Shown here piece after piece: positions 1-64,000 of a stretch of 64,000 bases of DNA. Position 1 is the stretch's first letter. The number at the start of each line of letters is the position of its first letter. The stretch comes from Promethearchaeota archaeon Loki_b31 (GTDB taxonomy: Archaea > Asgardarchaeota > Lokiarchaeia > Sigyniarchaeales > SOKP01): the NCBI GenBank assembly GCA_005222975.1, contig NJBI01000011.1, positions 1 to 64,000 on the forward strand, read 5' to 3'. Made by a program: the position numbers and the translations under genes. The notes beneath the pieces were generated by a model. It ran no database searches. It was given only the letters and a program-made list of their open reading frames with translations, and was not told the origin of the DNA.

Positions 1-1
1 C

Positions 2-616
2 CTGAATAAAAAGATGCCGTTCTCACCTGAGGATGGCGTGGACCATCCGGTATCCCTCTATGCGGCCACTAAAAAAGCCAATGAACTGATGTCACACAGC
101 TACAGCCATTTGTACGGCATCCCTACGACAGGGCTGCGCTTTTTTACCGTGTATGGCCCTTGGGGCCGGCCTGATATGGCTCTGTTTTTATTTACCAAAG
201 CCATTTTAAATGGCGAGCCTATTAAGGTATTTAACTACGGAAAAATGAAGCGGGACTTTACTTATATTGACGATATAGTCGAAGGCATTATCCGGATCCA
301 GGCCAAGGCACCACAAACAAAGCCGGACTGGTCTGACACCGCAGGTGCCCGCAGTGAAAGTTCTGCCCCTTATAAGTTATTTAATATAGGTAACAGTCAG
401 CCTGTGGAGCTGGAGCGTTTAATTTGTGCTATTGAGGCTGCGACGGGTAAAAAAGCAATCAGGGATTACCAGCCTATTCAACCGGGGGATGTGGAAGCGA
501 CTTTTGCCGATGTGGAAGACTTTGAGCGGCATATCGACTTTGTACCGGCCACTCCGATTGAACAAGGAGTGCAAAGTTTCGTGGATTGGTACCGGGCTTA
601 CTATCAGAACGAATAG
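2..616 (+). CDS. NAD-dependent epimerase (UDP-glucuronate 4-epimerase type), 5' truncated by window edge
   Basis: YAATKKANE (YxxxK), LRFFTVYGPWGRPDMA, RDFTYIDD and QPGDV motifs; frame is open from position 2. Confidence 0.92.
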   Translation: MNKKMPFSPEDGVDHPVSLYAATKKANELMSHSYSHLYGIPTTGLRFFTVYGPWGRPDMALFLFTKAILNGEPIKVFNYGKMKRDFTYIDDIVEGIIRIQAKAPQTKPDWSDTAGARSESSAPYKLFNIGNSQPVELERLICAIEAATGKKAIRDYQPIQPGDVEATFADVEDFERHIDFVPATPIEQGVQSFVDWYRAYYQNE

Positions 617-633
617 AGCTATCCTGCCTGAAA

Positions 634-1653
634 TCAGGCAGGATTTTTAAACAAGGTTTGCCATATATCGCGGTCGGCATTTAAATCAAAGTACTTGCTG
701 GCATGCTGGGCCTGTTTGCTAAAGTAGGGCAATTTATTCAGGAAATAACTGAAGTTTTCCTGCAACGCCATGGCGTCATTTGGCGTCACCATACCATTCT
801 GGTAGCGCACTAACTCACTGCAGCCCCCGACATCGCTTAAAAACAATGGTAAACCACAGGCAGCGGCTTCAATGGCCGACATGGGCAAGCCTTCGCTGTC
901 TGACAGCAAGACCAAACCATCGTAGGCACTGAAGTTACCGAAGTTTTTTACTTCTCCGCACAACCTGATATTGCTTGCAGGCAGAATTTGCGTGGCCAGA
1001 CTGCCTTGGCCTATCACGTCAATCTGGACAGAAAAGTGATTCAGAAGATTCAGCAGATCAGGTCTTTTCGGTGCTTCCAGCCTGGCTAGATACAATAAAT
1101 TCGGAGAGTTCGGGCGTCTGTCTAATGGCGGCTCCAGGCCTGAAGCTTGTGGCTGGAAGACTTTATTGGGGATCAGCAGCAGCTTGTCCTGTTCAATTTT
1201 CAGCGTTTCCTGCGCTATCTGATAATCCGCACCTGATATGCAGATAATTTTATCGGTCAGTGCCGCCAGCCATTGTTCAATTTTGCGAAAGGCAAAGCGC
1301 AGCAAGCCGCCGTTGTAGTTAAACGACCAGCCGTGCGAAACATAATAAACCTGAACAGGGGTTAGCAATTTGACCAGCCGGGCCATCACGCCGGCATGTG
1401 CAGAGCTGGCCACCAACAAACCAATATTGTGCTGGCGGATAAACTTCTTTAACCTGAACAAATCCCGTAAAAAAAACAGTTTGCCCATGGAGGGAAGGGT
1501 GAGGCTTCGCTCGTCAGCGAAGAAGCTGTTCAGCCAGCCATGCTCAGATGAAATAAGGAAACGTCTGGAGTTTTCGCAAAAGCCTGAGACATTTTTCACC
1601 CAAGCCTGAGCACCACCAACTTCCGATTTGGTGATGATAAAACCAACATTCAT
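634..1653 (-). CDS. Glycosyltransferase family 4
   Basis: N-terminal ITKSEVGGAQ, HGWSF, and C-terminal SDSEGLPMSAIEAAACG GT-B motif. Confidence 0.88.
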   Translation of the reverse strand: MNVGFIITKSEVGGAQAWVKNVSGFCENSRRFLISSEHGWLNSFFADERSLTLPSMGKLFFLRDLFRLKKFIRQHNIGLLVASSAHAGVMARLVKLLTPVQVYYVSHGWSFNYNGGLLRFAFRKIEQWLAALTDKIICISGADYQIAQETLKIEQDKLLLIPNKVFQPQASGLEPPLDRRPNSPNLLYLARLEAPKRPDLLNLLNHFSVQIDVIGQGSLATQILPASNIRLCGEVKNFGNFSAYDGLVLLSDSEGLPMSAIEAAACGLPLFLSDVGGCSELVRYQNGMVTPNDAMALQENFSYFLNKLPYFSKQAQHASKYFDLNADRDIWQTLFKNPA

Positions 1654-1656
1654 ACC

Positions 1657-2190
1657 TTAGCGTCCCATGCCAAAGATCACTACCTTTAAGGTAGCGAACA
1701 AGATCCTGATATCCAGCCAAAACGAGTGGTGTTTGATATAAAAAATATCATATTTATGCTTCCAGACTGCGTCCTCAACCGATGCCCCATAAGGATAACG
1801 CACCTGCGCCAGACCGGTGATACCCGGTTTAACGGCGTGACGGAAGCGGTAATACACGATGGATTTTTCCAGCTCTTCGATAAAGACCTCGCGCTCAGGC
1901 CGGGGACCGATCAGCGACATATCGCCCAGAAAGACATTCAGCAACTGAGGCAACTCATCAATACGGGTTTTGCGGATAAAATTGCCTACTTTGGTGATAC
2001 GGCTGTCATTTTCTTCTGTGCCGGCAGCGGAGTCCATATACCATGGCTGGCAAACGGTTATGGAGCCAAAAGAAGACAATATCCGGTCTCTGGCAAACCC
2101 GGGCACATACGAATGGGGAAACAGGATTGCAGTGCTGGTTTTCATTTTTTCATTATGATCTGTTGTCATGTCTTTAACTTCACCGTTCAC
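1657..2190 (-). CDS. Polyprenyl-phosphate sugar transferase C-terminal domain fused to unrelated N-terminal sequence (probable chimera)
   Basis: DSRITKVGNFIRKTRIDELPQL..GDMSLIGPRPER..VKPGITGLAQV; the domain begins abruptly near nt 2010 and lacks the usual TM/KFRSM part. Confidence 0.75.
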   Translation of the reverse strand: MNGEVKDMTTDHNEKMKTSTAILFPHSYVPGFARDRILSSFGSITVCQPWYMDSAAGTEENDSRITKVGNFIRKTRIDELPQLLNVFLGDMSLIGPRPEREVFIEELEKSIVYYRFRHAVKPGITGLAQVRYPYGASVEDAVWKHKYDIFYIKHHSFWLDIRILFATLKVVIFGMGR

Positions 2191-2209
2191 AAGCTTCCCT
2201 CCTCACCCC

Positions 2210-2410
2210 TCACTCATCCTTTCCTTCAAGATGACAATTGCAATGATGATCACCGCATTCAGGGCATACATAAACAGGATTCTCATTTTCAGATTTATTT
2301 CCGGTTTTCCTTAACCAGAACCAGATCAATGCCGCTGCAATTATAAACAGCAACAAGATAACTACTAACAGCAACAGCAACAAAAATACAATTAATAAGT
2401 GAAACAGCAA
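2210..2410 (-). CDS. Small membrane protein with C-terminal CPECGDHHCNCH metal motif; 5' part may be chimeric
   Basis: Hydrophobic N-terminus plus Cys/His cluster; base composition changes at about 2345 inside the ORF. Confidence 0.4.
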   Translation of the reverse strand: MLFHLLIVFLLLLLLVVILLLFIIAAALIWFWLRKTGNKSENENPVYVCPECGDHHCNCHLEGKDE

Positions 2411-2447
2411 CTAACTTTAGCGAGCCATAAAATTAGTGGGCTACGCT
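2346..2447. promoter_or_regulatory. Candidate rolling-circle origin: 4x AACAGCAAC plus hairpin with TAAAATTAG loop
   Basis: AACAGCAAC at 2346, 2367, 2373, 2403; imperfect stem AGCGAGCCA/TGGGCTACGCT at 2419-2447. Confidence 0.4.
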
Positions 2448-2507
2448 TGTACCCCCCCCACAAAAGATTCTTATGTTTTTTTCCAAAAAACATTTCACGA
2501 CATAAAT

Positions 2508-2819
2508 CTAACCATCTTCTTCAGACAATACAGCAACAAAACCGAACCTTTCGACAACTCCCATTTTGTCATACTCCACCTTATTTTCCACCATCATCTT
2601 ATAAACACCACAATCCTTATAACTATCAAATTCGCTACAGTCAGAACCTCTTTCATCCCACGAAAGACAACAATTCATTACATCCCCCAACGAGATTTCA
2701 TTTCGATACGCTATTACATAATCCACTATATCATTACACTTAAAATATCGATTAAAATTAGCCTTTATAATTTCCTTCACCAAATCAACCGACAACAACT
2801 TACACAACCCCAATTCCAA
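2508..2819 (-). CDS. Viral hypothetical protein
   Basis: Co-oriented and tightly packed with the Rep block; same codon skew. Confidence 0.55.
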   Translation of the reverse strand: MELGLCKLLSVDLVKEIIKANFNRYFKCNDIVDYVIAYRNEISLGDVMNCCLSWDERGSDCSEFDSYKDCGVYKMMVENKVEYDKMGVVERFGFVAVLSEEDG

Positions 2820-2821
2820 AT

Positions 2822-3028
2822 TTAAACCAGATTACTTCTTATCTTTCTATACGACACATTAGACAAGCAACAAGCCACCTTAACTTCTTTTTTATTTTTT
2901 CCAATAGTAAAAACGCTTACCCTAACCGACCATATTACCCAGCACCCAATTTGAATTATCTTTTCCAATTTAGTAAACTTTTTTGGAGTATTTCTCCACC
3001 ATTTAACTAACTTCGTCAAACTTTTCAC
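2822..3028 (-). CDS. Viral hypothetical protein
   Basis: Packed in the minus-strand block; basic. Confidence 0.4.
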   Translation of the reverse strand: MKSLTKLVKWWRNTPKKFTKLEKIIQIGCWVIWSVRVSVFTIGKNKKEVKVACCLSNVSYRKIRSNLV

Positions 3029-3317
3029 CTTCTTTTTTTAATTTCATTTGCTTTTTTGCTTTATACCCGCAAAAAGGACAATAGTTAACCCTACTAACAT
3101 AACCCCAGTTTACCACGCACAGACTACCATTTTCACGCTCAAAACACCTAATCATAGACGCAGTATAACCCCATTCTACTTGCGAGCCAACAACGCTACA
3201 CTCGTGTAACTCATTATTTTTCCATTTTTTAATCTTTTTCTTTATTTCCTTAATATTTTCTTTTTCTATTTCTTTCATTCTTTCCCACGCCTTCCTTTCT
3301 TTTTTCATTAAACTCAA
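3003..3317 (-). CDS. Viral protein with C-terminal YCPFCG Zn-ribbon half motif
   Basis: Overlaps the Rep stop; VNYCPFCG motif common in viral small proteins. Confidence 0.6.
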   Translation of the reverse strand: MSLMKKERKAWERMKEIEKENIKEIKKKIKKWKNNELHECSVVGSQVEWGYTASMIRCFERENGSLCVVNWGYVSRVNYCPFCGYKAKKQMKLKKEGEKFDEVS

Positions 3318-4441
3318 TATTTTTCCCTCAATGTTTTTTGAACCAAATATTCATCCTTTATCAGACCTTCCTCGTCAACCATTCTATTTTTAATATCGTC
3401 AATCACCCTCTTATAAATATACGCACCCACTTTTCCAATGCTATTGTAATAATCAACCATCTCATCTTTTGACGCCATTACCATATACAAAGCCTCACCC
3501 ACAGGAAACATACCAACCGTTTCTAACACCTTTTCCCACTCACCCTGCACTTCACCTTCAGGATCGAAATCAACATTTAAACTATTATACCACTTCTTAG
3601 CATTTGGTTTCAAATATTTTGATTCAGTATACTTATAAAAATCTTTTTTAACATATTCTTCCAAATTCATGTAATGCATTATCTCTCTCGCATGAGCAAT
3701 ACCGTTACCCCACTTCTTAAAGAAATAGTAACCCAGCAACAACTCAATGCGCGATTTACCCTTATTCATAGCATAACCATATTGCGTCGCAAACCACTTT
3801 TTCCAATCCATTTTATCCCACGACTTTGGATGAATCAACTTTTTTAAGTCAATTTCTTTAAACCTTTTTACAATAAAATCGACCTCAACCATAGCAACCC
3901 CTTTCGCGCTAACATATTCCATTTTCCTTAGTACCTTACCCTTAAAAGACCTAATCTTTTTTAACCGTTTATCCAAATCATCTTTCTTACATTTTATCGT
4001 TCTATTTATAAAATCAAACAACACATGATAATGTGGCCACTCACCACCCTTAATTGGACTTTTACAAACATTGCAGAACACCCATCCTTCACGCTCTTTA
4101 TCGCGAGTAAAATAAACCTTTTTATCACAAGTTTTACAGAATATCATCGTACCCTCCTCGTACTTCCAGAAATACTTGAAACCCCAGAACTTATTCCGCA
4201 ACTTGTTAAAACAATCCGTTAAAGCAGTCCCTAACTCGCCATGTTTACCAAAATAAACCTCAAAACTTTCGGGACTAAAAGTAAATACCGCATGCCACTT
4301 CCATTTAGCATTGGTGACGCTCATAATCTTACTCTGCATATTTTTTAACGACCTGATATCGCTTATTCTTTTGCCCCGCACGGTATAAAACATACCAACC
4401 GTGTGATATTCTACTTTTACTACAACACCCTTACCACTCAA
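3314..4441 (-). CDS. rep: HUH-superfamily rolling-circle replication initiator with inserted Zn ribbon
   Basis: Motif I WHAVFTF, YFWKYE, motif II WPHYHVLF, WGNG, motif III EYVKK (YxxK). Confidence 0.82.
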   Translation of the reverse strand: MSGKGVVVKVEYHTVGMFYTVRGKRISDIRSLKNMQSKIMSVTNAKWKWHAVFTFSPESFEVYFGKHGELGTALTDCFNKLRNKFWGFKYFWKYEEGTMIFCKTCDKKVYFTRDKEREGWVFCNVCKSPIKGGEWPHYHVLFDFINRTIKCKKDDLDKRLKKIRSFKGKVLRKMEYVSAKGVAMVEVDFIVKRFKEIDLKKLIHPKSWDKMDWKKWFATQYGYAMNKGKSRIELLLGYYFFKKWGNGIAHAREIMHYMNLEEYVKKDFYKYTESKYLKPNAKKWYNSLNVDFDPEGEVQGEWEKVLETVGMFPVGEALYMVMASKDEMVDYYNSIGKVGAYIYKRVIDDIKNRMVDEEGLIKDEYLVQKTLREKY

Positions 4442-4613
4442 GATTTACCGACACCCCAATACCATCAAATTCACCCTTAGCAAACACATTCCATTTTCCA
4501 CAGACAACACACTTCCAAGCCACAATTACCTGTCCAATATACCCATACCCACGACCACTAACCTTCATTTGATACACATTATTACATTCCCCATTTTTAC
4601 ACTTTAGATCCAC
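4431..4613 (-). CDS. Viral Zn-ribbon protein
   Basis: CKNGEC...WKCVVCG. Confidence 0.6.
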   Translation of the reverse strand: MDLKCKNGECNNVYQMKVSGRGYGYIGQVIVAWKCVVCGKWNVFAKGEFDGIGVSVNLEW

Positions 4614-4794
4614 TCTTAACCACCATTTTAACTATTTTTCCCGTACCATCCAAATTAACAAATTTGTTAAAACAACTATCGCAATAATTTTCTATCCCAC
4701 TATTTCCATACAATTCATATCCACATTGCCGACAAACAAATTTTACGATCTTACCATAGTTTTTTTCATTATTCATTACCTTATTCACCCTCAA
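4597..4794 (-). CDS. Viral Zn-finger protein
   Basis: CRQCG...YCDSC. Confidence 0.6.
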   Translation of the reverse strand: MRVNKVMNNEKNYGKIVKFVCRQCGYELYGNSGIENYCDSCFNKFVNLDGTGKIVKMVVKSGSKV

Positions 4795-4976
4795 CCGTAT
4801 TTTTTTACCAGAACAATCGACTTAACCTTATATTTAGTCTCTTTGTTAAACAATTTAACAAAATCTAACACAAGTTTTTTTATTTGAACACACAACATAA
4901 CATTCCCATTCTCCCATGTTATTGCCAACGCCACCATCCTAAAATCGCTACGACCACCACTACAACGCAACTCCAT
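4791..4976 (-). CDS. Viral hypothetical protein
   Basis: ATG directly after the upstream TAA; overlaps the next ORF. Confidence 0.5.
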   Translation of the reverse strand: MELRCSGGRSDFRMVALAITWENGNVMLCVQIKKLVLDFVKLFNKETKYKVKSIVLVKKYG

Positions 4977-5708
4977 TTACTGCACCAACCCCATTTTTTT
5001 CAGAAACCACCTTTTAACATCCAATATAATTTTCACACCTCTTTCCATAGAATCCATTGCATCACCACCCCCAATACAACTTTTAGGAATCCACAAATCC
5101 CCTTTTTTACCAAACAACTCCACCAACACAGCCATATCACTCGTCCTTATTATCTGTCTAACATCAAACGGTACCAAAACATTACCATCACCCTCCTTCC
5201 CAGACTCAGTACCAACATCAAGACTTTTTCTCGTAGCATAAGGATATATCATACAACCACAATTTTTACAAAACACCTTTCCATCTTTATCTTTAACGCC
5301 AGTTATCCATTTCCCACACCCCTCACACGCATACGACACAACAAACCTTTTCTTTTCAGCAACTCCATTATCAACAACATCCATTTTTACCACACCCTCT
5401 CGCTTTTCCAACTCCTTATAACCGCCACCCGTATCAGTTCTAACTATTTCCCTTTCAGGAATCCTACCTAACTTTTCGTAACCCAATCTCTTTTGAGCAT
5501 CCTTTACATCCATAATATTTTTTATAATTAAATCCTCTTCTCCAATTTTTTTGTTCAGAAAAGTTTTCGCCCCGTTATATGCCTGCTCTGGACTCACACC
5601 ACCAACATCCAACATAACACCAATTCTATAACCATACGATTGAAAGTCCCGCGTATACTTCCTATGTATAGAAATCTTAATTTCTTTTATTCTTACCACA
5701 ACAACCAC
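4977..5708 (-). CDS. Viral multidomain protein (Zn ribbon plus C-terminal WIPKS domain)
   Basis: CEGCG...FCKNCG; AVLVE..LWIPKSCI..W motif typical of small phage domains. Confidence 0.65.
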   Translation of the reverse strand: MVVVVRIKEIKISIHRKYTRDFQSYGYRIGVMLDVGGVSPEQAYNGAKTFLNKKIGEEDLIIKNIMDVKDAQKRLGYEKLGRIPEREIVRTDTGGGYKELEKREGVVKMDVVDNGVAEKKRFVVSYACEGCGKWITGVKDKDGKVFCKNCGCMIYPYATRKSLDVGTESGKEGDGNVLVPFDVRQIIRTSDMAVLVELFGKKGDLWIPKSCIGGGDAMDSMERGVKIILDVKRWFLKKMGLVQ

Positions 5709-5710
5709 AC

Positions 5711-5842
5711 CTATTCCACACTTTTCAATTTATCGTAATCGTTTAATATTTTCGCAACCTTTAACAAAGTCAGTTGCTCTTTAGTTTCAGAATCGTAAAA
5801 ATACGCACCAAACCTACCGTACTTTACCACATACCGATCCAC
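5711..5842 (-). CDS. Small viral protein, 43 aa (not in ORF track)
   Basis: GTG start, MDRYVVKYGRFGAYFYDSETKEQLTLLKVAKILNDYDKLKSVE*, stop abuts the next gene's SD. Confidence 0.55.
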   Translation of the reverse strand: MDRYVVKYGRFGAYFYDSETKEQLTLLKVAKILNDYDKLKSVE

Positions 5843-5993
5843 TACAACCAGTATTTTTTTCTTACTTTTTATCATAAATTTTTACCCCCTTTTTTATTAC
5901 AATTTTTATTTAATTCAGAACCAATTCAAACCACGCAAAAAACAAAAAAAAAAATATTTATTTAATCTCAATTTTCAACAGCTAACAACAACA

Positions 5994-6464
5994 CTACCCA
6001 AACATCTTTTTACCGCAGTTGACACAATAAGCATTCCCATCATTATCTCTTTCTATATAGACCTTACCTGCACAACCCTTGCAATAATATTGCTTGCTAC
6101 TTTTAGTCATACCGCCACCGCTAGAACCCTTAGTTCCTTGAACGCTCGTTGTTCCATACCTCTTACTCTTAAACCTCGGCGTACCGTCAGACTTTTTACC
6201 GCCCCAAGTACAATTTCTATGAGCACCCATCGTCATCCTATACAACACATGTAACTCCTTATTCTTTTTAGGCGAATTACTATACATAACCTTCTTATAC
6301 TGACTACCATCTGGATACGGCAACATAAGAGATTTAACAATCGAAAACATAGCTATACCCCGATTACCACCCATAGACAGACCAACCCAGACAACTTTAC
6401 CATCAAAAGGATTTTTACCATCCCTTGGTGGCAACACCTTTTCCAGAAATTCACCAACCTGCAT
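5994..6464 (-). CDS. Basic viral protein with C-terminal Zn ribbon
   Basis: YCKGCAGKVY...YCVNCG; K/R/G-rich. Confidence 0.65.
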   Translation of the reverse strand: MQVGEFLEKVLPPRDGKNPFDGKVVWVGLSMGGNRGIAMFSIVKSLMLPYPDGSQYKKVMYSNSPKKNKELHVLYRMTMGAHRNCTWGGKKSDGTPRFKSKRYGTTSVQGTKGSSGGGMTKSSKQYYCKGCAGKVYIERDNDGNAYCVNCGKKMFG

Positions 6465-6794
6465 TTAAGCCGTCACCCCATCGGACTTGTCATTAACATT
6501 ACCTATGAAATCGAGTATTTCCTTAACCATCTTTTCGTAATCAACTTCGCCATTTTTAAACACATCCGCCAAATATTTCTTTTTTATAGAATCTATCAAC
6601 AACTTTATCAACTTTTTGTAGAAGTTATATTTCAACTTAAAAGTACTCTTATCAATAACAACAGCATCAGCTTTCTCGCCCGTAATAGATTTATACAATT
6701 TCTTAAAATCTTTTTTCCGCTTAAACAACCATAACAGGAACGACAAAACCGTAGTAACCGAAAAAGTTATTACACCAATAGTTATATCCAACAT
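6465..6794 (-). CDS. Viral membrane protein (N-terminal TM helix)
   Basis: ITIGVITFSVTTVLSFLLWLF followed by KRKK. Confidence 0.65.
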   Translation of the reverse strand: MLDITIGVITFSVTTVLSFLLWLFKRKKDFKKLYKSITGEKADAVVIDKSTFKLKYNFYKKLIKLLIDSIKKKYLADVFKNGEVDYEKMVKEILDFIGNVNDKSDGVTA

Positions 6795-7465
6795 TATTTC
6801 ATTATCCCCCTTTGCATTTCCATCAGAGTAAGCTTTGAAGCATAGCTTTTGCCCTCTCTCGCATACTTTTCAGCCAGAGCAATCATTTCCGCCCGCTCAA
6901 AACTCTTTTCCAAATTACCCCTTAAGAACTCACGCTTTCTATTCCACACGACCTCAAATTGTTTAGGAATATCTCTCACAAACTTTTTATCAACCCTCCT
7001 AAACGCCGACGCCACCATACTAATACGCCCCGCCATCTCTTTCGGAATTCCTTCAGCTTTTTTCAGATTTTCCAACTGTCTAGTCACAACCTTAGCATAT
7101 CTGCGAAATTCACGCCTCAAATGTTCGTCTTCTTCGCCTTTACCACCGTACCATTTTTGAACTTTCTCTTCATAAGTTAACTTTTTAGGCACAGCCTTAG
7201 GCAATATACCACCAAATAGACCAGCAACTCCTTTGAGCAAACCTAATTTGAAACCTAGGACTTTTCCAATAAAATCACCAACCCCTTTAAACGCTTTACC
7301 AAAAACACCACCCACAGCTTTAAGTGGATCAAATTTTTTCGCTAGCACAATAAACGCAAGTACAGCAATACCAAGCCCACCAAAAATCAACAAGTACTTC
7401 GCCAACTTTCCTATACCCTTTCTTACTTCAGGTTGCATCAACATTTGACCAGCCAACATAGCCAT
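6794..7465 (-). CDS. Viral membrane-anchored protein with Gly-rich amphipathic segment
   Basis: TM YLLIFGGLGIAVLAFIVLA, then GGVFGKAFKGVGDFIGKV; SD-like AGGTGTTG upstream. Confidence 0.65.
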   Translation of the reverse strand: MAMLAGQMLMQPEVRKGIGKLAKYLLIFGGLGIAVLAFIVLAKKFDPLKAVGGVFGKAFKGVGDFIGKVLGFKLGLLKGVAGLFGGILPKAVPKKLTYEEKVQKWYGGKGEEDEHLRREFRRYAKVVTRQLENLKKAEGIPKEMAGRISMVASAFRRVDKKFVRDIPKQFEVVWNRKREFLRGNLEKSFERAEMIALAEKYAREGKSYASKLTLMEMQRGIMK

Positions 7466-7477
7466 TTTTTACAACAC

Positions 7478-7894
7478 CTACCGAACTTCTTTATACCCAG
7501 ATCTTGAACCACGCCCAGAACCCCCCGCACCTAACAACTTATCTAAATTAATCAAACCCATCAACTTAGACAAATGCTTTCCACCCGTAGCTAGATTTTG
7601 TAGAAAATCAGCCAACCTATCTAAACTGTCCTTACCCACACTAACATCAAACGCCCTAAGCGTTAAATCCAACAATTGAACATTATCGCCAACAGTATCT
7701 ATAATTTCAAATAGACCATCAGCATTCCAATTTCTTACCTTTTCGTACACTGGTTCTAATTTTTCCCCTATACTCAACAACTTATCCAACACCACCAGAC
7801 CAACACCTAGTCCAGCTATCATCGGTAAATTTTCCGCTATCTTCTCCCAGCTAAACAATTTCTTCAACTTATCCTTCGTTTCAACCAAATCCAT
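7478..7894 (-). CDS. Viral membrane-associated structural protein candidate
   Basis: Hydrophobic LPMIAGLGVGLVVL, basic Gly/Ser/Arg C-terminal tail; GAGGTGTTGTAAATG start context. Confidence 0.6.
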   Translation of the reverse strand: MDLVETKDKLKKLFSWEKIAENLPMIAGLGVGLVVLDKLLSIGEKLEPVYEKVRNWNADGLFEIIDTVGDNVQLLDLTLRAFDVSVGKDSLDRLADFLQNLATGGKHLSKLMGLINLDKLLGAGGSGRGSRSGYKEVR

Positions 7895-7918
7895 TTACAA
7901 CACCTCAATTCAGCAATA

Positions 7919-8677
7919 TTACTGACTTGGACTTAACAACTCCTCAACTTCCTCGGGTAAAAATCCTATTCCAATTATCAACCGTTGATCCAATACCGCA
8001 CTTCCTGTAATACTACCACCAGCAGTACTAGCTTCACAATAACCCAACACACCTACTTCACTATACAAATACAACTTATCTTGAATTTTACGAATAGGAA
8101 ACGAACTTTTAATCGGCGAAAAAATTGGTATCAATCTCTTTTTCGCAGTTTCAATAACAACACCTTCCGTTATCAGACCCAACCCATTTTGCGGTAAAGT
8201 TTGATACGCAGACAACATCACGCCAATCAAATCTTCTTCGTTCCAACTCGTTAAAGGTTGCCTCGAAATCCAATACTTAATATGACCCCCTAACAACCTC
8301 GCAACCGCATCCGTAGGTTGTGAACCAATAGACAAACCCAACAGCGTCGCTATACCATAAATCTGTATACTATCAACTGGATATTCGTTTAACAAATCTT
8401 GGGGAAACATATCGCCAGACTCCATTTGAACATTACCTGGGTTTGTTTCGTACTCCGCAAAATGTTCCGCACTTGAACCCGCCCCTATCGTACCACTAAC
8501 CGTTATCGTCCTCGTTTTCTTTTCCGACAGAGCTATGAACTCGTTTGGACCTCTAATAATAAATCGTCCAGATTCCCTTAGTATCATTTCCAGACCGTTA
8601 CTACCACCAAACTTCGGTATCGGACCAATGTTAATTACCTTATTTTCACCAGTTATAAACGTCATAATAGCCTCCAT
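7919..8677 (-). CDS. Candidate major capsid/structural protein (beta-rich, possibly jelly-roll)
   Basis: 252 aa, first gene of the structural block, low Lys, alternating hydrophobic beta-strand pattern; fold is inferred only. Confidence 0.45.
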   Translation of the reverse strand: MEAIMTFITGENKVINIGPIPKFGGSNGLEMILRESGRFIIRGPNEFIALSEKKTRTITVSGTIGAGSSAEHFAEYETNPGNVQMESGDMFPQDLLNEYPVDSIQIYGIATLLGLSIGSQPTDAVARLLGGHIKYWISRQPLTSWNEEDLIGVMLSAYQTLPQNGLGLITEGVVIETAKKRLIPIFSPIKSSFPIRKIQDKLYLYSEVGVLGYCEASTAGGSITGSAVLDQRLIIGIGFLPEEVEELLSPSQ

Positions 8678-8877
8678 CCAATTCTTTTTTTATAAGGTAT
8701 GCCCCTAATCGCATTTATTACACACTTATTTAATTTAGCAATCGCCAGGCAGACATCTCGCAATCTGAAACCCCAGCGTTATTTATGTTCGTAGAATATA
8801 TGTTTCAAGTATTTAAAGATAAGTGGATGTGATTAAGGATTAGTAAAAGACCGTTTTGCGTAAAAGGAGGGGAGATC

Positions 8878-9078
8878 ATAGGAAATGTACCAACTATTGA
8901 AGAATTGGCGAGTTATATAAAGGATTACATTCTAAACGGTGCTTATGGAGGTGAGTGGGCAACCGATGGTGTTAAGGGTGCGACTCGTAAGGCGATTTAT
9001 GAAGAATTAGAGTTGTTTAAGTCTCAAGTCCTAGGGCAATTAGAGTATAAAGGCGTGTGGGATGCGAGTGGAGGTTAA
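8878..9078 (+). CDS. Fibre/spike segment 1 (66 aa, probable ATA start; not in ORF track)
   Basis: AAGGAGG 7 nt before ATA; GNVPTIEELASYIKDYILNGAYGGEWATDGVKGATRKAIYEELE...LEYKGVWDASGG*. Confidence 0.65.
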   Translation: MGNVPTIEELASYIKDYILNGAYGGEWATDGVKGATRKAIYEELELFKSQVLGQLEYKGVWDASGG

Positions 9079-17923: not shown

Positions 17924-19015
17924 ATGAACATTCTTTTTATTGAAAATTTTAAACTTTTTAAAAAATTAACGAGGATTAAGACGATTGGTGGGATTGAAAC
18001 AAATACAAATGATATAATACATTATCTTCGTCAAAAAGGACATAAAATCTGGGTATTAAATAAAGAGGTAAAACCCAAATGGGCGGAGAAAGGAGAAGTC
18101 GACATCATTGCTGCTTCCACATTCGATCCAATTACATTTTTTCAAATTAGTAAGTATAAGAAAAAATACAAACAAAGAGCTGCTGTAGTAATTCATGGTC
18201 ATACAACGGTTGAAGATTTAGTAGGAAATTTTGTACCTGATAAAACCATTTTTAACAAAATTTTTAAATTCTGGCTAAAACTTTTGTATGGTCAAGCACA
18301 CTTATTAATTACACCAAGTGAATTTTCTAAGGAGTGTTTAATAAATATTCAAACTTCTATGACTTATCCTATACATGTTGTAAGCAATGGAATTCGTATT
18401 GAAGAATTTAAGGAAAATAAAAAATATAGAGTCAATTTTAGAAGATTTCTCTTTCAACAATATGATATACCTGAAGAAGCAGTAGTTATTATAAATGTAG
18501 GTTTAAGCTGGAAGAAGAAGGGTGTTAGGACCTTTGGAGAGATCGCTGAGAAATTTCCAGAATATTATTTTGTTTGGGTTGGACCAATAAATAAAAACCC
18601 TGAGATTGATGAGGTAATAAAACTAGATAATGTGATATTTACAGGATTTTATAATGATATTAGAGAGGCATATTATGGTGCTGATTTATTTTTAAATACA
18701 TCTTGGGTGGAAAATCAAGGAATTCCTTTAATAGAGGCAGCAATTTGCAAATTACCTGTTGTTGCTAGAGATTTATCCGCATTTGATTGGATTGTTCATG
18801 AATATTCCTGTTATAAAGCTAAAAATATGGCAGAATTTGTTGATGGAATTAGCAAGATCGTCTCAAATTCAAATTTTAGAAAAAAAATCGTTGAAAACGC
18901 TTGTGATGATGCAATGGAATTACATGATTTTGATAAAATTGGTGAGAAAATCGAGAAATTATATATTAAGGCAATTAAAGTAAAAAAAATATGGGATCAT
19001 AAACGAAATAAATAA
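17924..19015 (+). CDS. Glycosyltransferase family 4
   Basis: HGHTTVED, VSNGI, SWVENQGIPLIEAA. Confidence 0.85.
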   Translation: MNILFIENFKLFKKLTRIKTIGGIETNTNDIIHYLRQKGHKIWVLNKEVKPKWAEKGEVDIIAASTFDPITFFQISKYKKKYKQRAAVVIHGHTTVEDLVGNFVPDKTIFNKIFKFWLKLLYGQAHLLITPSEFSKECLINIQTSMTYPIHVVSNGIRIEEFKENKKYRVNFRRFLFQQYDIPEEAVVIINVGLSWKKKGVRTFGEIAEKFPEYYFVWVGPINKNPEIDEVIKLDNVIFTGFYNDIREAYYGADLFLNTSWVENQGIPLIEAAICKLPVVARDLSAFDWIVHEYSCYKAKNMAEFVDGISKIVSNSNFRKKIVENACDDAMELHDFDKIGEKIEKLYIKAIKVKKIWDHKRNK

Positions 19016-19061
19016 ACACAATGTTTAATTTTGCAGAAATTAGAAAGAATAAGAAAAAATC

Positions 19062-20339
19062 ATGTCAATGAGCGATCAAGACCTATTAAAGAATATTAAG
19101 CAAAAATTGAAAAACTTTTGGAGCATACCAATATTTAAATACACTATTATCATTCACCTTCTCTATTTTGTTCTTTCTACAATTCTAACTCTTGTTTTTT
19201 TCCGAAGTCAGAATGACTTTTTGGCATACTATAGAGCGGGTGAAATTGCCCTTAACGATTTCATGGAGTTATATAATCCTGATAATTATACTTGGTCATT
19301 TAGATATTTTCCCTTAGTTGCTTTTTATTTTATTCCCTTTTATTTGTTGGGATTTGATTTGGGATTTGTGGTCTTTAATTCAGTTAATTTAATCTTGAAT
19401 ATTATAATTTCTGTTTATCTCTATAAGGTCATCATGTTAATACGCCGAGAAGATCATGAAGATAACGATGATCGGATTATTCTCTATATTTGTATATTTT
19501 TATTGAGTCTTCCTCAGTTGTTTAATTATTTTCTTGGTCAAATAAATTTATATATAACATTTTTTACAATCTTTTCCCTTTATTTATTTCTGAAGAATGA
19601 ACAAATAAAAATGCAGTTTTTGGCGAGTCTAATATTAGGTGTTGCCGGAATTTTCAAACCTATTACGATTTTCATGTTTCCCTTTCTTATTTTAAGTCAT
19701 TATAGTTATAATGAAAAAAAATTTAAGTTTGAACTCTCAAGGAGTATCATCAAGTCTATTGGCATATTACTTCCCTTAGCGATTAACGGTATTGTATTTA
19801 TATTATATCCTACATTATGGCAAGATTTTACTGCGATAAATATTACAGGTGAAGCAAATACTTTAGTCAATTTTTCATTTAGCATAACCAAATTGTGTAC
19901 AAATTTCTTATTTTTCATTGGAATTCCTGCAAATTTACTAGTTCAATATCAGTTATACATATTCATTCCCATTTTACTTATTTTTGGAGGCATAGGCTTC
20001 TTCATATTTATTTTTCGAAGAGTTCCTCGCAACGCAGTGATTTATGGATATACTTTTGGCATCCTGATAATGTTGCTTACTTATTTTGATTCTTGGAATC
20101 ATCATCTATTAATTTTAACTCCATTATTAACCATTATATTATTTGATCTACCACGAAATTCAGAAATTTCTGGAAAATACATCAAACCAAGTATATTTTT
20201 CTTTAGTTTCTTTGATATCGTATTTATGGGGTTATTTCTCCTTACTAAAATCTTTTTCCCTTTCAATTTTGCATCGACTATTTTTCTGATACTAGTATTC
20301 ATCGGACTTAGCAAGTATTATTTGAAAAATCCAAATTAA
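19062..20339 (+). CDS. GT-C membrane glycosyltransferase (GT87/DUF2029-like)
   Basis: DFLAYYRAG, FRYFP, GQIN, FKP, SWNHH; multi-TM. Confidence 0.75.
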   Translation: MSMSDQDLLKNIKQKLKNFWSIPIFKYTIIIHLLYFVLSTILTLVFFRSQNDFLAYYRAGEIALNDFMELYNPDNYTWSFRYFPLVAFYFIPFYLLGFDLGFVVFNSVNLILNIIISVYLYKVIMLIRREDHEDNDDRIILYICIFLLSLPQLFNYFLGQINLYITFFTIFSLYLFLKNEQIKMQFLASLILGVAGIFKPITIFMFPFLILSHYSYNEKKFKFELSRSIIKSIGILLPLAINGIVFILYPTLWQDFTAINITGEANTLVNFSFSITKLCTNFLFFIGIPANLLVQYQLYIFIPILLIFGGIGFFIFIFRRVPRNAVIYGYTFGILIMLLTYFDSWNHHLLILTPLLTIILFDLPRNSEISGKYIKPSIFFFSFFDIVFMGLFLLTKIFFPFNFASTIFLILVFIGLSKYYLKNPN

Positions 20340-20421
20340 AATGATATATAATGATTACAATTAAATAATGTTAAAACTATCATTACATGAATTTAGATAA
20401 TTAACACGAGTCCAATAGACA

Positions 20422-21132
20422 ATGGTTCAAGAATATTTTATTATTTTAATGCCAGCATTTTTATTAGGAATATTACATACGCTAATTCCATGTGAAGATA
20501 AAGCTATCTTCTTTTTTTGGTCGTTTGGAATAGCAAAGACTCCAAAAAAGAGTATTTACATATTAATGCTCTATGGATTGGGATTAATTACTTCTAATAT
20601 GATTATAGCGTCAGTTACGGTTTTTATCACTCAACTCCCAAGATTTCTTTTACCCGAATTTACTCCCGACCCTGTAGTTATTAATTTCTTTGGAGCGGTC
20701 ACATCTATGTTTGCGGGGATATTTTTTTTACTCTTCGTTACAAGACGGGACTATTTACCTCATTCTAAGTATTTTAAGGATATTCCAAGTTTAGATTGGG
20801 AATTAAAGAAAACGCCTTATGTTTTTGGACTCATAGCAGGATTTGCTCCTTGTATATTTGAATTAATTATATATTCTCAAGCTTTTCAATTATCTCTTGG
20901 ATATGGATTCATAGAAGGTCTATTGGTAGTACTTTATTTCTCTTTAGGCACTTTTGTGGGATTATTTCCACTTGCTTTAGCTAAACAAGGCACTTCGCTT
21001 ATAGTTAAGCCAAAAGAAAGCAGAAAGAACACAATTTATTACATTATGCTCCTAATAATTATACTTTTTAATATAGCGGTTATGGTGCTATCATTTTTAG
21101 GAATTTCTGTATTTCCAATCCAGAACTTATAA
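20422..21132 (+). CDS. Membrane protein, NiCoT/UreH/DsbD_2-like
   Basis: AFLLGILHTLIPCED, GLIAGFAPC, FSLGT. Confidence 0.55.
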   Translation: MVQEYFIILMPAFLLGILHTLIPCEDKAIFFFWSFGIAKTPKKSIYILMLYGLGLITSNMIIASVTVFITQLPRFLLPEFTPDPVVINFFGAVTSMFAGIFFLLFVTRRDYLPHSKYFKDIPSLDWELKKTPYVFGLIAGFAPCIFELIIYSQAFQLSLGYGFIEGLLVVLYFSLGTFVGLFPLALAKQGTSLIVKPKESRKNTIYYIMLLIIILFNIAVMVLSFLGISVFPIQNL

Positions 21133-21261
21133 GTAATTACATATATACCATTAATTTTTTTATTTGATCAATAGTTGGTCTCATAAAATAATTTATATCA
21201 GTATTTTTATATATATTATTAACTAATCTATATCTTTCATAATTATGGAGATAATCAGATA

Positions 21262-23631
21262 ATGGAATGCAAATTCTGCGAGAGTCAAAACATTTCTTTT
21301 ACCTGTGAGAAATGCAAGTCAAGTTTTTGCATCCATCATATGGCTACAACAGAAAGTTGGCTTTGTAAAAAACATGGAATACCCTATTCAAAAGCAAGCG
21401 CTGCTGAAAAGTATTATAAATGTACCGTTATTGAAAATAGCAAGTGCCCTGAGTGCGAAGCGCTTTTGAGGTTAGAGAGACTGTCGTCTGGTCAATATTA
21501 TTTAGAGTGCACGGATGATACTTGTGCCTGGAACTCCTACTTAAAATCCCCCGGCTTATTTTTTCCTACTAAAGAACAACTAGCTAGAGAAGCAACTAAG
21601 TATAATTTAATAAAAGGATATAGGTTAAGTTTATGTCGTAGGTCTTTAAAAAGAATAATCGGAAAAGAAGTTTGTCCTAATTGCTTTTTAGAATTTTTAA
21701 AGAGATCGCCAATCGCTAACTTCTCTACGATTATGGAGTCTTTTAATATATCCGCCCAACAAATGATAAAATTAATTAATCAATACATCGACGAGGAGCG
21801 TATATACGGCATAATCGATCAGAAGGACCAAATGTTTTATTACATTTCGTACGAGATGAGAGAAAAAATCCTTTCAAAAATACAAAACGAGGGTATTTTG
21901 AAAGTAGCTGATTTAGCCACCATGCTTGACATGAGTTCTGAAATAGCCATTAAAGTTATATATAAATTAATAAGTCAATTTCAGATAAAAGGTTCCTTCT
22001 CACAAACTAAGAAATTTTATTACACTCAAAAATATATTATGGACCATTTAATTAAAGAAATAAATAAACAGGGAAGAATTTCATTAGATAAACTTGCGAA
22101 AGTTTTCGATATACCAAAGGAACTATCGAAATCGTTTTGCGTCAATTTAATGAGAACAAATGCCGTTACCGCGTTTTTTGCTGATCGCGGCAACGAAATT
22201 ATTACATCTGATAGAATTTATAAAGAAATCAAAGACTTTTCTAAAGAAGGTGGATTGTTTGAATTATCTAAGCTTGCAAAAAAGTTAAAAATCGCAGAAG
22301 AACTCGCAAGGAAATCACTCCACGACCTTATCAAATCAGGTTCGATAAAAGGAATTTTCACTCAAAGAAGAGAATTTATGACGCGAAAATACCTTGAAGA
22401 TAAAATAAAAGAACTAGCAAGAGCATATAGAACTATGCCTTTGAGAGAATTATCGAATCGATTGGGGGTTACTGAATCCAGTATAGAAGAAAATCTAGCT
22501 CAATTAATTGGGAGGGGCGACATTGATGGTTACATTGACATGCACAAGAGAATTTTTATGGCTTATAGCGTCCCCCGAACACAAGCAGGATCAACTCGTA
22601 CGAAACAGAAAAAGCCCAAATCAACTGACGAGGGAAAAATTGAGGTTGTAAGGGATTACGATTTTGAAGGTGGACAGTTACATTTCAAAGTAGCCGTTAG
22701 GAATAAGAGCAGTATGGCAATAAATAATGTCAAAGTTCTATTGGACGCACCCTCAAGTTATAAGATGAAACAGCCATTAATCAACATTCCAGTAATCGAG
22801 TCCAAGAATTCTAGGGGAGTAGATTTTTATTTGGAGCCTAAGCAATGTGGTGTGTCGAATATTAGTGGTACAGTTATTTATCGAACAGCTTCAGGAACTA
22901 AAAAAACAATCAACATTCGGAAAATGGAAGTACAAATCAAATGTCCCTTGGTTTGCACTTCTATGAGCACAATAGAGGATTGTCAAGTCGCAATACAAAC
23001 TCTAGGAAATGACGCACGAGCATTTTTAATCGCCGACTTAGACCCGCGATTAGCTTATAGAGCTGCCATAAGAACTCTTAAAAACTTTGATACCAGTGCT
23101 GTTACTTCCCATGAAGGTTCAGATACTAAAGGAAGTTACGAAGGAGAGGCATGGTTTTGTTCGGAAGCAAAAAATACTGGAGGGAGAATTATAACGAGAA
23201 TTTACGTTTCCGAGACGAGCCAATCGTTAGAAGTGAGGGTCTGGTGTGGAAACCCAGGACAACTTACAGGATTTTTAGCAAAAATTATAGAAATTCTATT
23301 TGAGGAAATTAATATTATTCGAAAGATTAAGTCAGAAGAAAGGGAGAAAACCATTGATGTTATGGCAATCACTCAAAACTTAGCAGAAGTCAGTGATTAT
23401 TGTATGCTTAGATGGAAAGCACAGAATATAAGAAATAAACTACATGATACTTTTATTCGATTACGTAAAGTAATAGGAGATAAAGAGGCGATCTTAGGTA
23501 GAATTGAATTTTGGCTGACGCAGTTGAATAAGTACGGCAAAGACGATAAAATTAGCGATGAGGACGCCGATAAACTAGTGAACGATGTAGAAAAATTCAG
23601 AAATGTCATTGCTCGAGCCATAAAATTGTGA
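21262..23631 (+). CDS. Zn-finger plus tandem PCI/winged-helix plus Ig-like appendage/platform domain protein
   Basis: N-terminal Cys clusters; repeats such as LINQYIDEERIYGIID and LAQLIGRGDIDGYID; HFKVAVRNKS..NVKV..VDFYLEP Ig-like domain. Confidence 0.65.
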   Translation: MECKFCESQNISFTCEKCKSSFCIHHMATTESWLCKKHGIPYSKASAAEKYYKCTVIENSKCPECEALLRLERLSSGQYYLECTDDTCAWNSYLKSPGLFFPTKEQLAREATKYNLIKGYRLSLCRRSLKRIIGKEVCPNCFLEFLKRSPIANFSTIMESFNISAQQMIKLINQYIDEERIYGIIDQKDQMFYYISYEMREKILSKIQNEGILKVADLATMLDMSSEIAIKVIYKLISQFQIKGSFSQTKKFYYTQKYIMDHLIKEINKQGRISLDKLAKVFDIPKELSKSFCVNLMRTNAVTAFFADRGNEIITSDRIYKEIKDFSKEGGLFELSKLAKKLKIAEELARKSLHDLIKSGSIKGIFTQRREFMTRKYLEDKIKELARAYRTMPLRELSNRLGVTESSIEENLAQLIGRGDIDGYIDMHKRIFMAYSVPRTQAGSTRTKQKKPKSTDEGKIEVVRDYDFEGGQLHFKVAVRNKSSMAINNVKVLLDAPSSYKMKQPLINIPVIESKNSRGVDFYLEPKQCGVSNISGTVIYRTASGTKKTINIRKMEVQIKCPLVCTSMSTIEDCQVAIQTLGNDARAFLIADLDPRLAYRAAIRTLKNFDTSAVTSHEGSDTKGSYEGEAWFCSEAKNTGGRIITRIYVSETSQSLEVRVWCGNPGQLTGFLAKIIEILFEEINIIRKIKSEEREKTIDVMAITQNLAEVSDYCMLRWKAQNIRNKLHDTFIRLRKVIGDKEAILGRIEFWLTQLNKYGKDDKISDEDADKLVNDVEKFRNVIARAIKL

Positions 23632-23704
23632 TTATTTTTCTAAAAACATTTATAAGTGTTATTGCAAATTTATATTATTAAGATAGAAGAAGAGTTCAAA
23701 AAAT

Positions 23705-24133
23705 ATGTGCCCAATAATTTCATTCTCAATAAATGAAAACCTAAAGCAGTTTATTAATAAACTAGTATCCAAAAATCAATATGAAAACAAATCTAAATTA
23801 ATAAGAGATGCCTTATTAAGGTTAATGTCAGATATAGATGTCTCAAATTTAGAGTCGTACGGAGAATCCTACGGAGAAGCAATTCCAACTACCAAAAAGA
23901 TTGTTGGAAATATGATAATTGTAGCTCCTCACGATCCGAATATTCAGAGAAAATTAAATAAGATAGAGAGTAGATATAACGAGCAAATAATGAATAAGAA
24001 TCAACATTTTCAAGGGGAAAATCTAATTATTTTTATGATTTTTGAAGGGACAGTACAAGATTTTCAGAAAATTGTAGTTGATGTAAATGGAATTAAAGAA
24101 ATTAAGAATTTCCGTTATCTAATTATAAATTAG
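23705..24133 (+). CDS. Ribbon-helix-helix (CopG/NikR-like) regulator
   Basis: IISFSINENLKQFINKLV..YENKSKLIRDAL. Confidence 0.75.
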   Translation: MCPIISFSINENLKQFINKLVSKNQYENKSKLIRDALLRLMSDIDVSNLESYGESYGEAIPTTKKIVGNMIIVAPHDPNIQRKLNKIESRYNEQIMNKNQHFQGENLIIFMIFEGTVQDFQKIVVDVNGIKEIKNFRYLIIN

Positions 24134-24316
24134 ACTAAAAAAAACATTTATTATTATATTCCTTTTCAATATTACGTTCTCCTATTTCTATAATAACACT
24201 CTAACATTCCTCTAACTTTATTTAAAGCTTATCAACGTATAGGCGTAACTTTAATAAATATATCTAATTTAATTCAGTAATTTGATGTTTTATTTTAGTA
24301 GAATTTAAACGAGAAA

Positions 24317-25435
24317 ATGATTGAAAAAGAAGATAATATATATCGAAAGCTGCAACAGCAATTAGATACTTTGCCCATAGGCTTTCCTGCGACTAAATCA
24401 GGCGTAGAAATTCGATTGTTAAAATTTTTCTTTACTCCTGAAGAAGCAGAAATTGCTATTAACATGCGATTTATCCCCGAACCTGTGAAAAAGATTTATC
24501 GCAGGGTTAAAAAAAAGGTAAAATCCATAGAGGAACTTGAGCTCATCTTAGATAAAATGTATCACAAGGGTGCTATCAATTTAAAGAGACTGATGGATGA
24601 AAATGGGGAAGAGATACGATATCATCTCGCCTTTTTAGCAGTAGGCATGTACGAATATCAAGTAAAGTCGATTACAAGAGAGTTTTATGAAGACATCGAG
24701 CAATACTTTGAAGAGGAATACCGAGATGAAATCGTAAGCACTAAAATCAACCAATTACGAACAATTCCAGTTGAAGAAAGCATCACGCCAGAACACAATA
24801 TTGCAACATACGATGAACTAAGAACAATAATTGAAAGTGCCGAGAAGATTTCTATAATGGATTGCATATGCCAAAAAGGGAAAGATCTAATCGGCGAGTC
24901 GTGTAAACAGACGAATATGCGCGAGCACTGTTTCGCACTAAATAATTCTGCTCAACATGTCGTAGATATAAATAACGGAAGATTTATAACAAATGATGAA
25001 GCTTTAAATATACTTAAAAAAGCCCAAGAAGAAGGTTTAATTCTTCAACCTGGAAACGCTCAGGATCCTAATTTCATTTGTTGTTGTTGTGGATGTTGTT
25101 GCGATCTTATAACAAATTTAAAGAAAATTGAGCGTCCTTGGGAAATGTTTTATTCTAATTATTACGCTAATGTTGATTCAGACTCATGTATCGGGTGTGA
25201 AACCTGTTTAAATCGATGTCAGATGAATGCTATTTCGATGGTTGAGGGCATAGCTGTTGTTGAGCAAAAATTATGTATCGGGTGTGGTAATTGCGTAACA
25301 ACTTGCCCATAACAAGCAATAACGCTTAAAAGGAAAGATAAGGAGATAATACCCCCCAAAACTACAAAAGATTTATATTTAAAATTGATGGATAAAAAAG
25401 CAGAATTAAGGCGCGCAGAAAAAGGAATATCATAA
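24317..25435 (+). CDS. 4Fe-4S dicluster protein with in-frame TAA at 25310 (possible pseudogene)
   Basis: ICCCCGCCC, CIGCETCLNRC, CIGCGNCVTTCP*QAI; frame continues 40 codons to TAA at 25433-25435. Confidence 0.8.
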
Positions 25436-25459
25436 AATATTTGATAGAGGTGAAAATTA

Positions 25460-25822
25460 ATGGGAAAAGGTAAATATGGAAAAGGATATCAAAAAAAAGG
25501 TCAAAGTTCGAAAGGTTCAGGAAAAAGTGCTGGAGGAGCACCCATTCGTGGAGGAAAAATCAAGGCAAGTCATATTTTGGTTGATAAGTTTAGTAGAGCC
25601 CAAGAATTACGTGAAGACATACAAACAGGAGAGAAGTTTGAAAGTCTGGCACAAAAATTTTCTACTTGTCCAAGTAAAAAAAAGAGTGGCAATCTAGGAG
25701 AATTCTCTAAGGGTGATATGGTTCCAGAGTTCTGGAACGCGTGTACGAAGCTTAAAATTGGTGAAATTTCTCAGCCAGTTAAAACTAAATATGGTTATCA
25801 TATAATAAAAAGAACGGGTTAG
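25460..25822 (+). CDS. Parvulin-type PPIase with basic G/K/S N-terminal extension
   Basis: KASHILV, FESLAQKFSTCPS, GNLG, MVPEF, PVKTKYGYHII. Confidence 0.92.
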   Translation: MGKGKYGKGYQKKGQSSKGSGKSAGGAPIRGGKIKASHILVDKFSRAQELREDIQTGEKFESLAQKFSTCPSKKKSGNLGEFSKGDMVPEFWNACTKLKIGEISQPVKTKYGYHIIKRTG

Positions 25823-25830
25823 AATATAAT

Positions 25831-25903
25831 TAGCCCAGCACGGATTCGAACCGTGGTCGCAGGGTTCAGGGCCCCAAATGCTTGACCTCTACACCACTGG
25901 GCT
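25831..25903 (-). tRNA. tRNA-Gln(CTG)
   Basis: Reverse complement AGCCCAGTGGTGTAGAGGTCAAGCATTTGGGGCCCTGAACCCTGCGACCACGGTTCGAATCCGTGCTGGGCTA forms a cloverleaf with archaeal Gln A1-U72. Confidence 0.9.
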
Positions 25904-26007
25904 TTAATAAAATAAAGATTTGATAAATTATAATATATTTTCTGTAAAAAATTTTATTATTCTGAATAAAGATAGATTTTTATTAGAGAATAACCTTATA
26001 ATTTATT

Positions 26008-26152
26008 GGATTACACAGTTCTTAAATGGAGGATGCTAAAAAAAAACTTGTTTTTATTAATACTCTTCTAACTGAGGGTATTAAACCCCGTGACTGAAAA
26101 AAACAAAACCCCGTATAAACTGAAAAAAAATTTGCTTCTCCATGTGTAATCC
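26008..26152 (+). ncRNA. Candidate structured non-coding RNA (or MITE)
   Basis: Terminal stem GGATTACACA/TGTGTAATCC, inner ATGGAGGATGC/GCTTCTCCAT, internal hairpin TTAATACTCT/AGGGTATTAA; G-U pairs favour the + strand. Confidence 0.5.
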
Positions 26153-26253
26153 ACTTTATTTCATTAAAAAGTTAATATAATATCTTAGTAATTTTTGTAA
26201 GGTTAAATTAAGAATTAGAGATGAGTTGAAACTTCTGAATAGTTAAGCAATTA

Positions 26254-27465
26254 TTAATGCTTTAGATTATATTTTCTAAAAATCTCGTTGAAATACTTAT
26301 CACTCATTCCGGAGATATAATCTCTCACGACCAAAGTTAACTTATTTTGATCTTTAAGAGGTTTAAAGTAAGTAGAATAGTTTTTGTTGTCGATATATTC
26401 TATGTGATCTTTAAAAATCGGAGCGTCGAAGTTATCTTCCTCCAAATCCTTCAAAGATTTTTCAAATATTAATTCAAACTGATAAGTTAAGTTTTCTATG
26501 TAAGATATTTTTGAACTTTTACTTTTGTAAAGATCTCTTCGACTGTATATTTGTTCATAATTAAATTCCTTCAATCTTTTTAGCGCTTCAAAAATTTCCT
26601 CACTATAACCAATTATATCGCTATCAAGGCTATTATTTAAGAGGTCCATAATTAGTGTTTTCATTATTTTTCGGTTAGTATCGCCAAGTACATTTGTACA
26701 ACTTTTAGGTATGTCAGACCTTTTAATGAATTTAATTAAAATCGCATCTTCGATATCTCTTCCGATGTATGCTATGGTGTCTGCTAGCCTAACTCCTACT
26801 CCTTCATAAGACATTGGGACTCTTTTTATTTTATTTTCGTGAAATGCGTCGTTATATTCATTCAAATGGTCTTCCCAAGTTTTTCCATTCACTTCAATTG
26901 GTTTTAACCCTTGTTCGTAAACTTCACCGTCGTGACAAAGAATGCCGTCTAATACTTGTAGAGTTAAATTTAATCCTTTCGCAGGTTTATTTGGAAATCT
27001 TTTTTCTAGGTACGACAACCATCTTATTCCTTGAGCGTTATGATTAAATGTACCCATTTTATACTTGATACTTATGTTATTAAGTATTTCTTCGCCCAGA
27101 TGCCCCCTTGGGCTATGACCTATGTCGTGTGCTAAACTTATACCTTCCATTAAATCAGTATTTAGTTTTAATATTCGCCCGATTTGACGAGCAATTCTTG
27201 AGACTAATATAACATGTAACGAGCGATGGGTGATATTTGCGTTGTTAACACCAAAAAAAACTTGTGTTTTGTCTATATAACGCGCATATGCTTTGCTATG
27301 AACAATACGGTCAACATCTCTGAAAAAATGAGGTCTAATATCGATTTTAGACTCAATATCTTCTTCGTACAATCTTACCGCTTGAGAATCGGATATGGCT
27401 TTAAATCCAATATCTGAATCTCTTCGCATATGCAATCTGTATATTTTAAGGTTTTTAGGATCCAT
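26254..27465 (-). CDS. HD-domain dGTP triphosphohydrolase-like protein
   Basis: FFRDVDRIVHS..KTQVF, HRSLH, HDIGH, LADTIAY..DIED, DYISGMSD. Confidence 0.9.
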   Translation of the reverse strand: MDPKNLKIYRLHMRRDSDIGFKAISDSQAVRLYEEDIESKIDIRPHFFRDVDRIVHSKAYARYIDKTQVFFGVNNANITHRSLHVILVSRIARQIGRILKLNTDLMEGISLAHDIGHSPRGHLGEEILNNISIKYKMGTFNHNAQGIRWLSYLEKRFPNKPAKGLNLTLQVLDGILCHDGEVYEQGLKPIEVNGKTWEDHLNEYNDAFHENKIKRVPMSYEGVGVRLADTIAYIGRDIEDAILIKFIKRSDIPKSCTNVLGDTNRKIMKTLIMDLLNNSLDSDIIGYSEEIFEALKRLKEFNYEQIYSRRDLYKSKSSKISYIENLTYQFELIFEKSLKDLEEDNFDAPIFKDHIEYIDNKNYSTYFKPLKDQNKLTLVVRDYISGMSDKYFNEIFRKYNLKH

Positions 27466-27510
27466 TTCTGCTTATTATAGGTCTCTTATCAAGTATTTTA
27501 TCAAATCGCA

Positions 27511-28461
27511 CTATAAATTTCCAAATTTTATTAATATCGCATCATAAGGACACTTCTCTTTACACTCCAAACAAAAGTTACACTCACCTTTACCCGTGAA
27601 AAATTCAAACGGCTCATCTAATATTCTAATCTGTTTTGGACAGATGTCTTCACAGATTCCACATTCAGACCTACCTACACATTTAACAGGGTTTCTGGAT
27701 AATTTTAAAAAAGCATAATCGGTTATGACTGAAGAAACTGCAGCAAAAGGGCAAATATACCTACAGTATAATCGTGGATACCACACCGAAAGGACAAGGA
27801 TTAAAGTGTAGACACCTATTATAATATATCCTCCAGGTTCTAAAGCATCGAATTTTGCCGGTAAAAAGATATTCAGAATAATATCTGGAAGAAACACAAA
27901 AATAAATTCAGATAAAGAAAAAAATCCTATTGGTCGTTGAGCAAATACACCTATCTGGTTTTTAAAATCAAGATAAAATAAGACATTCGTATTTTTAGCA
28001 ATTCCTAACGGGAATATGATTAATGTGATAATAATTATAAAAACATACTTTATGTTGAGAAGATTCTTATGGGTTTCAAGTTTTACCCTCTTTTTTTTAG
28101 TAGGTATTGCAGCACACACATCTTGGATCGCCCCAATCGGACATATCCATCCACAAAAAAACCGATTTGAAAATAATAATATTAATATTAACACTGCAAT
28201 AAGAAAAAATGGAAATACACCTTCTGCCATGGAGAAGAAGATATATTCTAACATTCCTGCTCCATTAGAAAGAGGATTTCTTGGCGAGTTTAAAATGGGT
28301 AGTGCCTTTATAATTCCTTCTAAACTTAATAGGTTAATAGGAAAAATGGCTTCTATAATTATGTAATTTATCAATAAAAACGCAAAAATCTGAATTATTC
28401 TTCGAGTGATTGTGATTAAGTTTCCTCTAATCTTTAAACTTTTAAATCTCATAGATATCAC
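27511..28461 (-). CDS. Membrane 4Fe-4S protein (NapH/MauN-like)
   Basis: RFFCGWICPIG, YCRYICP, two ferredoxin motifs. Confidence 0.85.
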   Translation of the reverse strand: MISMRFKSLKIRGNLITITRRIIQIFAFLLINYIIIEAIFPINLLSLEGIIKALPILNSPRNPLSNGAGMLEYIFFSMAEGVFPFFLIAVLILILLFSNRFFCGWICPIGAIQDVCAAIPTKKKRVKLETHKNLLNIKYVFIIIITLIIFPLGIAKNTNVLFYLDFKNQIGVFAQRPIGFFSLSEFIFVFLPDIILNIFLPAKFDALEPGGYIIIGVYTLILVLSVWYPRLYCRYICPFAAVSSVITDYAFLKLSRNPVKCVGRSECGICEDICPKQIRILDEPFEFFTGKGECNFCLECKEKCPYDAILIKFGNL

Positions 28462-28554
28462 TTGCTAAATTTTAAATTAATAAATAATTGCTGGTTTTTC
28501 AATTTTTAGAATTGAAAAAAGAGAAATAAAAAAAAATTTGAAAAAGTAATTTTT

Positions 28555-28989
28555 TTAAGCTTTTTTAATTTTACTGAAGGACTTTTTATACTCTTCAGGA
28601 TTTCCACCCGCTACAAGGTAATCTATGTAAACTTTTAAACTTTTTAAAAATAAATCTCCAGCCATTTCCATAATCATTCTTTGGTCTTCCAATTCAAATT
28701 CAGTCCAAAGCGTCACTTTAGTTACATCGCCTTTCGGTTCGAAAATATAACCAATTTTTTTCATAGGGCTTCCCTCTTGGATTGATGTTATCTTCTCACG
28801 AGGTATGTTCTCAATTTCTATGTTTGTTACATCCCCTACATTAGTTTTTAGGAAATATTTTTTGGAATCGAGTTGTTTGATTTCATTTACAACGATATTC
28901 CATCTTGGTAAACCCATGTAATCGTTTAATATCTCGTAAACTTTTTCTACGGAAGCTTTAATTTCTATTTTTTTTTCTGCTATTGGCAA
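28555..28989 (-). CDS. SRPBCC/START-fold protein
   Basis: IEIKASVEKVYEILND..LPRW. Confidence 0.75.
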   Translation of the reverse strand: MPIAEKKIEIKASVEKVYEILNDYMGLPRWNIVVNEIKQLDSKKYFLKTNVGDVTNIEIENIPREKITSIQEGSPMKKIGYIFEPKGDVTKVTLWTEFELEDQRMIMEMAGDLFLKSLKVYIDYLVAGGNPEEYKKSFSKIKKA

Positions 28990-29098
28990 AAAATCAACTC
29001 CTTTAAAATTTATTATCTTTAGTCATTATTAAAAATTACAGTAAAACATTTAGCTGAAATTTAAATCTTTAATATAATAAAATAGAGAGATGAATGGA

Positions 29099-31009
29099 TT
29101 ACTTGAGCGAAAGAGACTCTCTATTTCTCGGAGCTTTAGTGGCTTTTCTTAATTTTTTATGTATCATCGTCGATAAGCTTACACATTTGCTTTCTTCGCC
29201 GTGGTTGATTATAACTAATTTTGGTCTGGGTTGAATTCTGCGTAGAAATTGCGATATCTGGCTTCTTGACGAGTGACCAGAGAATCCTTCTAAAGTAAAG
29301 ACATTTAAGTTTAATCTTATAAGCTGTGTCCTTCCTTTCTCATTGGTGTATTGAATCTCGCGGAAACCACGCTGAACCCTGCTTCCCAAAGTTCCATTTA
29401 CTTGGTAAGATACAAATATAAGAGAATTATTCTTATCTTCAGCTAACCTTCTTAAATATTGAACTGAGGGGCCTCCGATTAACATACCGCTCGTAGCTAA
29501 GATAATACAAGGTCCACCCAAAATTACATCGTTCCTTTCTTCTTGACTAGAAATAGTCGTGAAAAAATCGCTTAAGAATGGGTTTTTGCCCTGATGTAAT
29601 ATTTTTTCTCTTAAGTCAGAGCTAAGAAAATCGGGGTTTGCGGTATGTATAGCTGTTGCTTCTGAGATTAATCCGTCCAAAAAGATTGGGACATGATCAA
29701 TAATACCTTTTGAGATGAACTCTTCTAACACTATTATTAGCTCTTGAGCTCGCCCTACTGCTAATACAGGAATAAGAATTTTGCCACCTCTCTTGATCGT
29801 TGAATTTAATATTTGCCTAAGGTCTCTTTCAGAATCTTGTCTACTTGGGATTCGATCTTGAGGGCCTCCATAAGTTGATTCAATAAGTAGGGCTTCAACC
29901 CTCGGAAATTTTACAGCCGCTTTTTCTAGAAGTCTTGTTTTTTGATATTTAAAATCTCCTGTGTATATAAAGTTGAATCCACCCTTTCCGAAATGTAAAT
30001 GAATTATTGAAGAGCCTAATATATGACCAGAATTATGAAGTGTTAACTTAATATCGGGAGCAATATCCGTAACTTTCCCCCATGAGAGGGGTATCGTATG
30101 GAGTACAGCGCTTTTTACATCCCTTTTAGAATAAGGACCAGGTATACCCTCTTTTTCGCAAATCTGAACGAAATCTAATTGCAACATGGTCGAAAGGTTT
30201 CGTGTAGGGAGCGTACAATATACGGGACCTTTATACCCATACTTAAATAAAAAAGGTACCATTCCACAATGATCTAAGTGAGCATGAGAAACTATTACGG
30301 CGTCTAAATCCCTTATTGAAAACTCTGGAATATCAAAATTTGGAAATTGATCGTTTTTATTGCCGACATTTAACCCTACATCGAGAAGAATGTTACTATC
30401 TCTTGTTTGCATTAAAATACACGATCTACCGACTTCTCTAAAACCACCTAAGGAAGTTAGGCGAATATTTAAATCTTTAAAAATGGTAGGGCGGTGAATT
30501 CTCTTTCCAATATTCAAGAGTATGTCTTTTTGGTTTTGTCTTTCTTTTTTCAACATTCCTCTAATTAATTCAATGGTTCTCGATTCCAACGGTGGCGTTC
30601 TTATTGTTTTAGGTTGCCAAAAAGTGTTCATCCGTATTTCCTTTAAATTCACACCTTTTTTTCCAATAACCAACCCTGGTTTTACCGATTCTATAATAAC
30701 TTCTCCACGAGTGTGATCAAATTCAATATTGGTGATTTCAGCGCTTTCGACTATTAAATTTCTTATGTAATCTTCTGTTTCAGATGGATCCTTGCGCTTC
30801 TCCGCGTTCCAGCGAAAAACCACTCTTTTACGCATAGTTTTCGCTAATTCTTTTAAAATGTCTGAACTTTCAATAAGATCCAAATTTTCATTTTCAGAAT
30901 AAACGGCTATTTCAGGACCCTCAAATTCTATTTTTTTAACCTTGATACCGGCAGGGAGATTTGAAATGATTTGATCCTTAATTCTTTGTAGTTCTCCTTC
31001 GAAACTCAT
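29099..31009 (-). CDS. fttA: Archaeal beta-CASP ribonuclease aCPSF1 (transcription termination factor)
   Basis: N-terminal KH domains (EFEGPE, KPGLVIGK), GGFREVGRS, HAHLDH, GFSGHS. Confidence 0.95.
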   Translation of the reverse strand: MSFEGELQRIKDQIISNLPAGIKVKKIEFEGPEIAVYSENENLDLIESSDILKELAKTMRKRVVFRWNAEKRKDPSETEDYIRNLIVESAEITNIEFDHTRGEVIIESVKPGLVIGKKGVNLKEIRMNTFWQPKTIRTPPLESRTIELIRGMLKKERQNQKDILLNIGKRIHRPTIFKDLNIRLTSLGGFREVGRSCILMQTRDSNILLDVGLNVGNKNDQFPNFDIPEFSIRDLDAVIVSHAHLDHCGMVPFLFKYGYKGPVYCTLPTRNLSTMLQLDFVQICEKEGIPGPYSKRDVKSAVLHTIPLSWGKVTDIAPDIKLTLHNSGHILGSSIIHLHFGKGGFNFIYTGDFKYQKTRLLEKAAVKFPRVEALLIESTYGGPQDRIPSRQDSERDLRQILNSTIKRGGKILIPVLAVGRAQELIIVLEEFISKGIIDHVPIFLDGLISEATAIHTANPDFLSSDLREKILHQGKNPFLSDFFTTISSQEERNDVILGGPCIILATSGMLIGGPSVQYLRRLAEDKNNSLIFVSYQVNGTLGSRVQRGFREIQYTNEKGRTQLIRLNLNVFTLEGFSGHSSRSQISQFLRRIQPRPKLVIINHGEESKCVSLSTMIHKKLRKATKAPRNRESLSLK

Positions 31010-31410
31010 ATATCCTCAATTTTTTAATATAATTCTTATTTAGTTTTAAAAATGTAAAAGTTGTTGATTCTCTTATTATTATATTTAGAATAATCTTTTC
31101 TTTAAATTGAATTATTTATAACCTAGTTATAATCTCCTTTAAAGTTATATGTACAGTCAATTTGGTTTTTTAAACGATGTTTTTAAACAAATAGAACAAT
31201 TCTTAGATATTAATATTAATACCAGAGATTATATTTAACAACGAATTAATTCTAATTTCTAAATAATATATGAGTTTATAGAATAAAAATATTGTCATTA
31301 TGGAATGAGGATTAATGATCTGCTGCAAATCTCTTCCCTCACCTAAAGGAGGGGGTTTTTGTTTTGCTTTAATGATAAACTTTTTTTAAAAAAGAAAATT
31401 AGAACGAACT

Positions 31411-32046
31411 ATGTCAAAAGTAAAAATAGGTGCGATAGCCTCTGGTTCTGGGAGTAATTTAGAAGCAATAATTAAAGCATGCGAGGAAGGCATTTTGAAA
31501 CATAAGGCGGGCGTAAAAGTACTTATTTGTAACAAAACTGGAGCATTTTGCATGGAACGAGCGAAAAACCATAACATACCATATGAATTAATTGAATCTA
31601 ATAAGTTTCTTCATCTCCCCAGAGAAGAGTTCGATAAAAAGATGATAGCTGTACTAAAAAAATACGATTGTGAATTAGTTGTTTTAGTCGGCTATATGAG
31701 ATTAGTAAGCCAAAGTTTTATTGATGCTTTCAATGGGAATGTTATGAATATACATCCTGCCCTTTTGCCTTCCTTCAAAGGTATGCACGCTCACAAAGAT
31801 GTTTTAGAATATGGTGTAAAGGTTTCTGGTACTACAGTTCATTTTGTGGATCCTCAATCGGATCATGGACCAATCATCATCCAAAAATGCGTTCCTGTGT
31901 ACGATACCGACACAGAAAAAACTTTAGGACCAAGAGTTTTAGAATGGGAGCACAAAATCTTTCCTAAAGCGATAGAATTATATTGCGATAAACGGTTGCA
32001 TGTTGATGGAAGAATTGTAAGAATCGATGGTGATGTTGTCTTATAA
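31411..32046 (+). CDS. purN: Phosphoribosylglycinamide formyltransferase
   Basis: ASGSGSNLEAI, GYMR, NIHPALLPSFKG, SGTTVHFV..DHGPII. Confidence 0.95.
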   Translation: MSKVKIGAIASGSGSNLEAIIKACEEGILKHKAGVKVLICNKTGAFCMERAKNHNIPYELIESNKFLHLPREEFDKKMIAVLKKYDCELVVLVGYMRLVSQSFIDAFNGNVMNIHPALLPSFKGMHAHKDVLEYGVKVSGTTVHFVDPQSDHGPIIIQKCVPVYDTDTEKTLGPRVLEWEHKIFPKAIELYCDKRLHVDGRIVRIDGDVVL

Positions 32047-32064
32047 TTGTAATTATTTAAATAT

Positions 32065-32167
32065 GCGGGAAATGATTTCGTTGAAAGCTCTGACCCAACT
32101 GAAAGTATTGGTATTTTCCATAACTTAATGAAGAAGATCTTGAGTAATGAGATTACTCATTTCCCGC
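32065..32167. ncRNA. Candidate structured RNA between purN and the EF-2 paralog
   Basis: 11-bp terminal inverted repeat GCGGGAAATGA/TCATTTCCCGC, internal hairpins, C/D-box-like words. Confidence 0.4.
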
Positions 32168-32258
32168 TCCTATTACATTCAAATAAACCTAAAATTTTAA
32201 TCAAATCAAACATGGTTTAATAATATATTAATATAATTAACAAGAGAATAAAGTAAAG

Positions 32259-34448
32259 ATGCCTCGTCGTAAGGAAATTTCTGAGATTCTAAATATGATG
32301 GAAAAGACTCAGAATATTAGGAATATTGGGTTTGTGGGCCATATAGACCATGGTAAAACAACGCTAAGCGATTCTCTTTTGAGTGAAGCGGGTTTACTTT
32401 CACCCGATCTAGCAGGTGAAGCACGTGCCTTAGATTATTTAGAAGAAGAACAAAGACGTGGAATTACCATGAAATCTACTAATATTTCATTATACTATGA
32501 AAAATCCCTTAAAGACCACGACCCTTTTCTAATAAATCTTGTTGATACACCAGGCCACTTAGATTTTAGTGGCAAAGTAACTCGTGCTTTAAGGTTAATA
32601 GATGGAGTCGTTGTAGTTGTCGATGCTGTTGAGGAAATAATAACTCAATCTGAAACGGTTATTAAACAAGCTCTACAGGAAGGTGTGAAACCAGTACTTT
32701 ATATTAATAAAGTAGATCGCCTCATCCGAGAGTTAAAGCTAACAGATGAAAAAATAAGAAAAAAATATACAAGGATTATTAAAGATTTTAATACGCTCAT
32801 TAAAAGGTACGCAGATAAACCCTTCAAAAAAGAGTGGCAAGTATCTCCTGACATTGGAAATGTTGCATTCGGCTCAGCGCTCCACAAATGGGGTTTTACA
32901 TTAAGTATTTTAGAAAATAACGAGTTAAAGTTTTCGGATATTAGATCGCGGTATCAAAAAGAAACATACACTAAAGAAACCTATGCTGATTTAGCTGTTT
33001 ATTTTCCAATACACAACGCAATACTAGAAATGGTTGTCGATCACCTCCCTAATCCTATTGAAGCTCAGAAATACAGAATAGGTAAGATTTGGTGTGGAGA
33101 TTTGACATCTGAAGTTGGAAAATCTATGACTAATTGCGATCCAAATGGACCTTTAATAATATGTTTGAGTAAAGTACAAGCAGATAAGCACAGTTTGGTC
33201 GCAACTGGAAGAATATTTTCTGGAAATTGTTTCAATAAAGAGGAAGTATTTTTATTAAGAGAAAATAATTTCGATACAATTCGAAAAACCGCAATTTTCA
33301 TGGGTCAAAGAAGAGAGCAAGTTGAAGAAATCCCTGTTGGAAACATCGTTGCTATAGAAGGGTTAAAAAAAGTAAAAAGCGGCGAGACTTTAATTAATAA
33401 GAATTATATTGATAAAATGGTTCCATTTGAAAATGTAAAATATGTTTCTACTCCCGTCGTAACGGTATCAATCGAACCGGAATATTTAAGAGATTTAGAT
33501 AAAATGAAAGAGCTCATCGAAAACATACTAATCGAAGATCCCAATTTGTTATTTGAAATAAACGAGGAAAACGGCGAGTTCCTACTCTCAGGTATGGGAC
33601 CTTTACATCTTGAAATCACCGCAAATGAAATTGAAAAACGAGGTGTTGAGATTTCAACATCAGAACCAAGGGCGGTCTTTAAAGAATCTTGCAAATATGG
33701 TTCTTCTACTATAGCTGCAGAATCAACAAACCATCAAAGTTCGCTAAAAATTAGAATAGAACTATTAAACGATAAAACAAGCAGGTTCTTCCGGACTCAT
33801 GATTTTAAGTCTATAAAACCAGTAGCAAAATTGAAAGAATTGTTAGAAGAATTTACTGATTTAACAACGGATGAAATCCAAGACTTTTGGACATATTTCG
33901 ATAATAATAACGTTTTAATTTATAATTTAAAAGATGATTTAAACCAATTCTTGAAAGATACAAATTTAGAAATTATTGATAAAATTCTATTAAATGGTCC
34001 ACTATGCGGCGAAAAATTAACAGGTCTAAAAGTTATAATTGAAGAACTCGTCGTAAATAAGCTTGACGAAGAAAATGCGTTTACAGAATTATCGGCAATG
34101 TTTTACGATGCCATTAAAAAAGCTTTAAACGAATCTGGACTTATCCTACTTGAACCTATATACTATACAATTATTCAATTACCCCCAGATTACATAAAAA
34201 ATACGCTTTCTTTGCTTTCAAAATATTCTGCAAAAATAAAAAATGTCAATCAAGAAAAGGATTATCAAGCAATCATAGAAGTGCTCTTGCCAGTAAGAAA
34301 TTCTATTAAATTTGCTGAAGCTATTCGTTCTAGCACTTCAGGAAAAGCGTTCTGGCAAAATGAGTTTTACGCTTACATGGAAGTCCCTAATCATGAAGCC
34401 AAAAGATTAATTAGTGATTTAAGATTTCTTAAAGGGCTTTCTTGGTAG
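32259..34448 (+). CDS. Elongation factor 2 paralog (aEF-2p)
   Basis: GHIDHGKTT, RGITM, DTPGH, NKVD, GMGPLHLEI; domain IV lacks the HxDxxHRG diphthamide loop. Confidence 0.88.
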   Translation: MPRRKEISEILNMMEKTQNIRNIGFVGHIDHGKTTLSDSLLSEAGLLSPDLAGEARALDYLEEEQRRGITMKSTNISLYYEKSLKDHDPFLINLVDTPGHLDFSGKVTRALRLIDGVVVVVDAVEEIITQSETVIKQALQEGVKPVLYINKVDRLIRELKLTDEKIRKKYTRIIKDFNTLIKRYADKPFKKEWQVSPDIGNVAFGSALHKWGFTLSILENNELKFSDIRSRYQKETYTKETYADLAVYFPIHNAILEMVVDHLPNPIEAQKYRIGKIWCGDLTSEVGKSMTNCDPNGPLIICLSKVQADKHSLVATGRIFSGNCFNKEEVFLLRENNFDTIRKTAIFMGQRREQVEEIPVGNIVAIEGLKKVKSGETLINKNYIDKMVPFENVKYVSTPVVTVSIEPEYLRDLDKMKELIENILIEDPNLLFEINEENGEFLLSGMGPLHLEITANEIEKRGVEISTSEPRAVFKESCKYGSSTIAAESTNHQSSLKIRIELLNDKTSRFFRTHDFKSIKPVAKLKELLEEFTDLTTDEIQDFWTYFDNNNVLIYNLKDDLNQFLKDTNLEIIDKILLNGPLCGEKLTGLKVIIEELVVNKLDEENAFTELSAMFYDAIKKALNESGLILLEPIYYTIIQLPPDYIKNTLSLLSKYSAKIKNVNQEKDYQAIIEVLLPVRNSIKFAEAIRSSTSGKAFWQNEFYAYMEVPNHEAKRLISDLRFLKGLSW

Positions 34449-34462
34449 AGATAATGATTAAA

Positions 34463-34533
34463 TGCGCCTGCCGGGAATTGAACCCGGGACGCTGACTTGG
34501 GAAGCCAGCATATTACCACTATACTACAAGCGC
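34463..34533 (-). tRNA. tRNA-Gly(CCC)
   Basis: Reverse complement GCGCTTGTAGTATAGTGGTAATATGCTGGCTTCCCAAGTCAGCGTCCCGGGTTCAATTCCCGGCAGGCGCA. Confidence 0.93.
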
Positions 34534-34632
34534 AAAAATATAGAAAATTAATAATAATAAATGAGATTTTATAAATAAATTTTTTTACAAGTTGTGGTTT
34601 ATTAATAATTAAATTTCAAAATAGGTAGTACC

Positions 34633-35307
34633 ATGAATATTGAGAATTTAATTTTTCAAAAAAATATTACGATTAACAGCAACGATTCACTACTCATAAT
34701 TGATATGCAGTATGATTTTATGCCAGGGGGAGCTTTACCTGTCGAAGAAGGCGATCAGATTATAGATGACATTAATTTAGTCGCTGAAATTTTTAAGGAT
34801 AACAATGGGATAGTTGTATTAACACAAGATTGGCATCCAAAAAATCATAAGTCATTTGCAAGTAGCTATCCTGGGAAAAACCCTAGAGATGAGTTTCAAT
34901 CCGAAGGAATTGGTCCAATTATTTGGCCAGATCATTGCGTTCAAGGCACACAAGGCGCAAAATTTCACGAAAAATTAAAAACTGATTTAACTAATGTTAT
35001 TATTCGTAAGGGCTATAATATCGATGTAGATAGTTATTCTGGATTTATTGAAAACGATAAAAAATCAGAAACAGGTTTGGCTGGACTATTGAAATCATTG
35101 AATATTAAAAGAATCTTTATTTGTGGATTAGTGTTAGACTATTGTTGCTATTTTACTGCGATTGATGGTATCGATTTTGGTTTTGAGGTTTACTTTTTAG
35201 TAAATTTAACTAAAGGCATAGATTTGCCCCCAGGAAACATCTCTAGCTCTTTAGAGAATATGAGAAATAAAGGAATTAAATTCGTAGCAAAGGAGAGTTT
35301 TGTGTAA
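34633..35307 (+). CDS. pncA: Nicotinamidase/pyrazinamidase
   Basis: IDMQYDFMPGGAL, QDWHP, WPDHCVQGT, DSYSGF. Confidence 0.92.
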   Translation: MNIENLIFQKNITINSNDSLLIIDMQYDFMPGGALPVEEGDQIIDDINLVAEIFKDNNGIVVLTQDWHPKNHKSFASSYPGKNPRDEFQSEGIGPIIWPDHCVQGTQGAKFHEKLKTDLTNVIIRKGYNIDVDSYSGFIENDKKSETGLAGLLKSLNIKRIFICGLVLDYCCYFTAIDGIDFGFEVYFLVNLTKGIDLPPGNISSSLENMRNKGIKFVAKESFV

Positions 35308-35318
35308 GGGTTAAAATC

Positions 35319-35816
35319 GTGAAGTCTACGACGAATGCTAAACCTAAGAGTTTTCCATACAGCAAAATTTTAGTAGCTTGTAGTGTAAATACCGCAAGAA
35401 GTCCAATGACAGAAGGATTTTTAAAAGATTTCTTTGCTCGTAATAATATGAAAGGAGAAGTGTATTCTGGTGGAATTTCTTCGAACGCTAGAGATGGAAT
35501 GCTTATTTCTCTTGACGCGAAATTTGTAATGAAAGAATTTTTTATAGACTTACCAGAAGATTCTGTCTCGATTGATTTAAAAAAACGACTTGAATTAATT
35601 CAGTGGGCAGATTTAATCCTCACGCTAACTGATAAACATAAACAAGAAATTATTAAATTTATTGACTCAGATAATAAAGAGATTTGCACTCTAAGAGAAT
35701 TTGCGGGAGAAAATGGGGATATTGAAGACCCTTCAATGAAAGGACTTGAAGGTTTTCGCAAAGCTCGGGACGAGATAAAAAGATGTTTGGATAAAGGGTT
35801 AAGAAAATATTCGTGA
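35319..35816 (+). CDS. Low-molecular-weight protein phosphatase/arsenate reductase family
   Basis: CSVNTARSPM P-loop, ADLILT, DIEDP. Confidence 0.85.
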   Translation: MKSTTNAKPKSFPYSKILVACSVNTARSPMTEGFLKDFFARNNMKGEVYSGGISSNARDGMLISLDAKFVMKEFFIDLPEDSVSIDLKKRLELIQWADLILTLTDKHKQEIIKFIDSDNKEICTLREFAGENGDIEDPSMKGLEGFRKARDEIKRCLDKGLRKYS

Positions 35817-35822
35817 AATTTT

Positions 35823-36716
35823 CTAACTTGTTTTGATAAAATTAAGTAAGTAATCGCTCAATATACTTTCAATATTCTTTATTCCTCGAAATCCTGGAAA
35901 ATCGTTAAGATCTATGAAATAATACTTATTGCTATTTACGGGTTGAACCAAGTCGAACCCAAATATTTTTAAATTCATTTCTTTTGAAAGGATTTGGGCT
36001 AGATTATGAATTTCTTTAGTTATTTTAAATTCTTTTCTTTTGATTGTGTCAACATCGATATTATCGGGCTTTTTTTTCAAAAATATATAAATCGGATTTT
36101 CTCTTATAATCCCAAACGTTTTGTCTCCTATTACGTAAATCTTTCTTTCAAAACCATCACACTCAATAAATTTTTGAATGTAAATGTCGTAGTATAATAA
36201 ATGTTTATATCTTTCGCAAAAAATATCTATTTCTTTTATCTTTCGAACTAGAAAATTGAATCTATTGTATTTATCGTGTTGATAATGACTTTTAAGTACA
36301 ATAGGTAATTTCGGAGTTGCCCATTTCTTAAATTTTTGAACATCTGTAATATTATTATTCCAAGAATTTGGTAGAGCGAAATGCTTCCTGATTTGAGGAT
36401 TATTTTTAAAGACACTTCTAAGAGCGTAATCAAGAGCGATCTTGTTTTTGCATGTTAAAACAACATCAACACTATGGAATGTCGGAATTTTATTTATTTT
36501 AGCAAAATGAAGTAGATCGATAGAACAATCGTTTCTTATTTTAGCAATTATTAAATCTGCTTCTTTAATCGCTTTAGGCATTCTGGAAAGGTTGAAAAAT
36601 TTCTTTGTAGGATCGTGAAAGTATAAATTGACATCTGGAATAGTTTTGAGCCTGTTTATAACGCTTTTTATGATTTCGTGATCTTCTCTTGCTGAAAAAA
36701 CGACCTTTTTGACCAT
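35823..36716 (-). CDS. ATP-grasp protein, ITPK1-like inositol phosphate kinase candidate
   Basis: IQKFI..ERKIYVIG, IFGFDLV, IDLNDFPGF. Confidence 0.75.
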   Translation of the reverse strand: MVKKVVFSAREDHEIIKSVINRLKTIPDVNLYFHDPTKKFFNLSRMPKAIKEADLIIAKIRNDCSIDLLHFAKINKIPTFHSVDVVLTCKNKIALDYALRSVFKNNPQIRKHFALPNSWNNNITDVQKFKKWATPKLPIVLKSHYQHDKYNRFNFLVRKIKEIDIFCERYKHLLYYDIYIQKFIECDGFERKIYVIGDKTFGIIRENPIYIFLKKKPDNIDVDTIKRKEFKITKEIHNLAQILSKEMNLKIFGFDLVQPVNSNKYYFIDLNDFPGFRGIKNIESILSDYLLNFIKTS

Positions 36717-36839
36717 AATTAATTCTTAAAAAAGCGGGACACATTCTTAAATATTCCTTAATCCTTATTTTTTTTAAAGTTTATATTAATTAAAATTTAA
36801 TTAATTATTAATAATTACATCTTTAAATTTAACCAGAAT

Positions 36840-38129
36840 GTGGAAATTCTATTGAGAGAAAAAAAATTTAGTAAATTTTTAAGGAGACAAGTATTACTGA
36901 TTGGATTACTTTATTGCGGTGATTATATTTTCTTCTTTTTTGAGCAAAACTACTTTAACACTTATATTGATCACGTTCTTAATCTTCCAGAAATCTATAT
37001 ATCACTAATGGTTTCTTTATCTGCTACTATGGGATTGATTATGAATTTTGTATGGGGTGTTTTTAGTGATAATACGCGATCAAAATTCGGAAGGAGGCGT
37101 CCATATTTACTTTTAGGAATGATAGCGGGAACTGCTATGATTTTCTATGGATTATCACCTAGTTTTTATATTTGCCTATTCATAGATGTCATCATTATAG
37201 GAATCTTTTCGAACGCGTATTTAGTTGCCGAAAGGTCTCTTATCCCAGACACAGTTGAAATTGAGAAGAGAGGTCGAGCAAATGGCATAATTAATGCTGT
37301 TAGCTATATAGGATTATTAGTTGGCGTCGCTTTTTTGTTGGTTGGTAATGAACTATTTGGAGTCCAGGACCCTATCGATGGTGGAACGATCATTACTCAA
37401 GAAGGGCATTTTATCTTACTTTCTGTAGGGGGTATAATCTTTGGATTAGTCGGATTAATTGGTTTCATTTTTATTAAAGAAAAACCAATATCTGAGCTTC
37501 CTGAAAAGAAACCATTTTTGAAAGAATTAAAAAATTCCTTTAATTTAAGAGAGTTTAAAGCTCAAAAAGAATTCTATAAAATTACACTGGCATTTATGGT
37601 TTTTCAGTCGGGAATCTCATCTGTGATGCCATTTCTGTTTGTCTTTATCTTTGATTTAGGCTTATCGACTATAGAATTGTTAACGGTAATTGCTGTAGCT
37701 TTTCCTATATTATACGGTGTGACCTTATACCTTGGTAAAGTGGCTGATAAATTTGGTCGAAAAAGGTTTATTCCGTTATCCATTATATTGACTAGTATAG
37801 GATACCTAATCGTTCCATTCACAGTGAGCGGTAATAATGTAAATTTCGTTCTATTTATAGTGATATTTCCATTTATCATGGTAGGATTGCTAGCCTTAGT
37901 AACTCCTCTAAATACTTGGACACAAGATTTATTACCTGAAGATAGACGAGGGACATTTAATGGTATATTCAATATAGTTTTTACCGTATCACAAGTAATT
38001 GGATCAATTGCGGGTGGGATAGTAGCAACCTTATTCGGAGTCCAATGGATTTTTCTATTAGGTCCTGTCTTTTTTATTGCTTCTATTCCACTTTTCCTAA
38101 AAGTAGAAGAGACTCTAAAGAAAGACTAG
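36840..38129 (+). CDS. MFS transporter
   Basis: GVFSDNTRSKFGRRRPY, GKVADKFGRK; about 12 TM. Confidence 0.9.
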   Translation: MEILLREKKFSKFLRRQVLLIGLLYCGDYIFFFFEQNYFNTYIDHVLNLPEIYISLMVSLSATMGLIMNFVWGVFSDNTRSKFGRRRPYLLLGMIAGTAMIFYGLSPSFYICLFIDVIIIGIFSNAYLVAERSLIPDTVEIEKRGRANGIINAVSYIGLLVGVAFLLVGNELFGVQDPIDGGTIITQEGHFILLSVGGIIFGLVGLIGFIFIKEKPISELPEKKPFLKELKNSFNLREFKAQKEFYKITLAFMVFQSGISSVMPFLFVFIFDLGLSTIELLTVIAVAFPILYGVTLYLGKVADKFGRKRFIPLSIILTSIGYLIVPFTVSGNNVNFVLFIVIFPFIMVGLLALVTPLNTWTQDLLPEDRRGTFNGIFNIVFTVSQVIGSIAGGIVATLFGVQWIFLLGPVFFIASIPLFLKVEETLKKD

Positions 38130-38249
38130 ATAATTTTTTCTATATTTTTTTATTTTTTTTTTGTGGTATGATTATAAGTTCTAATAACTTTTCTCTATAT
38201 CGATAGTTTCAAAATGGTTAAATACTATAAACAAATAATAGAAGATAAC

Positions 38250-39341
38250 ATGGCGAATAAAATCAATATCGCTATTATTGGAATTGGAGATTGCGCAAGC
38301 GCCCTAATTCAAGGAGTAGAAAACTATAAAAAGAATCCCGATAAGATAATTGGATTACTACCAGAAATCAAACAATATAGCGTTAACAACATAAACTTTG
38401 TACTAGGGATCGATGTTAATTCAAATAAGGTTGGAAAGGACTTAAGTGAAGCTATTTTCATTGAACCAAATTGCAATATCAAATTATTTGAACCCAAATT
38501 TTTAGATGCTCCTGTAATAAAAGGACCTGTGAAGGATGGATTAAATAGCAATATAAAAAAGATAATTCCCTTAGATAATAATCAACTTGATTCGGACGTT
38601 TCTAAAGAGATAAAAAAGAAAAATGTTGATGTTGCAGTAATACTACTTCCTACTGGAAGCCATAACGCAGTGAAGTTTTATGCTATGGCTGCTCTCAATG
38701 CTGGCGCCTGTGTTATTAATGGAATGCCGTCATATGTAGCTAAGGACCCTGAAATCGTTAAGAAAGCCGAAGATTTATCCCTCTCATTAATAGGTGACGA
38801 TGTAAAATCTCAGATAGGCGCTACTATTATTCATCGCTCATTAGCAAATCTCTTTCCTATGAGAGGAGCAATTCTCGATCGCACAATTCAATTAGATTGG
38901 GGAGGATCGTCAGATTTTTGTAATTTATTAACTCCAAGAGCTAATGGAAAGCTAGTCTATGAAGAAGGAAAACGACAAGCTAAAACTGAAGCAGTTGTAG
39001 CAAATCTTCAAAATAAAGACACTATAGAATGTCAAATCTCAGCTGTAGACTATATTCCTTTCTTAAAGAATCAAAAGGAAGCGTATATGAGATTAGAAGG
39101 TCGAATTTTTGGAGGTGCTCCAGTTAGGGTTGATATTACGATGTTTGTGGAAGATGGAAATAATTCTGCGGGAGTAATAGCAGATTGTATTAGAGTTTCT
39201 AAAATTGCTAAAGATCGCAAAATTGGAGGTGTTCTACACTCAGCTTGCTCTTTCTTTAATAAACATCCTCCAGAACAATTAGAGGATTACGTAGCAAAAA
39301 TTCGCCTTGTAGAGTTTATAGAAAATAAAAGGGAAAGGTAA
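38250..39341 (+). CDS. ino1: myo-inositol-1-phosphate synthase
   Basis: GIGDCASALIQG, LPTGS, IGDDVKSQIGATIIHR, EDGNNSAG; start moved to the second ATG. Confidence 0.9.
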   Translation: MANKINIAIIGIGDCASALIQGVENYKKNPDKIIGLLPEIKQYSVNNINFVLGIDVNSNKVGKDLSEAIFIEPNCNIKLFEPKFLDAPVIKGPVKDGLNSNIKKIIPLDNNQLDSDVSKEIKKKNVDVAVILLPTGSHNAVKFYAMAALNAGACVINGMPSYVAKDPEIVKKAEDLSLSLIGDDVKSQIGATIIHRSLANLFPMRGAILDRTIQLDWGGSSDFCNLLTPRANGKLVYEEGKRQAKTEAVVANLQNKDTIECQISAVDYIPFLKNQKEAYMRLEGRIFGGAPVRVDITMFVEDGNNSAGVIADCIRVSKIAKDRKIGGVLHSACSFFNKHPPEQLEDYVAKIRLVEFIENKRER

Positions 39342-39371
39342 ACTCAAGGAACTTTTTCTTCACTTGCATAT

Positions 39372-40283
39372 TTAACTTTTTGCTCTAATAAGCGCACTTC
39401 GGTAAGTTTCTCTCATATTTATCAAGTTATAAATGTTATCTGAAACCAGACTCACTCCTTCAGGTATACTCCTAAAACTTGGGAAGTCGTTTACATCTAC
39501 AATGTAAGGACCTTTTTCAGTCATAATGTAATCTAATCCAAAAATAGACATTCCAAACTTTCGTCCTAATCTTATAATCCTTCTTTTAAATCGCTCGTCT
39601 ACAGGAACTCTAATATGGATTAGTTCTAACGGAGACAAATCTTTATTTTTTTGTAAGCGATTATGCGAAGTAATTGAAACAACCCAATTACCTATAACAT
39701 ATACTTTATAGATAATATCGTGCTCACCTAAATATTCTTGTAAAAATAACTCACTCTCGTTATAGCTTTGTATCAATTCAACTAATTCTTTCGAGTTTTT
39801 AGCAATTCCAATAATTCTATCGTTTTTAGGTAGCTCTGGTATGTTATGGGAGTTCAACTTAACTATAATTTTAGCACCCTCCTGACATGCTTTCCAAGCG
39901 TCTTGTTTGGTATAATAAGTGAGTGGTATTTGGATTTTCTTACATCTATTCTTGATTAATTCAAAAGTGTTTGTTCTACTCTCACAAATATGGACAGAAT
40001 TTAACGAATTTAGAATTGGGATATTTGGAGAAACGTTTCTAATAACTTTGTAGATATTTTCGTTAGATTTTTGGGTCGTAAGTTTAACAATCAAAAAGGA
40101 AATAGGGTATTTTTTCAATCTTTTTTCTAAATATTTTTCATTAAAATTTTCAGGTCCATTTTTCATTAAATTGACTAAATAAATATTATAATTCTTTAAT
40201 AGGAATTTCTTGATATGTTCTAAAACCTCAAGATCCCTATTACAAATGGCTCCTACATATTTCCTTTTTATATTATTCGCCAT
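39372..40283 (-). CDS. ATP-grasp protein, ITPK1-like
   Basis: LQEYL..YKVYVIG, IFGLDY, VDVNDFPSF. Confidence 0.75.
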   Translation of the reverse strand: MANNIKRKYVGAICNRDLEVLEHIKKFLLKNYNIYLVNLMKNGPENFNEKYLEKRLKKYPISFLIVKLTTQKSNENIYKVIRNVSPNIPILNSLNSVHICESRTNTFELIKNRCKKIQIPLTYYTKQDAWKACQEGAKIIVKLNSHNIPELPKNDRIIGIAKNSKELVELIQSYNESELFLQEYLGEHDIIYKVYVIGNWVVSITSHNRLQKNKDLSPLELIHIRVPVDERFKRRIIRLGRKFGMSIFGLDYIMTEKGPYIVDVNDFPSFRSIPEGVSLVSDNIYNLINMRETYRSALIRAKS

Positions 40284-40511
40284 TTAAAAAACCCTATTAA
40301 TTTGATTTTTTAAAAGCAAACCATAGTATATAAATGTATTGTTTGAGCGTATTTTCAGCCATTAAGTTTTTTTTTTTTTTCATTAATGAAGAATTAGATT
40401 ATAATAATAAATTCAAGATAATTCAATATTATATAGAAGTATGAATTTTATTAGTTTGTTAGTAAAATATCTTTTTAGAATTTAAAGTAATTGAATTAAA
40501 AGGTTAATTTT

Positions 40512-41330
40512 TTGATAAAAATTGGTATTATTATCGATAAGTACCATTTGCAGAAAAAAACCTCGCAACTTATTGAATATTTGTCCACAGTAGCAAAAAT
40601 TTCTCTATATCTTGAAGAAGATTATCTAATAGATTATTCTAACTTTGATTTTAATGAGGATATCTTTTTTGTCAAGGCTAAAGGTGATTTAATATTAAAT
40701 CTAATAAAGTTGATTGAAAGAGAAACAGATATTCCTGTAATTAATTCATCAAGAGGAATATGGTTAGCTATTAATAGATTTTTAAATAGTACTTTTCTAA
40801 GACAATCAGGAATACGAGTCCCTAATTTTACTTTAAACGCTAAAGGATTACTTCCGCCTTTTACTGATTATATTATAAAAAATATCATAGATCAAAAGAA
40901 CTATGCTTTTAGCCCCCAAATTCAAAGAATTAACGGATACTTAAATATTTCCGATCAAAGGGCATTAGACGAAGTAAACGGAGAGAAAGCAAAATATACC
41001 TATCTCTATTACCAAGAATTTATTAAAAGTAAATGGGAATATAAAGTATATTGCATTGGTGATGACCTGTTTTATTACAAACAACTACCAATATTAGTAA
41101 ATCCCGATAAAATGAAAACTAGGCGAAAAATTGATAAAATTCCTGAGCTAAAAGAAATTACCTTAAAAGCTTTAAAAACGATAGGATTAAAAATAAGTTC
41201 TTTAGATTTTCTAAGATCAAAGGAAGGTGAATTCTTCCTAACAGACATAAATTCGTCGCCCAATTTTAATTACATAAAAAATGGTCCAAAAATTATTGGA
41301 GATTATTTAATTAAACAAGCTAAAAATTAA
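40512..41330 (+). CDS. ATP-grasp protein, ITPK1/RimK-like
   Basis: YQEFI..EYKVYCIG, LDFL, TDINSSPNF. Confidence 0.7.
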   Translation: MIKIGIIIDKYHLQKKTSQLIEYLSTVAKISLYLEEDYLIDYSNFDFNEDIFFVKAKGDLILNLIKLIERETDIPVINSSRGIWLAINRFLNSTFLRQSGIRVPNFTLNAKGLLPPFTDYIIKNIIDQKNYAFSPQIQRINGYLNISDQRALDEVNGEKAKYTYLYYQEFIKSKWEYKVYCIGDDLFYYKQLPILVNPDKMKTRRKIDKIPELKEITLKALKTIGLKISSLDFLRSKEGEFFLTDINSSPNFNYIKNGPKIIGDYLIKQAKN

Positions 41331-41344
41331 GTTTAACAAATAAA

Positions 41345-42136
41345 ATGAAAATTGGAATATTATCAAAAAGAACAAGAAACTTCACTGGTAAAATCAAGCT
41401 TTACTTAGAAAAAAAAGGACACGCAGTGAATATTTATACTGCTAGCAATCTATGCATTAATGATGCTCTCTTAGTAAACGATTTTTACATATTAAAATCT
41501 AAGCATCTATTTTATCTATATGCGGGTTATTTTTTAGAAGCGAATAATATTCCCGTTATCCCAAGTACAGATATTAGTTATCGACATAAAAATCGAATTG
41601 AATCTTACTTTTCTATTAAAAATACTAATCTCTTACTTCCAAATGTTTTTATGGGAGCTATTGATACTTTAAAAGGTCAATTAAAAACATCTGATTTACC
41701 ACTTATTTTAAAACCACTTTTTGGCTCTGGAAGTAAGGGAGTGAAAATTATTAATTCTTTTCACGATTTTAATGATATTGACGAAAAGAATCTTTATTTA
41801 GAAAAGTTTATTGAAGGCACTCACTACTTAGTATACTTTATAGGCAATGAGATCTGTATCTGTGAAAAAAAACCTTTAGCAAACGAACACGACAAGGTAA
41901 AATTAATTCATTCTGATAGTGAGATGGAAGAATATATAATGAAATGGAAGAATAAATATAATCTTTTATTTGGCCACCTAGATCTTATAAGAGATAACAA
42001 CACTGATAAATTATACGTTGTAGATGCGGGAACCTTTCCTGAATTTTCAAATTGGAAACATAATACTGATCCCGTTTCGAAAGTATGTAATTTGATTCTG
42101 GATAGATATCAACAAATAAAAAATAAAACGGAGTAA
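41345..42136 (+). CDS. ATP-grasp protein, ITPK1/RimK-like (divergent)
   Basis: LILKPLFGSGSKGV, YLEKFI, HLDLI, VDAGTFPEF. Confidence 0.7.
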   Translation: MKIGILSKRTRNFTGKIKLYLEKKGHAVNIYTASNLCINDALLVNDFYILKSKHLFYLYAGYFLEANNIPVIPSTDISYRHKNRIESYFSIKNTNLLLPNVFMGAIDTLKGQLKTSDLPLILKPLFGSGSKGVKIINSFHDFNDIDEKNLYLEKFIEGTHYLVYFIGNEICICEKKPLANEHDKVKLIHSDSEMEEYIMKWKNKYNLLFGHLDLIRDNNTDKLYVVDAGTFPEFSNWKHNTDPVSKVCNLILDRYQQIKNKTE

Positions 42137-42173
42137 AAGTTTAAAAAAGAGGTATAGAATTTTTACATTAAAA

Positions 42174-43184
42174 ATGAATTCGGCCAACAATTCTCCTGGT
42201 TCAGACGAATATGACTATGCGAAATCTTTAATATTCAAAAAACAAAAGGTTAAATTATATGAGATTAAACACTTTCTTTTTGATTTTGGAGGAGTATTAA
42301 TAGAAAAGACATTTGTATTAAATAATTTATTTGCTTTTATTGAGCATGATCTAAATATTAAAATTCCATCAAAAGAAATTGATCCATATCTCAAAAAATT
42401 AAGACGGAGGTTATCGTCTGGAAGGATTTCTGCTAGAACATTTTTAGAATCGATATTTGAGATGTATTACATCCCTTTCCAAAAAAAAAATGAAGCGTTA
42501 CCGCCAAAAAAAGTTAATATCAAGTATTACTTGGAGCTTTGGTTTAATCTTTATACTCAAGTTACACACATATCGTCTGATATGGCAGAAATTGTTGAGC
42601 GTCTACATTTAGCGGGGTATACAGTAAGTCTTTTGTCAAATACTTATGACATTCATGCGAAATCAAATGAATTAAGGGGTTTTTACGATAATTTTGATAA
42701 CGTGTTTTTATCGAACGAAATTGGATTAATTAAACCCGATATGGATAAATACATATATGTATTAAAAAAATTAGGTTCCAAACCAAAAAGATGTATTTTT
42801 ATTGACGATAAAATAAGTAATCTTATTCCTGCGCATGAATTAGGAATAATCGTTATAAAATTCGAATCTTTCGAAAAGTTTAAACAGCAATTAAACGATA
42901 TAGGCATAAAAGAAATAAGCCCAAATTTAAGGAAAGAAATCAAGAAAAAGTATGAATCGTATAAAAAAAAGAAAAAGGAATACAACAAAATAAAAAGGGA
43001 ATACAAGAAGGCTAAAAATAAGTATCTAAAAAAAAGATATAGAAAGAAAAAATCGTTAAAGAGAAGGCTTGAATTCCAAAAAAAGCGAGCAGAATACCAA
43101 AAGAAAAAGATTGAATATCAAAATGAAAGGGATAAGAAAAAGGAAGAACTGATATCTAAAGTTAAATTAAATTTTTATAGGTAA
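42174..43184 (+). CDS. HAD-superfamily phosphatase with Lys-rich C-terminal tail
   Basis: FDFGGVL, LLSNT, KPD, FIDD; last ~85 aa extremely K-rich. Confidence 0.85.
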   Translation: MNSANNSPGSDEYDYAKSLIFKKQKVKLYEIKHFLFDFGGVLIEKTFVLNNLFAFIEHDLNIKIPSKEIDPYLKKLRRRLSSGRISARTFLESIFEMYYIPFQKKNEALPPKKVNIKYYLELWFNLYTQVTHISSDMAEIVERLHLAGYTVSLLSNTYDIHAKSNELRGFYDNFDNVFLSNEIGLIKPDMDKYIYVLKKLGSKPKRCIFIDDKISNLIPAHELGIIVIKFESFEKFKQQLNDIGIKEISPNLRKEIKKKYESYKKKKKEYNKIKREYKKAKNKYLKKRYRKKKSLKRRLEFQKKRAEYQKKKIEYQNERDKKKEELISKVKLNFYR

Positions 43185-43191
43185 TTAACCA

Positions 43192-44322
43192 TTATTTATT
43201 TTCTTCTGTTTCGTTATCGCGTTCTTTATTGTAAGCTTCTACCTTTTCCATAACGGATTCTGCGGGTGTTGCTGCGGGAATTGGCATTTTTTCGTAAATT
43301 TCAATAAACTTTACATTCTCTATATCTTCGCTCATATGAGTCTGAAGGTCCATGGCAAGACCAAATTTTAAGTAAGTGAGATTTTGGAACAGAAACATTT
43401 TAGGGATTGTAATTTCTAGAGTTTTATCCTCCGCATGATTTATAATAAATTCAGCAGCACTCTCTTTAGGAATCCCCTTTGTAATCATGAAATATTCAAT
43501 TTTTTCGTTAAAACCTTCGATTTTATCGATAATCTCTAGGTTGTAGTCGATTGATTGACCTGCCAAAGGATGGTTGTAGTCGATAATAACTTTTCCTTGC
43601 ATAATATTAGAAACTACACCTCTTTGACCTTTTTTATTGGTAAAATCTTGACCATATTCGGGGTTCTTGCCTTCATTTAATTTTCTAAATTTAGCGATGC
43701 CAATTCTTTCGATTTTTTGAGGGTCTCTTTTACCAAATGCTTTAGTAGGGGGTATTCTTACAGATTTTTTTTCAAAGTAATTCATTTCTTTAATTGTATC
43801 AGTTAATCCCTCGTTTACAAATCCTGGCTTTCCAGCAATAATGAATTCTGGGGTGTAATAACCTTGTTTACCCTTTTCTTCTTCGTAAATCCCAGCTTTT
43901 CTTGCGTCCTCCTCGGTAGAAACTCTAAAAACTTTACCTTTTTGGGTTCTTGCTGTCATTTTTAAGAGTACAAAATCACCTTCGTCAACTTTTTTTCCTT
44001 GTAATTTTGCCTTCTTTTCTTCTAATTTCTTAGCTTCTTCTTGAATTCTTTTTTCTTCCTCTGCTTCTGCTTCCACTTCTGCGGAGATTTTATCGTTTTC
44101 TACTGTACTACCATCTGAGGTAGCCTTATTTGAGTACCCTAACAAATCTTTTGCGTTACTTACGAATTTTTCAGCAGTAGCCTTTCCAATACCTTTAAGT
44201 TGTGTTAACTCATCCACATCCGCATTTGCTAATTTCTCAACTGTATCAATCCCAGCTTCTATTAGAACTTCCTGTTTTTTGCCAACACCTTTCACATCTT
44301 CTAAATTCATTCCTAAAACCAT
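43192..44322 (-). CDS. Long-type archaeal FKBP/SlyD PPIase with N-terminal helix-hairpin-helix domain
   Basis: VKGVG..LKGIG HhH; IPPTKAFGKRD, IDYNHPLAG. Confidence 0.88.
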   Translation of the reverse strand: MVLGMNLEDVKGVGKKQEVLIEAGIDTVEKLANADVDELTQLKGIGKATAEKFVSNAKDLLGYSNKATSDGSTVENDKISAEVEAEAEEEKRIQEEAKKLEEKKAKLQGKKVDEGDFVLLKMTARTQKGKVFRVSTEEDARKAGIYEEEKGKQGYYTPEFIIAGKPGFVNEGLTDTIKEMNYFEKKSVRIPPTKAFGKRDPQKIERIGIAKFRKLNEGKNPEYGQDFTNKKGQRGVVSNIMQGKVIIDYNHPLAGQSIDYNLEIIDKIEGFNEKIEYFMITKGIPKESAAEFIINHAEDKTLEITIPKMFLFQNLTYLKFGLAMDLQTHMSEDIENVKFIEIYEKMPIPAATPAESVMEKVEAYNKERDNETEENK

Positions 44323-44392
44323 TAAATAATATTAGTTAAGTTATAACCAATTAGATTTTAAAATTTTTCATTACTTATTACTTTTTCTAAAT

Positions 44393-44515
44393 TTAAGATA
44401 CTGGCTCATACAAAATTCCTAATTCGTCAGCATAATTCTTAACATCGTGCATTTCTTCTATTGAAGGTCTTCTGTTTATTTCTTTATATTTATAAACTAA
44501 ATATTCGGGGTGATA
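44393..44515 (-). pseudogene. Orphan duplicate 3' end of pflX (40 codons plus stop)
   Basis: Translates YHPEYLVYKYKEINRRPSIEEMHDVKNYADELGILYEPVS*, 23/40 identical to the PflX C-terminus. Confidence 0.9.
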
Positions 44516-44676
44516 AGAGATCAGAAAAAATTAAGTTTTTCTTTTTATAGAACCATTAGTATTAATATTCCTTATTTAAACAATAATTTTTGTTTAAATA
44601 CATGTGTTCTAATAATATAGTATAGTGTATATACATATTTTTAGCCAAGAGGGCAGAAAGTAGAGATTTTGATATC

Positions 44677-45948
44677 TTGAAGGAAACAGGAGTGTATTTG
44701 ATTAATGGGACAATTAAAGAAAAAATTGCTGATGCTGCAGCTCTTTTCAAAGCAATAAGGAAACAGATTTCATTGTATCCAAATCCTTGTTATTGTATCA
44801 GAAAAGCCATTGAAAATGCTGAGTTCTTCAGTTTGTTGCTTGGTTTAAAACCTTATTATTTTACATATAAAAGTCAAAGAAGTCAAAGAGGTAAGCAATT
44901 AGGTTTAGACCTTTTAATAAGAATTGAAACAATTCTGATGAAATCATTTGATTATTGGAGACAGAAAGAATCCGACTCAAAATTAATTGACAAGATTACT
45001 TTCATAAGGGATAATATTAGAAAGATCATTGAAAGTTATAAAGCTTCTAACAAACTTAAGTTATATGCTCATGGTTCAAATGGTGTTTTAGAACAACACC
45101 CTGATCTAAAACTAGATTATTTTAAAAATATTGACTCTCTAGAAAAAGCGTATTGGCTTGGTTGTTTGTTTGCTGAAGCTTATATTACTATTAAGAAACT
45201 TAAAAGTGGTAAAAAATATTATCAATTAGGAGTTGGATGTGTACAAGATGATTTCATTTTATTAGAAAGGTTTGCAGATGCTCTTGGCTTAGATATTGTA
45301 AATAATGAACCCCGTAAAGAAAAATATATTACTTCTAAAGGAGAAGTGCATCTATTTAGACGAATTACATTAATTAATAATTATTTTTGTAAAAATCTCA
45401 TATCTCATGGATTTATTGTGGGAAAAAAAAAATCAAAAAACATAAGATTACCAAAATTTAAAATTCGAGAACTATTACTAGTGTTTCTACTTGGTTATTA
45501 TGATGGAGATGGAACAATGGGGAGATCTAGAATAACTTCTAGTAGTGAGAAGTTTCTTGAAGATATTTTAAATTCGCCATTCTTAAATATACACATTTCT
45601 AATTCCAATTCCATCCAATATGATCCAGTTAAAAAATCATACATAATCACAGGAGATAGAATAAGTATAGGAGCAGACTTAATGAGAGAAATAGTTAAAA
45701 ATTATAAGAATAGCCTACCAAGAAAGCGAGCTTATTGGGAGAATTGGGTTGATAACCGTACAAATAAACCTTCTCCAAAAATGGATTTATTAAGAGAAAA
45801 ACTACCTGAAGAGGAACTAATAAACCTTATGAAAAAATTTACTCTAAAACAAATTGCATATATGTACGGAGTTGGGTATAGAACTTTAATGGATTATAAA
45901 GGCAAATTAAATATATATTTAAGAGACAGGTCTCCAGAAGATTCCTAA
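44677..45948 (+). CDS. Free-standing double-motif LAGLIDADG homing endonuclease with C-terminal HTH
   Basis: KAYWLGCLFAEAYI and FLLGYYDGDGT motifs; TLKQIAYMYGVGYRTL HTH. Confidence 0.85.
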   Translation: MKETGVYLINGTIKEKIADAAALFKAIRKQISLYPNPCYCIRKAIENAEFFSLLLGLKPYYFTYKSQRSQRGKQLGLDLLIRIETILMKSFDYWRQKESDSKLIDKITFIRDNIRKIIESYKASNKLKLYAHGSNGVLEQHPDLKLDYFKNIDSLEKAYWLGCLFAEAYITIKKLKSGKKYYQLGVGCVQDDFILLERFADALGLDIVNNEPRKEKYITSKGEVHLFRRITLINNYFCKNLISHGFIVGKKKSKNIRLPKFKIRELLLVFLLGYYDGDGTMGRSRITSSSEKFLEDILNSPFLNIHISNSNSIQYDPVKKSYIITGDRISIGADLMREIVKNYKNSLPRKRAYWENWVDNRTNKPSPKMDLLREKLPEEELINLMKKFTLKQIAYMYGVGYRTLMDYKGKLNIYLRDRSPEDS

Positions 45949-47031
45949 TTTATCCGCATAATTTCTAACTTCTTGAATTTCCTGTGAATTAGGTCTACGA
46001 TTTATTTCAGGATAGTGAAAAGCTTTGTACTCTGGATGAAACTGCTGCATTAGGTTCATAACCGCTTTTGGAAGTTCTTTAGCTACATAATCTAATATTG
46101 GCTTAGAACAGCATTCCACATGATTAGGCATGATTAAGTGTCGAATTATTATTTCCCCACTTCCTAAATCGTGAATTCTTTTAAGATTACGAGTTATTAC
46201 ATCGTAATAACCTTTTATTCCAGAGTATTTTTCTCCACATTCGTTGTTGCCGTACTTAAAATCAGGTAACCAAAAATCTATAAAATCTATGATGAGAGAC
46301 AACGATTCGTTAGTAAGATAAAAGTTTGAATTCCAGAGTTGCGTAATGTTTGATGTTTGATGTTGAAAACTACCTACAATAGTATGGAGGTTTGGTATAG
46401 GATCACCTCCTACATAATTGATATTTATAGCACCTTTCCCAACTAGTTTGTCTGCAAGAGCGGCTAATTGTAAAACATCAACTTTTTGAGCAATATCTTC
46501 AATATTTCTCCGACCTTTCCAAGCTTGAGAAATATCGTAATTTTGACAAAAGACGCAACCAAAATTACAACCTTGGAAAAAGATAGTACCGCTTGGTATC
46601 AGCGGAGATTCTTCGCCCATATGTAAAAAAGCAGAGGAAACAAACGAATCTTTCGATATCAGACAAAATCCTTTTTCACCATCTATACGGTTAACCTTAC
46701 ATTGCCTTTCGCAAAAAATGCAACTCTCAAGATATTTATTTGCTAATTCTTCAGCTAGAGTAATATAACTTTTAGAGGCTATGCTACGATTTTTAAGATC
46801 TTCAGTTGGATTTTTTAACAACTCATTAAATTCTACAGATTTTTTCCTTAACAAATCCTCTAAATGTTCTATAGTATCTTTTGTATCGTATTCACATTTT
46901 ATACTTTTTGCGATAATATACCTTGCAACTTCCTTATTGTCAATGATCCCTCGATATCTAGGAAATCTTTTGAGCAGTTCTTCGTTTTTCCACACCGAAA
47001 TTGAGTCTGGTCGAAGAATTCTAAAAACCAT
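45919..47031 (-). CDS. pflX: Radical SAM protein, PflX family
   Basis: CIFCERQCKVNR, HMGEE, GCNFGCVFCQNYDIS, RHLIMPNH. Confidence 0.88.
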   Translation of the reverse strand: MVFRILRPDSISVWKNEELLKRFPRYRGIIDNKEVARYIIAKSIKCEYDTKDTIEHLEDLLRKKSVEFNELLKNPTEDLKNRSIASKSYITLAEELANKYLESCIFCERQCKVNRIDGEKGFCLISKDSFVSSAFLHMGEESPLIPSGTIFFQGCNFGCVFCQNYDISQAWKGRRNIEDIAQKVDVLQLAALADKLVGKGAININYVGGDPIPNLHTIVGSFQHQTSNITQLWNSNFYLTNESLSLIIDFIDFWLPDFKYGNNECGEKYSGIKGYYDVITRNLKRIHDLGSGEIIIRHLIMPNHVECCSKPILDYVAKELPKAVMNLMQQFHPEYKAFHYPEINRRPNSQEIQEVRNYADKLGIFWRPVS

Positions 47032-47124
47032 AATTAATATATTAGAAACATTTTTTAATATGATTTTCGCTAAATTTATTTTTAAATGTAAGAATGAGAA
47101 ATGGACGAGGATAGAGTTAAAGAA

Positions 47125-47853
47125 TTAGGTATCAAATGCTAACCATTTGATGATGTTTGAAAGAAATTTAATATTATCACCAGCATCTAATCCAAATTCA
47201 TCTTCAATAAGCCAATCTGATGAACCTATAGTTACACATCTCCCGTTAAAAAACTCGGATACAACACAAATAGGCACCAGCCCAATTATTTCTATATCGT
47301 CGTCAATTGTATATTTAAATTCTGCTTTTTCGGAAGTAACGATTAAATCCTCAACATCCTCTTCCGTTAGTGTAAAGAAAGTACAGTTTGGCAGGACTAC
47401 TTCAGTAATTCCTTCAGTTATCGGATGGTTAAATAAGAGGTTTATTAGTACATTTTGTTTGTTGACTAAAAAATGTGAGTGTGATTCTTGAATTACGCCG
47501 TTCCAAAATCGTCGCACTCCCGTCATTTTATACAACACCCGAATAGAACCTAGCTTCATAGCAACATCATTATCGCCCCCACCTCCACTAGTTAAAAAAA
47601 GGCTCCCGCCACCCCCAACATACCGCTTAATTGCTAGTAGTTCGTCCTTAGTAAATTTATCTGCCTTTCCGTCTTTAGTATGCTGAATATGTCCCATAAA
47701 TAGAATGTCATAATCTTCAAGTGTATCAAAATCTATAGGTCCTTCATTCTTGTCAATATAATCGACTTCTAATTCGACTTCGCTTAAAGAAAAATCGGGA
47801 AATTCCTCTATCTTTTCTTTGTGAGATAAATCGACTATTATACTATATGGCAT
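47125..47853 (-). CDS. Class I glutamine-amidotransferase-like fold protein (DUF4350/GIFT-like)
   Basis: IIVDLSHKE, FTKDELLAIKRYVGGGGSL, HPITEGI, DNIKFLSNIIKWL. Confidence 0.6.
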   Translation of the reverse strand: MPYSIIVDLSHKEKIEEFPDFSLSEVELEVDYIDKNEGPIDFDTLEDYDILFMGHIQHTKDGKADKFTKDELLAIKRYVGGGGSLFLTSGGGGDNDVAMKLGSIRVLYKMTGVRRFWNGVIQESHSHFLVNKQNVLINLLFNHPITEGITEVVLPNCTFFTLTEEDVEDLIVTSEKAEFKYTIDDDIEIIGLVPICVVSEFFNGRCVTIGSSDWLIEDEFGLDAGDNIKFLSNIIKWLAFDT

Positions 47854-48093
47854 CTTAATGCTACTCCACGATCTAATGTGCTTTAATTTTTGATAAAGTG
47901 TATTTGTTTATCCTAAGTTGTTTAAAGTGTTAATTCTTCTAACTAAAATAATATAATTTTTATTTTTAAAGATATGTTATTATTTTTAAAGGTTTCTAAA
48001 AAAAATGGGCTATTTAAACTTTATCCTTGTGTAATGTTTAAATATTTAGAGGTGAAAAGATAAGAGATAGAAAAGATAATACAGGTTTATTGC

Positions 48094-48789
48094 TTATCTT
48101 TTTATGGAAATGAAGTCTCTTTCTGCTTCTCCTTCTTTTTTGACAATGGCAATATCAATTCCATTTCCGGATGCCATATCTCTTATGATACTAGAGGAGA
48201 TTGCTTTAATTAAAATTTGCTTTCCTTCTTTAATTGTTAAATTATCTTTATATTTAGCCTCGAGAACGCCGTACGAAAAATTTTGACCGCTCCCCACTGC
48301 GCAAAACTTATCGGGCAAAATTGACCCATAAGCACCAATATTCAAAAGAGTAGGACCTTCTACTTCGGTTACTCCCCCAAGTATGAGTCCAACTTGAAAA
48401 GGATACATTTTATTCTGGTACAAAATGTTGGACAACAATTTCCCAGCGCTTTTAACTTTAATAGTCTTTTCTCTTTTTAATTGATACAACGAAGTTTCAG
48501 CCCGCAAAACATCTATGAGATATTGTGCATCTGCTACGCCTCCAGCAATAGTCATATACAAGTGTTCTTGAATCATAAGCAATTTCTCAGCAGTTTTACT
48601 AGAAACAAAATAACCCATTGACGCTCTTTTATCAGTTCCTAGAATTACCGCGTCTTTAACAACTAAACCGACTGTAGTAGTCCCAGTTTTGAAAGTTTGA
48701 GTTTTAAATTTTTGAGAATTATTAGTAATAATATCGGAATCTCTTGAAAAAACCGACTTAGAGGGTATAATTAAATCTTCTTTTCTCAT
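48094..48789 (-). CDS. psmB: Proteasome beta subunit
   Basis: Propeptide then KTG/TTTVG, DKRAS, AGGVADAQ, GSG, RDMASG. Confidence 0.95.
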   Translation of the reverse strand: MRKEDLIIPSKSVFSRDSDIITNNSQKFKTQTFKTGTTTVGLVVKDAVILGTDKRASMGYFVSSKTAEKLLMIQEHLYMTIAGGVADAQYLIDVLRAETSLYQLKREKTIKVKSAGKLLSNILYQNKMYPFQVGLILGGVTEVEGPTLLNIGAYGSILPDKFCAVGSGQNFSYGVLEAKYKDNLTIKEGKQILIKAISSSIIRDMASGNGIDIAIVKKEGEAERDFISIKR

Positions 48790-48894
48790 AATTTCTTTAA
48801 AGGTCTCTTGTTTTAATAATTTTTTTTAATTTTTTATAAATCGTTGTACTCTTAAACTGATTATTAATATGATTGGTTAAAATTTAGATCTTTT

Positions 48895-49317
48895 TTATTC
48901 GATTTTTCTTGAGATTCTTGAGAGGGGGTGCCCTTTTGCCTTGAGTTCAAGCTCATTGAACCACCCAAAAGGAGGTCTAAGCACATTGAATCCATTCTCA
49001 ATTAATTTTTTCTCAAGATTCTTTAATGCTTTCAAGCCAAATTCAGGATTACTTAATTCGCCAAATAGATGGGCGAAAGAAAGTACAATTATGTTCGACA
49101 CTTTGAGTTGGTTGGCAATTTTTTCGATTTCTTTTATAGCTTTAGGAATGAACTCTGTACTATCCTCATCTCGCTTTTCTACGCTTATGTATAAGGCAAT
49201 TACATTTTCAAATCCATTTTCTCTATTTTCTTCTGTCAATTCTTCAAATATTTTTGAACGGCTTCTCTTTGTCGCCTTAAATCTAAAGTAATCGCAATGA
49301 AAAGAAAGAAATCTCAT
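48895..49317 (-). CDS. Free-standing archaeal threonyl-tRNA synthetase editing domain
   Basis: MRFLSFHCDY, FAHL, RPPFGW, KGHPLSRISR. Confidence 0.85.
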   Translation of the reverse strand: MRFLSFHCDYFRFKATKRSRSKIFEELTEENRENGFENVIALYISVEKRDEDSTEFIPKAIKEIEKIANQLKVSNIIVLSFAHLFGELSNPEFGLKALKNLEKKLIENGFNVLRPPFGWFNELELKAKGHPLSRISRKIE

Positions 49318-49348
49318 AATTTTAATAATATTTTAATTTTTAATAACT

Positions 49349-50434
49349 TTAGGGATTGAACTTGGAAGTTAAAACATCCATTTGCCTCCCGCGATTGTTG
49401 TTTAAGATTTTAATGGCTTTATCAGTATTGTTTTTATCGTGTATTATGCCTGAGATTGATAAAGCAACTGCTCTCGGATCGTCATCGCCGGGATACAATA
49501 CATTTCTTCCAGCTAAACATCCTTTTACGTTTTTCCCAGCAGCTAATCCCATTTCTAGGATTTTAAAAAGATCTATGGGGTTACCTGTACTTTCACCACC
49601 TAGAATTAAAATAGGGTTGGTTGCACTTTTAGCAACAGATTCAAACTTATCAACATATGGCACTTTTAACCAAGTGTTTACCGAACCCCCTCCTAATGCT
49701 GTTGCTATTCCAATCGTTTTAATCATTGATTCTGCATTCTTGTTAACTGTATAATTACTGTCTTGATCGCGTGTCACCGGGAGCGCTTCTATAAACGAGG
49801 GTAGTTTGGATTCGTTACACCGTCTAATCATTTTTGAACATAACACCAAAGTCCTTTGGCTATATTTCGCCATTTTCGTCTCGAAATCTAACCTAACCAT
49901 CATTTTTGCACCGTCCAATTTTAATTTCCTAATATCATCAATAGTATAAGCAGTCACAGGATCGTACATCTCGTAAGGCGAGCCTAAAAGACCTCCTCGA
50001 TTTGTACTTCCTATAAGTATTTTGGTATCGAGGAAACTCTTCCCTCCTAATTGTTTGAAAAGATAGTTCATTATAAACAAATCGTCCATTATATCAGGAG
50101 TCGTCATGATACCATCTACATGATCAAGAGTAAGAACGCGAAGTATTCGTCCCAAATATTCGTGACGATCACCCATTTCCGTATTATTCTGGCCAATCTT
50201 AGTAACACCCCTTGCTGGATGATCAGCAGCAATCATGACGAGATTTTTATTCCAAGGATACTTTCTTTTAACGCGATTTTTATATTCCTCTTCAAGAATT
50301 TCGTTTACATTGCTGAGTCTTACTTCAATTATCTTATAAAATATATCTTCTGGAAAAAAGAGTTTGGTTTCAAATTTATATGAACCAATATCATAATTAT
50401 TATTAATACTTCTTTTGAAAGCCATTTGTTTCAA
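49349..50434 (-). CDS. Class I aldolase-like TIM barrel (Cgl0159-like)
   Basis: IAADHPARG, NRGGL, DGAKMM, WLKVP, PILILGG, GRNVLYP. Confidence 0.75.
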   Translation of the reverse strand: MKQMAFKRSINNNYDIGSYKFETKLFFPEDIFYKIIEVRLSNVNEILEEEYKNRVKRKYPWNKNLVMIAADHPARGVTKIGQNNTEMGDRHEYLGRILRVLTLDHVDGIMTTPDIMDDLFIMNYLFKQLGGKSFLDTKILIGSTNRGGLLGSPYEMYDPVTAYTIDDIRKLKLDGAKMMVRLDFETKMAKYSQRTLVLCSKMIRRCNESKLPSFIEALPVTRDQDSNYTVNKNAESMIKTIGIATALGGGSVNTWLKVPYVDKFESVAKSATNPILILGGESTGNPIDLFKILEMGLAAGKNVKGCLAGRNVLYPGDDDPRAVALSISGIIHDKNNTDKAIKILNNNRGRQMDVLTSKFNP

Positions 50435-50575
50435 ACCGATTCTATTTTAATTTTATGAATGAATGAGAGAATATGAATTGAATGGCTAATATTTTTAAAA
50501 GCCAGAAGTTAATATTTTTTAACAAGGTCTACTTATTATTCATTCAATAAAACTTATTCAGTAAGGTGAACTAAA

Positions 50576-51772
50576 ATTTATTTAACAAAAGAAGAAGAGC
50601 GTATCCTCGATGGAGAAAAGGGAGAGTTGCTTTCAAAATTATTGAGATTGATCGTAAAATTAGGAGACACTTTTGGTGCGGAAAAACTTATTGAAATAAG
50701 TTCGGCTCATACTGTCCTAAATTTTGGTTTAAATTTTGTTAATGCTTCTGCTAAAGTTTTACATCAAATGGCAGAAGATAATTTAAAAGTAAAAGTAAGA
50801 ACAACTGCGGATCCAATTATAGATATGGATTATGCAGACGATTTGGAAGTCATCTATCCGATGTTTTCATTACATGATCAAATGATGAAGGATTTAGAAC
50901 AAATCGGTGTATACGGATTTACATGTACTCCTTATTTTTTAGATAATAAACCAAAGATAGGTGAGCATTGTGCCTGGTCTGAATCATCAGCAGTTATATA
51001 TTTAAATTCAGTTTTAGGTGCTCGCTCAAATCGAGAAGGAGGTCTAGTAGATTTAGCTTGTGCGATTACAGGAAAAACTGCATACCATGGATTACATATA
51101 ACGGAAAATAGAAAAGGTCAAATACTATTTAAAATATCAGCTGATATAAATCTTACTAATGTATTTAATTTGACTTCAATAGGTTTAAAGATTGGAGAAA
51201 TTGCGGGAAATAAAATACCCGTGATAGATGGATTAAGAAATATCTCAACTGATAATTTAAAGAATCTTGGTGCTGCTTCAGCATCTACAGGAGCAGTAGC
51301 TTTGATTCATGTTCTCAATATAACACCTGAAGCTAAGGATCTTAATGAGGCTTTTCAATATGATAAACCAGAAGAGATAATTGAAATAAATATGAAGGAT
51401 CTAAAAGAAGTTAGAGAAAAATATAGTACAGAATGGACTCAAACACCTCAAAATATTAGCATTGGTTGTCCTCAATTAAGTGAAGAAGAGGTAATTAATG
51501 TTCTAAAGAAGCTTAAAGGAAAAAAAATTCTTCAAAATATTAACTTTTGGATATGTACAAATAAAAAAGTGAAAGAATCGATTAAAAATTCTGAATTTAA
51601 CGATATTTTAATTTCTTCGGGGGCAAAAATAACATCTTTATGTCCTCTTTTAACACCCTTGCCAAGACCACTTACAACAAATTCTGCTAAAACTTGTTTC
51701 TATAGTCATGCTTCCTATAGAAATTTAGATGAATGTATTAAAATCGCAACGGAGGGGATTAAAATTGACTAA
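50576..51772 (+). CDS. Aconitase X catalytic subunit (phosphomevalonate/hydroxyproline dehydratase family); probable ATT start
   Basis: (I)YLTKEEERILDGEKG conserved N-terminus, TCTPY, WSESSA, NSVLGARSNREG, IGCP, TNSAK. Confidence 0.85.
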   Translation: MYLTKEEERILDGEKGELLSKLLRLIVKLGDTFGAEKLIEISSAHTVLNFGLNFVNASAKVLHQMAEDNLKVKVRTTADPIIDMDYADDLEVIYPMFSLHDQMMKDLEQIGVYGFTCTPYFLDNKPKIGEHCAWSESSAVIYLNSVLGARSNREGGLVDLACAITGKTAYHGLHITENRKGQILFKISADINLTNVFNLTSIGLKIGEIAGNKIPVIDGLRNISTDNLKNLGAASASTGAVALIHVLNITPEAKDLNEAFQYDKPEEIIEINMKDLKEVREKYSTEWTQTPQNISIGCPQLSEEEVINVLKKLKGKKILQNINFWICTNKKVKESIKNSEFNDILISSGAKITSLCPLLTPLPRPLTTNSAKTCFYSHASYRNLDECIKIATEGIKID

Positions 51773-52205
51773 AATTTTAAAAGGTCGAAGCTTAAGTAAT
51801 GGTATTGTTGAAGGAGAAGCAATAGTTACTAAACAACCTTTTAGTATTTCTGCAGCTTTTACATTTGCACTTATTCAAAAAAGTAAAAAATGTAAAGTCG
51901 CAGATAGAACACATGAACTTTATAAAAAGGATGTGAAAGATAAAATTTTAATTTTTCCTTATCCAATAGGAACAACAACATTAGGTTTTGTCTTGCTTGA
52001 AACAATTGTCCGTAAAATGGGACCTAAAGCCATAGTATGTGAAAAAGGGGAACCTTTAATGAGTTCTGGTGCTGTAGCTGCTGAGATTTTTTTTGATTTA
52101 AAATTTCCTATTATTGATCAAATAGACTTCTCGGAATTAGAAAAAATAGAAAACAATACTATTGTAAAAGTTAATGGAGATGAAGGGTATATTGAGATTC
52201 TTTAA
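51765..52205 (+). CDS. Aconitase X swivel subunit (DUF126)
   Basis: LKGRSL..GIVEGEAIV, KDKILIFP, GPKAIV, VKVNGDEG. Confidence 0.85.
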   Translation: MTKILKGRSLSNGIVEGEAIVTKQPFSISAAFTFALIQKSKKCKVADRTHELYKKDVKDKILIFPYPIGTTTLGFVLLETIVRKMGPKAIVCEKGEPLMSSGAVAAEIFFDLKFPIIDQIDFSELEKIENNTIVKVNGDEGYIEIL

Positions 52206-52219
52206 TTTCTTTTTTAAAA

Positions 52220-52555
52220 TTATAAATGTTCAATTGATTCAATATCCCAGAGAAATTCTTTTAGATCAATTTTGTAGTTATCTCTAATCACAACACCTTC
52301 TTTTTCTAACAAATGTTTTTGGTACTCTCGAGCATCAAAAGATTTCATGGATATTTTTCCTAGTGAATTTATGACTCGATGCCATGGTAAGTTGTATTTT
52401 TTTGTTGATGAGTGTAATAGCCAGGAAACTTGTCTTGCAGCTTGCGGGTTACTTGCTAATTTAGCGATTCTTCCATAAGTTAGGACCTTCCCGCTAGGTA
52501 TATTCTTAATTATTTTGATAACATCTCGAGTGAAATCGCTTGTAATACAAATCAC
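52220..52555 (-). CDS. Alkyltransferase-like (ATL) MGMT-family protein
   Basis: IPSGKVLTYGRIA, ARQV, PWHRV (Trp in place of the catalytic Cys). Confidence 0.88.
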   Translation of the reverse strand: MICITSDFTRDVIKIIKNIPSGKVLTYGRIAKLASNPQAARQVSWLLHSSTKKYNLPWHRVINSLGKISMKSFDAREYQKHLLEKEGVVIRDNYKIDLKEFLWDIESIEHL

Positions 52556-52730
52556 CTTTATTTAGAAGAAACTTTTATAACGATAATCGCCATTTTTCTC
52601 AATCTTAGACATATTACAAAATTAATTAATTTAAGAATAATTATTAATTCTTGATTAAATATCATTCTATAAATTAGATTTACATCGTAAACAATAATTT
52701 ATAACTAAAAAACCTTCATAGTGATTCTGA

Positions 52731-55922
<3,192 letters not shown>

Positions 55923-55933
55923 AGAGTATTTCT

Positions 55934-57070
55934 TTAATTTGTAAATTTTTTTATTTCTTTTAGTTTTCCTCCATCACGAGCAGATCGAGAAGCTTGAATC
56001 CCTGACATGCAGAAATTGGCCCCGACTTTAGCGTGTATTGAAGACTTTGTTCCTTTATTTATTGCTTGTAACCAATCCTCCATAATACGAACGGAAGAAC
56101 CGTAATATAAACCTTCAACTGGAGGTATTATTGTTGATAACTCGTTATTATCAACAATTTTTGATTTTCCTTTTCGATGACGACTCTTACTAATTTTATG
56201 TCCGTCAGTTAGAAATAAACGCCCTGGTTTCCCTATTTGATAACATTCATATGTACCTAAACGACCTATAACCTGAATAATAAGGCGGGAAGGTTCTCTG
56301 GCAAAAATATAGGCGTTAGCGCATTTTGCAATTGCTCCCGTTTCTGTTTTAAATAACCCTACTTGAAACGCTTTAGCGGGATGGCAGATTGGATTTGCTT
56401 GATAACCTCCAATATCATTTGCGTAGCTTATAACTTCAATGAATGGCATAGGTTTTTTAATTCCACCTAACGCAACTTGAGCAGGACCAATCGTGTGTGC
56501 ATACATTAAAGGATCAAATAATTGATACCAAGAATCTATGCGTGGCGCGTCAACATCGCCAAAATTCCCTTCTCTCCACCTATAAGTTACATCGTGCAAA
56601 TATTCAGATTCCGAATAAACAATTGGACCAATCTTGCCAGAAGATGCAAGATGTCCCGCAAATAAAACTTCTGAGTAAAAACAGTAATTTTCTCCAAGTT
56701 GATAAACTTTTCTTGAATTCTCTTCAGCATCTATTATTCTTTTAATGTCCTTTTTTTTAATTGCCATAGGTATTTCAGAAAATACATGTAGCCCTGCCTC
56801 TAGTGCAGCAACGGCTTGATCTGCGTGATATTGAGGGGGGCTACTAATGATAATAGCATCAAGATCAGTTGTATCCAATAAATCTTCAAAAGATTTAGCT
56901 ACTTTTATACCTTTAATTTTATTAAGCATCTGATTCGCATTAGGATCTGGATCGAACCCAACTATCCATCTTGTACGTCCTATTAATCTTGGATGATTTT
57001 TTAGCTCGGATGTATGACTTAACGCATTGAGACCATAACCTACTAAGCCATATCGTAATGCTTCTACCAT
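55934..57070 (-). CDS. Gfo/Idh/MocA oxidoreductase
   Basis: GLVGYG, H..QAVAALEAGLHVFSEIP, ENY. Confidence 0.85.
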   Translation of the reverse strand: MVEALRYGLVGYGLNALSHTSELKNHPRLIGRTRWIVGFDPDPNANQMLNKIKGIKVAKSFEDLLDTTDLDAIIISSPPQYHADQAVAALEAGLHVFSEIPMAIKKKDIKRIIDAEENSRKVYQLGENYCFYSEVLFAGHLASSGKIGPIVYSESEYLHDVTYRWREGNFGDVDAPRIDSWYQLFDPLMYAHTIGPAQVALGGIKKPMPFIEVISYANDIGGYQANPICHPAKAFQVGLFKTETGAIAKCANAYIFAREPSRLIIQVIGRLGTYECYQIGKPGRLFLTDGHKISKSRHRKGKSKIVDNNELSTIIPPVEGLYYGSSVRIMEDWLQAINKGTKSSIHAKVGANFCMSGIQASRSARDGGKLKEIKKFTN

Positions 57071-57147
57071 ATTCTATTATATTATAAGGTAAGTGACATT
57101 TATCTAATTTGCGATATTTTCTTATCAAAATTAATGAAGGTAGAATC

Positions 57148-58473
57148 ATGGAAAAAAGAATTGTTTTAATAGGGGCGGGTAGTTCTTCGTTTGGTCCTGC
57201 TACTTTGATGGATCTTAATCTTAGTTCTGTTTTATCAGGTTCAACTGTTGTTCTTCATGATATTAACGAAGAGAAGTTAGAAATGGTTTATCAAATTGTT
57301 GTAAAAGACAATGAAAAGCTTGGTAATAAGTTCAATATTGAGCAAACAACAATTAGATCGAAGGCATTAAAAGATGCAGATTTTGTTATTTCTTCCATTG
57401 AAAAGGGAGATCGGTTCGAATTGCGTTGGCAAGATAATACAATACCGAGAAAACATGGTTCTACGGAAATGATGGCTGAGAATGGGGGTTCTGGTGGGTT
57501 TTTCCATAGCGCACGACAAATCCCTGAAATTATTAGAATTGCGGAAGATGTTGTAAAAATTTGCCCTAATGCTTTCTTTATAAATTACTCAAACCCCATG
57601 TCCCGAATATGTTTAGCAATTAAAAGAGCTGTTCCTAAACTAAAGTTTGTGGGACTTTGCCATCAAATAGAGTTATTAACAAATCACCATTTACCAAATA
57701 TGTTAGATAGGTATATAAGTGAAATGCAATTAACTACTGGTGGTTTGAATCATTTTGCTTTTCTACTTGGATTAAAAGATTTAACCACTGGAAAGGATTT
57801 AATGCCAGAATTTAACTCAAAATGCTTAGAATATTTCAAAGACAAAAGGGACAGGTTTCATTATGCTGATTTAACTTTCGAAGTATACAAAAGATTTGGC
57901 TATTTTCCTTATGTGGGTGACAATCATATATGCGAATATATACAAATTGGGTCTCATTATACAACAATCCAAGATATAAAGGACTGGATTACAAGAATGG
58001 AACAAGTAAATAAAGGAAGTTATGCTAAACTTTCTAGATATTATAAAAGGCTTAAGAAAGGAACTTATCCAAGAAAGGGAATGTTTATGAGAGATCCATC
58101 TGGAGAACGGGCGATACCAATTATAGAAGCTTTAATTGAAGATAAAAATTCGTATGAAATTGCAGTTAATATACCAAACGACGGAATTATTGAAAATCTC
58201 CCTCAAGATTTGGTGATTGAATGTTCTGCAATTATAAATAAAGAGGGCATACATGGAGTTAAACTAGGTGAAGTTCCAAAAAGTATTGCTGCGATACTCC
58301 GCATAGAAGCTTCAATTCAAGATTTATGCGTTGAAGCAATTTTAAAAGAATCTAAAGATCTTGCTATAGCGTGTATCGCCACAGATGTTAATTGCGGTAG
58401 TTTTAAAATGGCAGAAGCAATATTTAACGAAATGACTGAGCTTCAAAAAGAATATTTACCTGATTTTAAATAA
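57148..58473 (+). CDS. NAD-dependent glycoside hydrolase GH4 (alpha-galactosidase-like)
   Basis: IVLIGAGSSSF, NYSNPM, VGLCH, GLNH. Confidence 0.9.
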   Translation: MEKRIVLIGAGSSSFGPATLMDLNLSSVLSGSTVVLHDINEEKLEMVYQIVVKDNEKLGNKFNIEQTTIRSKALKDADFVISSIEKGDRFELRWQDNTIPRKHGSTEMMAENGGSGGFFHSARQIPEIIRIAEDVVKICPNAFFINYSNPMSRICLAIKRAVPKLKFVGLCHQIELLTNHHLPNMLDRYISEMQLTTGGLNHFAFLLGLKDLTTGKDLMPEFNSKCLEYFKDKRDRFHYADLTFEVYKRFGYFPYVGDNHICEYIQIGSHYTTIQDIKDWITRMEQVNKGSYAKLSRYYKRLKKGTYPRKGMFMRDPSGERAIPIIEALIEDKNSYEIAVNIPNDGIIENLPQDLVIECSAIINKEGIHGVKLGEVPKSIAAILRIEASIQDLCVEAILKESKDLAIACIATDVNCGSFKMAEAIFNEMTELQKEYLPDFK

Positions 58474-58601
58474 TTATAGTGTTTTTAACACAATTTAGAA
58501 GGGTTAATTATGGTTTTAAAAAATTAGGTAAAAATAATAACACTTGTCAAATGATCTTCTATAAACAATAGATCTTACCTTATAGGGTTTGAAAATTAAA
58601 C

Positions 58602-59495
58602 ATGAAAAATCTTACACTTATAGAAGAATTAGGGTTTGAAGCTTCAGATAAAGTTGTTATTTTCCATATTGATGATATAGGTTTCTCTCATGCTTCAAAT
58701 TTAGCTTCATTTAAATGTTTAGACTTAGGAGTAGCGAGCTGTGGCTCTATTATTACCCCGGCACCTTGGTTTTTAGAAGCCGCATCAATTTGTAAAAAAA
58801 ACCCTAAATATGATGTTGGCGTGCATTTAACTCTCACATGTGAGTACGAATTATATCGCTGGCGGGCATTGGGGAGCGTTGATACTAAAACGGGCTTATT
58901 GGATTCAGAAAGATCGCTCTGGCGCACGTCGGAGGAGGCAATTGCAAATGTAACTGTTCAAGCAGCAGAAACTGAAATGCGTTCACAGATTCAAATGGCT
59001 CTCGATAATGGTATTGATGTTACCCACATAGATTCGCACATGGGCACTGTTTTGAATCCCAAATTCCTTCCGTCTTATTTAAAGCTAGCTCAAGAATTCA
59101 ATATTGTTGCCTTTTTACCAAAATTAACTCGAGAAGAATTAATCACCTTGGGACTAGGAGAACATACCGTTGTTTACCTAAAAATGTTTGCAAATTTAGA
59201 AGAAAAAGGTACTCCTCTCATAAACCATGTTATTATTGATACATTGGGAGCGCATCCTAACAAAATAGAATACTATTGCAACAGGTTTGCAGAAATTAAA
59301 CCAGGTCTAACGCATTTCTTATTCCATCCCGCTAAAATGAGCCCTGAATTGAAAGCTATAACCCCGGATTCAGCAAGTTGGCGAGACCTAGATTTTGGAG
59401 CATTTACTAATCCGCATATTAAAGAGTGTGTTGAGAGGCACGATTTAAAAATAATTGGATATAAAGAAATTCGTGATTATATTAGAAATCAATAA
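58602..59495 (+). CDS. ChbG/YdjC-family carbohydrate deacetylase
   Basis: HIDDIG, GVHLTL, THIDSHMG, HPA. Confidence 0.88.
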   Translation: MKNLTLIEELGFEASDKVVIFHIDDIGFSHASNLASFKCLDLGVASCGSIITPAPWFLEAASICKKNPKYDVGVHLTLTCEYELYRWRALGSVDTKTGLLDSERSLWRTSEEAIANVTVQAAETEMRSQIQMALDNGIDVTHIDSHMGTVLNPKFLPSYLKLAQEFNIVAFLPKLTREELITLGLGEHTVVYLKMFANLEEKGTPLINHVIIDTLGAHPNKIEYYCNRFAEIKPGLTHFLFHPAKMSPELKAITPDSASWRDLDFGAFTNPHIKECVERHDLKIIGYKEIRDYIRNQ

Positions 59496-59616
59496 TCAGT
59501 ACTTGACTAAATAATAATACACCTTCTTCCTATTAATTTAAATGAGATCAATTTAAGTTTTTACAAAATAAATAAAAAAAATGTTAGAAGAAATTATAGG
59601 ATTTAAGTTTTGTTTG

Positions 59617-60768
59617 TTATTTCCTCTTTCTTCTTAGTAATATTACGACTGCAACGCCTATTACTGCTCCTCCAACAATAACCGAAGATATAATAATTAG
59701 TTCGAAAGGAATTGCTCCTCCAGGCTTTCCCGGGTTTGTCGGGTCGGAAACATCGATGACCACCAAACCCTCACCATTCGCCATGTAGGCGTAATCTCCA
59801 ACCACATAAACATCAAATGCAAATCCGTTCGTGTTTGCGTAGACAGGCGTTCCAGGGTTTGTCGGGTCGGAAATGTCGATAACCGCCAAGCCCCAACCAC
59901 CATCTGCCACATAGGCGTAATCTCCGCTCACGTAAACACCATGTGCTTTTCTGATCGTGTCTTCGTAGATGGGCGTTCCCGGGTTTGTTGGGTCGGAAAT
60001 ATCGATGATCGCCAAGCCAGACTCATAATCCGCCACATAGGCGTAATCTCCAACCACATAAACGTCAAATGCATATCCGTCCGTATCTTCGTAGACGGGC
60101 ATTCCCGGGTTTGTCAGGTCGGAAACATTGATGACCGCCAAGCCCAAATTACCAGCCGCCACATAAGCGTAATCTCCGCTCACGTAAACGCCACGTGCCT
60201 GTCCTGTCGTGTTTTCGTAGACGGGCGTTCCCGGGTTTGTAGGGTCGGAAACATTGATGATCGCCAAGCCCGACTCACGATCCGCCACGTAGGCGTAATC
60301 TCCGCTCACGTAAATGCCAATTGCAATTTCGGGTGTGTCTTCGTAGATGGGCGTTCCCGGGTTTGTCGGGTCGAAAATGAAGATGACCGCCAAGCCCGAA
60401 CTACCAGCCGCTACATAGGCGTAATCTCCGCTCACGTAAACGTTTTCTGCCCATCCGGTCGTGTTTTCGTAGATGGGCGTTCCCGGGTTTGTCGGGTCGG
60501 AAATGTCGATGACCGCCAAGCCCGAATCACGATCCGCCACATAGGCGTAATCTCCGCTCACGTGAACGCCACATGCATATCCGGTCGTGTCTTCGTAATA
60601 AACAGAAGATTCTTGGGGTGGTCGTGTATTAATAATCTTGTTAGAATTCTTTTCTTCAATGGGAATTTCGATATCTCCCTGTGCACTTATTAACATATTT
60701 GGAATTACGATAAACATTGAAATGAGTAGAATAATCAGCAAGATTTTTTTCTTTTTTGATTTCTGCAT
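59617..60768 (-). CDS. Secreted LVIVD-repeat protein with C-terminal membrane anchor
   Basis: Signal peptide; seven 42-aa repeats (VSGDYAYVA..GLAVIDISDPTNP); C-terminal TM followed by RRKRK. Confidence 0.9.
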   Translation of the reverse strand: MQKSKKKKILLIILLISMFIVIPNMLISAQGDIEIPIEEKNSNKIINTRPPQESSVYYEDTTGYACGVHVSGDYAYVADRDSGLAVIDISDPTNPGTPIYENTTGWAENVYVSGDYAYVAAGSSGLAVIFIFDPTNPGTPIYEDTPEIAIGIYVSGDYAYVADRESGLAIINVSDPTNPGTPVYENTTGQARGVYVSGDYAYVAAGNLGLAVINVSDLTNPGMPVYEDTDGYAFDVYVVGDYAYVADYESGLAIIDISDPTNPGTPIYEDTIRKAHGVYVSGDYAYVADGGWGLAVIDISDPTNPGTPVYANTNGFAFDVYVVGDYAYMANGEGLVVIDVSDPTNPGKPGGAIPFELIIISSVIVGGAVIGVAVVILLRRKRK

Positions 60769-60942
60769 TGATTTACACCGCTATCTTTAATTTTTTTAAA
60801 GATATCGTTTTAATATTAAGATATTATTATTTATAAAGAATGTGGTTGGTAATTGAAAACGACAGATTTCCGTTGCCCCCGCTATAATGGAAAGAAAATT
60901 ATATCAACTCTTTCGAACGTGCTGAATGTAGTTTAAAATTTA

Positions 60943-62358
60943 TCAAATCTCACTCCTAAATTTTTCAGGTTTACTACCCTCATAGGATTCTTTCTTTATT
61001 GCATGCAGTTTCACTAATTCAGATTGCAGTTTTTCTAAAGCTTCTCCGTGATAAGGAAATAGATATATAAAGATTAAACTAATTCCGTGCATAAGGATGG
61101 GCATTACAAATAAAAGGACTTTTATTCCGAGGAGTGCAGTTGCGTCTTGAGTCATCGAACCAGTCACAAAACCAAACATAGTTAAAGTGGTTGTAGCAAT
61201 TATTGGGCCTAAACTATCTGCTGGTTTAAACAAGAGAGAACTAGTTCCTTGAAAAATGCTTTCTCGTCGACTTCCATATTTGATTTCGTCTTCGTCAATT
61301 GCCATAGTTAAAAGTACAAAATCAAAGACTCCAAATCCAGATAAAATTGATACGAGAGAAACGCAAATCCATACTATTGTTGTCGATCCTATTGCGGAGA
61401 CTATTATAAAACTAATTAAATTTGCTATAATCAAACCTGACTTAAGGATAAGAATAGTTTTTCGAATCCCCCATTTTTTTTCTAATTTCATATAAATTAT
61501 ATTTGAGAAAAAACCTATACCAAATGTAAGAAGCATAAATAATATGGGCGTTAGCGGTCCGGGACCTAAGATGAATATAAAGGCAAAAAGAAATGAAAAT
61601 CCCATAGCCCTTGCACCAGTATTGAAGAAAATGTACCCCGTGCGCGTCAAAAACGCTTTAGATTTAATAACCATTTTCATGGCTTGGAAAAATGTATAAT
61701 CTTCTTCAACTCTTAATTCTGGTCTTTCCTTTAAAGTGCGAGTAACTATTATATATAATATAATCGAAATAATAGCAAGTATGCCATTGAACATTTGAAA
61801 AGTTTCTAAGCTCGCATCAAATATAGATTGTGCAAATACAACTGGAATTCCAGCAATAAATGTTGCAATGTTGGCATAAAAGGATAATTTATAGCGAACT
61901 TTGATGTTATCAGACATTTCTGACATTAATGACATGTATAATCCAATTACTAGAGAAAGAAAGGTATCAAAAATACATATACTTAATACGAATTGAAAGA
62001 ATATTATAATTTGGTTGTCATAACTCCAAGGGAACCACATTATGAAGTAAAATATTGCCCATAATGGCCCGAACCATTTTATATAAATTAATCTTCGACT
62101 ACCCCATTTATCAATATTAGTTTTATCACTCATATGCCCCGTTAGTGGATCGTTTAGGGCATTAATCGTAGCATAAATTAGCATCCCAATGATAAATAAT
62201 GAATCAATTAAACCTAAATAATTCCAAAAGAAATTAACATACATTAACATGAAAACTCCCGCAAGGAAAGTATTAGGAATATATCCAAGTGAATATATAA
62301 ACACATCTTTTCTGGGCAATTTTCCAACAAAATTATTGTTTGTTTTTGATTTTTCCAA
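60943..62358 (-). CDS. MFS glycoside-pentoside-hexuronide (MelB-like) transporter
   Basis: NALNDPLTGHMSD, IDEDEIKYGSRRE. Confidence 0.88.
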   Translation of the reverse strand: MEKSKTNNNFVGKLPRKDVFIYSLGYIPNTFLAGVFMLMYVNFFWNYLGLIDSLFIIGMLIYATINALNDPLTGHMSDKTNIDKWGSRRLIYIKWFGPLWAIFYFIMWFPWSYDNQIIIFFQFVLSICIFDTFLSLVIGLYMSLMSEMSDNIKVRYKLSFYANIATFIAGIPVVFAQSIFDASLETFQMFNGILAIISIILYIIVTRTLKERPELRVEEDYTFFQAMKMVIKSKAFLTRTGYIFFNTGARAMGFSFLFAFIFILGPGPLTPILFMLLTFGIGFFSNIIYMKLEKKWGIRKTILILKSGLIIANLISFIIVSAIGSTTIVWICVSLVSILSGFGVFDFVLLTMAIDEDEIKYGSRRESIFQGTSSLLFKPADSLGPIIATTTLTMFGFVTGSMTQDATALLGIKVLLFVMPILMHGISLIFIYLFPYHGEALEKLQSELVKLHAIKKESYEGSKPEKFRSEI

Positions 62359-62492
62359 ATTACATCACTTATATAATTTTAACTTCAAATTTTTTTTACA
62401 TAATATTTCAATTATTCGTTTTATATACATTCTTTTTTTTTGATGTGATTTTTATCAATATTATTCTAAAATCAAAACATCATGCGCTTTTC

Positions 62493-64000
62493 CTAATATA
62501 AAGATCTTCTTTTTGGTTCTTTTAACATGGTAAAAAATCCAAATATTTTTTTGATTAAGTGCGGTTCATATTCGTCTTTCTGGGCATAGCAAACTCCGAG
62601 CATATCTAACCGTTTAAGAATAATTCCAAGGCATTTTTTAAAATTTTTGAAGTTTTTCTGTTCTATCAATGTCCAACCAGTTTCCGCAAATGCTATTAGG
62701 CGAGGAAAGGTTTGCCAATCTAATTCATTTACATTTCTAACCCATTCTGTCCACATAGGAGCTTCTATTCCTAAGATATTGCAATGATATTCCTTCATTA
62801 ATCTTTTAGGAATAGGTTCGTATCGATATGCTTTACTTAGAGAAGTAAAAGAATAGGAATAATCAAGGTAAGTGTAGCCAAATTTCGACATTACAATATT
62901 TCCTCCTCTTTTTAGGTGTTTCGTAACTTCCTTTTTACCAAAAATCCAATATTGTCCAATAACATCTTCAGATATCTTATCACTTAGAATTTGATTCCAT
63001 CCCATTACCCTACAATAGCGAGAGGTTAGAAATGTTATTATCCTATTTGTAAAATAAATTTGGAGCTCCTTTTCATCATTAAGGCTCTCTGATTTTATTC
63101 TCGTTTGACATTCAGGACATTCTTTCCATCTTTTTCTAGGAACTTCGTCGCCTCCAATATGAATTATATATGAGGGAAATAATTGAATTATCTCATCTAA
63201 CACATTTTGCATAAATTCAAATACTGACTCTTTACCAACACATAAAACATCCTTTTTAATTCCAAATTTAATTGGTACTTCAAATGGACCTCCGGTGCAA
63301 CTTAATTCAGGATAAGCTGCTAATACTGCTTTTGAATGGCCAGGCATGTCTATTTCTGGAACTACTTTAATAAAAAGTTTATCTGCATAAGCAACTATCT
63401 CTTGTACATCTTTTTGAGTGTAAAATCCTTCGTGTGGGGTGTTATCTGTTTTTCTACTTATAAAACCTCCAATTTGGGTTTCTTTCCTTTTTGATCCAAT
63501 TTCTGTTAGGAGGGGATATTTCTTAATTTCAATTCTCCAACCCTGATCATCTGTAAGATGCCAACGAAAAACATTCATCTTAAAGAGTGCCATCATATCT
63601 AGGATCCGTTTAACAACTTCTTTACTAAGGAAATGTCTACTTTCGTCAAGCATGTATCCTCGCCAAGAGAATCGAGGATAATCTTTAATTTCTACAGAAG
63701 GAACAGACCATTCAATATGGCCCTTATTAGTAATGCTTTCTATTTCAGCTGGAAGTAATTGACGAAGAGTTTGAATGCCATAAAAAACACCAGCAGGACT
63801 GGGAGCAGATAATATAATGCGTTCTTGATTAATGTTGAGAAAATACCCTTCTTCACCCAAATTATTAATTTCTTTATCGATTTTTAAAGAAACTGTGTTA
63901 TATTTATTTAGTTCAGATTTAGAGTTCACTATTAACAAATCAAAGCCCGTTGCTGGTTTTAATAAACGCTTAAAAAATTTAGCAACATCATTTAATTTCG
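62493..64000 (-). CDS. Beta-N-acetylhexosaminidase GH20, 5' truncated by window edge
   Basis: DYPRFSWRGYMLD, WHLTDDQGWR, EIDMPGH, HIGGDE, WTE. Confidence 0.93.
   Translation of the reverse strand, partial: KLNDVAKFFKRLLKPATGFDLLIVNSKSELNKYNTVSLKIDKEINNLGEEGYFLNINQERIILSAPSPAGVFYGIQTLRQLLPAEIESITNKGHIEWSVPSVEIKDYPRFSWRGYMLDESRHFLSKEVVKRILDMMALFKMNVFRWHLTDDQGWRIEIKKYPLLTEIGSKRKETQIGGFISRKTDNTPHEGFYTQKDVQEIVAYADKLFIKVVPEIDMPGHSKAVLAAYPELSCTGGPFEVPIKFGIKKDVLCVGKESVFEFMQNVLDEIIQLFPSYIIHIGGDEVPRKRWKECPECQTRIKSESLNDEKELQIYFTNRIITFLTSRYCRVMGWNQILSDKISEDVIGQYWIFGKKEVTKHLKRGGNIVMSKFGYTYLDYSYSFTSLSKAYRYEPIPKRLMKEYHCNILGIEAPMWTEWVRNVNELDWQTFPRLIAFAETGWTLIEQKNFKNFKKCLGIILKRLDMLGVCYAQKDEYEPHLIKKIFGFFTMLKEPKRRSLY

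What the first reader, a model, noticed from the sequence alone, without database searches (positions are those of the whole stretch)
44393..46041. Free-standing LAGLIDADG endonuclease that appears to have replaced the 3' end of pflX
Seen: the last 40 codons of pflX (45919-46041, FHPEYKAFHY...WRPVS*) have a diverged second copy at 44393-44515 (YHPEYLVYKY...YEPVS*, 23/40 identical). It lies on the same strand, on the far side of an antisense LAGLIDADG gene whose stop overlaps the pflX stop region. Established: intron-less homing endonucleases in fungal mitochondria and phages insert while supplying a replacement, cleavage-resistant 3' gene end. Inference: the same strategy in an Asgard-like chromosome, with the target near the Q-[YF]HPEY codons and a ~1.5 kb mobile unit (about 44516-46041).
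Basis: partly seen in the sequence, partly recalled or inferred. Interest (0 to 1): 0.75.

Follow-up and report, generated by a model that had tools for sequence, protein, structure and literature searches.

The report
Endonuclease cassette replacing a gene end
A selfish DNA-cutting-enzyme gene has entered the end of a radical-SAM enzyme gene in a Loki-type Asgard archaeon and brought a foreign copy of the gene's last 40 codons, so the gene stays whole while its own old end sits unused downstream; this trick is known from fungal mitochondria, not from archaeal chromosomes.

Summary

- **Native fragment.** The fragment at 44393-44515 is the host's native pflX tail. It is 95-97% nt identical to the tails of the three closest endonuclease-free relatives, where pflX sits 70 bp from the FKBP gene.
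- **Foreign tail.** The tail now in use is foreign: 65-68% identical to those relatives. The foreign tract starts about 39 nt upstream of the duplication point (pflX nt ~952), as a co-conversion tract would.
- **The ORF.** It has a two-motif LAGLIDADG fold (AF2 pLDDT 90.6; the listed significant PDB matches are LAGLIDADG enzymes).
- **Recurrence.** Orthologous endonucleases lie at the same pflX-FKBP site in nine other contigs. Seven of these hold a displaced tail, six starting at the same codon, in two orientations and with variable cargo genes.
- **Decay.** The window copy is decaying. A ~382-bp frameshifting deletion removed its original start and N-terminal ~125 codons.
- **Possible scars.** Some endonuclease-free alleles carry cassette-type tails and long spacers, and may have lost a cassette.
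- **Other loci.** Two other loci in this genome, and 18 of 95 paralogue loci elsewhere, show flanking gene-end repeats.

Earlier reports of this scan described the same design at other loci of this genome. The closest known relatives are fungal mitochondrial mORFs. No cleavage was tested.

The parts
46087..47031 (-). Native part of the pflX-like radical-SAM gene (nt 1 to ~945)
   Evidence: 92-100% nt identical to endonuclease-free orthologues G021/G009 in 60-nt windows. Pfam Radical_SAM E=1.7e-11.
46042..46086 (-). Crossover zone and co-conversion tract: pflX nt ~946-990, replaced by foreign sequence without duplication
   Evidence: Identity to G021/G009/G017 falls from >0.9 to ~0.6 between nt 946 and 957. 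The divergence from L111 starts at the same place.
45919..46041 (-). Foreign replacement tail of pflX (codons 331-370 plus stop), in frame and now in use
   Evidence: 65-68% nt identical to the closest relatives' tails, but 76-83% to tails of G008, G019, G020, L071 and L072. It falls in the cassette-tail clade, 98/98 support. dN/dS 0.20 against the L111 tail.
44677..45948 (+). Two-motif LAGLIDADG endonuclease ORF (423 aa from an internal TTG), antisense to pflX; truncated copy
   Evidence: AF2 pLDDT 90.6. The listed Foldseek PDB matches (E<=0.001) are LAGLIDADG proteins. Acidic residues E167 and D278 are kept. It is 95-96% identical to the 568-aa P0001/P0002. Pfam LAGLIDADG_3 scores only 18.7 bits against a 22.5 cut-off.
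44625..44663 (+). Remnant of the endonuclease gene's original GTG start, now a 12-codon ORF ending in TAG; the ~382-bp deletion junction lies at ~44650-44656
   Evidence: P0001 residues 1-11 match here in another frame, and residues 132-568 follow from 44635. Collinearity with L111 breaks here. Translation.
44539..44624 (+). Upstream region of the endonuclease gene, with a palindromic TATA-like element at 44573-44600 (presumed promoter; inference)
   Evidence: 87% identical to the region upstream of the L111 endonuclease gene. Palindrome I5. Sequences.
44516..44538 (-). Right junction of the cassette (23 nt shared with L111) and the site of an ~870-bp indel
   Evidence: Window 44538-43001 aligns with L111 at 96.7%. 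Both copies have the same 'LFLIS|YHPEY' junction. L111 carries a 241-aa Methyltransf_11 gene in the extra DNA.
44393..44515 (-). Displaced native pflX tail (codons 331-370 plus stop), a pseudogene fragment
   Evidence: 95-97% nt identical to the tails of G021, G017 and G009. It nests with them in the tail tree, 98/98 support. It has no start codon, and a stop lies 5 codons upstream. 1 synonymous to 5 non-synonymous differences from the L111 fragment.
43192..44322 (-). FKBP26-type peptidyl-prolyl isomerase gene with an HhH domain: the conserved downstream neighbour and right homology arm
   Evidence: Pfam HHH_5, FKBP_C and FKBP26_C. It lies 70 bp after pflX in twelve endonuclease-free relatives.

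Best explanation
This is a homing-type mobile cassette of the 'gene-end replacement' kind. The unit has two parts: a foreign copy of the last 40 codons of pflX, and next to it a free-standing two-motif LAGLIDADG endonuclease gene (here antisense, 3' end to 3' end with pflX).

Inferred mechanism: the endonuclease cuts endonuclease-free pflX alleles near codon 330/331 (Q|[YF][HR]P). The break is repaired from an occupied allele. The left arm pairs in the conserved KPILDYVAKE-coding block, which gives a ~39-nt co-conversion tract. The right arm pairs with the donor's displaced old tail and the FKBP gene. The repair copies in the replacement tail plus the endonuclease gene. The gene stays intact, the new tail differs from the target at many positions (presumed immunity), and the recipient's own tail is pushed downstream as a dead fragment.

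In this lineage the cassette entered after the split from G021/G009/G017 and before the split from the L111 organism. It has since been inherited vertically and is decaying. The window copy has lost its start codon and ~125 N-terminal codons through a frameshifting deletion, and it lacks ~870 bp that in L111 carry a methyltransferase gene.

Shown: the foreign versus native origin of the two tails, the junctions, the fold, the recurrence at this site, and the decay. Inferred: cleavage, the position of the target, and immunity.
For: (1) Origin of the tails. The fragment is 95-97% nt identical to the closest relatives' tails and the tail in use 65-68%. The pflX body is 92-100% identical up to nt ~951 and about 60% after that. 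The tail tree conflicts with the body tree, with 98/98 support.

(2) Empty alleles. pflX lies 70 bp from FKBP with YEPVS-type tails in twelve endonuclease-free relatives.

(3) Enzyme. LAGLIDADG fold with both catalytic acidic residues present.

(4) Recurrence. Orthologous endonucleases (56-86% identical) lie at the same locus in L071, L072 and L111-L117. A displaced tail is present in seven of these nine contigs; it starts at codon 331 in six and is eroded at its 5' end in L112. L117's fragment carries a stop codon. The endonuclease is the only gene common to all the inserts; the cargo differs.

(5) Timing. Between the window and L111, dS of the endonuclease core is 0.091, of the pflX body 0.085 and of FKBP 0.093, and the junction is identical. 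This points to one insertion followed by vertical descent.

(6) Stages of the cycle. Full copies (L111, L071, L112), decaying copies (the window; the C-terminally truncated type B), and candidate scars. The scars are endonuclease-free alleles with W[RK]PVS tails and 195-240-bp spacers; G019 has an 'LFYKPVS*' remnant exactly where a native tail would end.

(7) Generality. Flank repeats occur at contigs C99 and C5 of this genome and at 18 of 95 paralogue loci, against 0 of 95 reversed controls.

(8) No other vehicle. No intron or other RNA family is detected, and there are no significant terminal repeats.
Against: - No cleavage, target site or immunity was tested.
- No near-identical donor was found.
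- Endonuclease divergence between hosts (70-75% aa) is about the same as PflX divergence, so most of the visible history could be vertical descent with loss.
- The window copy is 5'-truncated, has a unique W163C change in motif 1, and has dN/dS 0.49 against ~0.2 for host genes, so it is probably no longer mobile.
- The antisense orientation differs from fungal mORFs.
- G008 has a partly cassette-like tail but a naive 70-bp spacer, so tails can also be exchanged without leaving an endonuclease gene.
- The contexts of the closest homologues (P0001/P0002) could not be fetched.
Confidence: 0.85

Rival explanations
1. Passenger model. The foreign tail and the endonuclease gene arrived by ordinary homologous or illegitimate recombination with DNA from another species, or the spacer is a general insertion hot spot. 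On this model the LAGLIDADG gene neither cuts pflX nor drives the event; it is inert or domesticated.
For: No cleavage data exist. The spacer also holds unrelated genes: methyltransferase, CDC48_N, DUF4145, kinase, beta-helix and Schlafen-AlbA_2. pflX alleles are mosaic elsewhere too (G017 nt 691-840; G008 tail). The window endonuclease gene is truncated.
Against: The insertion point is the same codon in both orientations and across distant hosts. The endonuclease is the only constant gene in the inserts. Paralogous endonucleases are flanked by other duplicated gene ends in 18 of 95 loci against 0 controls. The co-conversion tract sits next to the junction.
Confidence: 0.1
2. In-situ tandem duplication of the pflX 3' end, later divergence of the two copies, and an unrelated insertion of the endonuclease gene between them.
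For: Two same-strand copies of one segment lie 1.5 kb apart.
Against: The downstream copy is 95-97% identical to the relatives' single tail, and the upstream copy belongs to a different, well-supported tail clade. Foreign sequence extends 39 nt beyond the repeat. Close relatives have one tail and a 70-bp spacer.
Confidence: 0.02
3. Assembly or binning chimera that joins reads from two species at the pflX 3' end.
For: The genome is a 99-contig assembly with 5.98% estimated contamination.
Against: The same architecture, with the same junction, is present in an independent metagenome contig (L111) and in eight further contigs from other assemblies. Both flanks of the insert match the same close relatives.
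Confidence: 0.01

Closest known systems
Mobile endonuclease ORFs (mORFs) of fungal mitochondria: Allomyces macrogynus atp6; Glomus sp. atp6, atp9, cox2, nad3 (PMC3630166, read)
   Same: An endonuclease ORF (LAGLIDADG in most cases) sits in the 3' part of a conserved gene. An inserted foreign C-terminus completes the gene, and the native C-terminus is displaced downstream. The native piece is closest to the nearest relative (91-98% there, 95-97% here), and the inserted piece is much more distant (64-81% there, 65-68% here).
   Different: The host is an archaeal chromosome, not an organelle genome. The endonuclease gene here is antisense and a separate ORF with its own upstream region, not in phase with and co-transcribed with the host gene. 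Two orientations exist at one site, and there is a variable cargo slot. For the Allomyces element the paper states that the endonuclease was shown biochemically to be responsible for mobility; nothing was tested here.
Intronless homing by free-standing phage endonucleases (T4 seg/mob genes; mobE, PMC2790892, abstract seen)
   Same: A free-standing endonuclease gene lies next to its presumed target gene, and flanking sequence is co-converted during spread. Immunity comes from sequence difference rather than from interruption of the site.
   Different: Phage cases replace flanking DNA without leaving a duplicated gene end. The enzymes are mostly GIY-YIG or HNH, and the spread happens in phage co-infection.
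Intron- or intein-borne LAGLIDADG endonucleases of archaea (I-DmoI, I-Tsp061I, PI-type intein nucleases)
   Same: Same fold. They also insert into conserved genes and follow a homing cycle of invasion, decay and loss.
   Different: No splicing element restores the gene here. No Rfam intron was found, and the endonuclease is not in frame within the host ORF. The gene is kept whole by a spare end instead.
'Fractured genes' with split inteins and a free-standing endonuclease (PMC2677866, abstract seen)
   Same: A prokaryotic gene is invaded by a free-standing endonuclease gene, and host function is preserved by an accompanying device.
   Different: There the gene is split and rejoined at the protein level by split inteins. 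Here the gene is not split, and part of it is replaced.

Membership tests
LAGLIDADG homing endonuclease, single-chain two-motif type | Two LAGLIDADG helices, each ending in a catalytic acidic residue | tested here: met
   Motif 1 is WLGCLFAEA (E167) and motif 2 is LLGYYDGDG (D276/D278). D276, D278 and G279 are invariant in 67 homologues, and E167 is invariant in the 15 close ones. W163C is unique to the window copy.
LAGLIDADG homing endonuclease, single-chain two-motif type | Pseudo-symmetric alpha-beta-beta-alpha-beta-beta-alpha fold, present twice | tested here: met
   AF2 model with pLDDT 90.6. The listed Foldseek PDB matches (E<=0.001) are LAGLIDADG proteins, probability 1.0: bI3 maturase, I-DmoI, I-AniI, I-SceI and I-Tsp061I. 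Target-normalised TM reaches 0.58.
LAGLIDADG homing endonuclease, single-chain two-motif type | Pfam LAGLIDADG model at its gathering score | tested here: inconclusive
   The window protein scores 18.7 bits against a 22.5 cut-off. Orthologue P0009 scores 23.9 and passes; P0001 scores 22.4. A profile search of PDB sequences found nothing.
LAGLIDADG homing endonuclease, single-chain two-motif type | Site-specific double-strand cleavage of a long target in the empty allele | not testable with these tools
   This needs protein and a cleavage assay. The window copy also lacks its original start and about 125 N-terminal codons.
mORF-type gene-end-replacing cassette | Inserted foreign C-terminal coding piece that is in frame with the host gene and completes it | tested here: met
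   The ORF is 370 aa and collinear with all orthologues. The foreign tract covers pflX nt ~952-1113. The new tail is under purifying selection, dN/dS 0.20.
mORF-type gene-end-replacing cassette | Displaced native C-terminus downstream of the endonuclease ORF, closest to the nearest relatives' gene end | tested here: met
   44393-44515 is 95-97% nt identical to the tails of G021, G017 and G009 and nests with them in the tree.
mORF-type gene-end-replacing cassette | Relatives with an uninterrupted, endonuclease-free allele at the same site | tested here: met
   Fifteen endonuclease-free alleles were examined. Twelve have a 70-bp pflX-FKBP spacer.
mORF-type gene-end-replacing cassette | Endonuclease ORF on the host gene's strand, in phase or co-transcribed with it | tested here: not met
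   In the window, L071, L111, L112 and L115 the ORF is antisense and convergent with pflX. In L072, L113, L114, L116 and L117 it is on the same strand but is a separate ORF.
Intron- or intein-encoded homing endonuclease | The endonuclease gene is embedded in a self-splicing intron or in frame within an intein | tested here: not met
   No Rfam family reached E<=1 in the cassette, and only a sub-threshold snoRNA hit lay elsewhere in 43000-47500. The ORF lies outside pflX and antisense to it.
Phage-type intronless homing | Flanking markers are co-converted and no part of the target gene is duplicated | tested here: not met
   Co-conversion is present (39 nt), but the 123-nt gene end is duplicated.

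The most novel reading that the evidence does not exclude
The cassette is more than a selfish gene with a spare gene end. It is a modular delivery platform for Asgard chromosomes. One module, made of the replacement tail plus the endonuclease's C-terminal helix-turn-helix region, is swapped between cassette lineages as a unit and so links immunity to target recognition; between the window and L111, dS is 0.6-1.4 across 46085-45780 against 0.09 on both sides. A second slot, between the endonuclease gene and the old tail, carries different cargo genes into the same conserved locus in different lineages (methyltransferase, kinase, DUF4145, CDC48-N).
Probability: 0.2. Interest if true: 0.8.

Novelty: new variant of a known kind. 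Interest (0 to 1): 0.62.

Why it matters
Gene-end-replacing endonuclease cassettes have so far been described in fungal mitochondria. My searches of open-access papers found no description of them in archaeal or bacterial chromosomes.

Here one locus shows nearly the whole homing cycle in natural Lokiarchaeial populations:
- naive alleles;
- full cassettes;
- decaying cassettes in two orientations;
- probable scars.

A wider family of paralogous endonucleases is also flanked by duplicated gene ends. Three things follow:
- The finding gives a concrete, testable route by which foreign coding sequence and cargo genes enter conserved Asgard genes without an integrase.
- It explains mosaic gene ends that could confuse phylogenies of Asgard proteins.
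- It offers natural enzyme/target/immune-variant triplets for study of LAGLIDADG specificity.

Tried and rejected
- The contigs of the closest homologues (P0001/P0002, 95-96% identical, 568 aa) could not be examined.
- **Donor search.** No close endonuclease orthologue exists in the 42 species representatives of the genus; the best is 37-40% identical. The donor lineage is therefore unknown.
- **PDB sequence search.** A profile search found no relative. Only the fold comparison worked.
- **Inverted repeat.** A 24-nt repeat (44534-44557 and 45780-45803) looked as if it could explain the flip between the two orientations. Its 20/24 matches are typical of resampled sequence, mean best 19.4, so I dropped it.
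- **Spacer remnants.** Nucleotide-level searches for old-tail remnants in the long spacers of G010, G013, G018 and G019 did not exceed shuffles. Only the position-specific 'LFYKPVS*' in G019 stands, and it was found post hoc.
- **L071.** It has no recognisable old fragment.
- **Rfam.** No intron was found.
- **PflX name.** NCBIfam gave no equivalog for the radical-SAM protein; the best hit, AmmeMemoRadiSam, scored 40 bits against a 220 cut-off. The 'PflX' name rests on general similarity to activase-like radical-SAM enzymes.
Full report
**Observation**

The window holds, on the minus strand:
- a 370-aa radical-SAM gene, pflX-like, at 45919-47031;
- a 40-codon-plus-stop copy of its 3' end at 44393-44515;
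- an FKBP26-type isomerase gene at 43192-44322.

Between the first two, on the plus strand, lies a 423-aa ORF at 44677-45948. The two tails share 23/40 residues and 67% of nucleotides. A search of the whole 3.5-Mb genome with PflX finds the fragment at E=2e-10. tblastx of the two flanks gives E=5e-15. Homology stops sharply at 44515. The fragment has no start codon, and a stop lies 5 codons upstream.

**Which tail is native**

I searched 41 related genomes with PflX and located PflX, the FKBP protein, both tails and the endonuclease in each locus.
- The three closest orthologues (G021, G017, G009; 88-92% aa) have no endonuclease gene, and pflX ends 70 bp before the FKBP gene.
- Their tails match the window's fragment at 95-97% nt, but the tail in use at only 65-68%.
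- In 60-nt windows, the window's pflX is 92-100% identical to G021/G009 up to nt ~951 of 1113. It then drops to about 0.6 through to the stop.
- The base-by-base view puts the switch between nt 946 and 957, at window ~46076-46086.

So the foreign tract starts about 39 nt upstream of the duplication point (nt 990|991, window 46042|46041). This is what a co-conversion tract next to a repaired break would look like. The switch lies at the end of a block (KPILDYVAKE codons) that is conserved in all alleles, which makes it a natural place for a crossover.

A maximum-likelihood tree of the 120-nt tails splits them with 98/98 support.
- One clade holds native YEPVS-type tails. The fragments of the window and of L111 nest there among G021, G009 and G017.
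- The other clade holds every tail that sits next to an endonuclease gene.
- The tree of the gene body (nt 1-940) places the window with L111, G021 and G017.

This excludes an in-situ duplication.

**The ORF**
- Pfam gives only a sub-threshold LAGLIDADG_3 hit (18.7 bits against 22.5), and a PDB sequence-profile search gives nothing.
- An AlphaFold2 model built on 67 homologues has mean pLDDT 90.6. The listed Foldseek PDB matches (E<=0.001) are LAGLIDADG proteins: bI3 maturase, I-DmoI, I-AniI, I-SceI and I-Tsp061I, all at probability 1.0.
- Both motifs keep their acidic residue, E167 and D278.
- The model adds a helical N-terminal region and a C-terminal helix-turn-helix-like bundle.

**The window copy is damaged**

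The closest database proteins are longer at the N-terminus: P0001/P0002 (95-96% identical, 568 aa) and P0003 (88%, 558 aa).
- P0001 residues 1-11 are encoded at window 44625-44657 in another frame. Residues 132-568 follow from 44635.
- The original GTG start now heads a 12-codon ORF that ends in TAG.
- Compared with L111, which encodes P0003, the window lacks ~382 bp at ~44650-44656. The deletion shifts the frame and is flanked by microhomology.
- It also lacks ~870 bp at ~44531-44538. In L111 that DNA carries a 241-aa Methyltransf_11 gene transcribed divergently from the endonuclease gene.
- The window copy has a unique W163C change in motif 1.

**Recurrence at the same site**

No close orthologue exists in the 42 species representatives of the genus. 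Scans of GTDB genomes and JGI metagenomes found nine further contigs with orthologous endonucleases (56-86% identical). Eight show pflX, a pflX tail or FKBP beside the endonuclease; L113 shows only a displaced tail.
- **Type A** (L071, L111, L112, L115) has the window's antisense arrangement.
- **Type B** (L072, L113, L114, L117, and the more distant L116) has the endonuclease gene on the pflX strand. In L072, L113, L114 and L117 the gene is truncated after residue ~354-365 and ends about 20 bp before the old tail.
- Seven of the nine contigs hold a displaced tail. It starts at codon 331 in six of them, and it is eroded at its 5' end in L112.
- L117's fragment carries an in-frame stop. L071 has lost its fragment. 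L115 ends before that region.
- The endonuclease is the only gene common to all inserts. The rest differs: methyltransferase, CDC48_N protein, DUF4145 protein, Ser/Thr kinase and unknowns.

**History in this lineage**

L111 comes from a close relative: PflX 91.6% and FKBP 95.5% identical. It shares the identical right junction, 'LFLIS|YHPEY'. Between the window and L111, synonymous divergence is:
- endonuclease core: 0.091;
- pflX body: 0.085;
- FKBP gene: 0.093.

Against G021 the pflX body gives dS 0.155. The simplest reading is one insertion after the split from the G021/G009/G017 lineages, followed by vertical descent.

The endonuclease core has dN/dS 0.49, against about 0.2 for the host genes. 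The two old fragments differ by 1 synonymous and 5 non-synonymous changes. The new tails have dN/dS 0.20. These figures fit a functional new tail, a dead old tail and a relaxed endonuclease gene.

One segment breaks the pattern. Window 46085-45780, which covers the new tail plus the last ~55 endonuclease codons, is only 56-82% identical to L111. Its dS is 0.6-1.4. That segment was therefore exchanged with another cassette lineage in one of the two genomes.

**Possible scars**
- Endonuclease-free alleles with cassette-type W[RK]PVS tails (G019, G010, G013, G018) have pflX-FKBP spacers of 195-240 bp rather than 70 bp.
- In G019 the spacer encodes 'LFYKPVS*' (L023:1377-1400, minus strand) exactly where a native tail would end, just before the conserved promoter-proximal block. 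This was found post hoc, and nucleotide-level tests on the other spacers were not significant.
- G005 has a cassette-type tail cut off after ...TSQEMQEV and fused to other sequence. G020 has a beta-helix gene in the spacer.

**Generality**
- In this genome, tblastx of the flanks of the seven family copies finds duplicated gene ends at C18 (this locus), at C99 (10253-10345 against 11632-11724) and at C5 (14894-15028 against 18178-18312).
- Across 95 paralogue loci from other genomes and metagenomes, 18 have same-strand coding repeats on both sides of the endonuclease gene, against 0 of 95 reversed controls. Some of these are gene 5' ends.
- Earlier reports of this scan describe the C99 and C5 cases. 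So the scan has found this design before, on other DNA of the same genome. I reached those two loci independently.

**Mechanism and limits**

The anatomy fits homing. A cut occurs near codon 330/331 of an empty allele. Repair uses an occupied allele, with the pflX body as the left arm and the donor's old tail plus FKBP as the right arm. The product gains the new tail and the endonuclease gene and keeps its own tail as a fragment.

Occupied alleles differ from naive ones around the junction. For example, ATG-GGN-CAR becomes ATG-CAG-CAG or ATG-TCT-CAG in 5 of 6. Whether these changes give immunity is untested.

No intron or other RNA family was found, and there are no significant terminal repeats. 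Cleavage, the target position and immunity are inferences.

**Comparison with known systems**

The closest known system is the fungal mitochondrial mORF (Allomyces atp6; Glomus atp6, atp9, cox2, nad3). It has the same three parts and very similar identity figures (PMC3630166).

The differences here are:
- a chromosomal archaeal host;
- a separate, often antisense endonuclease ORF;
- two orientations at one site;
- a cargo slot.

My literature searches found no archaeal or bacterial chromosomal example. They cover open-access papers only.

Noticed in passing
G000 contig C99: 10253-10345 and 11632-11724; contig C5: 14894-15028 and 18178-18312: Two other LAGLIDADG paralogues in the same genome are bracketed by diverged copies of a neighbouring gene's 3' end (ASVDEAYEIY..GPVGL* and KS[ND]DK.FPV.S.IYSRS...). 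Earlier scan reports cover both loci.
   Followed up: partly
L120, L137, L089, L180, L149/L150, L189, L142/L145/L093/L096: 18 of 95 paralogous endonuclease loci have coding direct repeats on both flanks, against 0 reversed controls. Some are gene 5' ends (repeats beginning with M; one copy has a stop at codon 2). One is a 132-aa repeat of a DPPY-type DNA methyltransferase. The strategy may therefore also replace gene starts.
   Followed up: partly
window 46085-45780, compared with L111: The new pflX tail plus the last ~55 codons of the endonuclease (its helix-turn-helix region) form one block, swapped between two otherwise 93-100% identical cassettes. dS is 0.6-1.4 in the block against 0.09 on both sides.
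   Followed up: partly
L111:2502-3227; L071:541-1059; L072:4508-5188; L113:1267-2517; L191:1754-3304; L192:3475-4266: The space between the endonuclease gene and the old tail, or the pflX-FKBP spacer, holds different genes in different lineages: Methyltransf_11, CDC48_N, DUF4145, Ser/Thr kinase, beta-helix/NosD and Schlafen AlbA_2. It looks like a variable cargo slot or insertion hot spot.
   Followed up: partly
L016 (G017) pflX nt 691-840; L020 (G008) pflX nt 931-1050: pflX alleles are mosaic elsewhere too. G017 drops to 0.68-0.75 identity to the window over 150 nt while G021 and G009 stay above 0.93. G008 has a naive 70-bp spacer, yet its tail's first half is 88-90% identical to the window's foreign tail.
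   Followed up: no
window 44573-44600: A perfect-spacing palindrome (TATTTAAACAATAA/TTTTTGTTTAAATA) lies 25-50 nt upstream of the endonuclease gene's original GTG. In L111 the same region sits between the divergent endonuclease and methyltransferase genes. It may be a bidirectional TATA element.
   Followed up: no
window 47125-47853 (-): The gene upstream of pflX matches the Pfam IFT52 GIFT domain (E=2.7e-7, above the gathering score). This is a domain of a eukaryotic intraflagellar-transport protein. The gene is conserved next to pflX in relatives.
   Followed up: no
window 42174-43184 (+): An ORF with a long lysine/arginine-rich, repetitive C-terminal tail (KKKYESYKKKKKEYNKIKREYKKAKNKY...). 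It is conserved next to the FKBP gene in L072, L111, L112 and L191.
   Followed up: no
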